NCBI RefSeq assembly: GCF_964188315.1
Contig: NC_135670.1
Location: 40,238,001 to 40,302,000, forward strand
Source of the DNA: Podarcis muralis
Taxonomy: Eukaryota
DNA: 64,000 bases
Direction: 5' to 3'
The notes under the pieces: generated by a model
What the model was told of the DNA's origin: nothing
What the model saw: only the letters and a program-made list of their open reading frames with translations
Databases searched by the model: none
Shown here: piece after piece, positions 1 to 64,000 of the stretch
How positions within the stretch are numbered: the stretch's first letter is position 1
How the letters are laid out: every line of letters starts with the position of its first letter
Program-made: the position numbers and the translations under genes

Positions 1-98
1 TCGACTTCCAAAATGTTTGACTTCCAAAGCAGCTTGGGGTTCATTGTGGGAAATGTAGAGAGAAATTAGTTCTCCCATTTCGCCTTTGTTGGATCCAA

Positions 99-427
99 GG
101 CCCCGTCTGCACTACATATTTGGAGCAGTATGATTCCACTTTAATCAGTTGTGGTTTTCCTCCAAAGGCTCCTGGAAACTAGTTTGTTATGGGTGCTCCT
201 GAACAGTGTTAGAAGACTTCTATCCCTCTCCCAGAGCTACAGTTCCCAAAGTGGCTTAACAAGCCTCCTTCCCAGGAAACCTTGGGAGTTGTAGCTCTGT
301 CAGGGGAATAGGGATCTAAAAACTCCCTGCACTCTTAAAAAAAGACACTTCCCAGGATTCTTTGGGGGATGCCGTGACTGTTTTAAAGTGTATGACCCTG
401 CTTTCTAAGTATAGTGCAGATGGAGCC
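99..427. mobile_element. Non-autonomous DNA transposon (MITE, possibly PIF/Harbinger-like)
   Basis: Terminal inverted repeats ggccccgtctgcacta / tagtgcagatggagcc (14 of 16 match) and a partly palindromic interior. Confidence 0.55.
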
Positions 428-714
428 ACAGTGGCTAGGCCAAGTCTTCTTCAGCCTTCTGATGTCCAGAAGTTGTTGAGCTACAGCAGTGTGGCCTGTG
501 GTCTCAGGGATGTTGAAAGTTAGTCTGGCAACATCCATAGGGTGCCAGGTTGGGGAGGGCTGGGCTAAGTGATGACAGACCAGGTCTTATCCCACCTCCA
601 AAGAAGCTGTAACAGGGAAGAACTGATCAATTGCCTGAGAAAATACTTGAGCTATGCATTCCAAGGGCTGGAGAGAGGGAAACGAGCCACCTTTGTTCTT
701 GATCCTTACAACAG

Positions 715-2035
715 GCAAGCCCGTTTTGGGGGAAAGCGGAGAGCTGGTCTGCACCAAGCCTATGCCCTGCCAGCCAACACACTTTTGGAACGACGAGAAT
801 GGAAACAAGTACAGAAAGGCTTATTTCTCAAGATTTCCAGGTATGTATTGAGGCGGTGCTTTTTGTGTGTGTTGTGGGGGCACTTACAAAGCCTGCAGAA
901 CTAATATTTGAGCATGGCATTTGGGAACTGCTGTGGGTACCAATATTTGCTTGTGAAATTGTAAGCCCGAAAGCAGGGGTTCCTGCTTGTTTGCCCACCA
1001 TCCCACCCCCTCACTTTGCTCTCTGCAAGTGCAGGGGCTGACCTCTTAATCTTTCTGGGGTGCTCCTTTCTCACAACTTCAGAAACCATCAGGGATCACA
1101 AACAGGTTTGATTTCTTTTTAAAAAGGGGTCTTCATTGTTGATTTGATAACTGAGGCTGCAGTCCTGTGCCCACAACCCACAAACTGTGGAGTGCTGCAA
1201 AAATGGTCTTCTGGGGTTCTGTTGTTGCTGCGTTCTAGAATATGGATGGTTAACCTGTTGTCCTTCAGATGCTGGTGGATTGCATCTCCCATTGGTCTCA
1301 GGCAGCAAGCACGATGTTCAGGGATGATGAGAGCAGAAGTCAAGCAACATCTGGAGGGTGACAAGTCCCCTCCCCTGTTTTAGAGGCTTGTCTGTGTTAG
1401 TCTGTTAAGCAAATGTGCAAGACTCTTAGGTTTTTTTTTTAAAAAACACACATGTATTTAAATATCTGCAGGTTCTCCTATAGGGAAGAAGGGGATGGGG
1501 TGTCACTGCCCACCTCTCCGCTGGCAGGAAGTCAAACTCTTTGAAAGGGTCAGCCAAGTGGGCTGGACAACCCCCCTCCACTCCAGGACGTTCTTGCCAG
1601 CAGCTCCTAGGGCTCATCAAAAAGCAAGTGGCAGAAAACACCATTTTAAAATGGCTTTCCTTTGCTTTCTCTGCTCCTTCACTGCAAAAATTATTCAGTC
1701 TCCTTCACTGCCTGCATTCCAGTGACCCAAAGCTTTTTCCCTTTCCAATCCTGGCTGCACGCATCCTGTGTGTAGTTGCCATCATTCACCAGAAGCTCCA
1801 GAGCTCACCTTCTAGCTTATTATTAAGCTCCTTAGTTTTCCTGCTGCAGCATCTCACCTGTTTTTGAGCAGGGCTTGCTGCATTTTTATCCTGGCTTTTA
1901 ACACTGGCTTGAATTTAAATTGAAGTCGGATTTTCTAAATGGTTTTTAATAAGAGGAATAATGACATTTTTTTATTTATACCCCACCCATCTAGCTGGGT
2001 TACCCTCACCACTCTGGGCAGCCTCCAGCGCACAC

Positions 2036-2072
<37 letters not shown>

Positions 2073-5000
2073 CATAAAACATTAATAGTAAGAATCAGAT
2101 CCTATATAAAAAGTCACAAAAACTTTAAAGTAAACAACTTATATCAAATAAAGTAATATTCAATAATCCATTAGAATCCAGTATTACATCAGCAAACAGT
2201 AATTTAACAGTTTACACTTATCAATTACCATAAAGAATTACTAATCTATAATCAATAAAATAACATTGAATTACAATGCATAAAATTCCACAAAGGGTCA
2301 ACTTGAGAAACAAGGATACACAACTTAAAAGTTTATTTTTAAAAACTATCCCTGAAATCCTCTCTTCCCAGCTGTTTCTGCTGTTCTCAAAGTCAAGGTC
2401 TGGGAAAGGCTCCCGTCAGTCACTGGTGGACGAGGGGGGGTGCGCCCCGGGTGCCATGCCTGGGGGGGGTGGCGTGGCGGCACTCGCACCCCCGGTGGGC
2501 CAATCCTCTCAGGGGTGCCAGCTGGGGATGCGCCCCCCGGTGGGCGGCCCCCCAGAGGGTGATGCTCACATCCCTGGCAGCCAGCGCCACACGCTGGGTG
2601 TATTTGTGCGATCGGCGTGCGGCGCTGGCACCCCCAGGAGGATTGACGCCCCCCCCCAGGTGCACGTCATATTTGCCGCTCCAGCAGCTTCCTCCGCCAC
2701 TGGGGGCAGTACTGGGTTTTATGGATATATAGTTGGTGAACCGCTCTGTGAGGCATTGTTGCTTTGAATATGTGTGTCGGGACCACTTGCTATTGCTGAA
2801 CCACAACTCCCATCACCCCTGGACGTAGGCCATGCTTGCAGGGGCTGATGGGAGTTGTAGTCCAGCAACGTCAGGTGAGCCAGAGGTACCAACACTCTGG
2901 ATGGCCATTTTAAGCTGTGATTCCTGCTTTGCGGGGGGGGGGGGGGTGGACTAGAAGGCCCTCGGGTCCCTTCCAACTCTATGATTTTCAGGAGTTAAAT
3001 AATAATAATGCTAAAAATTATTATTATTTGACCATTAAAAAGGAAGGGAAAGAAGAAAAGGGGAGGTTNNNNNNNNNNNNNNNNNNNNNNNNNNNNNNNN
3101 NNNNNNNNNNNNNNNNNNNNNNNNNNNNNNNNNNNNNNNNNNNNNNNNNNNNNNNNNNNNNNNNNNNNNNNNNNNNNNNNNNNNNNNNNNNNNNNNNNNN
3201 NNNNNNNGAAGAAAGTATACAAGGGTAAGGATAGGAATTTAGACAAAGAAGTCAGGAAGACTATTTATAGTCAAGTGAAAAATGGAAGATGAGGTTAAAA
3301 ATTCAAAAAGAAAAAATGTTTTTTTCTTTTCTTTTTTAATAACAACATCAACAAGGTCTAAAACCAAAATGGGAATTTTGTGTGGAGTTAAAGGTTTTCC
3401 CTGGCTTGGACTTTAGATTTATTTTGCAACGCGACCAGCATGGCTTTCTCTTGTTTCCCCGGGGGGGGGGGGGTGTTCAGGCACTGGTAATGGTGGTGAC
3501 AGAGGAGGAGAAAGAAAAATTAATAATAATGGTAATAATAATAATGAAAAATAGAACCTGAAATAAAAGTAAAAATAAGGGGGGTACCCCAAGATGACCG
3601 TGAAAGGAGATCAGAAAGAAACAGGGGAGATAGTAAGAAGAAGAAGAAGAAGGGGTTTGGGCCCCCCCCCCCACCAAGGGGGAAAAACTGAACAAAGATA
3701 CAAGGGAAAACCCTTGTCGGTTCAGGGCTCTTCTGTGCCCCCCCCCCCCATTTTCATCCTTTTAACAATACTGTATGCAATCCGTAATTTTGAAATTACT
3801 TTTCCATAACTTTTCCCAATCCTCCATTTATATATTATGTCCTATTATATATTATGTCCCCATGTAATCATTACTGATTTAACCTCCTCATCTTTGGTCT
3901 CCCATTCTAACAATCAATTATACATTTTCTTTAATAATTTATTGTTCTCTTCTATTATTTCTCTTTGGAATCTAGATACAGTATAACTAAATCCTTTCTT
4001 ATTATCTTCTTTGAAGATCTAATTTAATTGTCGATGTTGCAGCCAATCATGGACTGAATCTTTTATCTCATCGTAATCTTTAAGTCTTATTTTCCCTTCT
4101 CTTTCTGTCAGTAAATCTCTATATGTCAGCCATTTTGCCTCCATATTTGTTCTTTTAATTTACATTGCCTCTGTTGGGGCCACCCACCAGGGTGTTTTTT
4201 GCTCTAACAAATCTTTGTTTTCCCCATACTTTTATTAATGCTTTCCTAATTATATGATTTAGAAATCCTTTGTGTATCTTCCCTTTATTATGCCTTAAAT
4301 ATGCATGCCAACCAAATCTATTATCATGTCCTTCCAGACCTAATAAATCGGTATTTTCTAATTTAATCCAATGCCAGATCCAAGTAATGCAGCTTGCCTC
4401 ATAATAAAGTTTTAAATTTGGAAGAGAGAAGCCTTCTCTATCCTTAATATTTAATATTTAATATTTTATTCTCGGCTTCTTCCCTTTCCAGATAAATTTA
4501 GATATATATTTTTGCCATTTCTTGACGGAATCTGCATCACTTATTGTCTGGAATAAAAACAACATTTTTGGCAATACATTCATCTTGATTGCTGCAATTC
4601 TTCCTATTAAGGAGAGATTCATTCTTCCCCATATTTCTAGATTCCTTTTTATTTCATTCCAGCATCTTTCATAGTTATCTTTATAGATATTGATATTTCT
4701 AGTTGTGAGGCAAATTCCTAAATACAGTATTAACTTTTTTATGGGTTCTATTTCTGTAATTTGGGATAATTCTTTTTTATCTGCTTCTCTTAGATTTTTA
4801 ACTAATAATTTGGTCTTGCTTTTATTTAATTTGAATCCTGCTACTTGTCCAAACTCCTGAATTTTTTCTGTTACTTTTGGGATAGAGTCTTTAGGGTCTT
4901 CTGCTGTGATTACCAGATCGTCTGCATAGGCTTTCAATTTATATGACTCTTCCCCTATCTTAATTCCTTCAGTATTTTCATCTGCCCTAATATTTCTCAC

Positions 5001-8000
5001 CAGGACTTCTAATACCAATATAAATAATAAAGGTGATAACGGACATCCTTGTCTTGTGCCTTTTTGTATTCTACATTCCTCTGTTACCACCTGATTGACA
5101 ATTAAGTTTGCTTTTTGGTCTGAATATATGGCTGGAATTCCTTTCCTAAATCTATTTCTGAAATTAATTTCTCCTACAATTTTTCCATAAATTCCTAAGA
5201 GACATTGTCAAAGGCTTTTTCAGCGTCTATAAACATCAATGCTACTTGTTTTTCATTTCTCACTTCCAGGTATTCTAGAATATCAGTGATATTTCATTTT
5301 TTCCCTTTTTTTGAATTTGCATTTTATTTATTTGTTAACATTCTTATATTACATCGATAAACATTGTCATATTACATTACAGGACTTACTATAATATAAT
5401 TTCCAACATGTATACAAAAATTATATACAAATTTTATATACCTAGAAAGAAAATGAAACAAAAAAAGAACAAAGAGAAAAAACAAAAACAAATCCCCCCC
5501 ATATCATATACATATACACTAGACTTCTTGTCTATCCCGTTGTATATTCCTTTTTTACAAATGAATGTACTCTTATTATTGTATATTTATTTATCTAATA
5601 CATTCCTATATCAATATGTGCTCTTAGTCTTATTTTTCAGCTCATTCTCACTCCAACGTCATTCAAATGCTAGCATAGATAGCGACCCTTTACTGTATTT
5701 TTGAACATATGTTTTATATCTATCCCCCTTTTCCATAAATTTTTGTTTTGAATTGCCTCTCAGGGTATTTGTTATCTGCGCCATTTCAGCAAATTCTTGT
5801 AGCTTGTCATTCCAGTCCCTTATTGTCGGGGCTTCTTGTTCCTTCCCCCCCTTGGCCACCAAAGTCCGAGCTGCGGCCGTTGCACATAAGAACACCTCCC
5901 TAAAGGCCTGTCTTCTATTAGCCTTCGTCTGTATGCCTGGAAGGAATCCTGCCTGATCATGATGTATATAATCTTTCAATACTGATTTCATTCTGTTGGC
6001 CATTATGTTAGCAAATAATTTATAATCATTATTTAATAATGAAATTGGTCTGTAATTATTAACTGCTAACACATCAGCCTCTTGTTTTAGTATTAAAGTT
6101 ATATATGCCTTTTTCTATGTCTCTGGGACTTTCCCTGAGATTAAAATTTCATTTATTATATCCTGTAATGGTATCACCAATTGATTATTTAATTTCTTAT
6201 AATATTTTGCTGATAATCCATCTGTTCCTGGCGATTTCCCTGTTTTTTCCAGCTTGATTGCATCTAATATTTCCTGGCCATTTAAAATTGCTCATTTTTC
6301 TTCTGTTATCCTTGGCAGATTACTAGCCTTCAAATATTGGTCTATCGCCTCCTTTCCTATATAATTCTGTAGAATATTTGGAGCTGGTGACTTTGGACCC
6401 AGGATCCCTTCCTTGGTGGGGGGGGGGGTCTGGGATCGGAGTGGGATATGGGAGGTGGGGGCCCCACTGCCCCTTCTTGGCTCCCACCCTACTTTCCCTA
6501 GGCCCCACTTGGAAGCTGGCATGTAGCGCTCTCCCCTGGGCTCAGCGGTTCTCCTACCCCTTTGTCTATCCCCTTGTTTGTTTCAAGAGTTGGGGTGGAC
6601 TTTCTAGCCCTTCAGCCGTTCAGTTTGGGGGCTCCTGGTGCGATACCATGTCCCTGGGTCCTGTTCATCGGTGGGTGGCCTGGAAGAGCACTTGAGATTG
6701 CTCCCCCAAGTCTGCCATCTTCCCCAACTCTGATTTCATGATCATATGGAGGGCCAACGGTTCCTGACCACTGGCCTGAAAGGTTATTCCAATGGTTCTC
6801 AAAGGGTGTGGCAGGAACTCTGACAGATGCAAAAGATCAGAAAAGACAAAAGCTTATTTGTGTTGATGAGGAGATAAGAGTTTGTCTGTCTTAAATTAGA
6901 CCCAAAATTAAGGAGGCGAGCTAGTGGGGGAAGGGAGAAAGGAGGGACCGCCTCAGCCCGCCCAAGCCAAAATCCTGGACATATGCTTAAATATTTTAAA
7001 AATTCCCCCAGGTGCACATGTTTCGTGTACAAGATGACCCCCAATTTCTTACTAATTTTTTAAGCAAAAAACCTCATCTTATACCTGGAAAAATACGGTA
7101 TATTTTGGGAATGACTTGTGTTCTTATGCAGTTGCATTGCTTTTTACTTTCTGGATGTCTCATGATCATATTATAAAGTAGTTGTGTTCTGTGTTATAAA
7201 TCAAGCACTACTAGGATTTCTTATCAATAAAAAATTCAGTGTGGCACAAGCAAATATTTATTCTGAAAGTGTGGTCCAGAGGAAAAGGTTTGAGAACCAC
7301 TGGGTTATTCAGTAAACAAAATAAGTTAAAAGGAGGGTCACTTGAATCCCCCTACAACCCTTCTAGTTTTCTGTGTTCTTGTAAATATATTTTTTAATTG
7401 AATTTATACACCGCCCTATACCCAAAACATTGTATTGTTTAGTTTTTTAATCTGTTCCATCAATTTCCACTGTTCTTGTGAATGTGAAAACAGATTTGAG
7501 TGCCATCCAGGCCTGGATTGTTGATAATTGACCTGGTTGCCCTCCATGTGGGTTTTTCTGGACAGGTGTCTGGGCTCACGGCGACTATTGCAAGATCAAC
7601 CCCAAGACAGGAGGCATCGTCATGCTTGGCCGCAGGTAGGCCCATCACTTTGGCGTGACCATATGCGAGGGATGCTTCATGGCAGTTAGCAGAGGGGCTG
7701 CTGCGCACTTGTTGGCTGGGAATATAGGGACACATTGTCAGTCTGGCTCTGCTGACTGGCTGGCATTTCAGAGACTCCCTCCACTCTTTCTTCCCCCTCT
7801 CCTCTGTTTCAGCATCCTGTGGTCTTTGTCAGGTGGCACAACCTTTCCTTTGATGCAGGGCTGGCCCATGGCATACTGCTGCCCGAGGCAAAACAGCAAA
7901 TGCCTCCTTCTCCCCCACGTCAAGTTGCATGATACCCAATCCAATGCCAAGCAAGTTGCTTTGGCATCTAAGGCAGGCTCCCAAGTCTCATCAGCCCCAG

Positions 8001-11000
8001 CCAGGGGAGCCGATAGTCTGCTGTGGCTCTCCCAGTGCAACGGCATCTGGGAGGGCTGCAGGTTCCTCTTCCTGTCTATAAAAGGCCCTTGGGTGGAGGA
8101 GTGGAGGAAGCTGCCTTAGTGAATCAGGCTACTGGTCCATCACACTCGGTATTGTGTACTGGCAATGGCTTGCCATGGTTTGGGGAAGAGTGCTTCTTCG
8201 CCCTCTTGAAGATGCCTGGGATGGACCCTGGATCTTCTGAGTACAGGGCAGATGCTGTGCCAGGGAGCTGCATCTCTTGCTCCTGCTGTACTGCAGTCCC
8301 CATAATTCTTTGGGTAGGACCCACAGTCATTAAACCTATTTAGATCTTTACAGTTCTTGTGGGCCTGTTGTTTATGTCTGTATAAAACGTTCTAATGGGT
8401 ATGAATCTCTAACAAACAGCGGCCTCTTGGAATCCCAGCCTAAGGATCATTTTTTGTTGCCTATTTGACACAGTTGTTTTATTGAGAACCATGATAAATT
8501 CCCTATGTTTTGTCTCTTTTCATCAGACTGTGATTATGCTTTAATGATGCTTTAATAATGGTTATGCTTTTCCTCTGTGGTTTGTACTTGTTTCCTCCCC
8601 CCAGTGATGGCACACTGAATCCAAGTGGTGTGAGGTTTGGGAGTTCTGAGATCTATAACATAGGTATGCAATTTAATATTTATCCACTCTTCTTCCTCCC
8701 ATTAATTACAGTATTGGCTAACTTGATTTCTCATTTTTCTATCTTGACTTCATTCAACAACAACCCTGTGCGGTAGAGAGCAGTGTGTGGGTGCTGTAGG
8801 ATTTGAAGAGGCTCAAGCAAGCCAAGTCACGATTGGCCTCACCTGTAAGGCGTAGAGTACTGGGCCCTGCATGCACTCTATAAGTCTCTTCGTCTCTAAG
8901 AGTACAGTTGCCATTTCTTCACATGCCCTGCACTGTGGCTTGGTTCACACACAATGCTATGTTGTTGTTCATTTGGAATTTGCAAACCCAGCCCAGCAGA
9001 CTAACTATGGCTTGTATTTTGCCAACAAATCACAATGTGAAGCCAAGGTTTCTTGTTGGTTTGAACTACGGTTTGACTTTATGGCCAAACTCAACAGTTT
9101 TGCCTAATAATGGTTTTTTTGGGCACCCGACCCCAGGCACAAAGTAATAGCAGCTAGAAATCAAACCAAGCTTTGGAGAAACAAGCTTGGCCTGTCTGCT
9201 CACCTAAGAAACCACTCATGCTTGGTTGCACAAACCATGGTCAAAGTGTGCAAACAATGGCTTAGTATTATGTGTGAGTGCAGCCATTGAGACTTTCCCT
9301 GAGAGGAAACTGCTCAGACAAATAGTGGCATTTTCAGGGATGGCTGCTTGCTTTTGGAATGCCCACCCATAGGAGGCACAACTGGCAGCATCTATTTTTA
9401 GGAGCCAGGCAAAGACGTAATTTGAAGGGTGGCATTGTGCCCTCTTTTAGCAGGGTGGGATCTGCAAGTCCTGCCTTTTACCTGTATAGCTGCATTTTTA
9501 GATCTCTATTGGATGTCCTTAATTGGTTTTAATGTAAGATACTTTGGGTCGCTTTGTAAAAAAAAGCAACCAACAAATATAATAAATCATCATCAGAATT
9601 TGTCCGTCTCTGTATTGTCTGCTCTGACTGGCATCAAGTATTGAAGGCAATGGGTTGGGAAATACTGCCCTGCAAATGTTGTTGGGCTTCCACCATCCCC
9701 AGTCAGCTTGACCCAAAGATCAGGGGTGATGAGGGGCTGCGGTCCAAAACATCTAGAGAGCGTCAGGTTGGGGAAGGCTCTTTAATATCTTAGACAGAGA
9801 TTCTTTCTCATCATTTGCTACTTAAGCCTTTTACCTGGAGATGCCATTGTAGATTATCTCACGAAGGAACACCTGAGATACATGTCCAAGGTCTCCTGGA
9901 ACCTGGGTTTGAAAGCCACTGGGCTGCACAGGATAATTTGCAAAATTGCTTGAGGAAAACTCTTGTTCTGGGTAGATGAGAGAGGCTTCATGATTTATTG
10001 TGAAGTTTACGCCCTGCCCTTCTTTATAAAATGATCCCAGGGCAGGTCACAGCCAAATGCTCGTGGTTTTAAGGTCCAGAATTAAATAGCCTTACGTTGT
10101 TCCTTTAGTTGGCACTCCTAAAGCAGGCTCTTAACAACATCAAAGGAGGCTTGCTCCATTACAGTGAATGGGGCACTGCCCCACTAGGCTAGTCTGCTCT
10201 CAGCACCCCCACCTGCCTGCTTTCTTAGCTGCATTCAGTTCAGAGGGCTGGCACTGCCTGAGAGCTGCCTCCTCCTTGGGCTCAGTGCTGCCCTTGGAGA
10301 ACTGAGCAGGGAGGAGAAGGAAGGTGGGGACAAATCTAGAACTGGTTGTCTCTGCCTGCTGTTGCCTCTGGCGCCACCTGCTGTTAGTCTCCCTGCTTCT
10401 GCCCTGCCAGTCTCAATGGGTAGCAGCCACCATTCAGCAACACTGAGTCCTTTTTTCAACCACATTTTTTTTCCTTTTAAGCCACATGGAATGAAAGCAT
10501 AGAGACACGTTGTGGTTGATGTCTTTATCAGCAAATGTGTGTAGCAAATCCTCATTTCGAGGGTTGCCTCAAACCATCTGGCGTGCCCCGTCCCAAGGCA
10601 GTTTGCTCTTTGCAAGAGTCCCCAGTGCCCACAGGGGCCCGGTTGTCTCTGGTGATGCCCTGTCAATGGATTCCTTTGAGGGTGCTTCACCGTCATAACT
10701 CTTGCGTGAGCACAAAAGTGATTGCCAGCCTGGTCCATGAAGTCAGTGGAGGGTCTGCAGGAATGAGGGCAGGAAAGGGGGAGGGCAGAAAACTCAGCAG
10801 TTGAGTGAAGCAAAGGACTGTTTGGCTGCAGGCCTGGTCCTCCAATGTGGGCAGCAGCTGAACTTTAACAGCCTTCCTTTCTCTCTCAACATCATCGCCC
10901 CCCCTTCTTTATTTTCTTGGAATGATCTCTCTGTTTGGCTCCCCCCTCCTTTTCTTTGGAGAGGGGAGGTGATTAGGAGAAACGGCAATTGAGAAAAGAT

Positions 11001-13806
11001 AATATCCGTTTCCTATCACAATCACTGGCTATGCTGATGAGATACGGATTCCACAATGCCCAGAGTGCCCCCTTCCTCCTCTAAAGCTATTCAGCTGCCC
11101 AGGGGGAATCTCATCTGAGGTATTCTGAGATTCTTCAAGAGGAAGCAGGATAAGCATCAAAGAAGCTCCTACTTCCAATTCCTGCTTGAATGGCTTGGCA
11201 CTCAGTTGTGTTATAATTTACTTTATGAATTCAATTCTGTTTTTAAAGTCTGCCTTTACTGCTGTTATTAATAAAGGCAGCATTTTATGTAAATCACTTT
11301 AAAAAAATATTAAGCAGTATATAAATCTTGATGGATGGATAAATAAATAAATGCCCTCTATTCTACCACTGGATTTCATACTGCACCTGTGACCAGCAAA
11401 TTAATTATATTTGTATTCTGCCCAGCCAGTCAAGTTCATTGCGTGGTTTACATAAGTAGTTGGGGTCTAAGCTGGGAACCGCAGCTTAAGTGACCGGAAT
11501 TACTTCTTACTGTGAATACATCTTATTTTAGTCTTGTTTCATAAAATAATCAACTTTTTCCTCCAAGGAGCTCATACATGATTTCCTTTCTCCCTTTGCC
11601 CCACCAATATTTTCTCCTCTTAACAAACTTGTGAGGTAACTTAGGCTGAGAGAGAGTGAGTGGCCAATCTTGACGAGTGGGATCTCTTCAGGCCTAACCA
11701 GACCCTTTAACTACTAAAAGGTAAAGGTAAAGGTACCCCTGCCCGTACGGGCCAGTCTTGCCAGACTCTAGGGTTGTGCGCCCATCTCACTCTATAGGCC
11801 GGGGGCCAGTGCTGTCCGGAGACACTTCCGGGTCATGTGGCCAGCGTGACGAAGCTGCTCTGGCGAGCCGGCACCAGAGCAGCACACGGAAACGCCGTTT
11901 ACCTTCCTGCTAGAAAGCGGTCCCTATTTATCTACTTGCACTTTGACGTGCTTTCGAACTGCTAGGTTGGCAGGCGCTGGGACCGAGCAGCGGGAGCGCA
12001 CCCCGCCGCGGGGATTCGAACCGCCGACCTTTCGATCGGCAAGTCCTAGGCGCTGAGGCTTTAACCCACAGCGCCACCCGCGTCCCCACTTTAACTACTA
12101 CTTTAACTACTACTCCACACCAATTAAGAATCTAAAAGCCTCATCTGCCCTATACATTTAAAGAGGCACTATCCTGCTTTGAACAGTCAGGGCTTCCCCC
12201 AAGAATCCTGGGAACTGCCGTTAGTTAAGAGTGCTGAGACCATCCGTTCCCTCTGTACGAAGGAAAATGGGGACAAAACTAGACCAGGTTGGCTGTGCCT
12301 GCCATTGGCTCTGGTGCCATCTACCTGGTTAAAGTGTCAGCTGCCCCTGCAAGCCACCATGGCCTGGTTTTATAATGGGCACATATTTACTATTCCCTGC
12401 TGTGGGGGCACAAATAAGTCTAAGCCAAAATTTCCTTTGTCTCTTCAGTGGAAGCTTTTGAGGAGGTTTCGGACAGCCTCTGCGTCCCTCAGTACAACAA
12501 AGACGGCGAAGAAAGGGTGATCCTTTTCCTAAAGATGGCCACCAACCAGGAGTTCAGCCCAGATTTGGTGAAACGCATCAGGGAAGCGATCCGCGTCGCA
12601 CTCTCTGCCCGGCATGTTCCCAGCCTCATTCTGGAAACTGAAGGCATTCCGGTATGTCAGCACAATCCTTTTTTCTTACTACTTGCTGCTGCTATATATA
12701 TTTTTTCATATTTACCTTGGAATAGTCATTAAGGAGCACTTGTCATCTCTCTTCAAAGCCCCCACATGCCTGGAAATTTTAGTCTCTTATTTTTTAATTT
12801 AAAAAGTGGAGCGGAGTTTTATAGTTTGTCTGTGTTGCTTAGCAACTTGTGTGTGCTTTTCTTCCTGAATAAGCCTTCTCCTCTTTTTCCTCCTTTTTTT
12901 TTTAAAACAACTAAAAAAGAGTCCCCTAATAAACACCTCTCTTCAGTTTATAAATATACATGCGTCCTGTTGATATACTGAGAACTCTTGGGCGTTGCTG
13001 ATAAGTATAAAATGAGATGATTGCCTTTCTGGTGTGCCAAAAAGCTGCTCCCCGCAAAAGCATTTTGGATAGTTCTGTTCTCTAAAAAGATAGGTTTTTG
13101 ATTTGTTTTGCAGGAAGTCTCTCTTTAAAAAAAAACCTCAAAATATCTTGCAAAGCTTGTGACCTAATTTTTTCACAGCTGAAGGCTCCCAGAGACAAGT
13201 AAGGCCCGTGAATGAAGTTTTGATCTACTTCTGACTTTCAGGAACGTAGGAAACTGTCAGATCACTAGTCCATCAAGCTCAGTATTCTCCGCACAGACTG
13301 GCAGATCCTCTCCAGGCTTTCAGGCAGGAGTCTCTCCCAGCTCTACCTGGAGATGCCGAGAATTGAACCTGGGACCGTCTGCATGCAAGGTGGATGCCAT
13401 GCCCCTGAGCTACGCCCCTTCCAGTGATAGCCTTGTTCTCCGTGACTTTGTCCAAGCTAGCACTGCCTCCCGTGGAAGCAAATTCCATAGTTTCAATTAT
13501 GCACTGTATGGCAAGTACTTCTGTTGCCTGTCCTAAATCTCCCAACATTCAGCTTCACTGGATGGCCCCAAATTTCAAGCCGTGTACACACGACACCTTT
13601 TAAACCAGATTCAGAGCACTTTTCCCCCCTCAAAGAATTCTCAACAGAGTTAAAATTCTCACTGATCCTTAACTAATTACGGGGTCCAGAATTCTTTGAT
13701 GGCGTTTTAATGGTATAGTGTGTATGGAGCCCTAGGGTAATGACTGAGGGAGAAGAGCAGTATTGGACAGACTTTAAAAATGATGTTGAGTTAATCACTC
13801 ATGGCT

Positions 13807-13871
<65 letters not shown>

Positions 13872-15578
13872 GTGTAAGAGAAGAGAGGCAGAGATTTCAC
13901 ACATGGCTGAATCCCAACCTGTTGCATTTGGGAAGTTGTAGGACTGCAACTTGCATCCTGCCTTCCCATTGGCCCATGGAGTAAGCTTGTTCGTTTATAG
14001 AAGCATTTATTATACTGCCATATCATTAAAGATCTTGGTGTACAACAAACGAAATACCATTTAAAAGTAATATAAATAATAATTAAAGTGGCTGGCTAAT
14101 TAATCAGTATGAAAAAGTCTCCAATAGAGGCCTGGAAGTCAAAGAAGCAAGGATGCCTCCTGCCACATCTCTGCATGAACCATGTTCCACAGCATGAGGC
14201 CAGCAGCACCAAATGCCCCACTTCCAGTTGAGGCCAGTCGGGCCTCTTTAACATGGAGGGCAACTAACAGCACTCCTCAAGATGATCTTGGTGATCCAGC
14301 AACTTCTGCAGGGCACCACGTTGGTCTAGCCAGTACGTACTTTAATGGGGTTGTTATAGTGTCTTGCCAGCCTGGGGCGAGCTGATGAGTGTGGCAGAAT
14401 CGCTCACCCACATTATAGAAGCCATTGTCTTCAGCTTTTTGGTACCAGCATGTTTTGCTTTAAGCCACACTTTGCCCCAGCCTGCCTCCCTGAAAAGCAG
14501 CATCATCAGGCCCAGTGTGTGGGGTGGGTCTGGTCCTGATCTCTAGTTGTATGCTCCCATCCCTCTGCAAAAAAAGCTATGGAAGATCAGCTTCAAATGG
14601 CTCCATAAACTGAAACGAAAAAGGAAAAGGAGGCTTTGGGGTGTTTATATGACAGCTGGTTACCTAGGAGTCCTAGTTTAGATCATTAAGTAGCCAACAC
14701 TCTGAAGGTATGTATAACTGAATTCTAATCACATTTTGAGGTAAAATATGTCCCTACAAGAAAGCACTCAGAGCTGCATTCTTGCTTTCCTCCCATTCTT
14801 TTTGTTTTGTTTTGTTTTGTTTCCTGCCTTTCTCCTTTGACCTATGCTTTTTTTGTCAAATATAACTCCTGGATCTGCAAAACAGTATTTACCTGCCACT
14901 GACCTCCCTTTTGGGAGCAGAGAGCTTACTGTTTCTTCGTGAGCCAGTGTGTAGGAAGAGTGGACTTTCCAGAGGCATCTGGCTGGTGACTGGGAGAGAA
15001 CTGGATGTGGGATGCAGAACTTTTAACAGTCTGCAACCCAAGCAAGCACATTTATTGCTGGTTAGCCAGTCAGGCCTTTTGCATACACAGGCAATGTGAT
15101 AGGTATTACGAAACACATGGAACCATAAGAGTATAATTAAAATGATACCATTACAGTAACTCAGTTACATATATTAACTTGTGATTTGGTGTCTTGGAGT
15201 CATGATCACAGCATCACCGTTTGCCTAGCAGTGGCTACTAGGCATGATGGCCAAATTTTCCCTCTGCTGCTGGAGGCAGCGATGCTTCAGAATACCAGTT
15301 TCTGGAAGCTGCAGAAGGAAGGAGGGCTCTTGTGGTCATGTTCTGGTTTCCCCCAGGCATCTGGTTGGCCGCTGGACTAGGAGGGCCATTGGCCTAAGGC
15401 AGCAGGCAATTCTTATGTCCTTATCTGCTTAATTTCACAGTACACAATAAATGGGAAGAAAGTTGAAGTTGCTGTCAAGCACGTTATCGCCGGGAAGGAA
15501 GTGGCTCAGCGGGGCATCTTCTCCAATCCAGAGACCCTGGACCTTTACCGAGACATTCCTGAGCTCCAGAACTTCTGA
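715..15578 (+). CDS. AACS: Acetoacetyl-CoA synthetase, last five coding exons (gene begins upstream of the window)
   Basis: Exons 715-840, 7566-7635, 8605-8663, 12449-12651, 15441-15578, all AG/GT bounded and phase-compatible. Joined translation [101 protein letters not shown]...[13 protein letters not shown]...[13 protein letters not shown] matches the vertebrate AACS C-terminus. Confidence 0.96.
2036..2069. repeat. (TAA)n run beside a short L2 3' remnant (about 1965-2030)
   Basis: Trinucleotide run. Confidence 0.85.
2417..2702. mobile_element. GC-rich MITE-like insertion
   Basis: Abrupt CpG-rich block in AT-rich intron; right end cttcctccgccactg; left terminus imperfect. Confidence 0.35.
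3069..3207. other. Assembly gap (139 N)
   Basis: Run of N. Confidence 0.99.
3750..6400 (-). mobile_element. Degenerate L1-clade LINE ORF2 (reverse transcriptase), interrupted by another L1 3' end
   Basis: Translations contain [44 protein letters not shown] and AYADD, with frameshifts and stops. Confidence 0.9.
11717..12088 (-). mobile_element. Sauria SINE, full length
   Basis: tRNA-derived head (gggacgcgggtggcgctgtgggttaaa on -), (ACCTTT)n tail, target duplication ctttaactacta. Confidence 0.9.
13268..13420 (-). mobile_element. Short tRNA-derived squamate SINE (Squam3-like)
   Basis: On -, A-box (gtagctcagggg) and B-box (ggttcaattctc) in a tRNA-like head with a short non-tRNA body. Confidence 0.6.
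13579..13731. mobile_element. MITE related to the 99-427 element
   Basis: Imperfect inverted termini gccgtgtacacac / gtgtgtatggagcc and a similar core. Confidence 0.45.
13811..13868. repeat. (AT)n microsatellite
   Basis: Perfect dinucleotide run. Confidence 0.97.
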
Positions 15579-16450
15579 AGGAACCTGCCTTTTCCCCATC
15601 TCTGTGTTTGTGTGTGCGCGTGTGTGCGTGTATGGTTTTGTACTGTGTATATAATATGTATATGGACGCTGTATGCAAAAGAAACTATTTAAGCAATGGT
15701 GTTTCTTTTGAAAAAGGAGAAACGCTGTTTTGATTTGCCAAGTGCTTCATGAAAAGGCTTCTGGAAGGGCAGCCCTGCAAATTTTGGTGTATCGGCGTTG
15801 CTTTCCTTCCAGCCTAGAAGATCTAGCTTGCCTCTTTTTAGATGCAGCTGGGTACAGAGACTTTTTAAATGATCTACACTAAAAAAATGTGTCTTCTAGT
15901 TTGAATTTTATCTTTTAAAATCGAGGAAATAGGGTGGTAGGCATATATACCATTTGATTATGGTTGGAGGTGGGGCACCTGAGATGCTGTTGGACTCCAA
16001 CTCCCATCAGCCTCAACCAGCATGGCTAATTGTCAGGGATTATAGGAATTGTAGTTCAGCAGCATCTGGAGGGCTGCATGTTCTCATTCCTGGTTATGGT
16101 TTAAAACTGCTCAAGATTCTAGGAAACTACTGGTGGCTTTTCAGTGGGAAGACTAGAAGACTATGGGCATGTTTCTCATGCTTGCCACTGTTCTTCACTT
16201 GAGGTTTTTTAGGCAATGGGGATGTTGAGTGTGATAGAAAGAGTGCATTCTCAGTGGTGATAGTGCCCAGTAGGCTTAGATAGCAGCATTCTGAAGAGCT
16301 GAGGGTGTTTTCCCTAGACCACATCCCCCAATCCTCAACAGGAGACGGGGGATTGATCTGTCACTGACAATTGCATGTGGGAAGCTTTCCCAGATGCAAG
16401 GAAGTGTTCACAGCAGCTGGATTCACTTTATTTTTACTTATTATTTTTTA

Positions 16451-16456
16451 AATAAA
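16451..16456 (+). terminator. Probable AACS polyadenylation signal (AATAAA)
   Basis: AATAAA about 870 nt after the stop, followed by T-rich sequence. Confidence 0.5.
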
Positions 16457-19400
16457 GAGATTGACTTCTGGCTCTGTGTTTAAAACTTTTTTTTATTTTT
16501 TAGAAATACCTCTTTTTAAGATTAGCTTTTAGGATTACTTTTGGACTTCTGCTTCCATCGGAACCAGCCAGAAAAACACCTGGAGGGCACCAGTTTGGCA
16601 AAGCCTGTTTTGGAACAGAGCACAGATTTGCTGCCACTGTTTGAAATAATACTTGACTTTCCTGCTAAAATATGAAAGGTTGCAGCCCTCATTTAGACAC
16701 ATCTTGCAACCAGTGGAACCGGCTAGCAGTGACTAGCAGATCGTTCCATCAGTTCCCCGGGACTTTGGGTTGGCACCAGGATTTCAATGCCTCATCTTCC
16801 CAGCCCTCAGTCTCTTTTGGAGAAAGGGGAGATGCTGGAATTAGAAGCATGACTATGCACTTAGTTTCATGAAACAGTTTTCCTGCTTTAAAATTTTATA
16901 CAGATCTGAAGAAAGCAGGTCAATGTGGTTTTCATGCACAACCCGTTGTGGATCCTGAGCGTGGAAGTAAACGGCAAAGTCACTGATCTTGTACATCCCC
17001 ATTTTTAACTGTGTGTGGGCTAAAGGAGGACATTGTCACCAGTGAAGGTCAGTGTGGTGCTCTCTGGATGCTGATGGATGCCAGCTCCCATCAGCCCAGC
17101 CTGCGTAGCCCAGTGGTCAAGGGTGATGGGCACTGTGGTCCTTGCAACACCTGGAGGGCATCGCATTGGCTCTTGAACCTTTTCTTCCACACTGCCAACA
17201 GCAATGGTAGCTTTGGCAGAACACATCCCATAGAGACTTTGGGTACTTAGCCCCCATTTGCCTGTGTTGGTTTACAAGTAGGGCCCAGGAAATTGGGTAT
17301 GTAAGCGGGAGAGTGCTGGCAGAACCTCTCTTCCATTAGCTGCTGGTGGACTTGGAAAGGAAGTTTGAGAGCCCTTTATCTTAAAATCAGGTCACAACCA
17401 CACCATCTGTTTAAATCACATGGCTTCCCCCAAAGAATTCTGGGAACTGTAGCTTTGCAGGGGGAGTATGTGAATGCTCCTGGGGTTACTTGAGCTGGAG
17501 AGAAGCCATGAGCTTGAAATGGTTGTGACCTCGGCTTTTGTGGGAGAAAACGAGAGAAGAGAAAAATAGGTGTGGAGAGTCCATGAGATTAAGGCTTAAT
17601 ACCAGGGCCAGAAGAGAAGCCCCTTTGTGGGCTGGATTGAGTATACAGGCTGCCGGCTGCCTATCCTGTGTCCCAGAAACGCTCAAGACCTTTGTGTTTG
17701 GTGGCCAATATGAGTAACTTCCTTTCTTTAAAATAATAACCCTACCGTGTGATCTTTTGGGGGCGTGAGGGGGGGAGGTGGAAGGAACTGTTTCTTGGTG
17801 CTTTGTAAAGGGATTTCCCCCCTAATAAAACAAATTGTTACTTGTGTATGGAAAACAACTAAACAGATTTTTTATGGTCCATTGTGTTTTTCATAATGGA
17901 AGATGTAGTTGTGTGAACTCTGCGAGAAGGAAAGGTTTGGTGCTTCAAAAACTCCTGCGTTATTTGGAATGATTGGTGAACAAATTCTGTCTTGGATCCC
18001 TCCCCCCTTTTTAAAATCACGTTGAGTGATCTCAGTGATGCTTTAAGGAATTTAAACTTAATAAAACTGCAGAATAAATTCTCATCTTTATTGTGGAGTG
18101 AATTTATCATACTTTGTAAGGAGCAGAGGTCAGTAAATCCTCCCTTCTTCCCTCCTCTTCAGCTTCTCCACACTGCTGCTTCTCCTAGTCCAGGCAGGGG
18201 GGGGGTTGTAGCCTGGGGGCCACATTCCCTCCTGGACAGCCTTCTGAGGGCCATGTGCTGTGGTGGGTGGGGCCAGTCAAAAGTGGGCGGAGCAAGAAAC
18301 GTAAATGTTGCCCCATACAGTAGGCCAGTTTCTCCACACACTCAAAGCTCCCTTCTCTGTCCTCCATGTAGGCGATTCTCTCCGTTCCGTGCCCACCACA
18401 CATTCAGAGGCCCCCGGAAGCAGGCATTGCATCATCCTTGCCGAAGGAAAAGAGGTTTCATCACAGAGCCTTGAGAAGGGGGGCAAAAGTGAGGCTGCAT
18501 CATAAACTGGGCTGCTGTCCCTTACAGGGATCAGATCTGCAACCTTGACATGATCAGCACCACACTGTAACCAAACGAGCAAGTGCTCTTTATTGGGCAT
18601 GATTTGTCAGGGTGGTTATACATGACTCTGCTTTCAGTAACGCTGGCACATGCAAACGCTTTGGGGCAGGCATATGGCTTCATTTCCAATCAGTGCGTGT
18701 CCCATAACTTCCTCCTGAAATTCTGTATCTTTTCAGAGCATACATATTCTGAGGTTGCTTTATTTGTGTGTGTCCTGATGTTGTTGCCTCTCCAGACCCC
18801 AGTAACACTGCAGCAGTATCACAGAACAACTAATAAAATGGAATAATTTGCACACTCTCCTGCTTAAATCCAGCACTCGTGCATTATTTTTGCTGCACAG
18901 CACCCCCACAAAAATCACCAGTCTGGAAAAACCCTAATATTGCAAATAAAGACACCATAAGTCCGTGTGGGGCTGCTGTCATTTAATTTCAAAGGTGAGA
19001 TACCTTTGCAATGTGATGGCAGTTGTGGGGAGTCCTACTGCTCAGGAAAAAAGGAGTAGATTCAGTTTTGACAATGTCCCTTCTATATTTTCTAATTTAT
19101 GCATGTAAGACTGCAGGTTTTGTTGGAAGTTGATCAATGCCATTTTATTATAAAATCAATAAAATATTCTAAAAAGAGAGCGGTGCTGAGTACACCCCTG
19201 GTCCATGCAAATGGTATTCCTGCCTGGGGCATCCACAGTACTGGTCTCATCTCACCTGCACCGCCACAAAGCTGCCCATGACCAAGTTCCTCCAAAGCCT
19301 TGCGCCCCCAGCTCCTTCTCCGGCATTCTTAAGCGTACATGTATTCATCATTCATGCAAAATGGCTGGCACTTACAAAGCACTGTGATCTTTATTAATTA

Positions 19401-19574
19401 GCAAATATGGAATAGTACATTAATTTGGTAGTTTGTTAAGAGTCATTGGGAATTGTAGCTCTGCTTGGGGTAAACTTTACTGCCCAGAATTCTTTCAGGG
19501 AAAGAATGTACTTTGAATATTCTTTAAAGGCATCATGGGTCCATAGCCTAGGGGTGTAGGGGGGGGGATTCAGC

Positions 19575-19943
19575 ACTGCTTCCAGTCCCGCGGGGCGGGG
19601 GCGGGCGGACTCCGCCCTGGACGAGGGAAGGCGGCTCCCCGGAGGAGGAGGCGGCGAGGGCGGCCGGAGCCCCGCTGGGAGGAAGGGCCAGGCAGCCGGC
19701 CGGGCGGGGGCGCGGGGCCAGCGGAGAGTCTTTGCCGACGGGGACCTGGCGGATTTCTGCCTGCCTGCCGGCCGGCCGCCCCCTTCTGCTCGCCTCCGCT
19801 CTCTCGGAGGATTGCAGCGGCCCAGCCGGGATGCGCAGAGACTTTTCTCGCAGGTTTTCCCGAGGGTTTTGTTTTTCTGTCCTGAGCCTGCTCACCTGGA
19901 AGCAGCTGGGGAAATTTAGGCTTGGCTGACAGCTTGCAAAAAG
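19575..19943 (+). promoter_or_regulatory. B3GNT4: CpG-island promoter and non-coding first exon of B3GNT4
   Basis: GC/CpG-rich block with GC boxes (ggggcggggg), ending at donor AAG|GTAACA at 19943/19944. The coding exon has an acceptor (tttgtcatgtag|) at 21964/21965. Confidence 0.7.
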
Positions 19944-21991
19944 GTAACACTGATTTATCATTTTATTTATTTCTTATAAAAATACATCATGAAAAATTTA
20001 AAACAAGTTAAAAACAAAAGGAAATTAAAAACAGACACCAGTAGCCCATGCTTGGAGTCATCTGTATAGGCCTGGCAGAAAAGTTTTCAGCAGGTGTTTA
20101 AAAGTTGGCACAGGAGGTGCCTGCTGACTCTCCAGTGACAGAGAGTTCCACAGGACTGGGCCAATGACACTTCCATATGGATTGCTGTACTGGGCAGTCT
20201 AAAAGAGACAAGGCTTCATGACAGCAGGGCATGTAGTACAGCACAGTCTCCAGGGAAGGAGCGCCAGACCTTTATTTAGAAGTATGTGAGCCAGGATTGG
20301 CGATGAGGCATCACACTTTGTAGTTACTTGCACAAAAATGAACTTTTGGGTGGAGGTGATGGTGGGGCATCTCATGGGGCAGAAGTGTGCACACTTCTGT
20401 ATTAAAGCTTAATAAGCAACTAGGAACCACATTCAGCCACAGGGTTTTGAAGTCAGGCTTGCCTCTTTTTTAACCAGAGTAGGCCACCACACAAGAACCC
20501 TGGTTTCCTGCCCAGGTGCTAGATCAGCCGGCCAATGCCCCTTTAGGTGGCACTCAGGCAATCCCTGCTCTTTGTTGCTAATAGTCAACTGCTTGTAAAC
20601 GATGCTAATTGAGACTTCCTTTGGCTGTTGGGAGCAGCTCCATGGACCACCTGGTTTCACAATGAGACTCTTGTGTGGTCCACAGCAGCTGGTCTGTGTG
20701 GTTGAACTTGCACCATGACAGCTGGGGGAAGGAGCTCTTCTGCTCTGCACCCAGAAAACTCAAAACCTGAAGATCTGTAACTGCCTCTTGCTTATTTTCA
20801 TCATTTTTCTTTTCCATCAGTTTCTTCGACCAACTGGCAACTTGGAGGCATCTGTGTCAGTTTGCATCAGCAAGTGTTTAGGTAGCTGGGCAGCCACTTG
20901 CCTTTATTCTGATGCTCTTGGGGCAGAAATAGTTAGAGAAATGTTAGCTAAGGAGAAAAGAACATAGTTGTGTGGTGACTGAGGGAGGGGGTAAGTGAGT
21001 GCAGATTATAGGAGCAGAACTAGGAGCTTGCGTGTGCCTGAGAGAGGGATTCTGATCCAGAGCTTCATGTCTTTTGCAGTACACAGATGGAGCTCTTGTG
21101 CAAGTAAGCTTTGCCACTGATTTTACTTGCAAGGCACAGCTCCATGTGGGCCATGGAAGGTGTGTATTACACTAGGTATTACACTATGGTGAAATCATAG
21201 GTATAACCTCACTTGCACGTAACACCGTTTGTGAATTGGATTCCGCTCCATCCCACTAAGAGTCCTAGTTTTGAGCCAAATGCCTCTATGTCTTCAGTTG
21301 TGTCTTTTTACAGTCATGAGAACTACTCATTTGCTTTTTGTGTGTCTGGTGGGTTGCAATGAAAGTGGCAGTTCTTGGAATCTGATGCCTGCGTGGAGCT
21401 AGTCATGTTGGCTCACCCAAAATGAATGCCCCGCTTAGGGTAGAAACACTGAGAAATTATGTCCTGGTAAAAACAATAGCAAGGGCCTCAGGAAGACAAT
21501 TTACAAGGATGCTGAGGTAATAAGCAGGTCTGCAGTATTTAATTGATTAATCTAACCAATTAAAAAAACCCTTTGATTACATAGTGCTCTTTGATTAATC
21601 TGTAGCAGATTTGACATACGCATAATCTTAACAATATGAAGTACTCATAAAACTGAATTTGGCAACTACTGTTTCCCTCTCTTCAGCAAGGAACTGTGTT
21701 GTTGCTTCAGCATTATTTTTGCTCAGATTCAGATTTGTTCAATTAATTTGCTGAAACTCATACTATTTATTTGCTAAGATTTCTTTAATTGGGTTGACAG
21801 CCCAAGTAATCGGGTGTGGGGTTGTGTGATTTTATCAAGGTAGTAGGAATCCCACCTGTGCTCATAGTATTTCAAACAGAACAGATTTTGTGCTCACTTG
21901 CTTAACTTAATACAGAGCACATGGAAAAGTAACCTCACAGTTGTCCTCCACCTTTGTCATGTAGGGGTTCAGTTCTCCGACATTGGTTGAG

Positions 21992-23074
21992 ATGCAGACC
22001 AGGATGAGAAGATTCTCGGTGTACATCTTACCAGCTCTATTACTTGCATGCTTGGTCTACTTAAGGAGAGATGCCAAGCTGGTGGCGTCTTTGGCAAACA
22101 GAGAACTGCGCAGGCCAAACGTAAGCGTTCCCAAGCTGGTGAAATCAAGCAAATGCTTGCCAGACATGATGGTCGCGAATTCCTTTCCCTCCCTCCCTGA
22201 GGTTCACCGTGTTTTCTTAACCTATAAACACTGCCGGAATTTCTCGACATTGCTGAAGCCCTCCAGATGTGCTGCAGAGACCTTCCTCCTGCTAGCAATC
22301 AAGTCCACCCCTGTGAACATAGACCGCCGCGCAGCCATCAGGAGCACCTGGGGGAAGGAGGCCATTATTGGTGGGAAATTGGTGAGGCTCCTGTTCTTGC
22401 TGGGCCGCTCAGAGATCAAAGTTCAGGCTCACTCCCTCCACCAGCTTTTGGCCTATGAAAACCTGGAGTTTGACGATATCCTCCAGTGGGATTTTGTTGA
22501 TAACTTCTTCAACCTGACACTAAAGGAGCTGCATTTCCTTCGGTGGGTGGCAGAGGACTGCCCCCATGCCTGCTTTGTGTTGAAGGGCGATGATGATGTC
22601 TTTGTGAACACCTACAACATTGTAGAGTTCCTTGAGCATCTGGACCCTGACAAATACCTTTTTGCTGGGGATGTCATCAGCAAAGCCCGGCCAATCAGGA
22701 ACACCAACACCAAGTATTTCATCCCAGAGTCAATGTATCCGGCATCCTTCTATCCACACTATGCTGGTGGCGGCGGCTATGTCATGTCACGGCTGATGGT
22801 GCAGCAGCTGCAGGTGGCGGTTGAGGACACTGAGTTGTTCCCAATAGACGATGTCTTTGTTGGGATGTGCTTGGCCAAAATGGGGATCATCCCAATGCAC
22901 CATCCTGGCTTTAAGACCTTTGGAATCCAGAGGCCCTTTAATCCCTTTGATCCCTGCCTGTACAAAGAACTGATGATTATACACAAACTGAACCCAACGG
23001 AGCTGTGGGTCATGTGGACGTTGCTGAAAGACGACAACCTCCGATGTGCCACGTCAGTAACTCAGAAACTATAG
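21992..23074 (+). CDS. B3GNT4: Beta-1,3-N-acetylglucosaminyltransferase 4 (GT31 family), single coding exon, 360 aa
   Basis: Intact ORF with an N-terminal signal anchor and the motifs [40 protein letters not shown] and [10 protein letters not shown]. Adjacent to DIABLO and VPS33A, as in human. Confidence 0.93.
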
Positions 23075-24021
23075 GATAGATTAGGATGTGTCTGGTGCAG
23101 TAAAACTACCAGACTGAGACTTTGATAGGAGCTGGCTTAAATTGATATAAACAGATATCTTTCCTTTTTTTTTTAAGATTATTTATGGTAGAATAATTTT
23201 ATTGCACTGATTTCCCACCCCCGAAATTGTTTACAGATGTCCTCAAAAGTTAGCAACCTGCCATGCCCAGAGGCAGCTGCGGAGGAGGAGGGGGGGGAGG
23301 GTTTGCTTTCATGCTTTTCCTGGTAGCATCTTCTCCCTGGTACTGGAGTAAATGGCTGTGGCCAGGCTCTCCCTGCATCCTAAAATAAAGTCGTCTCTTG
23401 TTTCTGTTTCTTTGGTTACCTGCTGCACCAGCTTCACCTTGACTGGAAGTACTCATCAGGAGTACATTGGTTCATAAAGAGAAAAAACTTCAACTTGAGA
23501 GAAAACATTAAAAAATCGTATTTTCTCTGTTGAAGCACTACGGTCAAAGGTCAAGCAACCAGTGTAATACTTTTGGCAGTCTTTGTAAATGTCTCACTAG
23601 CGAATATGTGAAGTCTCAAATATTCTGGGGGATTGTTGATTGCAGGATGTGGTCTGAGGGCACACAAAATGGAGCTACGCAGGTTCAGTCTGTTCAGTGC
23701 CTGATAAGGCTATCAAAGACTACCAGCCATAATGACTATGTTCTTCCACTACTGTCAGAGGAAACGTCCCTCTCAGCACCAGTTGCTGGTACTTTCAGAT
23801 GAGGAGACTGCTATGATACGCAGGTTCTACTCATGGGCTTCCCAGAAGAGCAGGATGCTGACCACTGGCCTGGTCCAGTAGACTCTTTTTATAAGCAGAG
23901 AGCACCAGTGGATACCCTGGGTTACATGATGGTGAAAGGCAGGGGTTTTTTTTTAACAGAAAAGGCACAACTAATAACATTCCCCATCAGACCATCCCCA
24001 TGTCTCCTCTACACAGGTTTA

Positions 24022-24354
24022 AAAGGTAAAGGTACCCCTGCCCGTACGGGCCAGTCTTGACAGACTCTGAGGCCGGGGGCCAGCGCTGTCCGGAGACACT
24101 TCCGGGTCACGTGGCCAGCGTGACATCGCTGCTCTGGCGAGCCAGAGCCGCACACGGAAACGCCGTTTACCTTCCCGCTGGTAAGCGGTCCCTATTTATC
24201 TACTTGCACCCGGGGGTGCTTTCGAACTGCTAGGTTGGCAGGCGCTGGGACCGAGCAACGGGAGCGCACCCCGCCGCGGGGATTCAAACCGCCGACCTTT
24301 CAATCGGCAAGCCCTAGGCGCTGAGGCTTTTACCCACAGCGCCACCCGCGTCCC
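24022..24354 (-). mobile_element. Sauria SINE, same subfamily as 11717, with a short internal deletion
   Basis: High identity to the 11717 copy; 13-bp target duplication ctacacaggttta at 24009-24021 and 24355-24367. Confidence 0.9.
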
Positions 24355-27010
24355 CTACACAGGTTTAGATCAGTTTAAAACATGTTTAATAATTTTCATG
24401 GCTTCCAGACGAGGGATGAGCTTGTAAAAGTACAAATCCCATAATTCTCAGGGAGAGAGGACCCACAACAGCTAAACTTGTTAAAATGTGTAGTGTTGCT
24501 AGACCATTGGAGTCTCCTACAGTAGCAAGCCACCTTGGCCTTGGCATAAAGTCCAGGGGTATTTTGAGCTGTTCTTCAAACTCAGGTGCTTCTCTTCCCA
24601 ATTTGAGGGCCCTCCAGATGTTTGCACTTCATTAGCAGTAGACAGGGGTCAAGGAAGATGGGGTTGTACTTAAGCATCTGGAGGAAGGAAGGTGCAGAGT
24701 GCTTCACTAGGCCTGGGTCACTGGACTCTGAAGATAGAAACCCCGAATTGTCTTTTACGGTAACCTCTGTATTAACCTAAGGGGTAAGTCACTGTGCTGT
24801 AACAAAATACATGTTGCACAATATATTCATGCCTAACCAAGAGCCATAATATGTCTTCATGGTTTTCATGTTTCAGTAGTCATTTTTCTCACTGGAATTT
24901 GGGCAGGAAAAGTACTGTGTGTTGGGGATGGAACTGCAAATAACCCTGGCTTGCTTCGTTTCCTTCCCTTTCACACCAATGCTGAATTATTTGGAAGAAT
25001 AGGGGTTGAACTCCCATGTGACAACAGAGAATAATGGATAGAAGAAATGTCTATGCAGCATTTAAAATTAAAGATTGCAGGGAGACGGGGAATAGAAAGT
25101 GGGCAATGCAGCTGATCACCTGCATGTGTGAAGTGTCTCCAGGTGACCAGCTGGTGGGGGGGGGGGGGGAGATGTTAATAAATAGGAAAACCGTTTTTTC
25201 TTCTTCTCCCCTTCACCCATTTTTTAGTCTTGTCAGCTCCATAAATTTACATAAATAGGGTAAGTGAACAGGCTAGTAAAGATGTTAATGGGCAGGTAAC
25301 TTTCCTGGGCTTAGTTGTAAGGGTGATGTGCATTACAAGCACACATAGACACATCTTTTCATATTATTGTTGTTGAAATTAAAATCCTAGTTCAAATTTC
25401 TGTATTGATTTTTAAAAATTATTATTATGCAATGTCATCAGCAAGGTTGGATTCTCCCCTCCTTACATTTTCTCAAGCTGCATCTTTTGCATTCCCCTCT
25501 CCTGAAAATCTCTGGGCCTTCCATGCTGCAGTTTTTGTTTTGATGGACTGCCTTGTCGTCTCCCAAAAAGCATCATGCATTGTCAAACAGCAGAAATCCA
25601 AATCATTGCAGACAAGGCCCACAAGTCCCGGCTGTTCCTTTTAGCATACCTTTCCTGTATTTTAAAAAAAGAACTGTGACTACTTTCTTTTCTGATGCAA
25701 TCTGATTTATGCTTCCCTAAAGTTGGGAGCTGGTGGCTGGAGAATAGAACATTAAATTTCGTTTGCAATCTATGAGAACGGTGTCTTTCTTGGGGAGGCA
25801 TAGATGTGTTATTATTTTTGCAATTAGTGTGTTCATGCAGGGCTGTAATTGATAGCAAGGGGCATTCAATTATGGTGGTATGAAGAGGAGATGAAAGGAC
25901 ACTTGTGGTGTGTCTCTTGAGCCATGATGCGTGCAGCAGTGAGAAGTGAATGTTTGTGTGCAACAGTTCCATCTGACCACAGGAAGTGATTTGCCTTTAC
26001 AAAAAGCCTAGCCCACCTTTCTTTCGCATTACCTGGCTCACATAGCATTCCAAAGGGTTCTCTTCACTTTGTGTTTGAGCAAGATAAAACCCACCTCTAT
26101 ATGTCATAAGCTCCAAGCTATATAGAGGTATATTTGGTTTGAAACACAGTTTTTGTTGGAGTTAGATTAAATGCACTTATGAGTAAGTCATATTGAATGT
26201 GCAAGATTGCACTGAAAATTTGAATGACTTGTCTCGAAAGGTGCCTTTTAGTAGTGTGACAGATGCTGCACAACCTATTCTCCCGATCCCCTTTTGAATT
26301 TTTTTACTCCATAATGTTAGGACAAGAGATTATTCCCATTGCTGGGTGCAGCTATCTGAACTGAATGATTAAATTACTGTTGGTGGTGGTGGTTGTGTAA
26401 TAGTGGTGGTGGTAATGAGACACCCTTGTGTGACTTCAGCTACTGTGTGCTACCTGTGCCATATTGGGACTATTGTCTGCATAGTCCACTTTTGAGAATC
26501 TGCCTTTAGCTACAGTTAAAAGAAGTCCCACTAACTTTTATTTTTAAAAAGAGGTTGCTAAAGTTCACATAATTAGGGGGGAGCATATACACACACAAGT
26601 GACATTTATCTTTTAAACTGACTTTCTGGCAACTTACTTGTGAAATTTCAGGTGCAATAATAGTTGGCATGACTTCATTTCCTTTACAACCCAAGTAAAT
26701 ATTTTCAAAGAAAAAACCCAACCCTTTTGAAATTGAAGGTACAATTAGCTCCAGGCTTTTGAGAGTTTGAGGACCTGTTACTGAATCATCTTCATTAGCC
26801 ATTCTAACAATAGATCCCCACAGCCAAGAAAGGACCCCTCAGCTGGCTACTTTCACATTTGCATAGTTGATTTAAATAGAAACACTTTCCCACAAATCAG
26901 AAATACAACTTCCAATGTCCAAGACCTGCAGCTAACAAGGTTGGTATTTAAACTTAGTGCCTCCTTCCCCCATCAAAGTTGGGGGCAAAATCCTCAAGGC
27001 TAGCAACACT

Positions 27011-30000
27011 TCAGTCTTCACGCAGGTAGGCTTCTTCATCGGTTTCCTCCACGCTGGCTTGTCGACCGGCTGGCAGCAACGGTGGCTCTTCTGTCAGCTT
27101 CATGAGCTCCTCAGTTTGAACTTCCGCCAGCTTAGTCTCTGCTTTCTGCGACAGCTGCCGCACCTCTTGCACTTGGGTTTTCACCAGCTGAATGTGGTTA
27201 TGTGTTGAAACGGATGCTTGATCAGCTCCTGAAAAAGTAAGGTTAAAATCAGCAGTTTTACACCACAACACTGATTGGACTTGGGTCCAGGCACAGATCC
27301 AAGGGTGTTCATGGATGGGCACATGTCATTCACATTAAGACATGGCTGTCATATGACAGCAACGTGCAGACATACATGGTTGCAGATGCAGACTTCCCTT
27401 GCACCCGTATTGCAGAATTCCTTCCATTATTTTCTTTCACCACATCACAGGACAACAAATCCTGAGGCTGGTTTAAAAAGATCTCTCCAAACATGGTCTG
27501 CATTTGATGAAACACATATATGCATGTTGTGCTATTTTCTTTTAACATCTCCAATATGCTTTTGGAGGGGGGGGGGGGCTTCTATGGTACAACCCAAACT
27601 CCAAAATCAGGTGTGAGAACACCCCTACACGTACACTCTTCTGGACCAAAGTGTTTGAGAGACAATTCAACTGAATACAACTTGTCCTAAGATGCAAATG
27701 CCTTGGAAAGGACAACAGTAGGGAGCTATTCAGTGATGGGGATATGCTTCAGTGAATAATACCAGACTGATACGCTGCTTCTGCTGCCATCTCTGAAAGG
27801 CGCAATGCAGTCATCCACCTGGATTCTAACTTGAGGTACTCCTGTTGCTTCGCAGTCATCTAAAGACAAAAGCTACAATGAGAAACAGCGTCTGAACTTG
27901 CTTATTCCACCAAAAATAAACATTTTATAAGCAGGTTAGGTTAAATAAAAGCAAACTTCTGATTTGGCACAATTCGTTTACAACCACTCTCATTTGAACT
28001 TACAGCTGTATATATTAACGCATATGTTGTTTGAGAGAGAAGGGTACCAGTGCTATCGGTTACTAAAGACACAGCTCTTCGGATTAACGCTTCATTGCTA
28101 AGTGAGCTTGGATCATGTTTCTGAAAGACAAATATTATGCGTGGGATCACTGTTAAGCCTGCTTTTTTTTTTTTTGCTTTTTTTAAATAATAATAAAAAA
28201 AGCTGTGTTTCAAGTGAGAATGGAGTAAGGAATTTGAAATCAGGCCTTTGGGGTCCATATCCAGAATATCAATGCTGGAATACTGGTTCCTGAAAAAGAT
28301 GCATTGAGTCCAGGTTTCTTGCTGGTTCCTTACCTCTACTCGAGCACCAATGATCACCTGCCAAACTGCATCCTCCTCATTGGAATTCATTTTCCCAAGG
28401 AGGTGTGTGTATTTCTGGTACAGTGACACCAAGGTGTAAACTGCCTGCAACAGGAAACAACCCATACTCAGTAGCACCCAGTTAACTAAAAGTTCGTGTT
28501 ATGCTACAGAATTCAGAAGTTCAGAGACAGAGCATCTTACCGTTGTATACTCTGTTAGAGCTTCAATTAACGCATATGTTGTTTGAGAGAGAAGGGTACC
28601 AGTGCTATCGGTTACTAAAGACACAGCTCTTCGGATTAACGCTTCATTGCTAAGTGAGCTTGGATCATGTTTCTGAAAGACAAATATTATGCGTTTGCCA
28701 GCTTGCTTTTCAAAATAATAGCTCTTCAAGATCTGGAAACCTGACATGGCTGCTGGCAAAAAAGAAAAAAGCCAGAAGTCATTAACTTTAAAAAATATTG
28801 TATTAGCGTAACAGTGAGTACACCAATCAAAAGTATAAATATATATACGAATGTGTAAAATATATAAAATGATACCAAAATGATAATACTATCTGTTACT
28901 TATAAGAAAAAAATGACCTAAAACAACTGGAATGGTAAAACCAGTGTTTGCTCAGATAAAACCCATTTAAATTAATGGACCTAAGTTAGACATGTCCATT
29001 AATTTCAGTAGGTCTGCTGTGAGTAAAACCTGTTAACTAATTATTGAAACCTAGTACAATGTTTACTTATCCCCAGGCAATTCCTAATAAAGTATGTGGC
29101 TCGACATTATCCCATATTTACATAATTAAAAAGTCTCTACTTTTCACTGAACAGATTGCCAGGGCTTTTCTTCTTTTGTTCTGAGTTTGTCAGTTTTCTC
29201 ACACCTTAGCTCTCCACTCATCTGAAGTCAGAGCATTGGGTTTCCCCCAGTTATAACTAATGGCGATCTGTGCAGCTGTCAATAGATGAACTGTTAGTTC
29301 TTTACCTTCTGGTAAAACTAAAACCTTTCCATAACCAAATAAAATAACTAGAAAATGCATTGGGGAAAGCCAAATGTTGTGATTTCTCCGTTAATTATAT
29401 GAGAAAAAAATAAAGCAGTAATGATACCTTAGCAGCTAGGTGCTCTATGCTTATAATAAGAACCTAAGAAAAGCCTGCTGGTTCAGGCCAATGGGCCATC
29501 TTGTTCTCACAGTGGCTCACAAGATGCAGGTGGGAAACCAACAAACAGGATTCAAGCACAAGAGCACTCCCCTTTCGTAGTTTCCAGCAACTGGTATTCA
29601 GAAGCATTTATGCCTCCAACTGTGGAGGCAGAGCACAGTGTTGAACCAGACCAACAAGGATGAGCAACTGAATTTTTAGTTCTTTATTAGCAAAGCACTT
29701 GGTTACATCACAAGAATACTCATGCTGACTCATGTCTAGGCACCTACGACTAGCAGACCCGTGCTCTGTCTTGGACAGTTGGAGCTACAGTGTGGCCCCA
29801 TCCCCTCCTGTCTTAAACTTGGAAGTGCATGGATCCTCCTCAACAGCAGCTCTACCTGTTCCAGGCACTACACGCCTCTCCTTGAGCGTGGAGACAACAA
29901 AGTGGGGTTTCCAAAACCATGACTGTCTCTAGAAGCACCCCGGTCTCTCCAATATCCGAGGCCTCCTGCAGCTCTTCTGTCTCTCATTGCCCTGTCTCCT

Positions 30001-31257
30001 CTTCCTGACTTACCTCTTGCACCACCAGTCTCTGCCTCCCTTGGCTCACACAGCACCCACCTCCCATTCCTCTGGCTCCTGCCCATCCCTGACAAATAGC
30101 CACATTTTCACATACTGTTTAAACAGCTGCAAACAAGTAGAGACACAGATGTCAGGAGGCAGCAAGTTCCAAATAAAAGAGTAACAAGGACAGAAAGGCT
30201 GGAGGTGTAAATAGAAGAAAAATTCAACCCCAAATGGAAGGGAAATGATTTGTTTTTAAAAAGAGAGACTACCAAAGAATTTAAAAATTAAGTTGAACCT
30301 TCGGTCCTGCCATTGTAACCGATAAATATTTCCCAGAGGGTTACCTGTGTAATAGGAATTGCAGACAAGGTTACTCCAAACCCCAGTGCTACCACTTTGC
30401 TCCATGGTCCCCTCAATCCTGACATGCAACGAGCTTTACCATTTGCCAAGATGGGAAAACTGTGCCTAGGGGGAAAAACATATCCATCTTAGGTACAAGT
30501 GCTATAAGCAATATGAATTCTGGAGGACAAATGAGCAAAGATCCACCATATTTGGAGTCCACTGCCAGCCAAGTCCTGCTTACAGTCCTCTCATTTCAAG
30601 AGTCAGGCTGTTAGGAAACTGAGCAGAAACTCCTTAACTGTACACATCAATGTATTCCTGTTGTGTTTTATGATTTTCCTGATATTGTAAGTGAGCTGGA
30701 ACTGGTCTGTGACCATAATAATAAAATTCAACTGTACATCTGTCACTGCAAAACAGTCTACCTCCTCCAGGATTTAGACTATAAAACATTTTCAAAGATA
30801 CCTTGTACCTTTGAAGATGCAGATATTGATTTCTTTATTTGCTCACGGTGCAATACAAGCAAAATAATCCAAATAAAACAATACAGGCAAACTACGTCCA
30901 GAACGAGCAGTTAAAAATCACAATAGCAACAGTTAGAAGAGAGATTTGTACAGTGAATACAAACTGGGTTCTGTTGTACTTAGTTGGGTGTCCAGATCAA
31001 ATTTCGCTTCAATTATCTCCCGAGGATTTACTAATTCACTGCAGGGGCCGCTCCTATAGGAGGCGGCAGCACCTCCGGGAGCGAATTCATCCCAGGCGGA
31101 CGTCGCTATGGAAGTGAACTGAAGCCAAAGGCGCGGCTGGGGGGAGACAAAGCTGCGGGGGCAGCAGAGCGAAGTGGAGGGAGCTGGTTCCTATCCACAG
31201 ATACCTGAAGAAAGCGTAGCAGCTCCGCAGCCACCGGCTACTCCAGGCCGTCGCCAT
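27011..31257 (-). CDS. DIABLO: Diablo/Smac IAP-binding mitochondrial protein, 243 aa
   Basis: Exons 31257-31205, 30465-30345, 28672-28541, 28444-28334, 27859-27763, 27228-27011 (732 nt, canonical splice sites). Translation has a mitochondrial presequence, [33 protein letters not shown] and a C-terminal EAYLRED*. Confidence 0.96.
28004..28120 (-). other. Duplicated, in-frame copy of most of DIABLO exon 3 in intron 4 (candidate cassette exon)
   Basis: 28014-28142 is identical over 129 bp to 28566-28694, including the acceptor. A GTAAGT donor follows at 28003-27998, giving 117 nt, phase 0/0, no stop. Confidence 0.6.
29455..29640 (-). mobile_element. Old CR1 3' end fragment
   Basis: Similar to 32545-32700; reverse complement of a squamate CR1 3' UTR (aagaacctaagaaaagcctgctgg...). 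Confidence 0.5.
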
Positions 31258-31950
31258 CTTGGTTCAGTCAAGGCGCAGCGGAAACACGTCATCACCAGCG
31301 CCACGGCTAATGCCATAGAGCTATTTCGTAAGGAGGGACGTAGCCCTCCGCGCCCCTTTTCTTCTGCGAGAGTCGTTTCGCGCCGTTGCCTTCCTCGGAG
31401 GCTGATCCCGGCTGGGTCTACGAGGGATTTATACAGCTAGAAGGACGACAAAAATCCTCATTATTAGGAAGCCGCCGCCTTCTATCGTCACTTCCGCTCT
31501 GGAACGGCTCTGCTTCTGTTTATGTCTTCGCAGAGCAGGAAGGAGAACGTGCGCGCTGCAGAGATGCGAAAGTGTAGAGTGGCGCTCCTCTATGGACACG
31601 GCAAGCCGGGCGGCGACGCGCCTTGCTGGAAATCCTGAGCGAGATGGAATTGGCGTCGACGGCTATGGGGACGGAGCGTCCTTTCGTCTGGTCCTGCAGA
31701 GTCCATCTGTTTAAATGACCCAGCGGCTGTTTCTTTACCGGAAGTTGAGCCCTTGTGGCTCTGCTATTTTTCTGGCTCTAGGAGGTTTCAAGCTTTTGCG
31801 CATGCGTCGGGGTCAGAGCGGGGGGGGGGCGAGAGGGCCTCTTGCGTGTTAGCACGTGATCCTTTGGCGGGAGAGACCCCCTGGCGCGTGCGCGTGGCGA
31901 GCCGCCCCCCCCGCCCCGCCCTCGCTGCGCCCTGAGGGGAAAAGCGCGCC
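31050..31950 (-). promoter_or_regulatory. DIABLO CpG island and promoter
   Basis: CpG-rich. Contains an ETS-type CCGGAAGT near 31738-31745, an NRF1-type TGCGCATGCG at 31797-31806 and the E-box CACGTG at 31853-31858. Confidence 0.7.
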
Positions 31951-32974
31951 TTTCCTCCTCCTTTCGCGCTGTTCTCGTGTGTGTGTCTTTTATGTTGAAT
32001 AGAGTTTGCCTCAAGTTTATTCTGTATATTTAGGCCTCAGACTTCCAGAGTAGCTGACATATTAAAACAGAAAAAGCACGCAAATGAAATCAAAATAATA
32101 TGAAAAATCGCAAGAAGCAGAAGAGCAGCATGACAAATCAGCCCAAAATAAAAGCAACAAGCAAAAACCCTCACAGGAGTAAACACATCTACAGATAAAA
32201 CAGATGAAAACATAGGGAGGAATCAATAATGAAAAACAATTAAACATTATCGTTGCACCAAAAGCATCACAGCACCCGCCCTTTCCTTAAAACCCGTGGG
32301 TTACCCAAAGCCTCTTGAAACAATCAAACTCTCCCAAGTCAACAAGGAGGAAGCCAGTTTAGCTTGTCTAGGGAGGGAGCTCCCCATTCTGGCTGAGAAG
32401 GCCCTCGCCTGTGTGCCTGGGAGGCTGGCAGCGCCCAGAGAAGATCTCCACCCAGGCAGGACTGTATGGGGGAATAGAGTCCTAAGTCACGGAGCTACAG
32501 TCCCATAAAGGTCCCATCTGCATATGCCTGTGTGATGCTTGAAGGAGATCAGAAGAGCCTGCTGGATCCGGCCAAGGGGACCCATCTAGTCCAGCATCCT
32601 GTTCTCACAGTGACCAACCAGATCCTGCCTGTGGGAAGCCTGCAAGCAGGACATGAATATAACAGCACACGGCCCAGCTGCAGTTTCCAGCATTGCTTGC
32701 AGGTACAGTATTACTCTTTAATAAACATAACATTTCATAAAATGGCATCTAGACCAGATCTCAGCCCTTCTGAACATCAGAAACATTAACTTGTAAATAC
32801 ATATACATTATACACCATTACAATGGTAATGAACATTTCCCTAAATATAAACTGAAAGATTTGATGAACATTAAGCAAATTAAAACCTATAGTAGAATAG
32901 CTAACTTTAAGTGTTAGTTTCATGGTGCTCAGATTTATACAATATTTAATTAGATGTTTAAAATACCACTTCTT

Positions 32975-33600
32975 TTTTTAATTTAATTTTTTATTGAATT
33001 ATTATGCAGATACAAACGAAACAAAGTATGCAAACATTTCAATTGAATAAAAAAACAAAAGAAAACAGAGCAAACACATAAAGTAAGAACATAAGCATAA
33101 TACAACGTAACTATAATAGGCGTCCCAGAATTTCATTTCTCTACCGAGATGCTGACCCTTCTGGGGTGGATCTCTTTTTATTATACTTTTGGGTTTTTGA
33201 CTTCCATCGACCTCACAGTGGTTCATTTCCTATAACTAAAACAATATCTCTATATTTCAATAAATTCCTCATCTTGGTATAAGGAGACATTTTCCCACTT
33301 ACGGGTTTATTCAAAACACAACCAATCTTGGTTGTTGAACCTTAACTTGATAGGTGGGTATTTAGGCATTCCCAATCTTTCTGGACTATTTTATTTGACT
33401 TGTTCCTTAAGGCTTCAGTCTACTTAGCGAGTTCCAAGTACAGATGCTCAGCTTTTGTAGCCATTCTTCTCTAGTTGGTATATGGTTACCCTTCCAGTAC
33501 TTGGCTATTAATACCCTAGCCGCCGTCACTGCATAGAAAAATAATTTTAATCTTTCTTTTGGAATATTGTCAGTTAGAATCCCAAGAAGGAATGATTCCG
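32975..33600 (-). mobile_element. L1 3' end (ORF2 C-terminus and 3' UTR)
   Basis: Minus translation FFYAVTAARVLIAKYWK, typical of squamate L1 ORF2 C-termini; T-rich tail on +. Confidence 0.7.
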
Positions 33601-34575
33601 TTTGTTTTTGTTTTGTTGTTGTTTTTTTTGGTGAAATGTAATTTTTAGTAATTTTTTCATTTCCTCATAGATTGTGTCCCAAAATATAATTTCTTTCAGG
33701 GTTTAAGGTAACTATCTTAGCAGACCTGGTACCACGATAAACAATGTAGCAGTTGAGAAACTATTATATAGGTAACAGAAAGGTTAAGTGTTGTCACGTT
33801 TTCCTAAAAAAAAATTTAATATCAATTTGCATTGATTACTTCAGGTATCCCATGTAAATACCTTCAGAACATTCTGTTTTTTAAGTCCTCCTATTATTTG
33901 TGTTTGTTTTTGTTTTGCTGTTACAAGGTGTAGTGATACGTTTTTATCTTATGTTCTGCTCTGCAGTTATTGAGGATTTAATGCAAACAATCCCAATCTG
34001 AAGAACATAAATTATACAAGACCCACAGGTAACTCGGTTGCTTTTATTTTTAGAGAGAACAATTGCACTGGGGTTGAATCCTTCTCCAGACAGCATTGTG
34101 CCAGAGATTTTGTAACAGAGAGAGAAACTAAAAGCAGAAAACCAGGCGAGGGAACAAATCATAATTTAAAAAGTCAGCATCTGAACCTAGTTACAGCTTG
34201 ATCAACTAGATTCTGTTTTTATAGCAGTACTCCCATGGAGACAAGAGAAAGAAGACGAATTTCAGAGGATAAATTTGTAATTGATCTTCTAACTGAAATA
34301 CCAACTCCTGAAACAATATGCAAAAAGCACAATAAGATCTGCACCAGCAGTCTGTACTTCCAGAAGGCTGGAGAAGAGACTTACCATCATTGCCCTCCCT
34401 GATATTTGCCTTTTGCTGCAGTCAGCCTCCTCTGGAGTAAGGAAATGGGAGGCAGCTGCAGCCTGAAAGCCAGCAGTATGTCATTCTGAATTGTATTTAA
34501 TTAAGCCAGGCTCCTTCGGGTGCAGCAAGACTAGAACCTTTACTGTTGGTTAACTTGTTTTACTATGTATTTATG

Positions 34576-34936
34576 ATGTGGTGTTGCTGTTTAGTCGTTT
34601 AGTCGTGTCCGACTCTTCGTGACCCCATGGACCAGAGCATGTCTTCCACTGCCTCCCACAGTTTGGTCAAACTCATGTTGGTAGCTTCGAGAACACTGTC
34701 CAACCATCTCGTCCTCTGTCGTCCCCTTCTCCTCCTCCTCCATGGATCACTGCCTTGCCATGGCGAAGGGGCTTGAATAACTCAGAGAGGCTATGAGCTA
34801 TGCCATGCAGGGCCACCCAAGATGAACAGGTCATAGTGGAGAGTTTTGACCAAACGTGATCCACCTGGAGCAGGAACCAGCAAGCCACTCCAGTATCCCT
34901 GCCAAGAAAACTCCATGGACAAAGGCAACAGGCATA
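34576..34936 (-). mobile_element. BovB (RTE) derivative: 3' end fused to an inverted piece of the 5' UTR
   Basis: 34585-34740 is the BovB 3' end on -; 34740-34932 resembles the BovB 5' UTR on +. Candidate 8-bp target duplication tatttatg. Confidence 0.65.
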
Positions 34937-35369
34937 TATTTATGTACTTTAGCCTATATTGTTTGGAGATGGTTTGGGTTTTTTTGTTTTTTTTTGTAAT
35001 GTTTGCCAAATTGTTTTTTTGTTTTTGTTATTTTGACAGAATTTACTCACGTGTTCTGTATTTTATATATTTGTATATTTCCAATGCTCTTCATTTCAGT
35101 GTTTTTTAATGTTTGCTGTGAAACTGCTTTGGGTACAATTCATTGTGGAAAAGCAGCATATAAGTAACCTCAATCAATCAACCAACCAAAAAATAATTAA
35201 AATAATTTGCCTTGCATTTTATATATCTAAAAGGTACATAATTAAGCAGGTAACAAAATAAACTTGTCGAGTCTCTAGAATAGAAATGGAATTGTGTTTA
35301 TTGATTGGGTGTTGGATAGACAGTGCATCTGGGCTCCATCTGTAAGCTGCTGGTGGAAAACATGAGCTG

Positions 35370-36758
35370 TCACTTAAGCACCAGGAAATAAGTGGTCCAG
35401 CCAGCCAAGAGCAGCGCCCCTAACAGCACTGTGTAACTGAACAGCACAAAAGCTAGGAGTTCCTTCAGCACCTTCAGGAAATGGACAGCAAACGATTCCT
35501 GCATGATTCTGGCTTTGCAATGTGGTGGAAATAAATGCATGGGAATAGTCTGATCTGCAAGGGAGACAGAGACAAAACAAAAGTAGGATTAAAGATGTAT
35601 TGTAAAGCAGAAACTGATCTTGTGATATACAACAGTGACCTAAGCCGATATATATAATAGAGCAATCACATACACGTTAACTCATAAGTAAGTTCTGCTG
35701 AATTCAACAGGGCTTGACCACAGTTTAAGTTGGTTAATGGCTAGAAATCTGTGCTCAGGCCGCTGATGGTTGTAGTACTCTGGGCAGATTTGAAAGTGGT
35801 TCTGCAAAATCTAAATTTGGAGTTTGAGACCAAGTAATATGTCATCTACACAAATGATTACTACACAAAGGGGTCAGCCAAACATGAGGAAATTAGACCC
35901 CGCAAATGGATTGTGTGCAGTTGGAGAACAAAACCTCTCAATATATAGCGGATAATGCATTAATACCACCTAAATGCACCAATAAAAAGCAGTCTGTTCC
36001 TCCAAAGGGAGGGAGCCTCCTTTAATATTTAATGTTATAATTGCATCTAATGGACAGACTGGCAGAAAACTTTTGCTTTGATTTAGGGTTGAGTACATAT
36101 TGTTTAGCTTGCATCTTTTTATCTGCCCCAAATAACCAGCATTAAAGTGGGAAATCCATTGTGGTAAAATTGATATACAGCACTACTGCAACATAGCCAT
36201 CTGCAGTGGCCCTTAAACTTTGGGGAAGTAAGGGCGCTGCACCCTTTCAGTTCCCAGGGCTTTGGAGCTTATATGCTTGGCTGCCCTATTCCATACTGCA
36301 CATTTTTGCCATTATTAAGTATAAAGATAAAAAAATCCTATTCTATCTCATGGTGTTTGTATATGAAAGGGTTTTTTTTTTAAGAGGCACACACACATTG
36401 AGAGGGTCACAGACTAAAGAAACACACTTTTGTCTCAACAACAGAAAAATAAAGCCAGGAAGTTAATCCAGGAAGATTATTTTTCTCACACAATATGAAA
36501 GCTGTTGGAAGTGAACTGAGTTTCCATAATGCAAAGCACCTGCAATAATTATTAAAAGCAATGATCGGATAAATTTGTAAAACTGTGTTTAATAATCTGT
36601 TAATTATTCTTAATATCAATATATGTCTGCTGATCTCATGCAAGGTTTTATTATATATATGAAGAAAACAATATAGTTATCAGACCACAAGTTTAAAATA
36701 TTTTACATGATATAAACTAAATTAGAAGAAGTTTCTTACCCTGGGCAAATGACGGCAT
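35370..36758 (-). CDS. Unrecognised small membrane protein (67 aa) split over two exons
   Basis: ATG at 36758, coding 36758-36740, donor GG|GTAAG; strong acceptor ttttgtctctgtctcccttgcag| at 35555/35554, coding 35554-35370 ending in TGA. Protein MPSFAQDQTIPMHLFPPHCKARIMQESFAVHFLKVLKELLAFVLFSYTVLLGALLLAGWTTYFLVLK. AATAAA at 35302-35297. Confidence 0.6.
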
Positions 36759-37142
36759 TTACTTAAAGTTGCTCTGCACCTTTGTTTCTGGTCTCTCCCT
36801 TTAGCGTCTGGCTCGTGGGAGGCTTGTGATGTAGCTGGATCTTCTTCGAGTCTGTTAATCTGGAGAGGCAGGCATAATGACGCTGTATTTACAAGGCAGC
36901 TTAAGTAGGAATGGACTAGGTGTGGTCAGGGACAGGACCGCAGGATATACAGAACTCCTTTGTTCATCTTCATTGTCACACAAAAATATCCCTACTGGGT
37001 TTTTTAAGTGAAAGTTAAATGCACGCAGCCTGGGTGTCTTAAAAATTGCATTGTACTGAATTTCATAAACTCTCATTCCCGCCCCCCACCACTTACAATT
37101 GTGCTTTTGTTTCTGGTTCTCACCGTCCACAATTTTCAGTAA

Positions 37143-37179
37143 CAGTTGTGTGTATGATTTCAGTTATATATAGCAGGTG
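37143..37179 (-). promoter_or_regulatory. Candidate core promoter of the small-protein gene (TATA/MEF2-like box with E-boxes)
   Basis: Minus-strand CTATATATAA at 37173-37164, E-boxes at 37174-37179 and 37143-37148, then donors GTGAGA (37123) and GTAAGT (37096) just downstream. Confidence 0.45.
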
Positions 37180-37543
37180 CTTAAGACAGGCACAGAAACC
37201 AGGGTGGCAAGGGCTGGGAAGTTGTGGCCCTCCACATGTTGTTGGGCTCAGTGCCCCCTAAGTCTTAGGCAGCATGGCCAGAAGTCAAGGATTATGGGAG
37301 TCATAGTTCAACAGCAACTGAAGGGTCACAGGTTCACCAACCCTGTAGAAGGGAAACAAGTATGCATAATCCAAACTAAAAAGTCCTCTAATATGTATTG
37401 ACAACTGTTGGCCGTGGGCTCAGGTGTAAGGAGAAGGAAAGATAACTATCAGGGTGACTCATACCTCCACCTCAGCTCCAATGTTTCAGGAAGCTTATGA
37501 TTTCCTGTACATTTCCTGTTACAATATTTTTAATGGTCCTGTG

Positions 37544-37733
37544 CATAGAAGCCAACTCCTAGGGGCCTAGGGGGCCTTGCCCTCCCCAATAAAATATTTG
37601 AGGGTGCCATGCCCCCCCCCAGTTGTTGGGCATTGCCATTCAAATAGTGTGTGTACACCACATTGTGTGATCAATTATGCAGGGTGGGGCTTACCTGGGC
37701 CACCACAATATTTTATTCAAGTTGGCACCCCTG
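37544..37733. mobile_element. MITE; a related copy lies inverted at 44476-44664
   Basis: Termini catagaagccaact / agttggcacccctg; interior is homologous to 44476-44664 in reverse. Confidence 0.6.
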
Positions 37734-38317
37734 GTCCTCTGGTCCTTAACACCAAAGGCAAAAATCCCCTTGTTTAAGAAAAACGAGTGGGTGACCCGTG
37801 ATGGTAAAGTTGCTGTAATTTGGCCCACTCAGCTGCCTGGTTCTTTCCACTTGGGATGATGGTGTGATTGTGACGTTGCTACCATTTTGATTTTCTCAAG
37901 ATGACTGGACCACCCAGCACCCTATTGCATCAGAGCAAAGGCATCTCCATATGTTTTGGATGACAATTCCCATCACAAATATCTCATTTCTTGGTTGAGT
38001 CCAGAGAGACTGGCACAGGGCCCATGGCTGATTCTTTTATTAAGAGTCCTAATATAGCTCAATTTGCATTACTGAATCGGGAATAAAAGGCATCTTATCT
38101 CATGACAGCAGTGAGACAGGGCACACAGACCTCCCATTTCAGAACAGCCATGCCTCCCACCATAAAACTATATTATAAATTATGTGGTTTTAAACCAACA
38201 GCTTTATGTCTCCTGCCATAAACCAATAACACATTAAGTTTTTTTTAAATACACGTGCCTTGGATCGACTACACATAAATTGCAAACAATAAAACCATCA
38301 GTTATAGTAAAGGCATA

Positions 38318-38671
38318 GTAAAGTAAAGGGACCCCTGACCATTAGGTCCAGTCGTGGCCGACTCTGGGGTTGCGGTGCTCATCTCGCTTTATTGGCCGAG
38401 GGAGCCGCCATACAGCTTCCGGGTCATGTGGCCAGCAGGACTAAGCCGCTTCTGGCGAACCAGAGCAGCGCACGGAAACGCCGTTTACCTTCCCGCCAGA
38501 GCGGTACCTATTTATCTACTTGCACTTTGACGTGCTTTCGAACTGCTAGGTTGGCAGGAGCAGGGACCAAGGAATGGGAGCTCACCCCGTTGCAGGGATT
38601 CGAACCGCTGACCTTCTGATCAGCAAGCCCAAGAGGCTCTGTGGTTTAACCCACAGCGCCACCCGCATCCC
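38318..38671 (-). mobile_element. Sauria SINE, second subfamily
   Basis: Same head and body as the other copies but a different tail-proximal part (gggacccctgaccattaggtccag); 14-bp target duplication atagtaaaggcata at 38304-38317 and 38672-38685. Confidence 0.9.
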
Positions 38672-38939
38672 ATAGTAAAGGCATACATGTAGTAAATTGT
38701 TACTTGAAATCAATTAATTTGAACAACTTACTTTCTCGGGGTTTACCCCTGAAAATTGACATCTTTTCGAAACATATTGGGAAAGAGAATGCAATACTGT
38801 ACTTGCTTAAGTTCTGTTTAGTAAAGGAATGTATTTATCTGCTTGTTAGCCTGAGGTTGGTTTCTCAACCTACAATTTTTGTGTGCTAAAAACAGGAGGC
38901 TAATTCTCCCCTTAATGCAGCATCTGTTGTAGATGGAAG

Positions 38940-40296
38940 TTAAGTGATTGAGCGGGTGGTTGCTGAACAACTCCCAGCACACCTGGAGGATGTGGACCAT
39001 TTGGATCCCTTCCAATCGGGATTCAGGCTTCATCATGGGACTAAAACTGTCTTGGTTGTGCTGGTCGATGATCTCTGGCGGGCTAGGGACAAAGGTGAGT
39101 GTTGTTCCCTAGTCCTGCTGGATCTCTCAGCGGCTTTTGATACCATTGACGATAACATCCTTCTGGAATGTCTAGAGGGGCTGGGAGCTGGGGGCACTGT
39201 TATACACTCCTTCTGGCTGTGTCCAGAAAGTGGTGGTGGGGGGTGAGTGTTCAGACCCCTGGGCTCTCACTTGTGGGGTGCCTCAGAGCTCCATCCTCTT
39301 GCCCCAAGTTTTTTAACATTTATATGAAGCCACCTAGAGAGATCATCAGGGGGTTTGGGCTGGGTGTTCATCAGTATGCAGATGATACCCAGCTCTCTCT
39401 TTTAAATCAGAACCAGTGATGGCGGTGAATGTCCTGTGAGTGTCTGGATGGATGGCGGCTAACAGATTGAAGTTGAATCCTGACAAGACAGAAGTACTGT
39501 TTTTGGGGGACAGGGGGCGGGCGGGTGTGGAGGATTCCCTGGTCCTGAATGGGGTAACTGTGCCCCTGAAGGACCAGGTGCGCAGCCTGGGAGTCATTTT
39601 GGACTCACAGCTGTCCATGGAGGCGCAGGTCAATTCTGTGTCCAGGGCAGCTGTCTACCAGCTCCACCTGGTACGCAGGCTGAGACCCTACCTGCCCGCG
39701 GACTGTCTCGCCAGAGTGGTGCATGCTCTAGTTATCTCCCGCTTGGACTACTGCAACGCACTCTACGTGGGGCTACCTTTGAAGGTGACCCGGAAACTGC
39801 AATTAATCCAGAATGCAGCAGCTAGACTGGTGATTGGGAATGTCCGCCAAGACCATATAACACCGGTCCTGAGAGATCTGCATTGGCTCCCAGTATGTTT
39901 CAGAGCACAATTCAAAGTGTTGGTGCTGACCTTTAAAGCCCTAAACGGCCTCGGTCCAGTATACCTGCAGGAGCATCTCCACCCCCATCATTCAGCCTAG
40001 ACACTGAGGTTCAGCGCCAAGGGCCTTCTGGCAGTTCCCTCATTGTGAGAAGTGAGGTCACAGGGAACCAGGCAGAGGGCCTTCTGGGTAGGATGCCTGC
40101 CATGTAGAACGTCCTTCCATCAGATGTCAAGGCAATAAGCAACTATCTTACTTTTAAAAGACATCTGAAGGCAGCCCTGTTTAGGGAAGTTTTTAATGTT
40201 TAATGCTGTATTGTGTTTTTAATATTTGGTTGGGAGCTGCCCAGAGTGGGTGGGGAAACCCAGACAGATGGGCGGGGTATAAATAATAAATTATTA
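38940..40296 (+). mobile_element. L2-clade LINE, 5'-truncated and degenerate
   Basis: LDPFQSGFR, LLDLSAAFDTID, QYADDTQL, NRLKLNPDKTE, SRLDYCNALY; (TAA)-rich tail. Confidence 0.9.
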
Positions 40297-41147
40297 TAAG
40301 TGTCAGACCCAGAGTCTGCTATATACACATCACACTTAGAAGTCCATTTTGCACAGAAGAAAAATTGTCACAGCTTCTCCAGAACATTACAGCAACATTT
40401 AAAGGCGACTTCTGCTGTAAATGCAAGTCTCGTTTCCTGAGCTCAATCCAAGACATCTTTCCTCTAAACACCACATGGCAAGTGCTTTCTCAGCAGGCTT
40501 ACTGCTCAAATTGTGTCTGTACACACCCTTTATCAGTACCACACTCACCTACACTTTAAAAATAAAGTATATTTTTGACCCTTAATGCTGCCTGCCTCCT
40601 TCTGGTTATTTCAGATGAAAGCATCTCTATTTAAAGTGACATGTTTCACTGAGATGCATTATAGCTTAGCAAATGGACTCTAAATTTAATCAGGCACCCT
40701 CATTATCGAATTATTATCCTTGGGATAAGCAAGCCCTTCCCCAGAAACAGATCAAAATCAAGCTACTCAGGAAGCCATTTAGGATGCAATTACTCCCCCA
40801 GTGATATGGTGAAAAATGCTAGCTTTTCCCCAGAAACATGCAAGCTCTTCCTCATGTACAATCTATAAACTGACCCTGGAAATTTGAAGAAAGCAATGAA
40901 GGACACAATTGCCTTTACAGCAATAACTGAAGCTTAATGTGAAAGTATCACGTACTTGTTCTGAAGGAGATTCATTTACTTGTGCTTCTGATACAGAAAC
41001 ATTAGTACACATTAACAATTGCAGAAAGAACTATTTTCCTTGCGAATTTGGCACTTGCGCGTTTTGCTTGAATTATAAATTCTAGTAGCTACTTTTCTTG
41101 TTTATCTTTATAGTTGCCCATTCTTTATTGGGAAATCCTGACTCCAG

Positions 41148-41395
41148 GTAATAATAATTTATTATTTGTACCCCGCCCATCTGGCTGGGTTTCCCCAGCC
41201 ACTCTGCGCGGCTTCCATAGAAACCAAAGATACAGTAAAATATCACAGATTAAAAACTTCCCTGAACAGGGCTGCCTTAAGATGTCTTCTGAACGTCAGG
41301 TAGTTATTTATCGCTTTGACACCTGATGGGAGGGCATTCCACAGGGCGGGCGCCACTACCGAGAAGGCCCTCTGCCTGGTTCCCTGTAGCTTTGC
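41148..41395 (-). mobile_element. L2 3' end fragment
   Basis: Reverse-complement homology to 40060-40296. Confidence 0.75.
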
Positions 41396-43323
41396 TTCAG
41401 GGAAGGCAAAAGAAACCAAATTAATTTAGTTTCAGGGCACAAAAAATTACTTTTAGGGAACTTTAAGCCCATACAAAAATTGAGTTGATGGAACAGTGCT
41501 ACAACACTGGATTTGCTTTGTGAGAATGCTTGCTCCCTCTGGAATACCCAAGAGAATGTGCTAGAACTTGACATGCAACACAACTTAAAAGTTAAGAGCA
41601 AGCAAGTCTCCAGGAGCAATGACTGAGAAAAGCACCTGGATGTTCAGGTGAACTATCAGGAGAAAGGCAAATCCATCAATTGTGGCTTTCCTCAGTTCTC
41701 ATTTTCCCCATCTTCAGTTTTCTACATTTCACAATCAGTTTGAGGATTTTTAAAGTGTTTATGACAATTCGTCAGCATTTAGTGCAAAGTCTTCTTAATA
41801 TAATTTTTTTGTATGCAATTTTGAGTAATATACACATTTTTGCAAAGCAGTGTCCCCTAATTTAATGCAGTTTTTGTATGTTATTTCCACCAGTACATTT
41901 TTTTTGTACACATTACTTGGGCTGGAGAAGTGCAAATTTCAAAGGTTGGTTATGTTTCAGTAGGTGTAAATTACGTTGATTTGCCTTTAAATACAAATTG
42001 AATCAAATTTCTCCACTATCCCCTAATTGTCAGAGACAAAAGTCATGATCCATCATTGTCCACAACCCAAGACGTGCAAAAGTTCCTACATGTTCCACAA
42101 TCTCTCTGTGTATTTTTACCAAGATTAAACAAGTCTGACCACAACACTCTGCAACAGCAGCACCCTGAAATTTAAATATCCGAGATGACTTTGTCTTGAG
42201 AACTTATTTCGAAGAATAATAAAGACAATTTAATACTTATTTGTATTAAACAACATATACACACAATGGAAAACCGTTGGAACTGTATCTTTATAATCAA
42301 CATTTGTCTCCTTGAATTTACACATGTAGAACTCCAGCACCCTCAAAAAGGTATCAGCATTAATCTGACCACTGCTGTCTTCAGAGAAAAACAGTAAAAA
42401 CTGGAGGCACACCAAAATGATCCAGGATCTTTTTGCAATCCCCGCCCATTACATTCACTGTACAGGTTACAAACATACTTAATGTAAAGCTTTTAAAGTA
42501 AATTTTTAAGGAAAAGCTGACATGAAATGAGAGATTTAGATACATTTACAGCACACAAGAAAAATTGAGAACTCCCTCGTTTCTGCAGAGAAAATTGTAG
42601 GAGAGGGGGGAATCAGATTTTGTTGCTGTATGTCTCAGGATGTGTGGAAAGTAAAGCATGGGTTGAGAGAATGGAGGTGTTACCAACAGCATCATATAAA
42701 TGGTCGGGACCAAAGAACTGAAGCCATTTGTAAACTTAACATATTCAGGGTTTTAGAACATGCTTTCAATAGGACTTGCAGAATGGTGGCCTAAGAGGAG
42801 ACATAGCCATGTACAGGTCTACAAACGTTATACAACATCGCATGCGGAGAAAGTTTAAGAATGGCATTAAGAGGCAGAACTCAAAAAACAAAGTGACAGT
42901 ACAAAGGATGGAGGGGGTGAAGTGAAGTATCAGGGAAATCTTCTTGAGAGATGTATGGAATTGTGGAATATGTTAATTCCCAAGGAGATGCTTAGAAACT
43001 GCAATAAACAGATAGATAGACAACCTGGGAATAATGATAGTGGATGCACTGCAGGGCCGAGTCAAAGCACAGGCCACATAATTTAAGTTTCCTCCCAAGC
43101 TTATTTTTCAGAAAGCAATGTAAGGAACTATCTTCAAGGCATTTCATTTCTTTTATCGTTCCCTCTTTCAGAGAGGCATCAGCCTCTTGCAAAGTTATGG
43201 ACAGAGTCAATGCAAGAACACCACGCTTTCTGCCCTGTATCTAGCAGCAAGGCCAGCTTCCATTCGCACTGCCAGGATACCTCTTCTCTGCTTCTTATCA
43301 TTACACCTATGCAGATTCTCGTT

Positions 43324-46300
43324 CTAAAAGGGCGGAGGCTCCAACTTCTCCATTAGAGATTTGACCCAGCTTGTTCCATTGATGAGTTTAGTTGTTGCAA
43401 TGACATATTCTGTGCCCCCATCTTCCATTTGAGACAGAAAGCGGAGGGCTGCAATTTCGGCATATGTCACTCCACCCAGGAAAAATACCAGAGTGACTCT
43501 GTTTTCTCCATGCTGACCTGCATTGTTTACAAGGTAGAGAGTGGAAAACTGACTTTGAATATATTTTTGGTGCAACACAACTCCTACCCAACCCTCACTT
43601 CCCCCAGCTTGGTTTTAGATTGGTTATTTGACAAGAAGGTTGCTATGCTGCAGTTTGGAAGAGGGAAGCTAACCTAGGCAGAATGAAGCAACAGCGACTA
43701 AATATGCAACATCTATCACTCAGATACAAGGCCCAACCCACTGGGAATGCCTACACTGCATTGAAATCAGTGGGAGTTGTGGGAGGCTGAACCCATGCAT
43801 CTGATCCAGGGCTCCATATGAGCTGCAACATGCAAGAAGAGTGGTTGAAATTGCATGGCCATTTTTTTAAAAAGTCCATACAAACTTGCACCCTCTAGGA
43901 ACAAGGAAGCCTTTGTTTGCACTGGAGCTCCAGTGTTAACAAGAAGCCACTGTACTGCAGGTGAAGCTGCAGTTGTCATTAGCAGCCCTTTAAGCACTAT
44001 ATTACAACACAAATTGTGTGTCCAAAGATACCTACGTTTTTTTTGAAGCCCTGTTGGCAATTGCTGCCTCTCTTCAAAGTGTGGTCCTGGAAGCATCTTT
44101 AACACTTCTTCTATACTTCGCCACCCTGGACGGGCAAGCAATTGTGCCAGGCGCACACTTAGAGGAGCATAGCCACTGTATACATAAGAGATGTCGTTGG
44201 GATTCTGCAGGAAGGATGGAAGGAAGTGGGATCAATGAAGAGCAGCTTATCACCACAGTGCATTTCATAAAATTTTTAGCAATGCCATAACTGTGTGATG
44301 AAGCACTTAACTTACCTGTTCATTGACATCATCCATCCACAGACGCAGAGTTTTCCGAATTGTTGGGTAGTTGTTTCTACTGGTTAACTGGGTCTTCAAG
44401 AGTCCAGCCTTTTCTAGATTATTTAAAGTCAGTATATGTTCATAGCCATAAGTCTGTAACAAGAACATGTGTTGTCAGGGGTACCAACTTGAATAAAATA
44501 TTGTGGGGGCCCAGGTAAGTCCTGTCCCACATAATCAATCACATGACACAGTGCACACACACCATGTGAATAGCAGTGCCCATCAACTTTGGAGGGCCCA
44601 CCTCTTCAGATATTTTTTTTTTGGGGGGAGGAGCCCCCGTAGCCTCTAGGAGTTGGCTCCTATGTGTGCTGCTTAGTATTGGTTGTATTGGTGGACTGGT
44701 AATGTTGTTCGGATGCCTGATTATTGTTTTCCAAAGCAATCGCTCTATTTCAAACTTAAAAATGGAAAGCGTAATGCTGGTGGTCAACAAAATAAGTTTA
44801 AAGACTCTCTCAAGGCAAATCTTAAAAAATGCCGTATAAACACTGACAACTGGGAAACCCTGGCCTGAAAACACTCCAGTTGGATAACAGCCTTTACCTA
44901 AGATGTAATGGGCTTTGAAGACACTCAAACTCAGGACAAAAGGGAGAAATGTGCTAAGAGGAAGGAACCCTCACCGTGATCAACTCTTGCCCAGAAACCT
45001 ATGTCCCCACGTGGAAGGACGTGTGGAGCCAGAATTGGTCTCCACAGTCACCTACGGACTCACTTTTAAGACCATGTATGAGGGCTCGGCAAAGAAGAAG
45101 AAGGTATTGTAATTTTCTTTTTTTTAGAAAAATGTTCTTTTAAAATTTATATTTTATGGATTTTCAGTTACAAATGAATTAGATATTAAAAAGAAGAAAA
45201 GAAAGAGTATAAACAATAACAAGTTGCGAGTACTGAGACATCACACACCAAAAGGGAAAAGTATTACAGACGCTATCCCAGTTGTACAGTTGAAAGTACT
45301 TGTCATTCCACTATGTTCAGTGTGATGCTTGGAGGGGGGTGTGGAAGTCATGAGGGTGGCCGCAGTTACAAGTTATAGGTCTATCTTACTATTTAATAAT
45401 ACACAGAAAAGGAACTGAGGCAAGTAGAGAATAGAGGAAGGGGATGGTACTGAAAACCATTGGGGGGAGTGTCAATGATACTATACTATATTGTATTTTA
45501 TATAATATGTATGGATTGTCATTTGACCTGCTTAAGAGATGCACGGTCTATCTGCAAGAAAGCAAAGTGAGGTTGTTCAAAACCATGGACTGATTTAGCA
45601 TTACCAGTCTTGGGTTCATTGACAGTATAATCCTGTGTACAGTCGTACAGTACTTTGGAAGTCCGAATCCATTCCGGAAGTCTGTTTGACTTCCAAAACG
45701 TTCGAAAACCAAATTGCAGCTTCTGATTGGCTGCAGAAGCCTGTCGGATGTTCAGGTTCCAAAAGAATGTTCGCAAACTGGAACAATCACTTCCGGATTT
45801 GCGGCATTCAGGAGTCAAAACGTCTGAGTTCCAGGGCGTTCGGGATCCAAGGTATGACTATATGTTGTAGGAGTCAATGTGATCAAAGGGAATTCCTCCA
45901 AGGTAAGTCTACATAGTGCTGTAGCCCAAGACTTCAATCAATAAACCATTTGATTTAAAGCTAAGAACACAGTGAAAAGTAAAAACAGGAGCTGAGCAAG
46001 TCTAGATTGAACCAAGATAGATAGCTATAGATTGGGCAAAAACAACATTTCTTTATATTTTTAACAAGTTTTTCTTCTGTGCCACCCAAACCTGCAGAGG
46101 TAACATTCAATTTAAAAATGCAATGCCCTCATCTGCATGTAACAGTAAGTCATGGGTCAACGGCAATGTCAGGATGGAGCAGTGTGCACAGTCCCCAAAA
46201 GTTCTTGCATTGCTCCTTCCTGGGTGTGAGCCATGAAGCCTTAAGTTATCATTATGTCTGAACCTGGAATTGTGGTTTGTTTCTCCTGAATAAACAACAA

Positions 46301-49300
46301 ACATGAAGCCACTGTTCCTGCTTTTGCAATCATGGTTTATACAAAAGGAAGAAACCACAACCATGGTTCATATATTGATAAGTCAAGGTTGCCTGGCTTG
46401 TTGCTCTCACTTGCTCCAGGGGAGGAAAAGGGCAGCATGAGCTAGCAGACTGCAAAATCTCAATAAACTATTAACCATGTTTGTTTCTCTTTTTAATTAT
46501 TATCCTTTAAAAAAAATGCTATGCAAATAGGAAATAGAATATAAATACATCAACCTTGACATTAGGTTTTAATTACTGAGATGAGTTAGCCAGCAGCTGG
46601 CGCGATGACTTGAGTTTCCCCACTAAACAATCGTGCATAAGGTTCTCCCAAGAGTGATCTATATTTGATTTGGCTAACCTGGAGAATCTCTCTCTTATAA
46701 TGATCCAGGACCTTCTGTTTCAGTCCGCTGTTGCACACTGACTGCAGACAAACAAGTCTTAAAATCTTGATCAGAGGATGCTTTTGGGCAATACAGTCTT
46801 CAATGTAGTTGTTGACCTAAACAGAAAAATCAAACCAACAAAACTACACCAACTTTTGAAATGGTAGCGAAACAAAATGTTTAGCTCTTATTCGTAGGGA
46901 TGTAAAAGTGGACATGGAACCTCCTCCATCACAATGTCAAGAACAATTTGCATCAAAGTGAAACCAGCCACAAAACAGGATGCAATTTTTGGTGAGCAGT
47001 TTTTCTTCATCAATAAGAGTGGTTGCAGTCTGGGGCAGAAGGTGGTGTTGAGGATGTTGGACCAAGGAAGTTTAACTTCCAGAAGATTCAGTGGAACAGA
47101 AACAGGTTCTATTTAGCAAAAACGACACCCACCATTATTCCAAGAGATACTAGATAACAATGGGGGGGAACTATTTTAAGAGCATTTTCACCTACCTTAT
47201 CAGTGTCTATTCCTGACATAAACTCTTGTTCCACTGTTAAGTTATCAAAGAAGTCTTCTGATGCTTAAATAAATAATAATAAACAGTAAATGAACACGCT
47301 GCGTTTGAAAATAGTTTTCAGTCAAGAACAGTGCTGATATCTGGCCACTGGCAGCTTATCCACAGGGAATTTATTAAAGCTATAGCTGGAATATTCTGTA
47401 AGCCACCTTGAGTCCCATCTGGGGGGAAAGGCAGTGAGTGAGTGAGTGAGTGAGTGAGTGAATGAATAAATAGGTAAAAACTCACTAGTGATATCTTTGA
47501 TGAGTTCCGCAATAGAAGTGTGGTTAGCTAAAGAGCTTCTTGCTGCTTGCATGTGCGGCAGCTGTGAGACAAACTGTTTGATCTCTCCAACAGTTTTAGC
47601 ATGGTGTCTTTCCTAGGAAAACAGACCCAGCAGATAACAGTTTAGAGTCAATCCCCAAGAAAACATGGAAATCTTATGTGTCTCCTTTACAGTGTTCACT
47701 ATTTTCAGTTAAGGAAAAAAATAGTTACGCTGCTGATGAGAGAATATCCAGTTCCCCATCCAATATTCTTTCTTTGTTGCATGATCAGTTTTGCAGTGTA
47801 AAACTGCTAAATGAATGGCAAGCTTGAGCACTTTCCTAACCATTTCTAACTAACTGGCATCTTTTCATGCATGTTGCAGTTTTACACATAATAAAAACAT
47901 TCTTCCTTTTCTAACACCAAAAAAGCCTGTGGGGCAGTGGAAACTGTGCTGAATCAGGAGCTGCCTGGGGTGAGTGTGACCAGGTTGGATACCGGCCCCA
48001 GCAGAGTAAAACTCTTCTCTAACCTAATGAACTTCAAATATGAAACCAGCAGGAGACATTGTAATTCACACCGAGCTCATGACAGAGTGGAAAGAAAACC
48101 TCTATTTAAGTCCAAGATGCGCCCCTGCCAAATTACTAGAACACACATGCCTTCTTTAATGACCACCATGCACTCCCACGGTTACAAATTGTCCCTTTGT
48201 TTGGATGTTTGCATTTTATTGATTTTACGTTTATTTTGTTTCTAAATTTTGCTCTTTGATTTTGAGAACCCTGATTGAAAAGCAGGTTATAAATGATCCA
48301 AATAAAGAAATTGGTCCAACATAATGAAGTGAGAAATTATCTGAGTCCATAAGGATGTTTCCTGAAGAGACATAAATCTTGTTATCTCAGTAACGATGAA
48401 AAGCACAGAGCTTAACTCTAAGGACTAGATTGCCAGAGGTGTCTAATGACTATTAATAAGGACAATCCAGATGTATGTATTCCGCTTCCAGTTTCTATCA
48501 GACCAACAAGAAAGAACTACACATCCAAACACATTTATTGAAAAGTGGAATTTGGTTGAAGTGTAAACTATATGAATGGCAAGCCCAGGCAGGAAGATAA
48601 TAATGAAGTATGCCATTAATAAGCCTTTTGCTACCCACAAGCTGCTGTTTCATTATCACCTATTATATCTGACAACCTTGCACTCTCTCTTGTTCCTTCC
48701 AACATAAAAGTGCCAATTATAGCACTCAATTTTAAATGGTTCCTCTTTCAATAGGCAAGTGCAGCTGGTCTGGCCTTCTAAAGGAGCAGAAAGAAATGCA
48801 GAAAATGTGACCAGATTACACAGCTCAGAGCTCAAGTCATCTATGCTTTTATGTACTATCATACTAGGCCAGGCATGATGGAATTTCCTGAAACTGCACA
48901 ACATGGAAACTGCGCACACACACAACATGTAAACTGCACACACATTTGTGACTGCAAGGACAAAGCCACTTGCCCAAATTATTATATGGCTACACCATCC
49001 CATGAGATATGTGACATCAAGAAGATACATCTGATTCCAACATGCCATAGGAAAGTCCACATGTATGCCTTGGTAGTATGGAATTGGGGTAGGATTCAGT
49101 TCCCTAAGAATCTCAGCTTTCGTTAAAATACAAGCAAGTTTCCATGTCTTATGACTGTAATGACATGTTCAAAAGTGTGCTTTCTGAATTCTCAAAAGCT
49201 AATGGGGAGGGCTTCAGTGTCTTCCATAACTTATTGTCTCTCTTCATAAGCAGTAAAACTAGAAGGGTACAAAATGTGGAAGTATAGATTGTGTAGATCT

Positions 49301-50274
49301 ATACACTTATATGCATAACACACTTATATGTTGCTGATTCAGGTTCTTCTTGGTGCGGGGTTTGGATTGCACAGGCACAAATTTTCATTGTTTTTACAGA
49401 ACACACAGCCTTGATCAAGACTAGTGCTGAAGCAAAAGTGCAGATCTGACTTCTGATTTGACCAGCATCCTGCAACTGCAAGGTGTATGTGGAACACTTC
49501 TGAGGCTGAATGGACAAGCCAGTTGAACCTGGACTCATCTGTGGGGATAAGATAACACAGGTCGATTACCTCAAATGCGGCTGAGATTATTTTGGCTCTC
49601 TTGCTCAGCACAGAGCCCACAGCATTGAAATTCTTGTCCCGGATCTCTGCATAAAGCTCCTCAGCAGAATTCAGCTGCAGCTTCTTGGGCTCTGTGGGGA
49701 GATCCTTGCCACCCTCCCCCTGCTTCTTGGGGGCAAACTTTTCTGGAGGGAGTTTCACGTAAGCTGCCAAAATACAAGCCAAAGGAAACAGAGCTGACTT
49801 GGCTTCCCAACACACAGAGGAATAAACACTGGGAAATAAGGAACCTGAGCTGTCACTTGGCAAGTGCTAAGCTGGCTCTTGAGGGGCACCAGTTTTCATT
49901 TTTCCCAACTGAAACTGATCCAGGGGAAGCATCTTATTTCCCCTCTTCTCCTCTGCTGCCCACTTGTGGAACACTTTCTATACCAGATAATACCACTGGA
50001 CAAAAGAGCAAAATACTTTCCCATTAAGTCAGGTGAAATAAATGAGAGTTACTAAACTGCTGCTAGAAAACTTGGTGGGATGGGGGCCCTGTGGCCCCCC
50101 AGGTGCTTTTGGACCATCCTGGTTGGGGCAGTCCAACAACAGCTGGAGAGCCACAGGTTCCACACCCCTGCATCAGACAAGATGAGGAGAACTGGAGTCA
50201 TCCTATCATCCTCAGTGTCTCTAAAATGCTGCTTAAGGGCACGGGAGTGGGAGACCCTGAAAAATCCTCTGAAA

Positions 50275-50330
<56 letters not shown>

Positions 50331-53300
50331 AAAGCAGAAGACCTACAAGGAAGAGGAGTAGCCTTCCTTGGCTGGGGGAAAAGAAAGGGGACAATGACAA
50401 CAAAAGACCAATTGGCATATCGTGAGGAAGCTGAGAAAAAATCTGTTACTGGGGATTGTTGTCCCTTCTCTGAACAGAACTGCTTACCTACTCCCTGACT
50501 AAGGAAAGGATGTGACCGGTAAGAAGAAACCGTCCACTACAACGAGAAGAGAGAATAAAGATGTATGTACTGGTCTAAGACAGGGTCTTTTTCCATCTGA
50601 GAACCAATTACTCAGAAATTTTGTTACATCCTGGTCACAGCTGCTAACTTACTATTCTGAATTCCGTATATCTCATCAATAAGCCCCTCATAAGTCAGCT
50701 GTGTGGCCAGAGGTGACATCAAGTCTATGTTGCGGTCAAGCAGCAAGAGGGTATCAAAGACTGGGAAGATTGGATTCTGGCTCCCAGAAAACTCCCGCTT
50801 CATCCTGATCATCATATTTGCCACGTGCTGAAGAAAGAAGCGTTTGGAAGATTATGACTCAGGCTACAAGCAGCAAGTAACACATCCAACATTGCAGACA
50901 TCTCTGAATATGCACCTCTCACTTCCTGCAGTGGTGAGCCAAGCTCTAGAGTGGTGCTCTGTCATCCCCTTTGTGCAAGAGACAGACCCAGACTGACTGC
51001 TGCTCCTCAACCTCCAAGGACAGGGGCAGAATAACCAAAATCCGCAGCCTCATCTTCTTCATGTCTCTCATATACACCTCATACACCCACACACCCATTC
51101 ACTATAACACAGAGTGTGTGGATTCATTAGACATTAAAGACCACATGCCTCTTTATATATAAGCAGGGTTAAGAAAAGAAAGAAAAAAGTAGAGCAATTC
51201 CAAAGCGATTGTTGTCCATACAAAGAGGCATTCACACAGTGAAATGGCAGACAAGGGAGGCGTTCTAGATCATATTTACCCTTGCGCATTCCCCTTTCCC
51301 AAAGATCTGTGGGATTGTTCCATAAAGTGCCTGGAGTGTCATGAGTCCCTTTGCTGCGTGATAGAGGCTGGTCTGGTCATTTTCTAAGTAACACTCCTAT
51401 ATTTTAAAAAAAGACAAAGAAAGCATGGTAAGAAACTTAGGATGCAGGTGGTATCCTCAGCTTACAGCAATAAGCAGAAAATAAAAAGGCACCCTACAAA
51501 CACTGTACTTTAAATAAACAGGATCAGAAAACTGGCACAGATGACAAAGTGCTTCCTTGTGCTAATAGGTGTGTGTGTCAAACGGAATTTATTCTGCTGG
51601 CTCTCCTAGCTCCACAGAAGACCTTCATTCAGTGATCACAAGAAATGAACACACACGTATTAAGGACAGTTGAGGACAGGGATACTCTTTCTCCCCTCCC
51701 TTTCTTAACTTACTGGCAGTGTGGGTCCTGCTGCCAAAATTGTCACACTCACTTCTGTAGGCTGAGACTAGGTAGGGACAAGGTGCGTAAGCTAAGTAGT
51801 TGCTGCCTGCTTAAATTGTAATTTTACTGTCTGAAACAGCATTTATATATCCTCTCAATTTCATTTCATATAATAAAGCAAGCTTTCTTTGTCAATGTCT
51901 CTCAATAATCTTACTGTAAAGCCATTTGTTTGCCTCTAAGAATTACTGGGTTGCCCATCTGGCAGTTAATAGGTCTTTAGGATCACCAGCCCCAAACAAA
52001 AAGTATCAGGTGTCAGTTTTATTTAGGCAGGAATGGAGGCAAACAAATGTTCATAAACGGACACACATTATGATGTTAGCAAAAGATCCCAATCTTCTTT
52101 GACAGTGTGTGTATGAATACATGTGAGTGGTGGACACGCATGTGAGTTCAGACACATACTGTAACACCCCCAAGGTGGTAAAATTTGCTGTAATTGATTA
52201 CTATATACTGTACCATATATATTGGCCAGCTTCCTTTTAAAAACCTCCAAGCAGAAGGCAGCCACCAGCTAATTAATTGTCACTGTCGAAGAGGGTTTCC
52301 ATAGTATTCGTCATATTAAAATATACATACCCCACTTTTAAATCAATTTTTTCAAATCAGTTTATATAAAAAAACAGTATGAACAAAAAAACACTTAACA
52401 CACCTTAACAGAGCAGCACTAAAATCAGTTGAAGGCCTAGGTGAAATTTTCACCTGTGGCTCTAGGAAGATCAACCAATAATCAACACTCAGAAGGCGGC
52501 TCTCTTTCTGGTCACCAAAACTCAAGAGAAGGGCCTCTGAAACAGTTCTTAATGCGTGGGAAGAAGGAAGTGACCCTCTTAATATGAAACCTAGATCTGT
52601 TTCCTTGCAGTTGAAGCTCATGACCTTGTCGTACAACGCAGAGAATAGTTGCTGTCCTTATAGCACTGAGGTGGTGGGGTATGCAGAAGATCTGGTTCCA
52701 GTCTAGACCTCAAGTCAATAGGAAGCCAAAGCCACTGCCAACTAATGACTCCTATGACTGAGCATTGGGATGCCAACTGGGGGCTATCAGCAGCCAGTTT
52801 AGAAATATACCCCACACTGTGCCACCCTATGCAAAGAAACCCAATACTGACTTTGAAGGCGCTTTCAGACTCCATGGATAATAGGTCTCCATCAAATGGA
52901 ATGAGGTCCAGGCTGTACTCCTCTCTGTGAATGAAGGAGCCCAGAACTCCTTGATTCTTCAGTCGCTGCTCACACAGCAAGCTGCGGCGTGGCACAAACA
53001 GGATGTGGAAATCCCTCTGTGGACAACGGACTCTGTCTTCACTAGAAAGGACACAAGGAGATACCTCAAGAAATACAGAAACTACCAGTTAAAGTGAGAA
53101 GTTGGCCTTCAATATTCTGAACCAAGTTCGTAAGTGATGTCACCTGAGTTCAGGTGTAACTTTTCAGTCAAGGAAAACAAGTAAGGTAACCATGAGGTTT
53201 CTACTCAGACTGCAGAAAGCAAAAAGGTAGGTCTGGAGAGCTACTCTACCTGAGCACATTTTCAGCAATTATGTCCATGAGTTCTAGCCTTGGTCTGACA

Positions 53301-54123
53301 AAGAAAATAATATTCTTGACATCTGCAGGTGGGAGGCGGCCTGGTTTGAGAGTGAACATTTTCTCCACCTCATGTTCCTGGAAGGAGACAAAAGTAATAA
53401 TAATGTGCAATCTTATTTTAGTCTTTAGAAGTTTATATATATGAGAAAGGAATGGATTTATGGTCAACTCACTACTGGGAGCATCTATCCTTGTGTTTTG
53501 TAAACTTGGTGTTTAGGTGGAATAACTACCCACCTAGGACACCAAAAACATTTTCATCACACCTACTGGATAAAACTCTCAATAGGAAAACACACTATTT
53601 ATGGCAAAAATCAGACTTAATATTTTTTTAAAATCTTGCCCAATCCTACCTTTAGAAGTGAATACTGTGCAATCAGCCCAAATGGACCTGTAAGATACTC
53701 ATCCCACACAATGGCCTATGAAGAGGAAAGCAGAGAATCAGCTGACATTTCAAGCTACGTCCAATATACAGAAGTGAGTGGGGTAGAGGGAAAGTCTCTG
53801 ACAATTCTATGCAGAGAAACTTCATTATTTGCCCTCCTTCCTTGGCAAAGGGGCCTGGCTTCGCGAATGGGGCCCAAAGGAGGCCGAGGCCCCCCTGCTC
53901 CTGGCAGCGGACTCCCGAGGAGGAGGAGGAGACGGGGAGAGGAAGGGGAAGAGCCAGGCGGAAAAGGGCCGGCGGCGCGCGGCCTCCCCTCCCTCCCTCC
54001 CTCCCTGCGATCCCGGCCGACCTTGGATCCGGCGCACTTGTCGAGGAACTCGCGCAGCTCCTTGCGGCCGGCCTCCCGCAGCGCCATCAGGTTGACCCGG
54101 CCCGAGTTCAGGTGCGCCGCCAT
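43324..54123 (-). CDS. VPS33A: Vacuolar protein sorting 33A (Sec1/Munc18 subunit of HOPS/CORVET), 601 aa
   Basis: Exons 54123-54022, 53715-53650, 53377-53250, 53041-52852, 51396-51280, 50827-50653, 49763-49570, 47612-47486, 47263-47196, 46816-46679, 44453-44316, 44204-44036, 43517-43324 (1806 nt, all GT-AG and phase-compatible). Begins [34 protein letters not shown] and ends [16 protein letters not shown]...EKLEPPPF*. Confidence 0.97.
44476..44664. mobile_element. MITE, inverted relative of 37544-37733
   Basis: Termini caggggtaccaact / agttggctcctatg. Confidence 0.6.
44688..45105 (+). mobile_element. RTE-clade LINE 3' end (non-BovB family)
   Basis: [16 protein letters not shown]...[18 protein letters not shown]...WETLA, with a (GAA)n tail. 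Confidence 0.8.
45638..45862. mobile_element. Tc1/mariner-type MITE
   Basis: TA-flanked imperfect inverted termini cagtcgtac / gtatgacta and a palindromic core. A similar fragment lies at 1-35. Confidence 0.55.
47434..47461. repeat. (GTGA)n microsatellite next to a VPS33A donor
   Basis: Tetranucleotide run. Confidence 0.85.
50273..50332. repeat. (AAAG)n microsatellite
   Basis: Perfect tetranucleotide run. Confidence 0.95.
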
Positions 54124-54260
54124 GGCCGCCGCTCCTCGCCGCCGCCTCGCTCCGCCCGCCGCCAGCCCAGCCCCGCGCCGGTCAGGTGGAGCCCGAGACC
54201 GACGGGGAGGGACCAAGGGGCCGCCGCCGCCGCCTCCAGCCCGGCGCCGGGGCCGCCTCC
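53880..54260 (-). promoter_or_regulatory. VPS33A CpG island spanning exon 1 and its 5' flank
   Basis: Very GC/CpG-rich block around the start codon. Confidence 0.7.
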
Positions 54261-54261
54261 T

Positions 54262-55630
54262 CTCCTCCTCCTTCTTCTTTGACGATCCCTCGAAGCCGAG
54301 TAAGATTGTTTTCCATAAACGCGGTTTTAGCAGTAAGAGACTGCGGAGGCCAATTCTGGAGCCAGGAGTTGATCCCGGTGAGGGTTTGCCAAGCCTGCCT
54401 TCCTCTTAGGCGGCATTTTTCCACCTTCGCCGCATCAAGCAGTTGGTCCCTTACCTTTCCCACCCCGACCTGGCCACAGTGATCCATGCGACGGTCATCT
54501 CCAGGCTTGACTACTGTAATTCGCTCTACGCGGGGCTGCCCTTGAAGCTGTCCCAGAAACTCCAGCGGGTACAGAATGCTGCAGCGAGGCTCCTCACGGG
54601 GTCTCTGCCATGGGAGCATATTCACCCAGTGCTTTTCAAGCTGCACTGGCTCCCGGTGGAGTACAGGGTCAGGTTCAAGGTGCTGCTTTTGACCTTTAAA
54701 GCCCTTCACGGCCTAGGACCCTCGTACCTACGGGACCGCCTCTCCCGGTATGCTCCACGGAGAGCCTCAAGGTCCATAAATAGCAACACTCTAGTGGTCC
54801 CAGGCCCTAAGGAAGTTAGATTGGCTTCAACCAGAGCCAGGGCCTTTTCAACACTGGCTCCGGCCTGGTGGAACGCTCTGCCTCATGAGACCAGGGCCCT
54901 GCGGGATCGGATCTCTTTCCGCAGGGCCTGGAAGACAGAGTTGTTCCGCCTGGCCTTTCGCTTGGAGCCAATTTGATTCCCTGCCTCCCTCTCTTTCTTT
55001 TTCTTTCCCTTCTCCTCCTGCAGTGAGGCTACATTTTTAATATTTTTATGTTTCAATATTTTAATGTTGTATTTTAATCTTGTTTTCAAGTTGTAATCAT
55101 TCAACTTGTTTTTATTATTGCTTGTTAGCCGCTCTGAGCCCGGCCTTGGCTGGGGAGGGCCGGGTATAAATAAATAAATAAAAATTATTATTATTGTTAG
55201 CACGTTTCTCCCTTGTGTCCTGAGTTCGAGTGTCTTCAAAGCCCATGACCCCTTTGGTCAAGGCTGTTCTCCAACTGGAGCGCTCGCAGGCCAGTGTTTC
55301 CCAGTTGTCGGCGTTTATACTCCATTTTTTAAGATTTGCCTTGAGACAGTCTTTAAACCTCTTTTGTTGGCCACCAGCATTACACCTTCCATTTTTAAGT
55401 TTGGAATAGAGTCGTTGCTTTGGAAGACAATAGTCAGGCATCCGAACCACATGACCAGTCCAACGAAGTTGGTGTTGAAGAATCATTGCTTCAGCACTGG
55501 TGATCTTTGCTTCTTCCAGGACACTGGTATTAGTTCGCCTGCCTTCCCAGTGATGTGTCACATTTTTCGGAGACACCATTGCTGGAATCTTTCAAGGAGT
55601 TAGAGATGGCGTTTATAAGTGGTCCATGTT
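54262..55630 (-). mobile_element. RTE-clade LINE 3' end, split by an L2 insertion
   Basis: 55630-55197 encodes QLRWTGHVVRMPD...TREKRA. The sequence resumes at about 54409 (ctaagaggaaggc on -) and matches the 44950-45105 copy down to the (GAA/GGA) tail near 54262-54279. Confidence 0.8.
54410..55196 (+). mobile_element. L2-clade LINE, 5'-truncated, with an intact ORF2 C-terminus
   Basis: AAFFHLRRIKQLVPYLS...SRLDYCNSLY...LHWLPVEYRVRFK...TELFRLAF, a 3' UTR and (TAAA/TTA) tail; flanked by ttag on both sides. Confidence 0.9.
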
Positions 55631-55804
55631 TCACAAGCATACAGCTGGGTTGGTAGTTCAAGAGCCTAGACTGAAGCACAAAAGACTAGTTTCAATGGAC
55701 CAAGAATGGTTTTCATGGCTGGTTCTGACTTTTCCCAGTGGGAATTCCTACTTGTAGAGCAGAGGCCACGGCTGGTCGGCAGCTGCAGTGCCTGTGTGCT
55801 TTGT

Positions 55805-55993
55805 TCTGTTTTTGTTGTTGTTGTTGTTTAGTCGTTTAGTCGTGTCCGACTTTTCGTGACCCCCTGGACCAGAGCACGCCAGGCCCTCCTGTCTTCCACT
55901 GCCTCCCGCGGTTTTGTCAAACTCATGTTAGTAGCTTTGAGAACACTGTCCAGCCATCTGGTCCTCTGTCGTCCCCTTCTCCTTGTGCCCTCA
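55805..55993 (-). mobile_element. BovB 3' end, 5'-truncated
   Basis: TEGTRRRGRQRTRWLDSVLKAT...KSRTRLND, (CAA)n tail, 9-bp target duplication gtgctttgt. Confidence 0.85.
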
Positions 55994-56699
55994 GTGCTTT
56001 GTGCTGGAGGGCACTGTTTTGTGGCACTCACTATTGGACAGTTCTTTGGATAGTCTGAGCAGATTGGTTGAGCGAAAGGCTCAGCCTTCATTAGGGCAAA
56101 TGTTCTACCCTTATTTATGGGAGCCTTTGGAATAGAAAAAGGAAATGACTGTGTCAGGATGTGTTTTGTGGGGAAATTTGCAGAAGTGAAGATGTTGATT
56201 TGGGGTACAGTCGGAGGGGGGGTATGGTGCCTGCTGGAGGGGGAAACCCCCCCCCCACCCTTTCCAAAACTTCCGGTAACAATGTTAAGAATGACCCAAA
56301 GCTCTCCCCTCTCCCTATTCATTTCATTTGCTTCCTGAAATTTATACACTGCTTGACTGCATGAATGAGGGGACCAGGCCCTCTGGGTCCTGGCATGGCC
56401 ATAGCTCTTGAACCCAGAGCGCTTGGGACCTCCTTTCTCTCTCTGCCAGCCCTCCATGCTCTGGGCTGCCTCTTTCAGACTCTGATGATGCCCCTTCAGG
56501 TCACTGATCTGCAGAGAGATGGAAGGAATTGGTCGTGATGGGCAGGCAAGGATTGATTAGGCTCCACATAGGTATTTCTGTTCTGCAAATTTGGCAGGGG
56601 TTCACTGTTTTCTCCAGATGCCCCTCCTCACACACAAACACCCCCTCAAGAACTGGAGCGGCCAGCGTCTGAGTTGCTCTTTCCGCTCATCTCTTCTAG

Positions 56700-58615
56700 G
56701 ATCAGGTGCTTAAGGCGCCTGTTCAGACGCTGTCACGTCTGATGCCACGTCTGGTGGCCCCCCAGCAAGACCCAGAGCAGCCTGTGGTGAGCCAGTGGCC
56801 CTCCTTTTTTGGACAGAGGAGGGCAGGAATGGGCATGGGGGGCAACTAGTCCAAGGATGCAAAAGAGGACTCACTTGTTCCCATGTCCTTCTGTTTGCAG
56901 TTCTGCTGCGGTTCCGCATCCCAGCCCCAGGGGGTGAGTATTGCAGAAAACAAGAGCAGGGACTGGATCCCTCAGACCTGCCCCCCTTTGCCCCCCACTC
57001 TGCACTCTCAGATGCGGAGAAGCCCTCCCCTCACGAGGAACTGACAGCCTGACTTTTGCATTTCAGCTGCTGGAGGATGAACAGCGCTACCTCCTGGGGG
57101 CCATCCAGAGCTGCCAGACAGCTGAGCTCAGGGGGCTCCGATCCCTGAAGTGCTCCAAGCAGGAGACGGCCCAAGCCATTCTGGTGAGTGATGGGGGGTG
57201 TGGGTGGAAAGGGTTGTGCATCTGCGTAGAGGAAGACCCTGCCAGCTCAGGGCATGGGGTTGCCATTCCCCTGCAAAGCCAAGCCTGGTGTTTGGGGTCA
57301 GAGCTGATTTTCCTCCTCTTCCAGGACATCTTGGGGCCCTTGGAGCACTTCAGGGATCGCCCCCTGACCCTGGCCCTTGCCTTGGAGGCCCTCATCCAGC
57401 TAAGGTCGGTGGGGTCTTTGGCGTGGATGGGGTTGTGGGTGGGGGGCAGAACTCCAGGGGGAAAGAGCAGGCGGGAGGGAGAAGGGGCAAGGGAGAATCT
57501 AACCCCCTTCCTTTCATTTCTGCAGCACCATGAGGCCCAAATTCAGCTGCTATATGATCAGTGCCATCCTGCACAGGACGTTGGAGGCCGTGCTGAATGG
57601 GGCCGAGGAGGAGGAGGAGGAGAGAGAAGTATGTCCTTGGTTTTGACTTCCCTTCACAGGCTCTTTCTTCTTCTTCGTCACACACTTGCAGAATCCAACC
57701 CAGCATTCACACTCTCTTCTCTCTTTTCCCGCAGGAACTGAAGAGGCACTTCCGGCTCCTGCTGGGGAGTCTCCTTATGGAAGCCCCCAACCCTGGCACC
57801 CTCCTCCACCTTCTCAGCGTAAGTGTCCCGATGGCATCAGGGGTGGTTTTAGGGTTGTCCCCCCCGTCCCTTACCCAATGGACTGCCCCATTTCTGGGGC
57901 ACAGAGCCTGTTTGGCCCCCAATTTGGTCCAAGACCAAAGCTGGCAAACCCTCATGGTCCAGAAGTGCCAGGGACTCCGTGGTGGGGGCAGTGGGGGCTG
58001 CTTTGGCCCAGACTGGCCCCTGACTCTGAGATGCTCTTTCCTCTTGCAGGACCTCCAAGGCTCAAGAACTAGCGGCCTGCAGCACCCCCTTGCTGCTGGC
58101 CGTTGCCTGGAAATACCCCAACCTCAGAGTAAGTACCTTGCCTTCTTCTATTCATTTCTTTGGTTAATTTCACCTCCCCCCCAAGATCACATCCCCAAGT
58201 GATCTTTAGCGCAGATGATGTGGGGTGTGTCCCTGGGGGCCAGGATGAGGCCAGAGGCTTTTCCTGCCCCCTTTCCTACTGCTGCCCTTCTACCTCTGCC
58301 CAGGAGGCTGCAGGGCCCAGGGAGGTCCTCTGGAACAAGGGATTGGGCCCAAGACAGAGGGAGACCCCTCCTTCCAGACTTGGCGCTGCTTCTGTGCTCT
58401 CTTGCTCCCATCTGACCCCGATTTTTCTTTCCTCATCAGCAGTAGTTTGGCCGGACCTGGCTTGCTTCCGCCTGAAGACGGAAAAAGGTAAGCCCCACAC
58501 TTTGGAGACAGCGACCTTTGACTAAAGGCCTGTGGGAAAATCTCATTTTCATTTTCATTCTGTTCTCATTCTCATTCTCTTCCATCCAGATGACATCATC
58601 ATTGAGGATTTATAG
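56700..58615 (+). CDS. Compact multi-exon gene resembling the N-terminal region of squamate maestro HEAT-like repeat (MROH) proteins; short, possibly a pseudogene
   Basis: Predicted exons 56700-56786, 56901-56933, 57067-57183, 57325-57404, 57526-57628, 57735-57818, 58050-58128, 58440-58487, 58590-58615, with phase-compatible AG/GT sites. Segments such as YLLGAIQSC...CSKQETAQAILDIL, ALEALIQLSTMRP and LLGSLLMEAPNPGTLLHLL resemble reptile MROH N-termini from memory. Start codon uncertain (ATG at 56742 or an upstream exon). Confidence 0.55.
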
Positions 58616-59645
58616 GTAGTGCGGACCTCGGGCTCCACTGGACACCCGAGAGAGGCCAACATCCAAATGCACTCAGCACGTAAGACTTTCTCAAAAGCCC
58701 ATCTGTAGTTAGAGATGCCCTGTTTCATCTGTGAGAGAAGCAGGCACTCCTGGCGACCTGCTTACCTTTTTTCTCTTGCAGGTGACAGAATGATGCCGGC
58801 AAGACCGCCTTCTCCATCTTTTTATAGCAGCAGAAGGGAAGCAGTGGCTGTGGGACCAGATCAGGTAGGGGGAAGCTGCCTTGTGGGGACAGAGGCCAAG
58901 GGGTGGAATGGTGTCATGGACTGGTTGGGCACAGAGGAATGGTGGGAGGAAGCTGCTGGAGAACCAGGAAGGGAAGACGTCTCAGAGCCCAGGGAGTGGA
59001 GGTAGTGGAGGGGGCACAAGGAGCAGCAGTCCGAGGGAGAAGAGGCCGAGGAACCAGGGGAGGGGAGCCAATGGGTCTCAAACCCTCGGTGAGTGAGGGA
59101 CTTTCCCCTGTGTCAGAAGACAGGCTCCGGCAGATGGAGCGGACAAGATCCATAGAAAGCTGTTTGTGCACGTGCCGTAGAGGGAAGCCAGGGGCCGATG
59201 GGGCTCATCCCCCTGGAAGGGAGCCCATCGAGGAGAACTCTGATTCTAAACCTCCACTGCCTCATGGGATGGCTTCAGGAGAAGAATAGGCTCCAGAGTA
59301 AACCCGACACAGATGTAGAGTGGAGTCCCTAGGATGGTGGGGTGGCGTTTTGCAGGCCTCCTTCTGGAAACTCCTGCAGCCCAGCTGGTGCCTTGTGCCT
59401 TGCTCTTCTTTCCTTTGGACCACCTCAGGGAGGCCGAGGGGGGGCGGCTCTGGGCACAGGGTTGACACCTTTGTTTTGACAAAAGACAGGACAGGGCAGG
59501 GGACAGAGAGAGATCTGAAAGCTGTTAACATTATTTTGCCTCAAAAGTTCTCACGGAATTTTGGGTTTTTCCATTCCTTAGGTTATATAATCTATTCCCT
59601 GTGTAACTCCACGTGTCAAGAAGAAAAAGAACTGGAAGAGAATGG

Positions 59646-59717
59646 AATAAAAATAAATATAAAAATAAAAATAAATATTTTTTAATGGATTTTGAATAAA
59701 TGCACAATAAATTGTTA
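59646..59717 (+). terminator. Cluster of AATAAA signals, probable 3' end of the MROH-like transcript
   Basis: Several AATAAA hexamers followed by GT/T-rich sequence. Confidence 0.4.
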
Positions 59718-60327
59718 CTGTTTTGAATTTCATTGTGTTATTGTCTTCCATTGATCTGGACACTTTTGTTGTTTCAGCCTTAGTTGTGGTCCACTAGGAT
59801 CCCTAGATCCTTTTCCCTACCAGCAAACCAGTGTCCCTCATCTTTTATTGGTGCAGCTGCTTCTTCCTGCCAAAGTGCAGAACCTTAGATTAACCAGGAG
59901 TCCTCTTTGCTCGCCTTCAGGGTGTGACCATGTCGCAGTCAGTGCTGTGGTAGTTCTGTGTGACATTAACACAGTTCAGTGCAATTGCCTGGTGACAATC
60001 CAGTCCAGCTGGTGCCAGTGACCTGAGATCTAAGATGTCTCCAGGACACTGAGTGTTTTGCCTTGGTAGAGCATACCATGTTCGTGACATAGAGGCTGTG
60101 GTATGAGCACACTTCAGGTAGCCTTTGTCCGTTCTTGTTCAGGTCCCGATACCAAGGGGCCTCTGCGGTTATGCCAGCTGTGATGAACTCTTTCAGCAGG
60201 AATAGTAATAGTAACAATAAGAATAATTTTATTGTTTATATCCCCCCCCCAATCTGGTTAGGTTTCACCAGCCACTCTGGGCAGCTCCCAGCAGAACACT
60301 AAAAACAGAATAAAACTTCAAACATTA

Positions 60328-60962
60328 GAATCATAGAATCATAGAGTTGGAATAGACCACAAGGGCCATCGAGTCCAACCCCCTGCCAAGCAGGAAACAC
60401 CATCAGAGCACTCCTGACATATGGTTGTCAAGCCTCTACTTAAAGACCTCCAAAGAAGGAGACTCCACCACACTCCTTGGCAGCAAATTCCACTGTCGAA
60501 CAGCTCTTACTGTCAGGAAGTTCTTCCTAATGTTTAGGTGGAATCTTCTTTCTTGTAGTTTGGATCCATTGCTCCGTGTCCACTTCTCTGGAGCAGCAGA
60601 AAACAACCTTTCTCCCTCCTCTATGTGACATCCTTTTATATATTTGAACATGGCTATCATATCACCCCTTAACCTCCTCTTCTCCAGGCTAAACATGCCC
60701 AGCTCCCTTAGCCGTTCCTCATAAGGCATCGTTTCCAGGCCTTTGACCATTTTGGTTGCCCTCCTCTGGACACGTTCCAGTTTGTCAGTGTCCTTCTTGA
60801 ACTGTAGTGCCCAGAACTGGACACAGTACTCCAGGTGAGGTCTGACCAGAGCAGAATACAGTGGCACTATTACTTCCCTTGATCTAGATGCTATACTCCT
60901 ATTGATGCAGCCCAGAATTGCATTGGCTTTTTTAGCTGCCGTGTCACACTGTTGGCTCATGT
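60328..60962 (-). mobile_element. CR1 LINE, 5'-truncated, inserted into an L2 3' end
   Basis: Uninterrupted ORF2 C-terminus ([41 protein letters not shown]...), (ATTCTATG)n tail, catta duplicated at 60323-60327 and 60963-60967. Host L2 pieces at about 60205-60327 and 60963-61078. Confidence 0.92.
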
Positions 60963-61079
60963 CATTAAAAACTTCCCTAAACAGGGCTGCCTTCAGATGT
61001 CTTCTAAAAGTCAGAGAGTTATTTCTTTGACATCTGCTGGGAGGGCGTTCCACAGGGTGGGCGCCACTACCAAGAAGGT

Positions 61080-61830
61080 GCTTGCAGGCTCAAGACATCC
61101 TGGTCTAGTTCCTCGCAGAACTTGTTCTTGATCGGTATATCAGAGCACACATCTGTGGAGCGTAGGGGGCATATGCCATGATTTATTGGCCCATAGATGG
61201 TCTTTGTGGCTTTAAGGAAACTCTGTGCATCATGAGCGTCAGCTAAGTGCTGGATCTCTTGAGCTTTTTTTATCCTCCAGGTGTTCTTTAGTTCTCTGGT
61301 TCTTCTTTGAACCTCAGCCTTAGCATTGGCATAGGTTTTTTTCTTAGTGGCACAGTTTCTATCTCTTTGCCAGATCTGAAAGGCCTTCCGTTTCTTGTCA
61401 ATAATGTGTTCAGTCTCACCGTCATTCTTATCAAACCAGTCCTGGTGTTTCTTGGTTTGGTATCCAATAGTTTGTTCACCGGCTGCAATAATGATGTTTT
61501 TAGCTTGGTCCAGAGTTCCTCAATGTTATCAGGGAATTCTGAATGCGGATGGTCCTTAAGAGTCGTTTGGAAGCAATCCTGCTTAATATGATCTTGAAGG
61601 GCTTGAGTGTTCATTTTGTTCATTTGAGTGTTCCCTTTGCGCCTTGGTTTCCTTCCTTGAAGCCTGCGTTGAGGATAGCCATCGTGGAGCATAATAACCG
61701 GTGATCTGTCCATCAGTCGTCAGCACTCGTCATAGCTCTGGTAAGGAGCACATCACGGCGATCTTCAGCTCAGACAATTACATAGTCTGAGAGGTGCCAG
61801 TGGTTCAACCGAAGGTGCCAATGAGATGCA
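61080..61830 (-). mobile_element. RTE-clade LINE internal fragment (endonuclease-RT linker)
   Basis: Minus translation TDHRLL, EELWTKLKTS, AQEIQHLADAHDAQSFLKATKTIYGP. Confidence 0.7.
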
Positions 61831-62527
61831 CCAAAGCCTTCCTTGTCAGCCCAGACTTACAACCCTGCGAGGTAGGCAGGGTTGAAGAACCACATCTGAC
61901 CACAGGTCTCTTTCTGGGCTGCCTCTGAAGGCAGTTCAGAAGCTTCAGCTGGTGCAGAATTCAGCAGCCACATTGCTCACTGAGGCAAGACGGTTTGAGC
62001 ATCCTGGCCCGACTGTTCCAGCTGCCAATTAGCTTCCTAGCCCAATTCAAAGTGCTGTTTTTGACCTATAAAGCTTTAAATTTAACCCAGGACCACAACA
62101 CCTGAAGGCTGGCAGCAAGAGAATGGGCCACAAGACTATTGTGGTTTTTGTTGAAAGGATTAATATATTTGGAAACTGAGAGATTGATGTACTGTTTTAT
62201 TGCACATTCTTGCCCTTCCATGCTCTGCTGTTCTAATGCTGTTGGGATGATGGACATGTTCACTGTGCAAAAGTGGTGCACAAATAAAGCTACAATCTAT
62301 GTGCCTGTGTACACTTGCACAGGTAGGTGCGTTGCCACCCAGGACCACCCCCCTGCCCATCTGCAGTTGAAACTCCTGGTATGGAACTGGCTGTGGAAGC
62401 AGCCAGATGTTAGGCCCCAGAGGCCAGGAGTCTCTTCGTGGGCAGAACTTGTCAGGTCCAAGCAACCTTGCACACCTCCCGTCAGCAGAGGGTGAGCTGA
62501 GACTAACAGATGGGGGGAATACACTCT

Positions 62528-62691
62528 GTGATCTCACTGGAAGGACAGATCCTGAAGCTGAGGCTCCAATACTTTGACCACCTCATGAGAAGAGGAGACT
62601 CCCTGGAAAAGATGCTGATGTTGGGAAAGATTGAGGGCACAAGGAGAAGGGGACGACAGAGGACGAGATGGTTGGACAATGTTCTCGAAAC
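62528..62691 (+). mobile_element. BovB fragment cut off at the L1 5' end
   Basis: SLEGQILKLRLQYFDHLMRRGDSLEKMLMLGKIEGTRRRGRQRTRWLD. Confidence 0.85.
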
Positions 62692-64000
62692 TGACTTCTG
62701 GGTTGGCGCCATCGGTAATGGCAGATTCCCTCTGACTTTGAGGGACCGGCTCTGCGGGAATCGGGTCTGCACCGCTACGGCGAAGCAGGGACCCTTCAAA
62801 AATCACAGGCGGGTGAAGCCTGTGAGCGTGGGACTCGGCGGGCACCTTTCGCGCGCGCCCCCAATTTGCAAAGGAACCCATTTTTGGGCTCCAGAGCAAA
62901 GCGGGGCGAGTGGCGCGGTGCTGTGAGTCGACTGCTTCTTCCGCGGAGCGAAGCCGCACAGCCGTTATTGGAGAGCGCTGACTTTTTCCTGGGACAATTC
63001 GGCCATAAAAGCAACTACCCGTGATTAAGATAAAATCGGAAATAAAGAAAGAAAAAGGATTATTTCGGCACTGAAGCAGGGAGGCATAAACAGGAAGTCC
63101 GCCTTCCGTTTCTTGTAAATAGACTAAAGCAAAGAGACTGTAAGCTAAAACTTTGAGAGATGTTTGAAAAGGTCAAAAATCCTAACGTCAAATAAGCAAT
63201 CTCCCCTCCTGATTGCAGGAGAGGAGGGTGGTAAGGTTTGAAACGTACTTTCCTGCAAAAAAGAGAGGAAAGGAAGCTAAAATCCACCGCTTAAAACCTG
63301 GGAACGGACTGCCTATGGACAATAGGAATGCCGTACTGTGAAAAGCGCTGCTGGCAAATAGAGTACTTTTGACAGCTAACTCTGCAAGAGAGATACAGTG
63401 TTTCTGGCTGGCTTCTCCTGGTTTTAAAGTAACTGGAAATTAAGTGTAATTGAAACTGTTGTCTTTTTGCGAATTGGGGGATTAAAAAAAAAAGTTACCT
63501 TTTTTATGGTAACAAGTTTTGACTGCTACTGTGTCCCCCTAGAGGAAACTTGAAATTGTTACAATAACAACTGGGCCAGGGGAATTTTCCACTTCAAAAC
63601 AAACTCAGGCCGTGGGACTGACCTTGGACTTTAACTAGAGTGTTATGGCAGATGGAAAACAAAAGATAAGAGTTGCTTCAAGAAAAAACTACGAGGTCTG
63701 GTAGATCCTTTCATACAGATATTGGGCTGCAGCGAAGAGCATCAACATCTGGTCCTTCTGGACCATCAGGGGCTGCACCTGTACAAGTTAAATCAAAAGG
63801 AATGTCGTCTGAAGATGTTTTAGCTTTGGCTTTAGGAAAAATTAATGAATCTTTGGAAAATTTAACTAAACAAGTAGCTGAAACAAATAAACAAGTGGCT
63901 GAAGCATCAGTTAAAATTGATCAAAACACTACAAGTATTAACAATTTGGGACAGAAGGTGAACACCAATACAGAAACTATTGAGAAATTGCTACAGGAAT
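62692..64000 (+). mobile_element. 5' UTR and ORF1 start of an apparently full-length L1, running off the window
   Basis: CpG-rich leader starting gacttctgggttggcgccatcgg. ORF1-like coiled coil from 63802 (MSSEDVLALALGKINESLENLTKQVAETNKQVAEASVKIDQNTTSINNLGQKV...) is open to the window end. Confidence 0.7.

What the first reader, a model, noticed from the sequence alone, without database searches (positions are those of the whole stretch)
28004..28142. DIABLO intron 4 holds a second, in-frame, splice-competent copy of exon 3
28014-28142 equals 28566-28694 exactly (129 bp: 22 nt of intron with the acceptor plus 107 nt of exon 3), but sits downstream of exon 4, and the flanks are not duplicated. 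The copy then reads ATA TAT ACA GCT|GTAAGT against the native ATT GAA GCT CTA ACA GAG TAT ACA ACG|GTAAGA, so it looks like the whole exon minus 15 nt with a consensus donor. The 117-nt phase 0/0 exon would add [39 protein letters not shown] between exons 4 and 5. This segment is the start of Smac helix 1 and covers the positions of human mature V26 and F33, known dimer-interface residues, so inclusion could change dimerisation or XIAP binding. Perfect identity with a diverged end suggests recent duplication or gene conversion.
Basis: partly seen in the sequence, partly recalled or inferred. Interest (0 to 1): 0.72.

Follow-up and report, generated by a model that had tools for sequence, protein, structure and literature searches.

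The report
Young exon-3 copy inside DIABLO intron
The common wall lizard carries a recent 131-base insertion in an intron of the cell-death gene DIABLO that copies the start of exon 3 and by accident looks like a usable extra exon, but nothing shows that it is ever spliced into the message.

Summary
Positions 28014-28142 equal 28566-28694 exactly (129 nt: 22 nt of intron 2 plus 107 nt of DIABLO exon 3, minus strand). It is by far the longest complex exact repeat in the window.

The window is Podarcis muralis. The copy is real DNA: short-read contigs of another run reach 30 nt into it from the unique flank, and the 129-nt unit has double depth there.

P. raffonei, P. lilfordi, Lacerta agilis and Zootoca vivipara have the unit once and an uninterrupted empty site in intron 4. 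The copy is therefore a young, lineage-specific insertion of 129 templated nt plus 2 untemplated nt, with 2 nt lost and no target-site duplication. That is the signature of a break-repair patch.

ATATACAGCT|GTAAGT is ancestral intron sequence. The in-frame 117-nt pseudo-exon is an accident.

No inclusion junction appeared in two RNA-seq runs or one transcriptome, and no 282-aa isoform is on record. However, the RNA animals carry a divergent haplotype and may lack the insertion, so use in carriers is untested.

If included, the exon would split helix 2 of the three-helix bundle. The verdict is an ordinary, probably neutral structural variant and a tidy example of how a candidate exon can arise.

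The parts
28014..28142 (-). Inserted copy, 129 nt: the last 22 nt of intron 2 with the AG acceptor, plus the first 107 nt of exon 3
   Evidence: Exact repeat. Absent at the orthologous site of four other lacertids. A contig of run X2 enters it from the unique flank, and the unit has depth 18.9 against 8-11 in the flanks.
28143..28144 (-). Two untemplated bases (CC on the gene strand) at the upstream junction. They stand where the other species have AG or GG.
   Evidence: Alignment A2 of the filled and empty sites; coordinates checked.
28566..28694 (-). Template of the copy: the native intron 2 / exon 3 boundary
   Evidence: It is the only copy of this unit in P. raffonei, P. lilfordi, L. agilis and Z. 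vivipara.
28004..28120 (-). Potential 117-nt, phase 0/0 pseudo-exon (39 codons, no stop)
   Evidence: No splice junction to it was seen in RNA.
28004..28013 (-). Ancestral intron bases ATATACAGCT that would form the 3' end of the pseudo-exon
   Evidence: Present at the empty site in P. raffonei, P. lilfordi and L. agilis.
27998..28003 (-). Pre-existing cryptic donor GTAAGT
   Evidence: Invariant in all five lacertids. It matches 6 of 9 U1 positions, the same count as the native exon 3 donor.
28152..28156 (-). TTAAC, a candidate branch point 33 nt upstream of the copied acceptor, in ancestral intron
   Evidence: Motif scan; conserved in four of the five lacertids, with L. agilis reading TTAGC. 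Function is inferred, not shown.
28541..28672 (-). DIABLO exon 3 (residues 59-102)
   Evidence: RNA joints 28672/30345 and 28443/28540.
28334..28444 (-). DIABLO exon 4 (residues 103-139)
   Evidence: RNA joints.
27763..27859 (-). DIABLO exon 5 (residues 140-172)
   Evidence: The canonical joint 27859/28334 has 6 + 6 reads and a contig of depth 160.
30345..30465 (-). DIABLO exon 2, ending in the IAP-binding motif AIPI followed by TQ
   Evidence: RNA joints.
31205..31257 (-). DIABLO exon 1 coding part
   Evidence: RNA joint 30464/31204.
27011..27228 (-). DIABLO exon 6 coding part with stop
   Evidence: RNA joint 27227/27762.

Best explanation
This is a young insertion, specific to the Podarcis muralis lineage, in intron 4 of DIABLO. 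A 129-nt stretch was copied in the same orientation from 552 nt upstream in the same gene: the last 22 nt of intron 2 plus the first 107 nt of exon 3. It was patched into a broken site of the intron with 2 untemplated bases added and 2 bases lost. There is no target-site duplication and no poly(A) tail of its own. That is the signature of end-joining repair of a double-strand break with a templated patch; the mechanism itself is inferred. Whether the template was DNA or unspliced pre-mRNA cannot be told. By accident the patch landed 10 nt upstream of an ancestral GTAAGT and 33 nt downstream of an ancestral TTAAC. A constitutive acceptor, 107 nt of exon and a good donor therefore now frame a stop-free 117-nt unit in phase. 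It is most likely a neutral intronic variant, a silent or at most weakly used pseudo-exon, and not a functional Smac isoform.
For: The repeat is exact and unique in the window. The window is identical to P. muralis GCA_964188315.1. In short-read contigs of run X2, a 3.7-kb contig ends at 28043, exactly k-1 = 30 nt inside the copy. The 129-nt unit has depth 18.9 against 7.8-11.1 in the flanks, so both copies exist in raw reads. P. raffonei, P. lilfordi, L. agilis and Z. vivipara have the unit once, and the two flanks of the copy abut in their intron 4 (GTGATC-AG-ATATACAGCTGTAAGT in P. raffonei and L. agilis, GG for AG in P. lilfordi; Z. vivipara has a small deletion there). The copy shows 0 differences from its source, whereas the orthologous units of the congeners differ by 2-3 nt. 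These junction features match class 2 templated sequence insertions (PMC5110952). RNA shows only canonical joints, with E4-E5 at 6 + 6 reads and a contig of depth 160, and no joint 27859/28004 or 28120/28334. Lacertid DIABLO proteins on record are 243 aa, plus a 212-aa form with a later start and a 344-aa Zootoca model with an N-terminal extension. No 282-aa form appeared among 283 hits. The E4|E5 junction (residues 139|140) lies inside predicted helix 2 (123-170, pLDDT above 90), so inclusion would interrupt the three-helix bundle.
Against: By simple measures the pseudo-exon looks as splice-competent as native exon 3. It has the same 22-nt acceptor region, six of six intronic donor positions at consensus, a branch-point candidate and the exon's own internal sequence. 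The RNA test is weak. Only about 12 canonical E4-E5 junction reads were seen, and a joint needed 3 reads to be listed. The RNA animals (X16, X23, X24) share a haplotype about 2.4% different from the window in intron 5. The X16 depth in bin 28008-28151 fits a flank contig that stops at about 28014 rather than 28043, and one joint row near the masked tract 28159-28202 was dropped. These animals may therefore lack the insertion. The upstream junction 28142|28143 was not seen in a listed X2 contig, because the tool masks the adjacent A/T tract.
Confidence: 0.72

Rival explanations
1. The pseudo-exon is really spliced in by animals that carry the insertion. That would give an in-frame 282-aa Smac with a partial second helix-1 segment inserted into helix 2. 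Such a protein could be a new isoform or, more likely, a hypomorphic or unstable product.
For: The copy has the acceptor and internal sequence of a constitutive exon, a GTAAGT donor, a TTAAC at -33, and workable flanking introns of 213 and 144 nt. It is in frame and stop-free. The RNA runs laid may come from non-carriers, so no carrier has been tested.
Against: No inclusion joint was listed in two raw RNA runs or in transcriptome contigs. No such isoform is on record for any lacertid. The insertion point lies mid-helix 2.
Confidence: 0.2
2. The DNA outcome is the same but the mutational route differs. Either replication template switching (FoSTeS/MMBIR type) occurred, or a 552-nt tandem duplication was followed by loss of 423 nt of the second unit.
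For: The template is only 552 nt away, on the same strand and in the same orientation. An 11-of-18 similarity (AAAAGCAnGCT) lies just upstream of both the source and the target.
Against: Neither junction shows microhomology of 2 nt or more, and there are 2 untemplated bases. The two-step route needs the deletion ends to coincide with the duplication ends.
Confidence: 0.15
3. The copy is an assembly artefact of the reference genome.
For: Short exact local duplications can arise from consensus or polishing errors. The upstream junction was not shown in a listed contig.
Against: Junction 28013|28014 is present in k-mer contigs of run X2 at the same depth as the flank. The repeat unit has twice the flank depth. 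X2 differs from the window at more than 10 positions across 4.3 kb.
Confidence: 0.02
4. This is an old exon duplication whose core was recently homogenised by gene conversion, as the reader suggested as one alternative.
For: Perfect identity of the core with unrelated flanks. The A-rich stretches upstream of both copies look vaguely alike.
Against: Four other lacertids, including two congeners, have an uninterrupted empty site. The flanks of the copy are orthologous to plain intron 4, including the A/T tract and the supposed 'diverged end'.
Confidence: 0.02

Closest known systems
Class 2 templated sequence insertions (break-repair patches; Onozawa and Aplan, PMC5110952)
   Same: The insert has an identifiable genomic template. 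There is no target-site duplication and no poly(A) tail. The junctions show a microdeletion and non-templated bases. The insert is lineage-specific and possibly polymorphic.
   Different: The template is not distant: it lies 552 nt upstream in the same gene and in the same orientation. It spans an intron-exon boundary, so an RNA template would have to be unspliced pre-mRNA. An RNA origin was not tested.
Tandem exon duplication giving alternative or mutually exclusive exons (PMC9013439, PMC9741552)
   Same: A second copy of exon sequence with its own acceptor sits in the same gene, in frame and of similar length.
   Different: Only 107 of 132 nt were copied, and the donor is borrowed from the intron. 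The copy is not adjacent to its parent, because exon 4 lies between them. Used together with the parent it would add sequence rather than substitute for it. There is no evidence of use. Known events are mostly ancient, whereas this one is very young.
Intronic pseudo-exons / cryptic exons
   Same: Intronic sequence bounded by good AG and GT signals that does not appear in the mature mRNA sampled.
   Different: It was created in one step by importing a proven acceptor and exon body, not by point mutation or a transposable element.
Known Smac/DIABLO splice variants such as Smac3, which skips exon 4 (Fu et al. 2003, cited in PMC2077895)
   Same: It would be an in-frame change in the helical body that leaves the N-terminal IAP-binding motif intact.
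   Different: Those variants skip or replace existing exons and are documented in mRNA. This one would add a duplicated segment and is undocumented.

Membership tests
Templated sequence insertion, class 2 (double-strand-break patch) | The inserted sequence has an identifiable template elsewhere in the genome | tested here: met
   129/129 identity to 28566-28694.
Templated sequence insertion, class 2 (double-strand-break patch) | No target-site duplication, no poly(A) tail on the insert | tested here: met
   Filled versus empty site alignment. The A-rich tract upstream of the insert is already present in species without the insert.
Templated sequence insertion, class 2 (double-strand-break patch) | End-joining marks at the junctions (microdeletion, untemplated bases, little or no microhomology) | tested here: met
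   AG/GG lost, CC added, and no microhomology of 2 nt or more.
Templated sequence insertion, class 2 (double-strand-break patch) | Template lies in a distant genomic region | tested here: not met
   The template is 552 nt upstream in the same gene.
Templated sequence insertion, class 2 (double-strand-break patch) | Presence/absence polymorphism within the species | tested here: inconclusive
   Present in the reference and in run X2. The depth arithmetic for X16 hints at an empty allele, but the deciding joint row was dropped.
LINE-mediated (class 1) insertion / retrocopy | Target-site duplication of 5 nt or more, a poly(A) tail at the 3' end, and a TTTT/A target | tested here: not met
   None of these features is present at the junctions.
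Tandem exon duplication with alternative use | Whole exon with both of its splice sites duplicated next to the parent exon | tested here: not met
   The copy ends after 107 of 132 nt, the donor is ancestral intron, and exon 4 lies between the parent and the copy.
Tandem exon duplication with alternative use | The duplicated exon appears in mature mRNA | tested here: inconclusive
   No joints in X23, X24 or X16 and no isoform on record, but the carrier status of the RNA animals is unknown.
Pseudo-exon | Intronic, bounded by AG and GT signals of normal quality, and absent from the mRNA sampled | tested here: met
   with the depth and carrier-status limits stated above.
Smac_DIABLO (PF09057), coding content of the copy | Significant match to the family profile | tested here: met
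   E 1.2e-16 over profile positions 51-86.

The most novel reading that the evidence does not exclude
The insertion is a segregating, single-event-born cassette exon that carriers really splice in. That would produce a 282-aa Smac whose helix 2 is interrupted by a second copy of the start of helix 1. It would be a natural example of exon birth caught at the polymorphic stage, or a natural DIABLO hypomorph, in a wild lizard.
Probability: 0.2. Interest if true: 0.55.

Novelty: new member of a known kind. Interest (0 to 1): 0.33.

Why it matters
It matters mainly as a clean, datable example. A single repair event imported a proven acceptor and exon body into an intron, next to a pre-existing cryptic donor. 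That made a complete in-frame candidate exon in one step, and empty sites in four relatives fix the before-state. If carriers turn out to include it, this would be a rare view of exon duplication at its very start, and a test of how far splice signals alone decide inclusion. Otherwise it is an ordinary neutral indel. For annotation, it warns that DIABLO exon 2-exon 3 junction reads map equally well to 28120. That produces a false exon 2-to-28120 junction.

Tried and rejected
1. Older duplication with diverged flanks and a converted core. I first saw a likeness between the A-rich stretches upstream of the two copies. The empty-site alignment shows these flanks are plain ancestral intron, so I rejected it.

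2. The RNA joints 28120/30345 (4 + 4 reads and one contig) looked like exon 2 spliced to the copy. They are exon 2-exon 3 junction reads with 107 nt or fewer in exon 3, which fit both places. They mirror 28672/30345 (4 + 3 reads), they account for the depth in the copy's bin, and no matching joint 28004/27859 exists.

3. Reaching the older P. muralis assembly through proteins P0122 and P0127 failed: no record.

4. A motif search for AVPI found nothing because the lizard motif is AIPI.

5. A word look-up in the scan's notes for similar exon copies gave nothing.

6. I did not use the large representative protein search. The word search settled the family and the absence of a longer isoform.

7. 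The joined 282-aa model was not built, searched or folded. Exons were handled one by one by reference. The only fold made is of the annotated 243-aa protein.

Full report
**Observation.** The gene lies on the minus strand. Positions 28014-28142 equal 28566-28694 over 129 nt, 552 nt apart, and the sequence on either side is unrelated. Apart from microsatellites, the next longest exact repeat in the 64-kb window is 52 nt and belongs to an interspersed repeat. Chance is therefore excluded.

The unit holds the last 22 nt of intron 2, including the acceptor, and the first 107 nt of exon 3. After the copy come ATATACAGCT and then GTAAGT. It matches Pfam Smac_DIABLO (E 1.2e-16).

**Gene and species.** I queried with a natural 178-aa open frame of the window (27941-28477, minus strand), which runs from exon 4 through the intron and the copy. 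The word search returned DIABLO proteins of many vertebrates. The lacertid cluster holds these members:
- 243-aa proteins of P. muralis, P. raffonei, P. lilfordi and Lacerta agilis;
- 212-aa forms with a later start;
- a 344-aa Zootoca model with an N-terminal extension.

The locus of P. muralis XP_028565988.2 (GCA_964188315.1) is identical to the window. Each of the six exons, taken one by one, translates to a stretch of that protein, and the lengths sum to 244 codons:

| Exon | Window coordinates |
|---|---|
| E1 | 31205-31257 |
| E2 | 30345-30465 |
| E3 | 28541-28672 |
| E4 | 28334-28444 |
| E5 | 27763-27859 |
| E6 | 27011-27228 |

**Is the copy real DNA?** I laid four runs on 27000-31300.
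- Run X2 consists of short-read contigs. It differs from the window at more than ten positions.
- A 3.7-kb X2 contig runs from 27000 to 28043. That is through the unique flank and exactly 30 nt (k-1) into the copy.
- The 129-nt unit is a separate contig of depth 18.9, against 7.8-11.1 for its neighbours. Another contig enters the native unit from 28565.
- This is what a k = 31 graph gives when the unit is present twice. The low-side junction of the copy therefore exists in raw reads at normal depth.
- The high-side junction was not among the listed pieces. It abuts an A/T tract (28159-28202) that the tool masks, so this gap shows nothing.
- A misassembly is very unlikely.

**Origin.** I fetched the orthologous loci of P. 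raffonei, P. lilfordi, L. agilis and Z. vivipara through their proteins.
- Each locus holds the 129-nt unit once, at exon 3. The two flanks of the P. muralis copy lie next to each other in their intron 4.
- The other species read ...AACAGTGATC-AG-ATATACAGCTGTAAGTTC... (GG in P. lilfordi; a small deletion in Zootoca). P. muralis reads GATC-CC-[129 nt]-ATATACAGCTGTAAGT.
- The event is thus a net insertion of 131 nt: 129 templated and 2 untemplated added, and 2 lost. There is no target-site duplication, no poly(A) tail on the insert, and no microhomology of 2 nt or more.
- The A-rich tract just upstream is already present in species without the insert.
- These are the marks described for class 2 templated sequence insertions, read as patches used in end-joining repair of a double-strand break (PMC5110952).
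- This case differs in that the template lies only 552 nt away, in the same gene and orientation. Whether DNA or unspliced pre-mRNA served as template cannot be told.
- Replication template switching, or a tandem duplication followed by a deletion, are less economical routes to the same product.

**Age.** The copy has no difference from its source, while the orthologous units of the two congeners differ from it by 2-3 nt. Together with the empty sites, this places the event after the split of P. muralis from those species.

The "diverged end" is not a decayed exon 3 tail.
- The 10 nt ATATACAGCT and the GTAAGT donor are ancestral intron. The GTAAGT is invariant in all five lacertids.
- A TTAAC 33 nt upstream of the imported acceptor is also ancestral, although L. 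agilis reads TTAGC there.
- The pseudo-exon is therefore a chimaera of an imported acceptor plus exon body and a borrowed donor. Its reading frame is a one-in-three accident.
- By simple counts it looks as good as native exon 3. The 22-nt acceptor region is identical, the number of U1 matches is the same (6 of 9), and the would-be introns are 213 and 144 nt.

**Is it used?** The stranded raw RNA runs X23 and X24 were read at about 1.9 billion letters each. They gave only canonical joints:

| Joint | X23 reads | X24 reads |
|---|---|---|
| E6-E5 | 13 | 4 |
| E5-E4 | 6 | 6 |
| E4-E3 | 6 | 2 |
| E2-E1 | 5 | 8 |
| E3-E2 placed at 28672 | 4 | 3 |
| E3-E2 placed at 28120 | 4 | 4 |

- The reads placed at 28120 are junction reads with 107 nt or fewer in exon 3, so they fit both copies. 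They account for the small depth in the copy's bin.
- No joint 27859/28004 or 28120/28334 was listed. The listing threshold was 3 reads.
- The transcriptome contigs of X16 carry the canonical E5-E4 joint at depth 160.
- No lacertid protein on record has the extra 39 residues.

**Limits of the RNA test.**
- The junction counts are low, so inclusion below roughly 20% per run would escape.
- X16, X23 and X24 share a haplotype about 2.4% different from the window in intron 5. X16 shows 10 differences and 2 gaps in 415 nt, and the synonymous change 27833 G>C appears in 17 of 18 X23 reads and 11 of 11 X24 reads.
- The X16 depth of 8.78 in bin 28008-28151 is almost exactly the misplaced 27-nt piece at depth 45.6 plus about 7 nt at 4.93. 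Its flank contig therefore seems to stop at about 28014, not 28043.
- One X16 joint row beside the masked tract was dropped. These animals may carry the empty allele.
- If they do, the insertion is polymorphic and inclusion in carriers has not been tested.

**Consequence if included.** A fold of the annotated 243-aa protein, using an alignment of 31 orthologues, gives helices at 67-115, 123-170 and 174-217, with pLDDT above 90 in the core. The protein matches solved Smac chains from residue 53 on. The exon 4/5 boundary is at residues 139|140, in the middle of helix 2. The extra exon would place residues 59-94 there, which are the linker and the first 28 residues of helix 1, followed by YTA. 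That is more likely to break the three-helix bundle than to adjust the dimer interface. The copied part does cover the positions of human V26 and F33, and the lizard has Leu at the latter. I did not build, search or fold the joined 282-aa model.

**Comparison and verdict.** The nearest known kinds are templated break-repair insertions, for origin, and intronic pseudo-exons, for present state.
- It resembles a tandem exon duplication (PMC9013439, PMC9741552) but fails that definition. The exon is partial, the copy is not adjacent to its parent, and the donor is not copied.
- Known Smac variants such as Smac3 skip existing exons (PMC2077895).
- The finding is real and neatly resolved, but it is an ordinary kind of mutation with no shown function.
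- Its value is as a dated, single-step example of how a complete candidate exon can arise, and as a mapping trap for exon 2-exon 3 reads.

Noticed in passing
window 21983-23074 (+): An intronless 363-aa open frame with a Galactosyl_T domain (PF01762, E 2.1e-44). It is probably the beta-1,3-glycosyltransferase gene that neighbours DIABLO in other vertebrates; that neighbour relation is from memory and was not tested.
   Followed up: partly
window 29448-29735 and 30600-30743: DNA contig depth of X2 reaches 4,500-7,800 here, against about 10 elsewhere, with some antisense RNA reads. These are high-copy interspersed repeats in DIABLO introns 2 and 1.
   Followed up: no
window 28159-28202: The A/T-rich tract just upstream of the insertion is longer and more complex in P. 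muralis than in P. raffonei, L. agilis or Zootoca. The reads tool masks it, which hides the upstream junction of the copy.
   Followed up: partly
window 27941-28477 (-): The frame of exon 4 stays open through retained intron 4 and the copy for 178 codons. Intron-retaining transcripts of the filled allele would therefore not meet a stop until 27941.
   Followed up: no
window 27375-27833: RNA runs X16, X23 and X24 share about 10 differences and a 2-nt deletion against the reference in intron 5, plus the synonymous change 27833 G>C in exon 5. DNA run X2 lacks most of them. The RNA seems to come from a divergent P. muralis lineage.
   Followed up: partly
window 29196 and 29291-29331: X16 contigs carry a 16-nt insertion behind 29196 and replace 39 nt at 29292-29330 by CA. 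These are further small indel differences in intron 2.
   Followed up: no
window 28993-29023: In three RNA runs, reads cover only these 30 nt and continue on both sides into the same unrelated sequences, on the opposite strand. This is a short piece shared with another transcript or repeat. It lies beside the 39-nt imperfect inverted repeat at 28942-29032.
   Followed up: no
window 31590-31706 (-) and protein P0126: The 344-aa Zootoca DIABLO model starts with about 100 extra residues. Its first 28 residues resemble a 38-aa open frame upstream of exon 1 in this window. This is probably an over-extended gene model rather than a real N-terminal extension.
   Followed up: no
window 3069-3207: A run of N, either an assembly gap or masked.
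   Followed up: no

Follow-up and report, generated by a model that had tools for sequence, protein, structure and literature searches.

The 64,000-nucleotide stretch of Podarcis muralis DNA analysed here (hereafter the window) carries, on its minus strand between VPS33A and DIABLO, a small gene that is real, spliced and protein-coding. This locus is the P. muralis copy (LOC114586625) of a membrane microprotein family that spans the jawed vertebrates. We regard its membership, as a real coding gene, in the family of LOC128125816 homologs as virtually certain. The complete account, in which membership is combined with the mechanism of action proposed below, is offered with only moderate confidence.

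Identity of the gene

The first-pass annotation had presented this locus as a hidden gene in a position where no human protein-coding gene was known. Neither statement survives comparison with existing annotation. The gene is not hidden, because the window is the annotated assembly (GCA_964188315.1, 100% identity over 21.4 kb) and the 67-aa open reading frame (ORF) matches RefSeq XP_077776120.1 ("uncharacterized protein LOC114586625 [Podarcis muralis]") at 100% identity. The same sequence is also present, again at 100% identity, as CAI5797212.1 of P. lilfordi. RefSeq labels the family "uncharacterized LOC128125816 homolog", such that the names of the orthologues derive from human LOC128125816, whereas the mouse-type counterpart is called Gm49027 ("predicted gene 49027") and a rodent copy is located between VPS33A and DIABLO. 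Thus, the gene itself is already known from RefSeq models, both for this genome and for dozens of other vertebrates. Searches of the searchable literature for LOC128125816, Gm49027, the peptide strings, or VPS33A plus DIABLO combined with PhyloCSF or microprotein yielded no paper on the family.

Transcript structure

The gene produces a polyadenylated, minus-strand mRNA of about 0.45 kb. All sequence motifs listed in the first-pass annotation occur on the minus strand where they had been placed, and they are given here together with the exons and intron derived from RNA contigs.

37173-37164, minus strand: TATA-like box CTATATATAA (sequence)
After 37124 and after 37097, minus strand: GT donors (sequence)
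Before 36859, minus strand: acceptor cag (sequence)
36740..36859, minus strand: exon as spliced in the X1 and X2 contigs that use the 36859 acceptor
36740..36929, minus strand: colinear, probably ancestral first exon (X5 contig; the 5′ end near 36929 is approximate)
After 36740, minus strand: donor gtaag (sequence)
35555..36739, minus strand: intron of 1185 nt, GT..AG, phase 1 for the long ORF (joint in X1, X5, X7 and X23)
Before 35554, minus strand: pyrimidine tract and acceptor ttgcag (sequence)
35281..35554, minus strand: terminal exon, coding part plus a 3′UTR of about 89 nt (X1 and X7 contigs)
35302-35297, minus strand: AATAAA poly(A) signal (sequence), with cleavage at about 35281 (X7 contig)

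The predicted joining of 36740 to 35554 is observed in one contig each from X1, X5 and X7 (studies P1, P2 and P3) and in one raw read from X23, with the ends of the joint reading CT..AC on the plus strand. Its GGTAAG donor is conserved in five of five species compared. The terminal exon is covered from 35554 to 35267 in the X1 contig and from 35554 to 35281 in the X7 contig. The latter ends at 35281 in a T-run plus Illumina adapter, representing the poly(A) tail of a minus-strand transcript, downstream of the AATAAA signal. The block from 35569 to 35245 is 83% identical to its counterpart in Elgaria. The depth of the RNA contigs is low (word depth 6-12), and 14 RNA runs, carrying two species labels between them, contain 12-27% of the words sampled, which is about the share that the exons would give.

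The 5′ portion of the gene departs from the three-exon structure originally drawn. Specifically, the proposed first exon and its TATA box (37173-37097) are supported neither by RNA nor by conservation. RNA depth is 0 over 37056-37243 in X1, X5, X7 and X23, the RNA contigs report no joint from 36859 into this interval, and similarity to Elgaria ends at 37033, short of the proposed exon. The acceptor at 36859 is indeed used in the contigs from X1 (438 nt) and X2 (435 nt), each of which reads 30 unplaced letters, then 36859-36740, then 35554 onward. These 30 letters have no placement within 34800-42699 among the joints listed, and their source may lie within VPS33A or within 37600-42699. The AG of this acceptor is present in Podarcis and Elgaria only, and is lacking in gecko, turtle and frog. 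Other contigs continue colinearly upstream of 36859, reaching 36866 (X7), 36929 (X5) and 37024 (X1). The X5 contig joins 36929-36740 to 35554 and exhibits no splice upstream of 36929, and the first-exon block can be aligned in gecko, turtle and frog from about 36933. Comparison with turtle and frog indicates that the ancestral gene has two exons.

Two other leads were rejected. The conserved block at 40599-40824, which is weakly transcribed, lacks the terminal GT donor that would permit it to serve as exon 1, and the protein P0074, considered as a transcript clue, comes from a genomic ORF that is not spliced and runs on through intron sequence.

Sequence conservation is also evident at two non-coding sites on this strand.

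36910..36929, minus strand: 20-nt motif CTGACCACACCTAGTCCATT at the start of the conserved first exon (cross-species identity)
35997..36068, minus strand: conserved non-coding element in the intron (sequence identity)

The 5′ motif, which frog and lizard share without a single difference, is a further small feature of interest at this locus. It matches at 20 of 20 positions in Elgaria, the turtle Carettochelys, the frog Ascaphus and P. lilfordi, and at 19 of 20 in the gecko, and it occurs a single time in the window. The motif may be a promoter or 5′-leader element. An Rfam scan of 35000-37600 returned nothing at E <= 1, and therefore the motif is not a known RNA family. The intronic element is 78-81% identical to bird, turtle and gecko sequences and 78% identical to that of the L003 lizard, and a 34-nt match is found in frog.

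A 44-codon core under purifying selection

Translation across the 36740/35554 splice gives exactly the 67-aa protein quoted in the first-pass annotation, and the ATG at 36758 is present with the in-frame TAA before it. The shorter form beginning with MQESF, which had been mentioned as an alternative, turns out to be the conserved unit. The frame is divided as follows.

36740..36758, minus strand: first 19 nt of the 67-aa frame, with ATG at 36758 in weak context (T at -3, C at +4)
35505..35554, minus strand: rest of the N-terminal extension (residues 7-23 of the 67-aa form), squamate-only
35370..35504, minus strand: core coding sequence, 44 codons from MQESF, with ATG at 35504-35502 and TGA at 35372-35370 (translation, alignment A1)

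A word-based search recovered 70 family matches, and a profile search run exhaustively against 1.84 billion representatives recovered 36 cluster representatives, all at E <= 1e-10. Search E-values for the family ranged from 2e-31 to 1e-7. All named matches are from vertebrates and include shark, teleosts, amphibians, turtles, birds, squamates and mammals. The exhaustive search returned the family itself only and no distant relative. In alignment A1 (27 sequences, shark to mammals), 20 columns are invariant and the window protein carries all of them. The conserved C-terminal core comprises about 40 residues, with E, F-V-L, S-Y-T, G-A-L, A-G-W-T-T-Y and the terminal K invariant, and the C-terminal signature of the family reads ELLAFVL.SYT.L.GALLLAGWTTYF.VLK. 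Core identity between LOC128125816 homologs in the lizard and other vertebrates is 57-95%, and the core itself is no different in the lizard.

The check for purifying selection called for in the first-pass annotation gives dN/dS values of 0-0.16 for most pairs over the 44-codon core. Podarcis and the L003 lizard differ by 15 synonymous and 0 nonsynonymous changes, Podarcis and Elgaria by 8 and 0, and Podarcis and frog by 16.5 and 4.5. As judged from these substitution patterns, the last 44 codons are under strong purifying selection, from which we infer that the core is translated.

A small gene with such low RNA contig depth could in principle be a non-coding RNA or the transcript of a regulatory element, with an ORF present by chance. 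However, over > 400 million years amino-acid replacements have been far scarcer than silent changes, of 41 columns 36 vary at the third codon position versus 9 at the second (and 17 at the first), and the ORF is intact across all vertebrate classes sampled. This pattern of selection and codon-position variation effectively refutes a non-coding reading, which is left with almost no probability.

The exons might otherwise function mainly as alternative 3′ exons of VPS33A read-through transcripts, such that the small ORF is a by-product. In every 10-kb flank that includes VPS33A, that of the teleost among them, the gene follows VPS33A on the same strand. The 30 nt joined to 36859 in the X1 and X2 contigs may lie within VPS33A, and frame 0 is open throughout exon 36859-36740. 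Moreover, a table entry in PMC8134494 gives human ENSG00000256861 (AC048338.1) as "paralog of VPS33A", although as it stands there the entry is only a candidate for a link to this gene. Selection, however, falls on the small ORF's own frame, and in-frame stops are located just upstream of this ORF in both lizard and turtle. Furthermore, species that lack the 36859 acceptor (gecko, turtle and frog) carry the colinear first exon with its conserved 5′ motif, and the X5 contig begins at 36929 without any upstream splice. We consider a read-through origin very improbable and treat the locus as a gene with its own product.

The N-terminal extension

The 67-aa product stands as an ORF and as a transcript, but its first 23 residues exhibit little or no constraint at the protein level. 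Comparative sequence data indicate that this N-terminal extension is confined to squamates and that its evolution is almost neutral. Its dN/dS values are 0.27-0.85, where the core of those same pairs of species gives 0-0.09. Differences within the extension fall about equally on the three codon positions, and AlphaFold predicts it to be disordered (pLDDT about 52). Lizard models encode the extension across the intron, whereas bird and rodent models are single-exon ORFs of 44 aa.

Could the extension nevertheless add a lineage-specific function, such that the functional product in squamates is the 67-aa form initiated at AUG 36758? Podarcis, Elgaria and the gecko Heteronotia all retain the ATG with its 19 nt, the gtaag donor and the phase-1 acceptor, and RefSeq contains models of 64-67 aa from lacertids, Pogona, Tiliqua, Rhineura and geckos. 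The long frame is still open across the sampled lizard lineages, where the 67-aa form could be the main product. In addition to the near-neutral pattern and predicted disorder noted above, several observations weigh against this possibility. The context of AUG 36758 is weak, models for snakes and Phrynosoma begin at later AUGs, and turtle and frog have no ATG at the 36758 position although they keep the exon. By comparison, the AUG at 35504 has A at -3. A functional 67-aa form is therefore rather unlikely in our estimation, and we favor the 44-aa core as the functional unit.

Predicted membrane character

The apolar C-terminus resembling a tail anchor, as described in the first-pass annotation, is a 28-residue apolar run that follows E38 and ends at L66 (residues 39-66 of 67). 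The run has a GRAVY value of 2.04, its best 19-residue window (39-57) reaches 2.45, and the final Lys is the sole charge after E38. AlphaFold predicts one helix at residues 19-66, with pLDDT of 91-96 over residues 31-60. In teleosts an Arg replaces G58, which fits a placement of residues 58-67 at the membrane interface rather than in the membrane core. No 19-residue window within residues 1-30 exceeds 0.2, as judged by Kyte-Doolittle mean only, and thus no N-terminal hydrophobic signal is seen by this measure. Together, these features make a single-pass membrane protein of the tail-anchor type highly probable. Its orientation is not fixed by the positive-inside rule because the flanking charges are nearly balanced.

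Domain and structure searches place the protein in no established class. Pfam gives 0 families for the window protein at E <= 10, and a profile search of PDB chain sequences gives 0 matches at the same threshold. When all 27 family members were compared with Pfam, DUF3040 and SP_C-Propep each matched one member at E of about 0.06-0.07, which is chance level, and both were dismissed. The best score in an ESM Atlas feature search, 0.82, is likewise within chance.

Gene neighborhood and the relationship to DIABLO

Synteny was read from the Pfam assignments of neighboring genes in 10-kb flanks, with Sec1 denoting VPS33A and Smac_DIABLO denoting DIABLO. The order Sec1, ORF, Smac_DIABLO is observed in Podarcis, Elgaria, turtle, bird and Peromyscus, and in frog and gecko DIABLO comes next after the ORF. 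In Salvelinus the order is Sec1, ORF, TMED gene. The gene is single-copy; it follows VPS33A on the same strand and, in tetrapods, precedes DIABLO.

This arrangement raises the possibility that the microprotein is tail-anchored in the mitochondrial outer membrane, participates with DIABLO in apoptosis and, in mammals, is co-expressed with it as an upstream cistron. In every tetrapod examined, the gene immediately precedes DIABLO on the same strand. In Peromyscus only 380 bp separate its stop codon from the DIABLO ATG, with a GC-rich interval that lacks AATAAA, and a mammalian position that almost touches the DIABLO start codon poses the question of bicistronic expression. A C-terminal tail consisting of a single basic residue would also be compatible with a mitochondrial anchor. 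Yet the TMED gene that follows the ORF in Salvelinus demonstrates that the link to DIABLO is not universal, and the lizard gene is polyadenylated at a site of its own, some 4 kb ahead of DIABLO. Mitochondrial tail anchors are short and moderately hydrophobic, whereas ER-directed anchors are more hydrophobic, and a 28-residue segment of such high hydrophobicity is better suited to the latter. Alignment A1 contains no BH3-like motif of the L-x-x-x-G-D-E type, as no G-D/E pair occurs in the cytosolic part of any member, and neither the window protein nor the 27 members match a Bcl-2 or BH3 model in Pfam. Gene neighborhood is in any case weak evidence for function in vertebrates. A mitochondrial role alongside DIABLO is therefore quite unlikely, and we tentatively propose the ER or endomembranes, rather than mitochondria, as the location of the protein.

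A possible mode of action

We propose that ribosomes would scan past the weak-context AUGs at 36758 and 35540 and start mainly at AUG 35504 to yield the 44-aa protein, and that the 67-aa form may also be made. At termination the apolar segment would still be largely inside the ribosome tunnel, and therefore insertion would occur after translation in the manner of tail-anchored proteins. A short amphipathic N-terminal helix would reside on the cytosolic side, residues from about 39 to 57 (67-aa numbering) would cross the bilayer, and the aromatic GWTTYF.VLK end would be positioned at the far interface. Because nearly all positions of the membrane helix are invariant, we infer that the protein is a small subunit, regulatory or structural, whose helix packs onto one specific membrane-protein partner or onto itself. 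Precedents for such an arrangement include the action of regulins on SERCA and the small subunits present in membrane complexes. The chance that the protein acts as a partner-binding transmembrane subunit is about even.

The regulins (phospholamban, sarcolipin, myoregulin, endoregulin, another-regulin and DWORF) offer an analogy for how this protein might act. They are of similar size, about 30-65 aa, and share with the microprotein a single C-terminal transmembrane helix, a short preceding cytosolic helix, almost no luminal tail and a concentration of conservation in the membrane helix. The likeness concerns possible action, as the profile search gives no link to regulin families and none of the 27 family members matches the Pfam models for phospholamban or sarcolipin at E <= 1.

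Tail-anchored proteins such as Sec61 beta, cytochrome b5, SNAREs and the BCL-2 family tails have the hydrophobic segment at the extreme C-terminus. Like these proteins, the microprotein has a single residue beyond the segment and no N-terminal hydrophobic signal. With a length of 44-67 aa it is probably too short for co-translational targeting, which points to post-translational insertion with a cytosolic N-terminus. Unlike members of this class, its cytosolic part comprises only about 15 residues with essentially no functional domain, and the anchor is the conserved part.

Implications

A bolder extension of this proposal, which we consider unlikely, is that the 44-aa protein is an obligatory micro-subunit or regulator of a core vertebrate membrane machine and, in mammals, an upstream cistron in the DIABLO unit. 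If true, this would explain why a membrane helix has remained almost frozen since the origin of jawed vertebrates, and the short distance between the mammalian cistron and the DIABLO start would couple the expression of both proteins.

With 20 of its 44 residues invariant from shark to mammals, the protein is among the most conserved vertebrate microproteins, and the family represents a well-defined candidate for knockout, localization and interactome studies of small membrane proteins.

Transcript structure and annotation

All of the motifs from which the first-pass annotation had assembled a three-exon gene between VPS33A and DIABLO are present in the sequence, on the minus strand, where it had placed them:

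37173-37164, minus strand: CTATATATAA box, read as TATA-like
37124 and 37097, minus strand: GT donors directly after each position
36859, minus strand: splice acceptor directly before
36758, minus strand: ATG of the 67-aa ORF, with an in-frame TAA just 5′ of it
36740, minus strand: gtaag donor directly after
35554, minus strand: pyrimidine tract and ttgcag directly before
35302-35297, minus strand: AATAAA

When the 1185-nt, phase-1 intron between 36740 and 35554 is removed, the frame opened by the ATG at 36758 encodes precisely the 67-aa protein that had been predicted. This joint is carried by one contig in each of the RNA runs X1, X5 and X7, which come from three separate studies, and by one raw read of run X23. 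Its ends read CT..AC on the plus strand, and thus GT..AG on the minus strand. At 35281 the X7 contig gives way to a run of T followed by adapter sequence, which is a poly(A) tail, about 16 nt past the AATAAA. Each of 14 RNA runs (two species labels) contains 12-27% of the words sampled from 35275-37180, about the share expected from exons alone.

The gene is not hidden, as had been supposed. Specifically, its terminal-exon peptide is 100% identical to the 67-aa RefSeq protein XP_077776120.1, "uncharacterized protein LOC114586625 [Podarcis muralis]", and 21,389 bases of the window are identical to the GCA_964188315.1 contig bearing LOC114586625; the gene is therefore already annotated. A P. lilfordi database entry carries the same 67-aa sequence. 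Relatives bear the name "uncharacterized LOC128125816 homolog", which implies that a human counterpart gene exists, and one rodent entry has the UniRef name "Predicted gene, 49027". No mention of the gene identifiers or the peptide was found in the literature searched. The initial proposal was largely right: its splice joint, reading frame, membrane tail and even its 44-aa alternative stand, whereas a hidden gene lacking a human counterpart and the model of a first exon with a TATA box do not.

The 5′ exon and the ancestral gene

Over the exon 1 that had been proposed (37056-37243), four runs show no RNA depth at all, and similarity to Elgaria ceases at 37033, not reaching the TATA-like box. 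The 36859 acceptor is used in X1 and X2 contigs, whose 30 letters upstream of it have no place in 34800-42699 among the joints listed, although 37600-42699 may still hold them. Other contigs run on colinearly upstream: X7 to 36866, a low-depth X1 contig to 37024, and X5 to 36929, exactly its first base. The colinear leader holds a 6-codon upstream ORF (MPASPD, then stop; 36855-36875, minus strand), which splicing at 36859 deletes.

From about 36933 to a conserved GGTAAG donor, the 5′ exon can be aligned among lizards, gecko, turtle and frog. This block opens with a short motif:

36910-36929, minus strand: 20-nt motif CTGACCACACCTAGTCCATT, also at L008:7378, L011:8525, L010:9830 and L009:9833 in loci of other species

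Elgaria, turtle, frog and P. lilfordi carry the motif unchanged, gecko matches it at 19/20 positions, and a TATAAT-type run lies directly upstream of it in turtle and frog. A search allowing up to 4 mismatches did not find it in the loci of bird, rodent and salmonid, and no Rfam family matched it. By eye, an ACCACA (RUNX-like) core and a CACCT core can be recognized within it. The AG at 36859 is present only in Podarcis and Elgaria. Given this distribution, the alignable 5′ exon, the shared motif and the X5 start at 36929, the ancestral gene has two exons and starts near the 20-nt motif.

Several other elements of the region are conserved or transcribed. An intergenic block at 40482-40976 (core 40657-40733, minus strand) is kept in Elgaria, another lizard and turtle (79%), and a low-depth X1 contig spans 40599-40824 within it; it is probably not exon 1, because its end lacks a GT donor. 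Summed RNA-contig depth is very high (10^3 to 10^5) over 34800-34987, 38300-38700, 39100-40300 and 41100-41500, where variant letters and loose ends abound. These stretches are interspersed repeats found in many transcripts, and they complicated the search for exon 1. In the VPS33A 3′UTR (41923-42699, minus strand), contig pieces end at 42291, 42257, 41967 and 41923 in different runs, which suggests that VPS33A has alternative 3′ ends. Finally, the intron holds a non-coding element (35997-36068, minus strand), AT-rich with TAAT/ATTA cores. Its conservation is 78-81% in a second lizard, gecko, turtle and bird, with a 34-nt match in frog, and its bird counterpart is found 413 nt 5′ of the ORF.

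Selection on the 44-residue core

The last 41 codons were compared across nine species:

Differences from Podarcis in the last 41 codons
Lizard of locus L003: 15 synonymous, 0 nonsynonymous
Elgaria: 8 synonymous, 0 nonsynonymous
Carettochelys: 13.5 synonymous, 1.5 nonsynonymous
Ascaphus: 16.5 synonymous, 4.5 nonsynonymous

Core dN/dS is 0-0.16 in most pairs, as expected of purifying selection, and 0.35 and 0.53 in two mammal pairs; most pairs that include Salvelinus have reached saturation in dS. Variable columns number 36/41 at third codon positions and 9/41 at second. Neither a chance ORF nor constraint at the nucleotide level alone is compatible with this bias and the low dN/dS.

Podarcis, Elgaria and a gecko have in common the ATG, the 19 nt that it opens, the gtaag donor and the phase-1 acceptor. 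The 23-codon N-terminal extension that they encode shows dN/dS of 0.27-0.85 and no codon-position bias, compared with 0-0.09 for the core in the same species pairs, and turtle and frog retain the 5′ exon without the ATG. The -3 base is T at the first AUG (36758) but A at 35504, the third AUG in the lizard, which opens MQESF and begins the conserved 44 residues. We conclude that the product under conservation is the 44-aa form, first raised only as an alternative, and that the 67-aa form may exist as a weakly constrained isoform in squamates only.

Range and synteny of the family

Homology searches found members in catshark, in salmonid, characiform and cyprinodontiform teleosts, and in frog, three salamanders, turtles, many birds, lizards, snakes, a monotreme, marsupials and placentals; neither invertebrates nor cyclostomes appeared among the family matches. 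When 1.84 billion representatives were searched exhaustively with a family profile, 36 clusters matched, all at E <= 1e-10 and none weaker. By this measure the family is sharply bounded, without detectable distant kin.

The order VPS33A (Sec1 family), ORF, Smac_DIABLO, on one strand, is kept in Podarcis, Elgaria, Carettochelys (turtle), Oenanthe (bird) and Peromyscus (rodent), and DIABLO follows the ORF in frog and gecko. In Salvelinus the order is VPS33A, ORF, TMED gene. Together, these arrangements identify the 3′ side of VPS33A as the stable partner.

In Peromyscus (L004:10001-10515), one exon inside a GC-rich island holds the whole 44-aa ORF. Only 380 bp, free of AATAAA, separate its end from the DIABLO start codon, and for this reason the two may share transcripts. 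Three mammalian proteins (P0112, P0113 and P0114) track the family sequence to about LLLAG and a fourth (P0115) only to GALLL; P0114 just stops there, and the others continue into unrelated sequence. Either a cryptic splice donor inside the ORF or errors of prediction could account for this pattern; none of the added tails matches a Pfam family.

A near-invariant, predicted membrane helix

The conserved unit in an alignment of 27 family members (A1) is the C-terminal 44 residues, with 20 invariant columns: an E, F-V-L, S-Y-T, G-A-L, A-G-W-T-T-Y, the terminal K and several Leu. In the numbering of the 67-aa form, an amphipathic stretch (residues 27-41) leads into an unbroken apolar run of 28 residues after E38 and then a single Lys (GRAVY 2.04), the best 19-residue hydropathy window being 39-57 (2.45). 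With the family alignment, AlphaFold predicts one helix over 19-66, with pLDDT of 91-96 over 31-60 and a disordered N-terminus. Only five positions vary within the apolar run, and their changes are conservative. Arg replaces G58 in many teleosts, which suggests that the GWTTYF.VLK end would lie at the membrane interface.

When translation of a 44-aa protein ends, its anchor is still inside the ribosome tunnel, so that membrane insertion would have to come after translation, as established for tail-anchored proteins. The protein has no match in Pfam, no relative by sequence among solved structures and no informative neighbor in an Atlas search. From the near-complete invariance of the helix, we infer that it would pack tightly against a partner or itself, and this packing is most likely its mode of action. 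Although not a member of those families, the protein would work in a way similar to regulin-type and small-subunit micropeptides.
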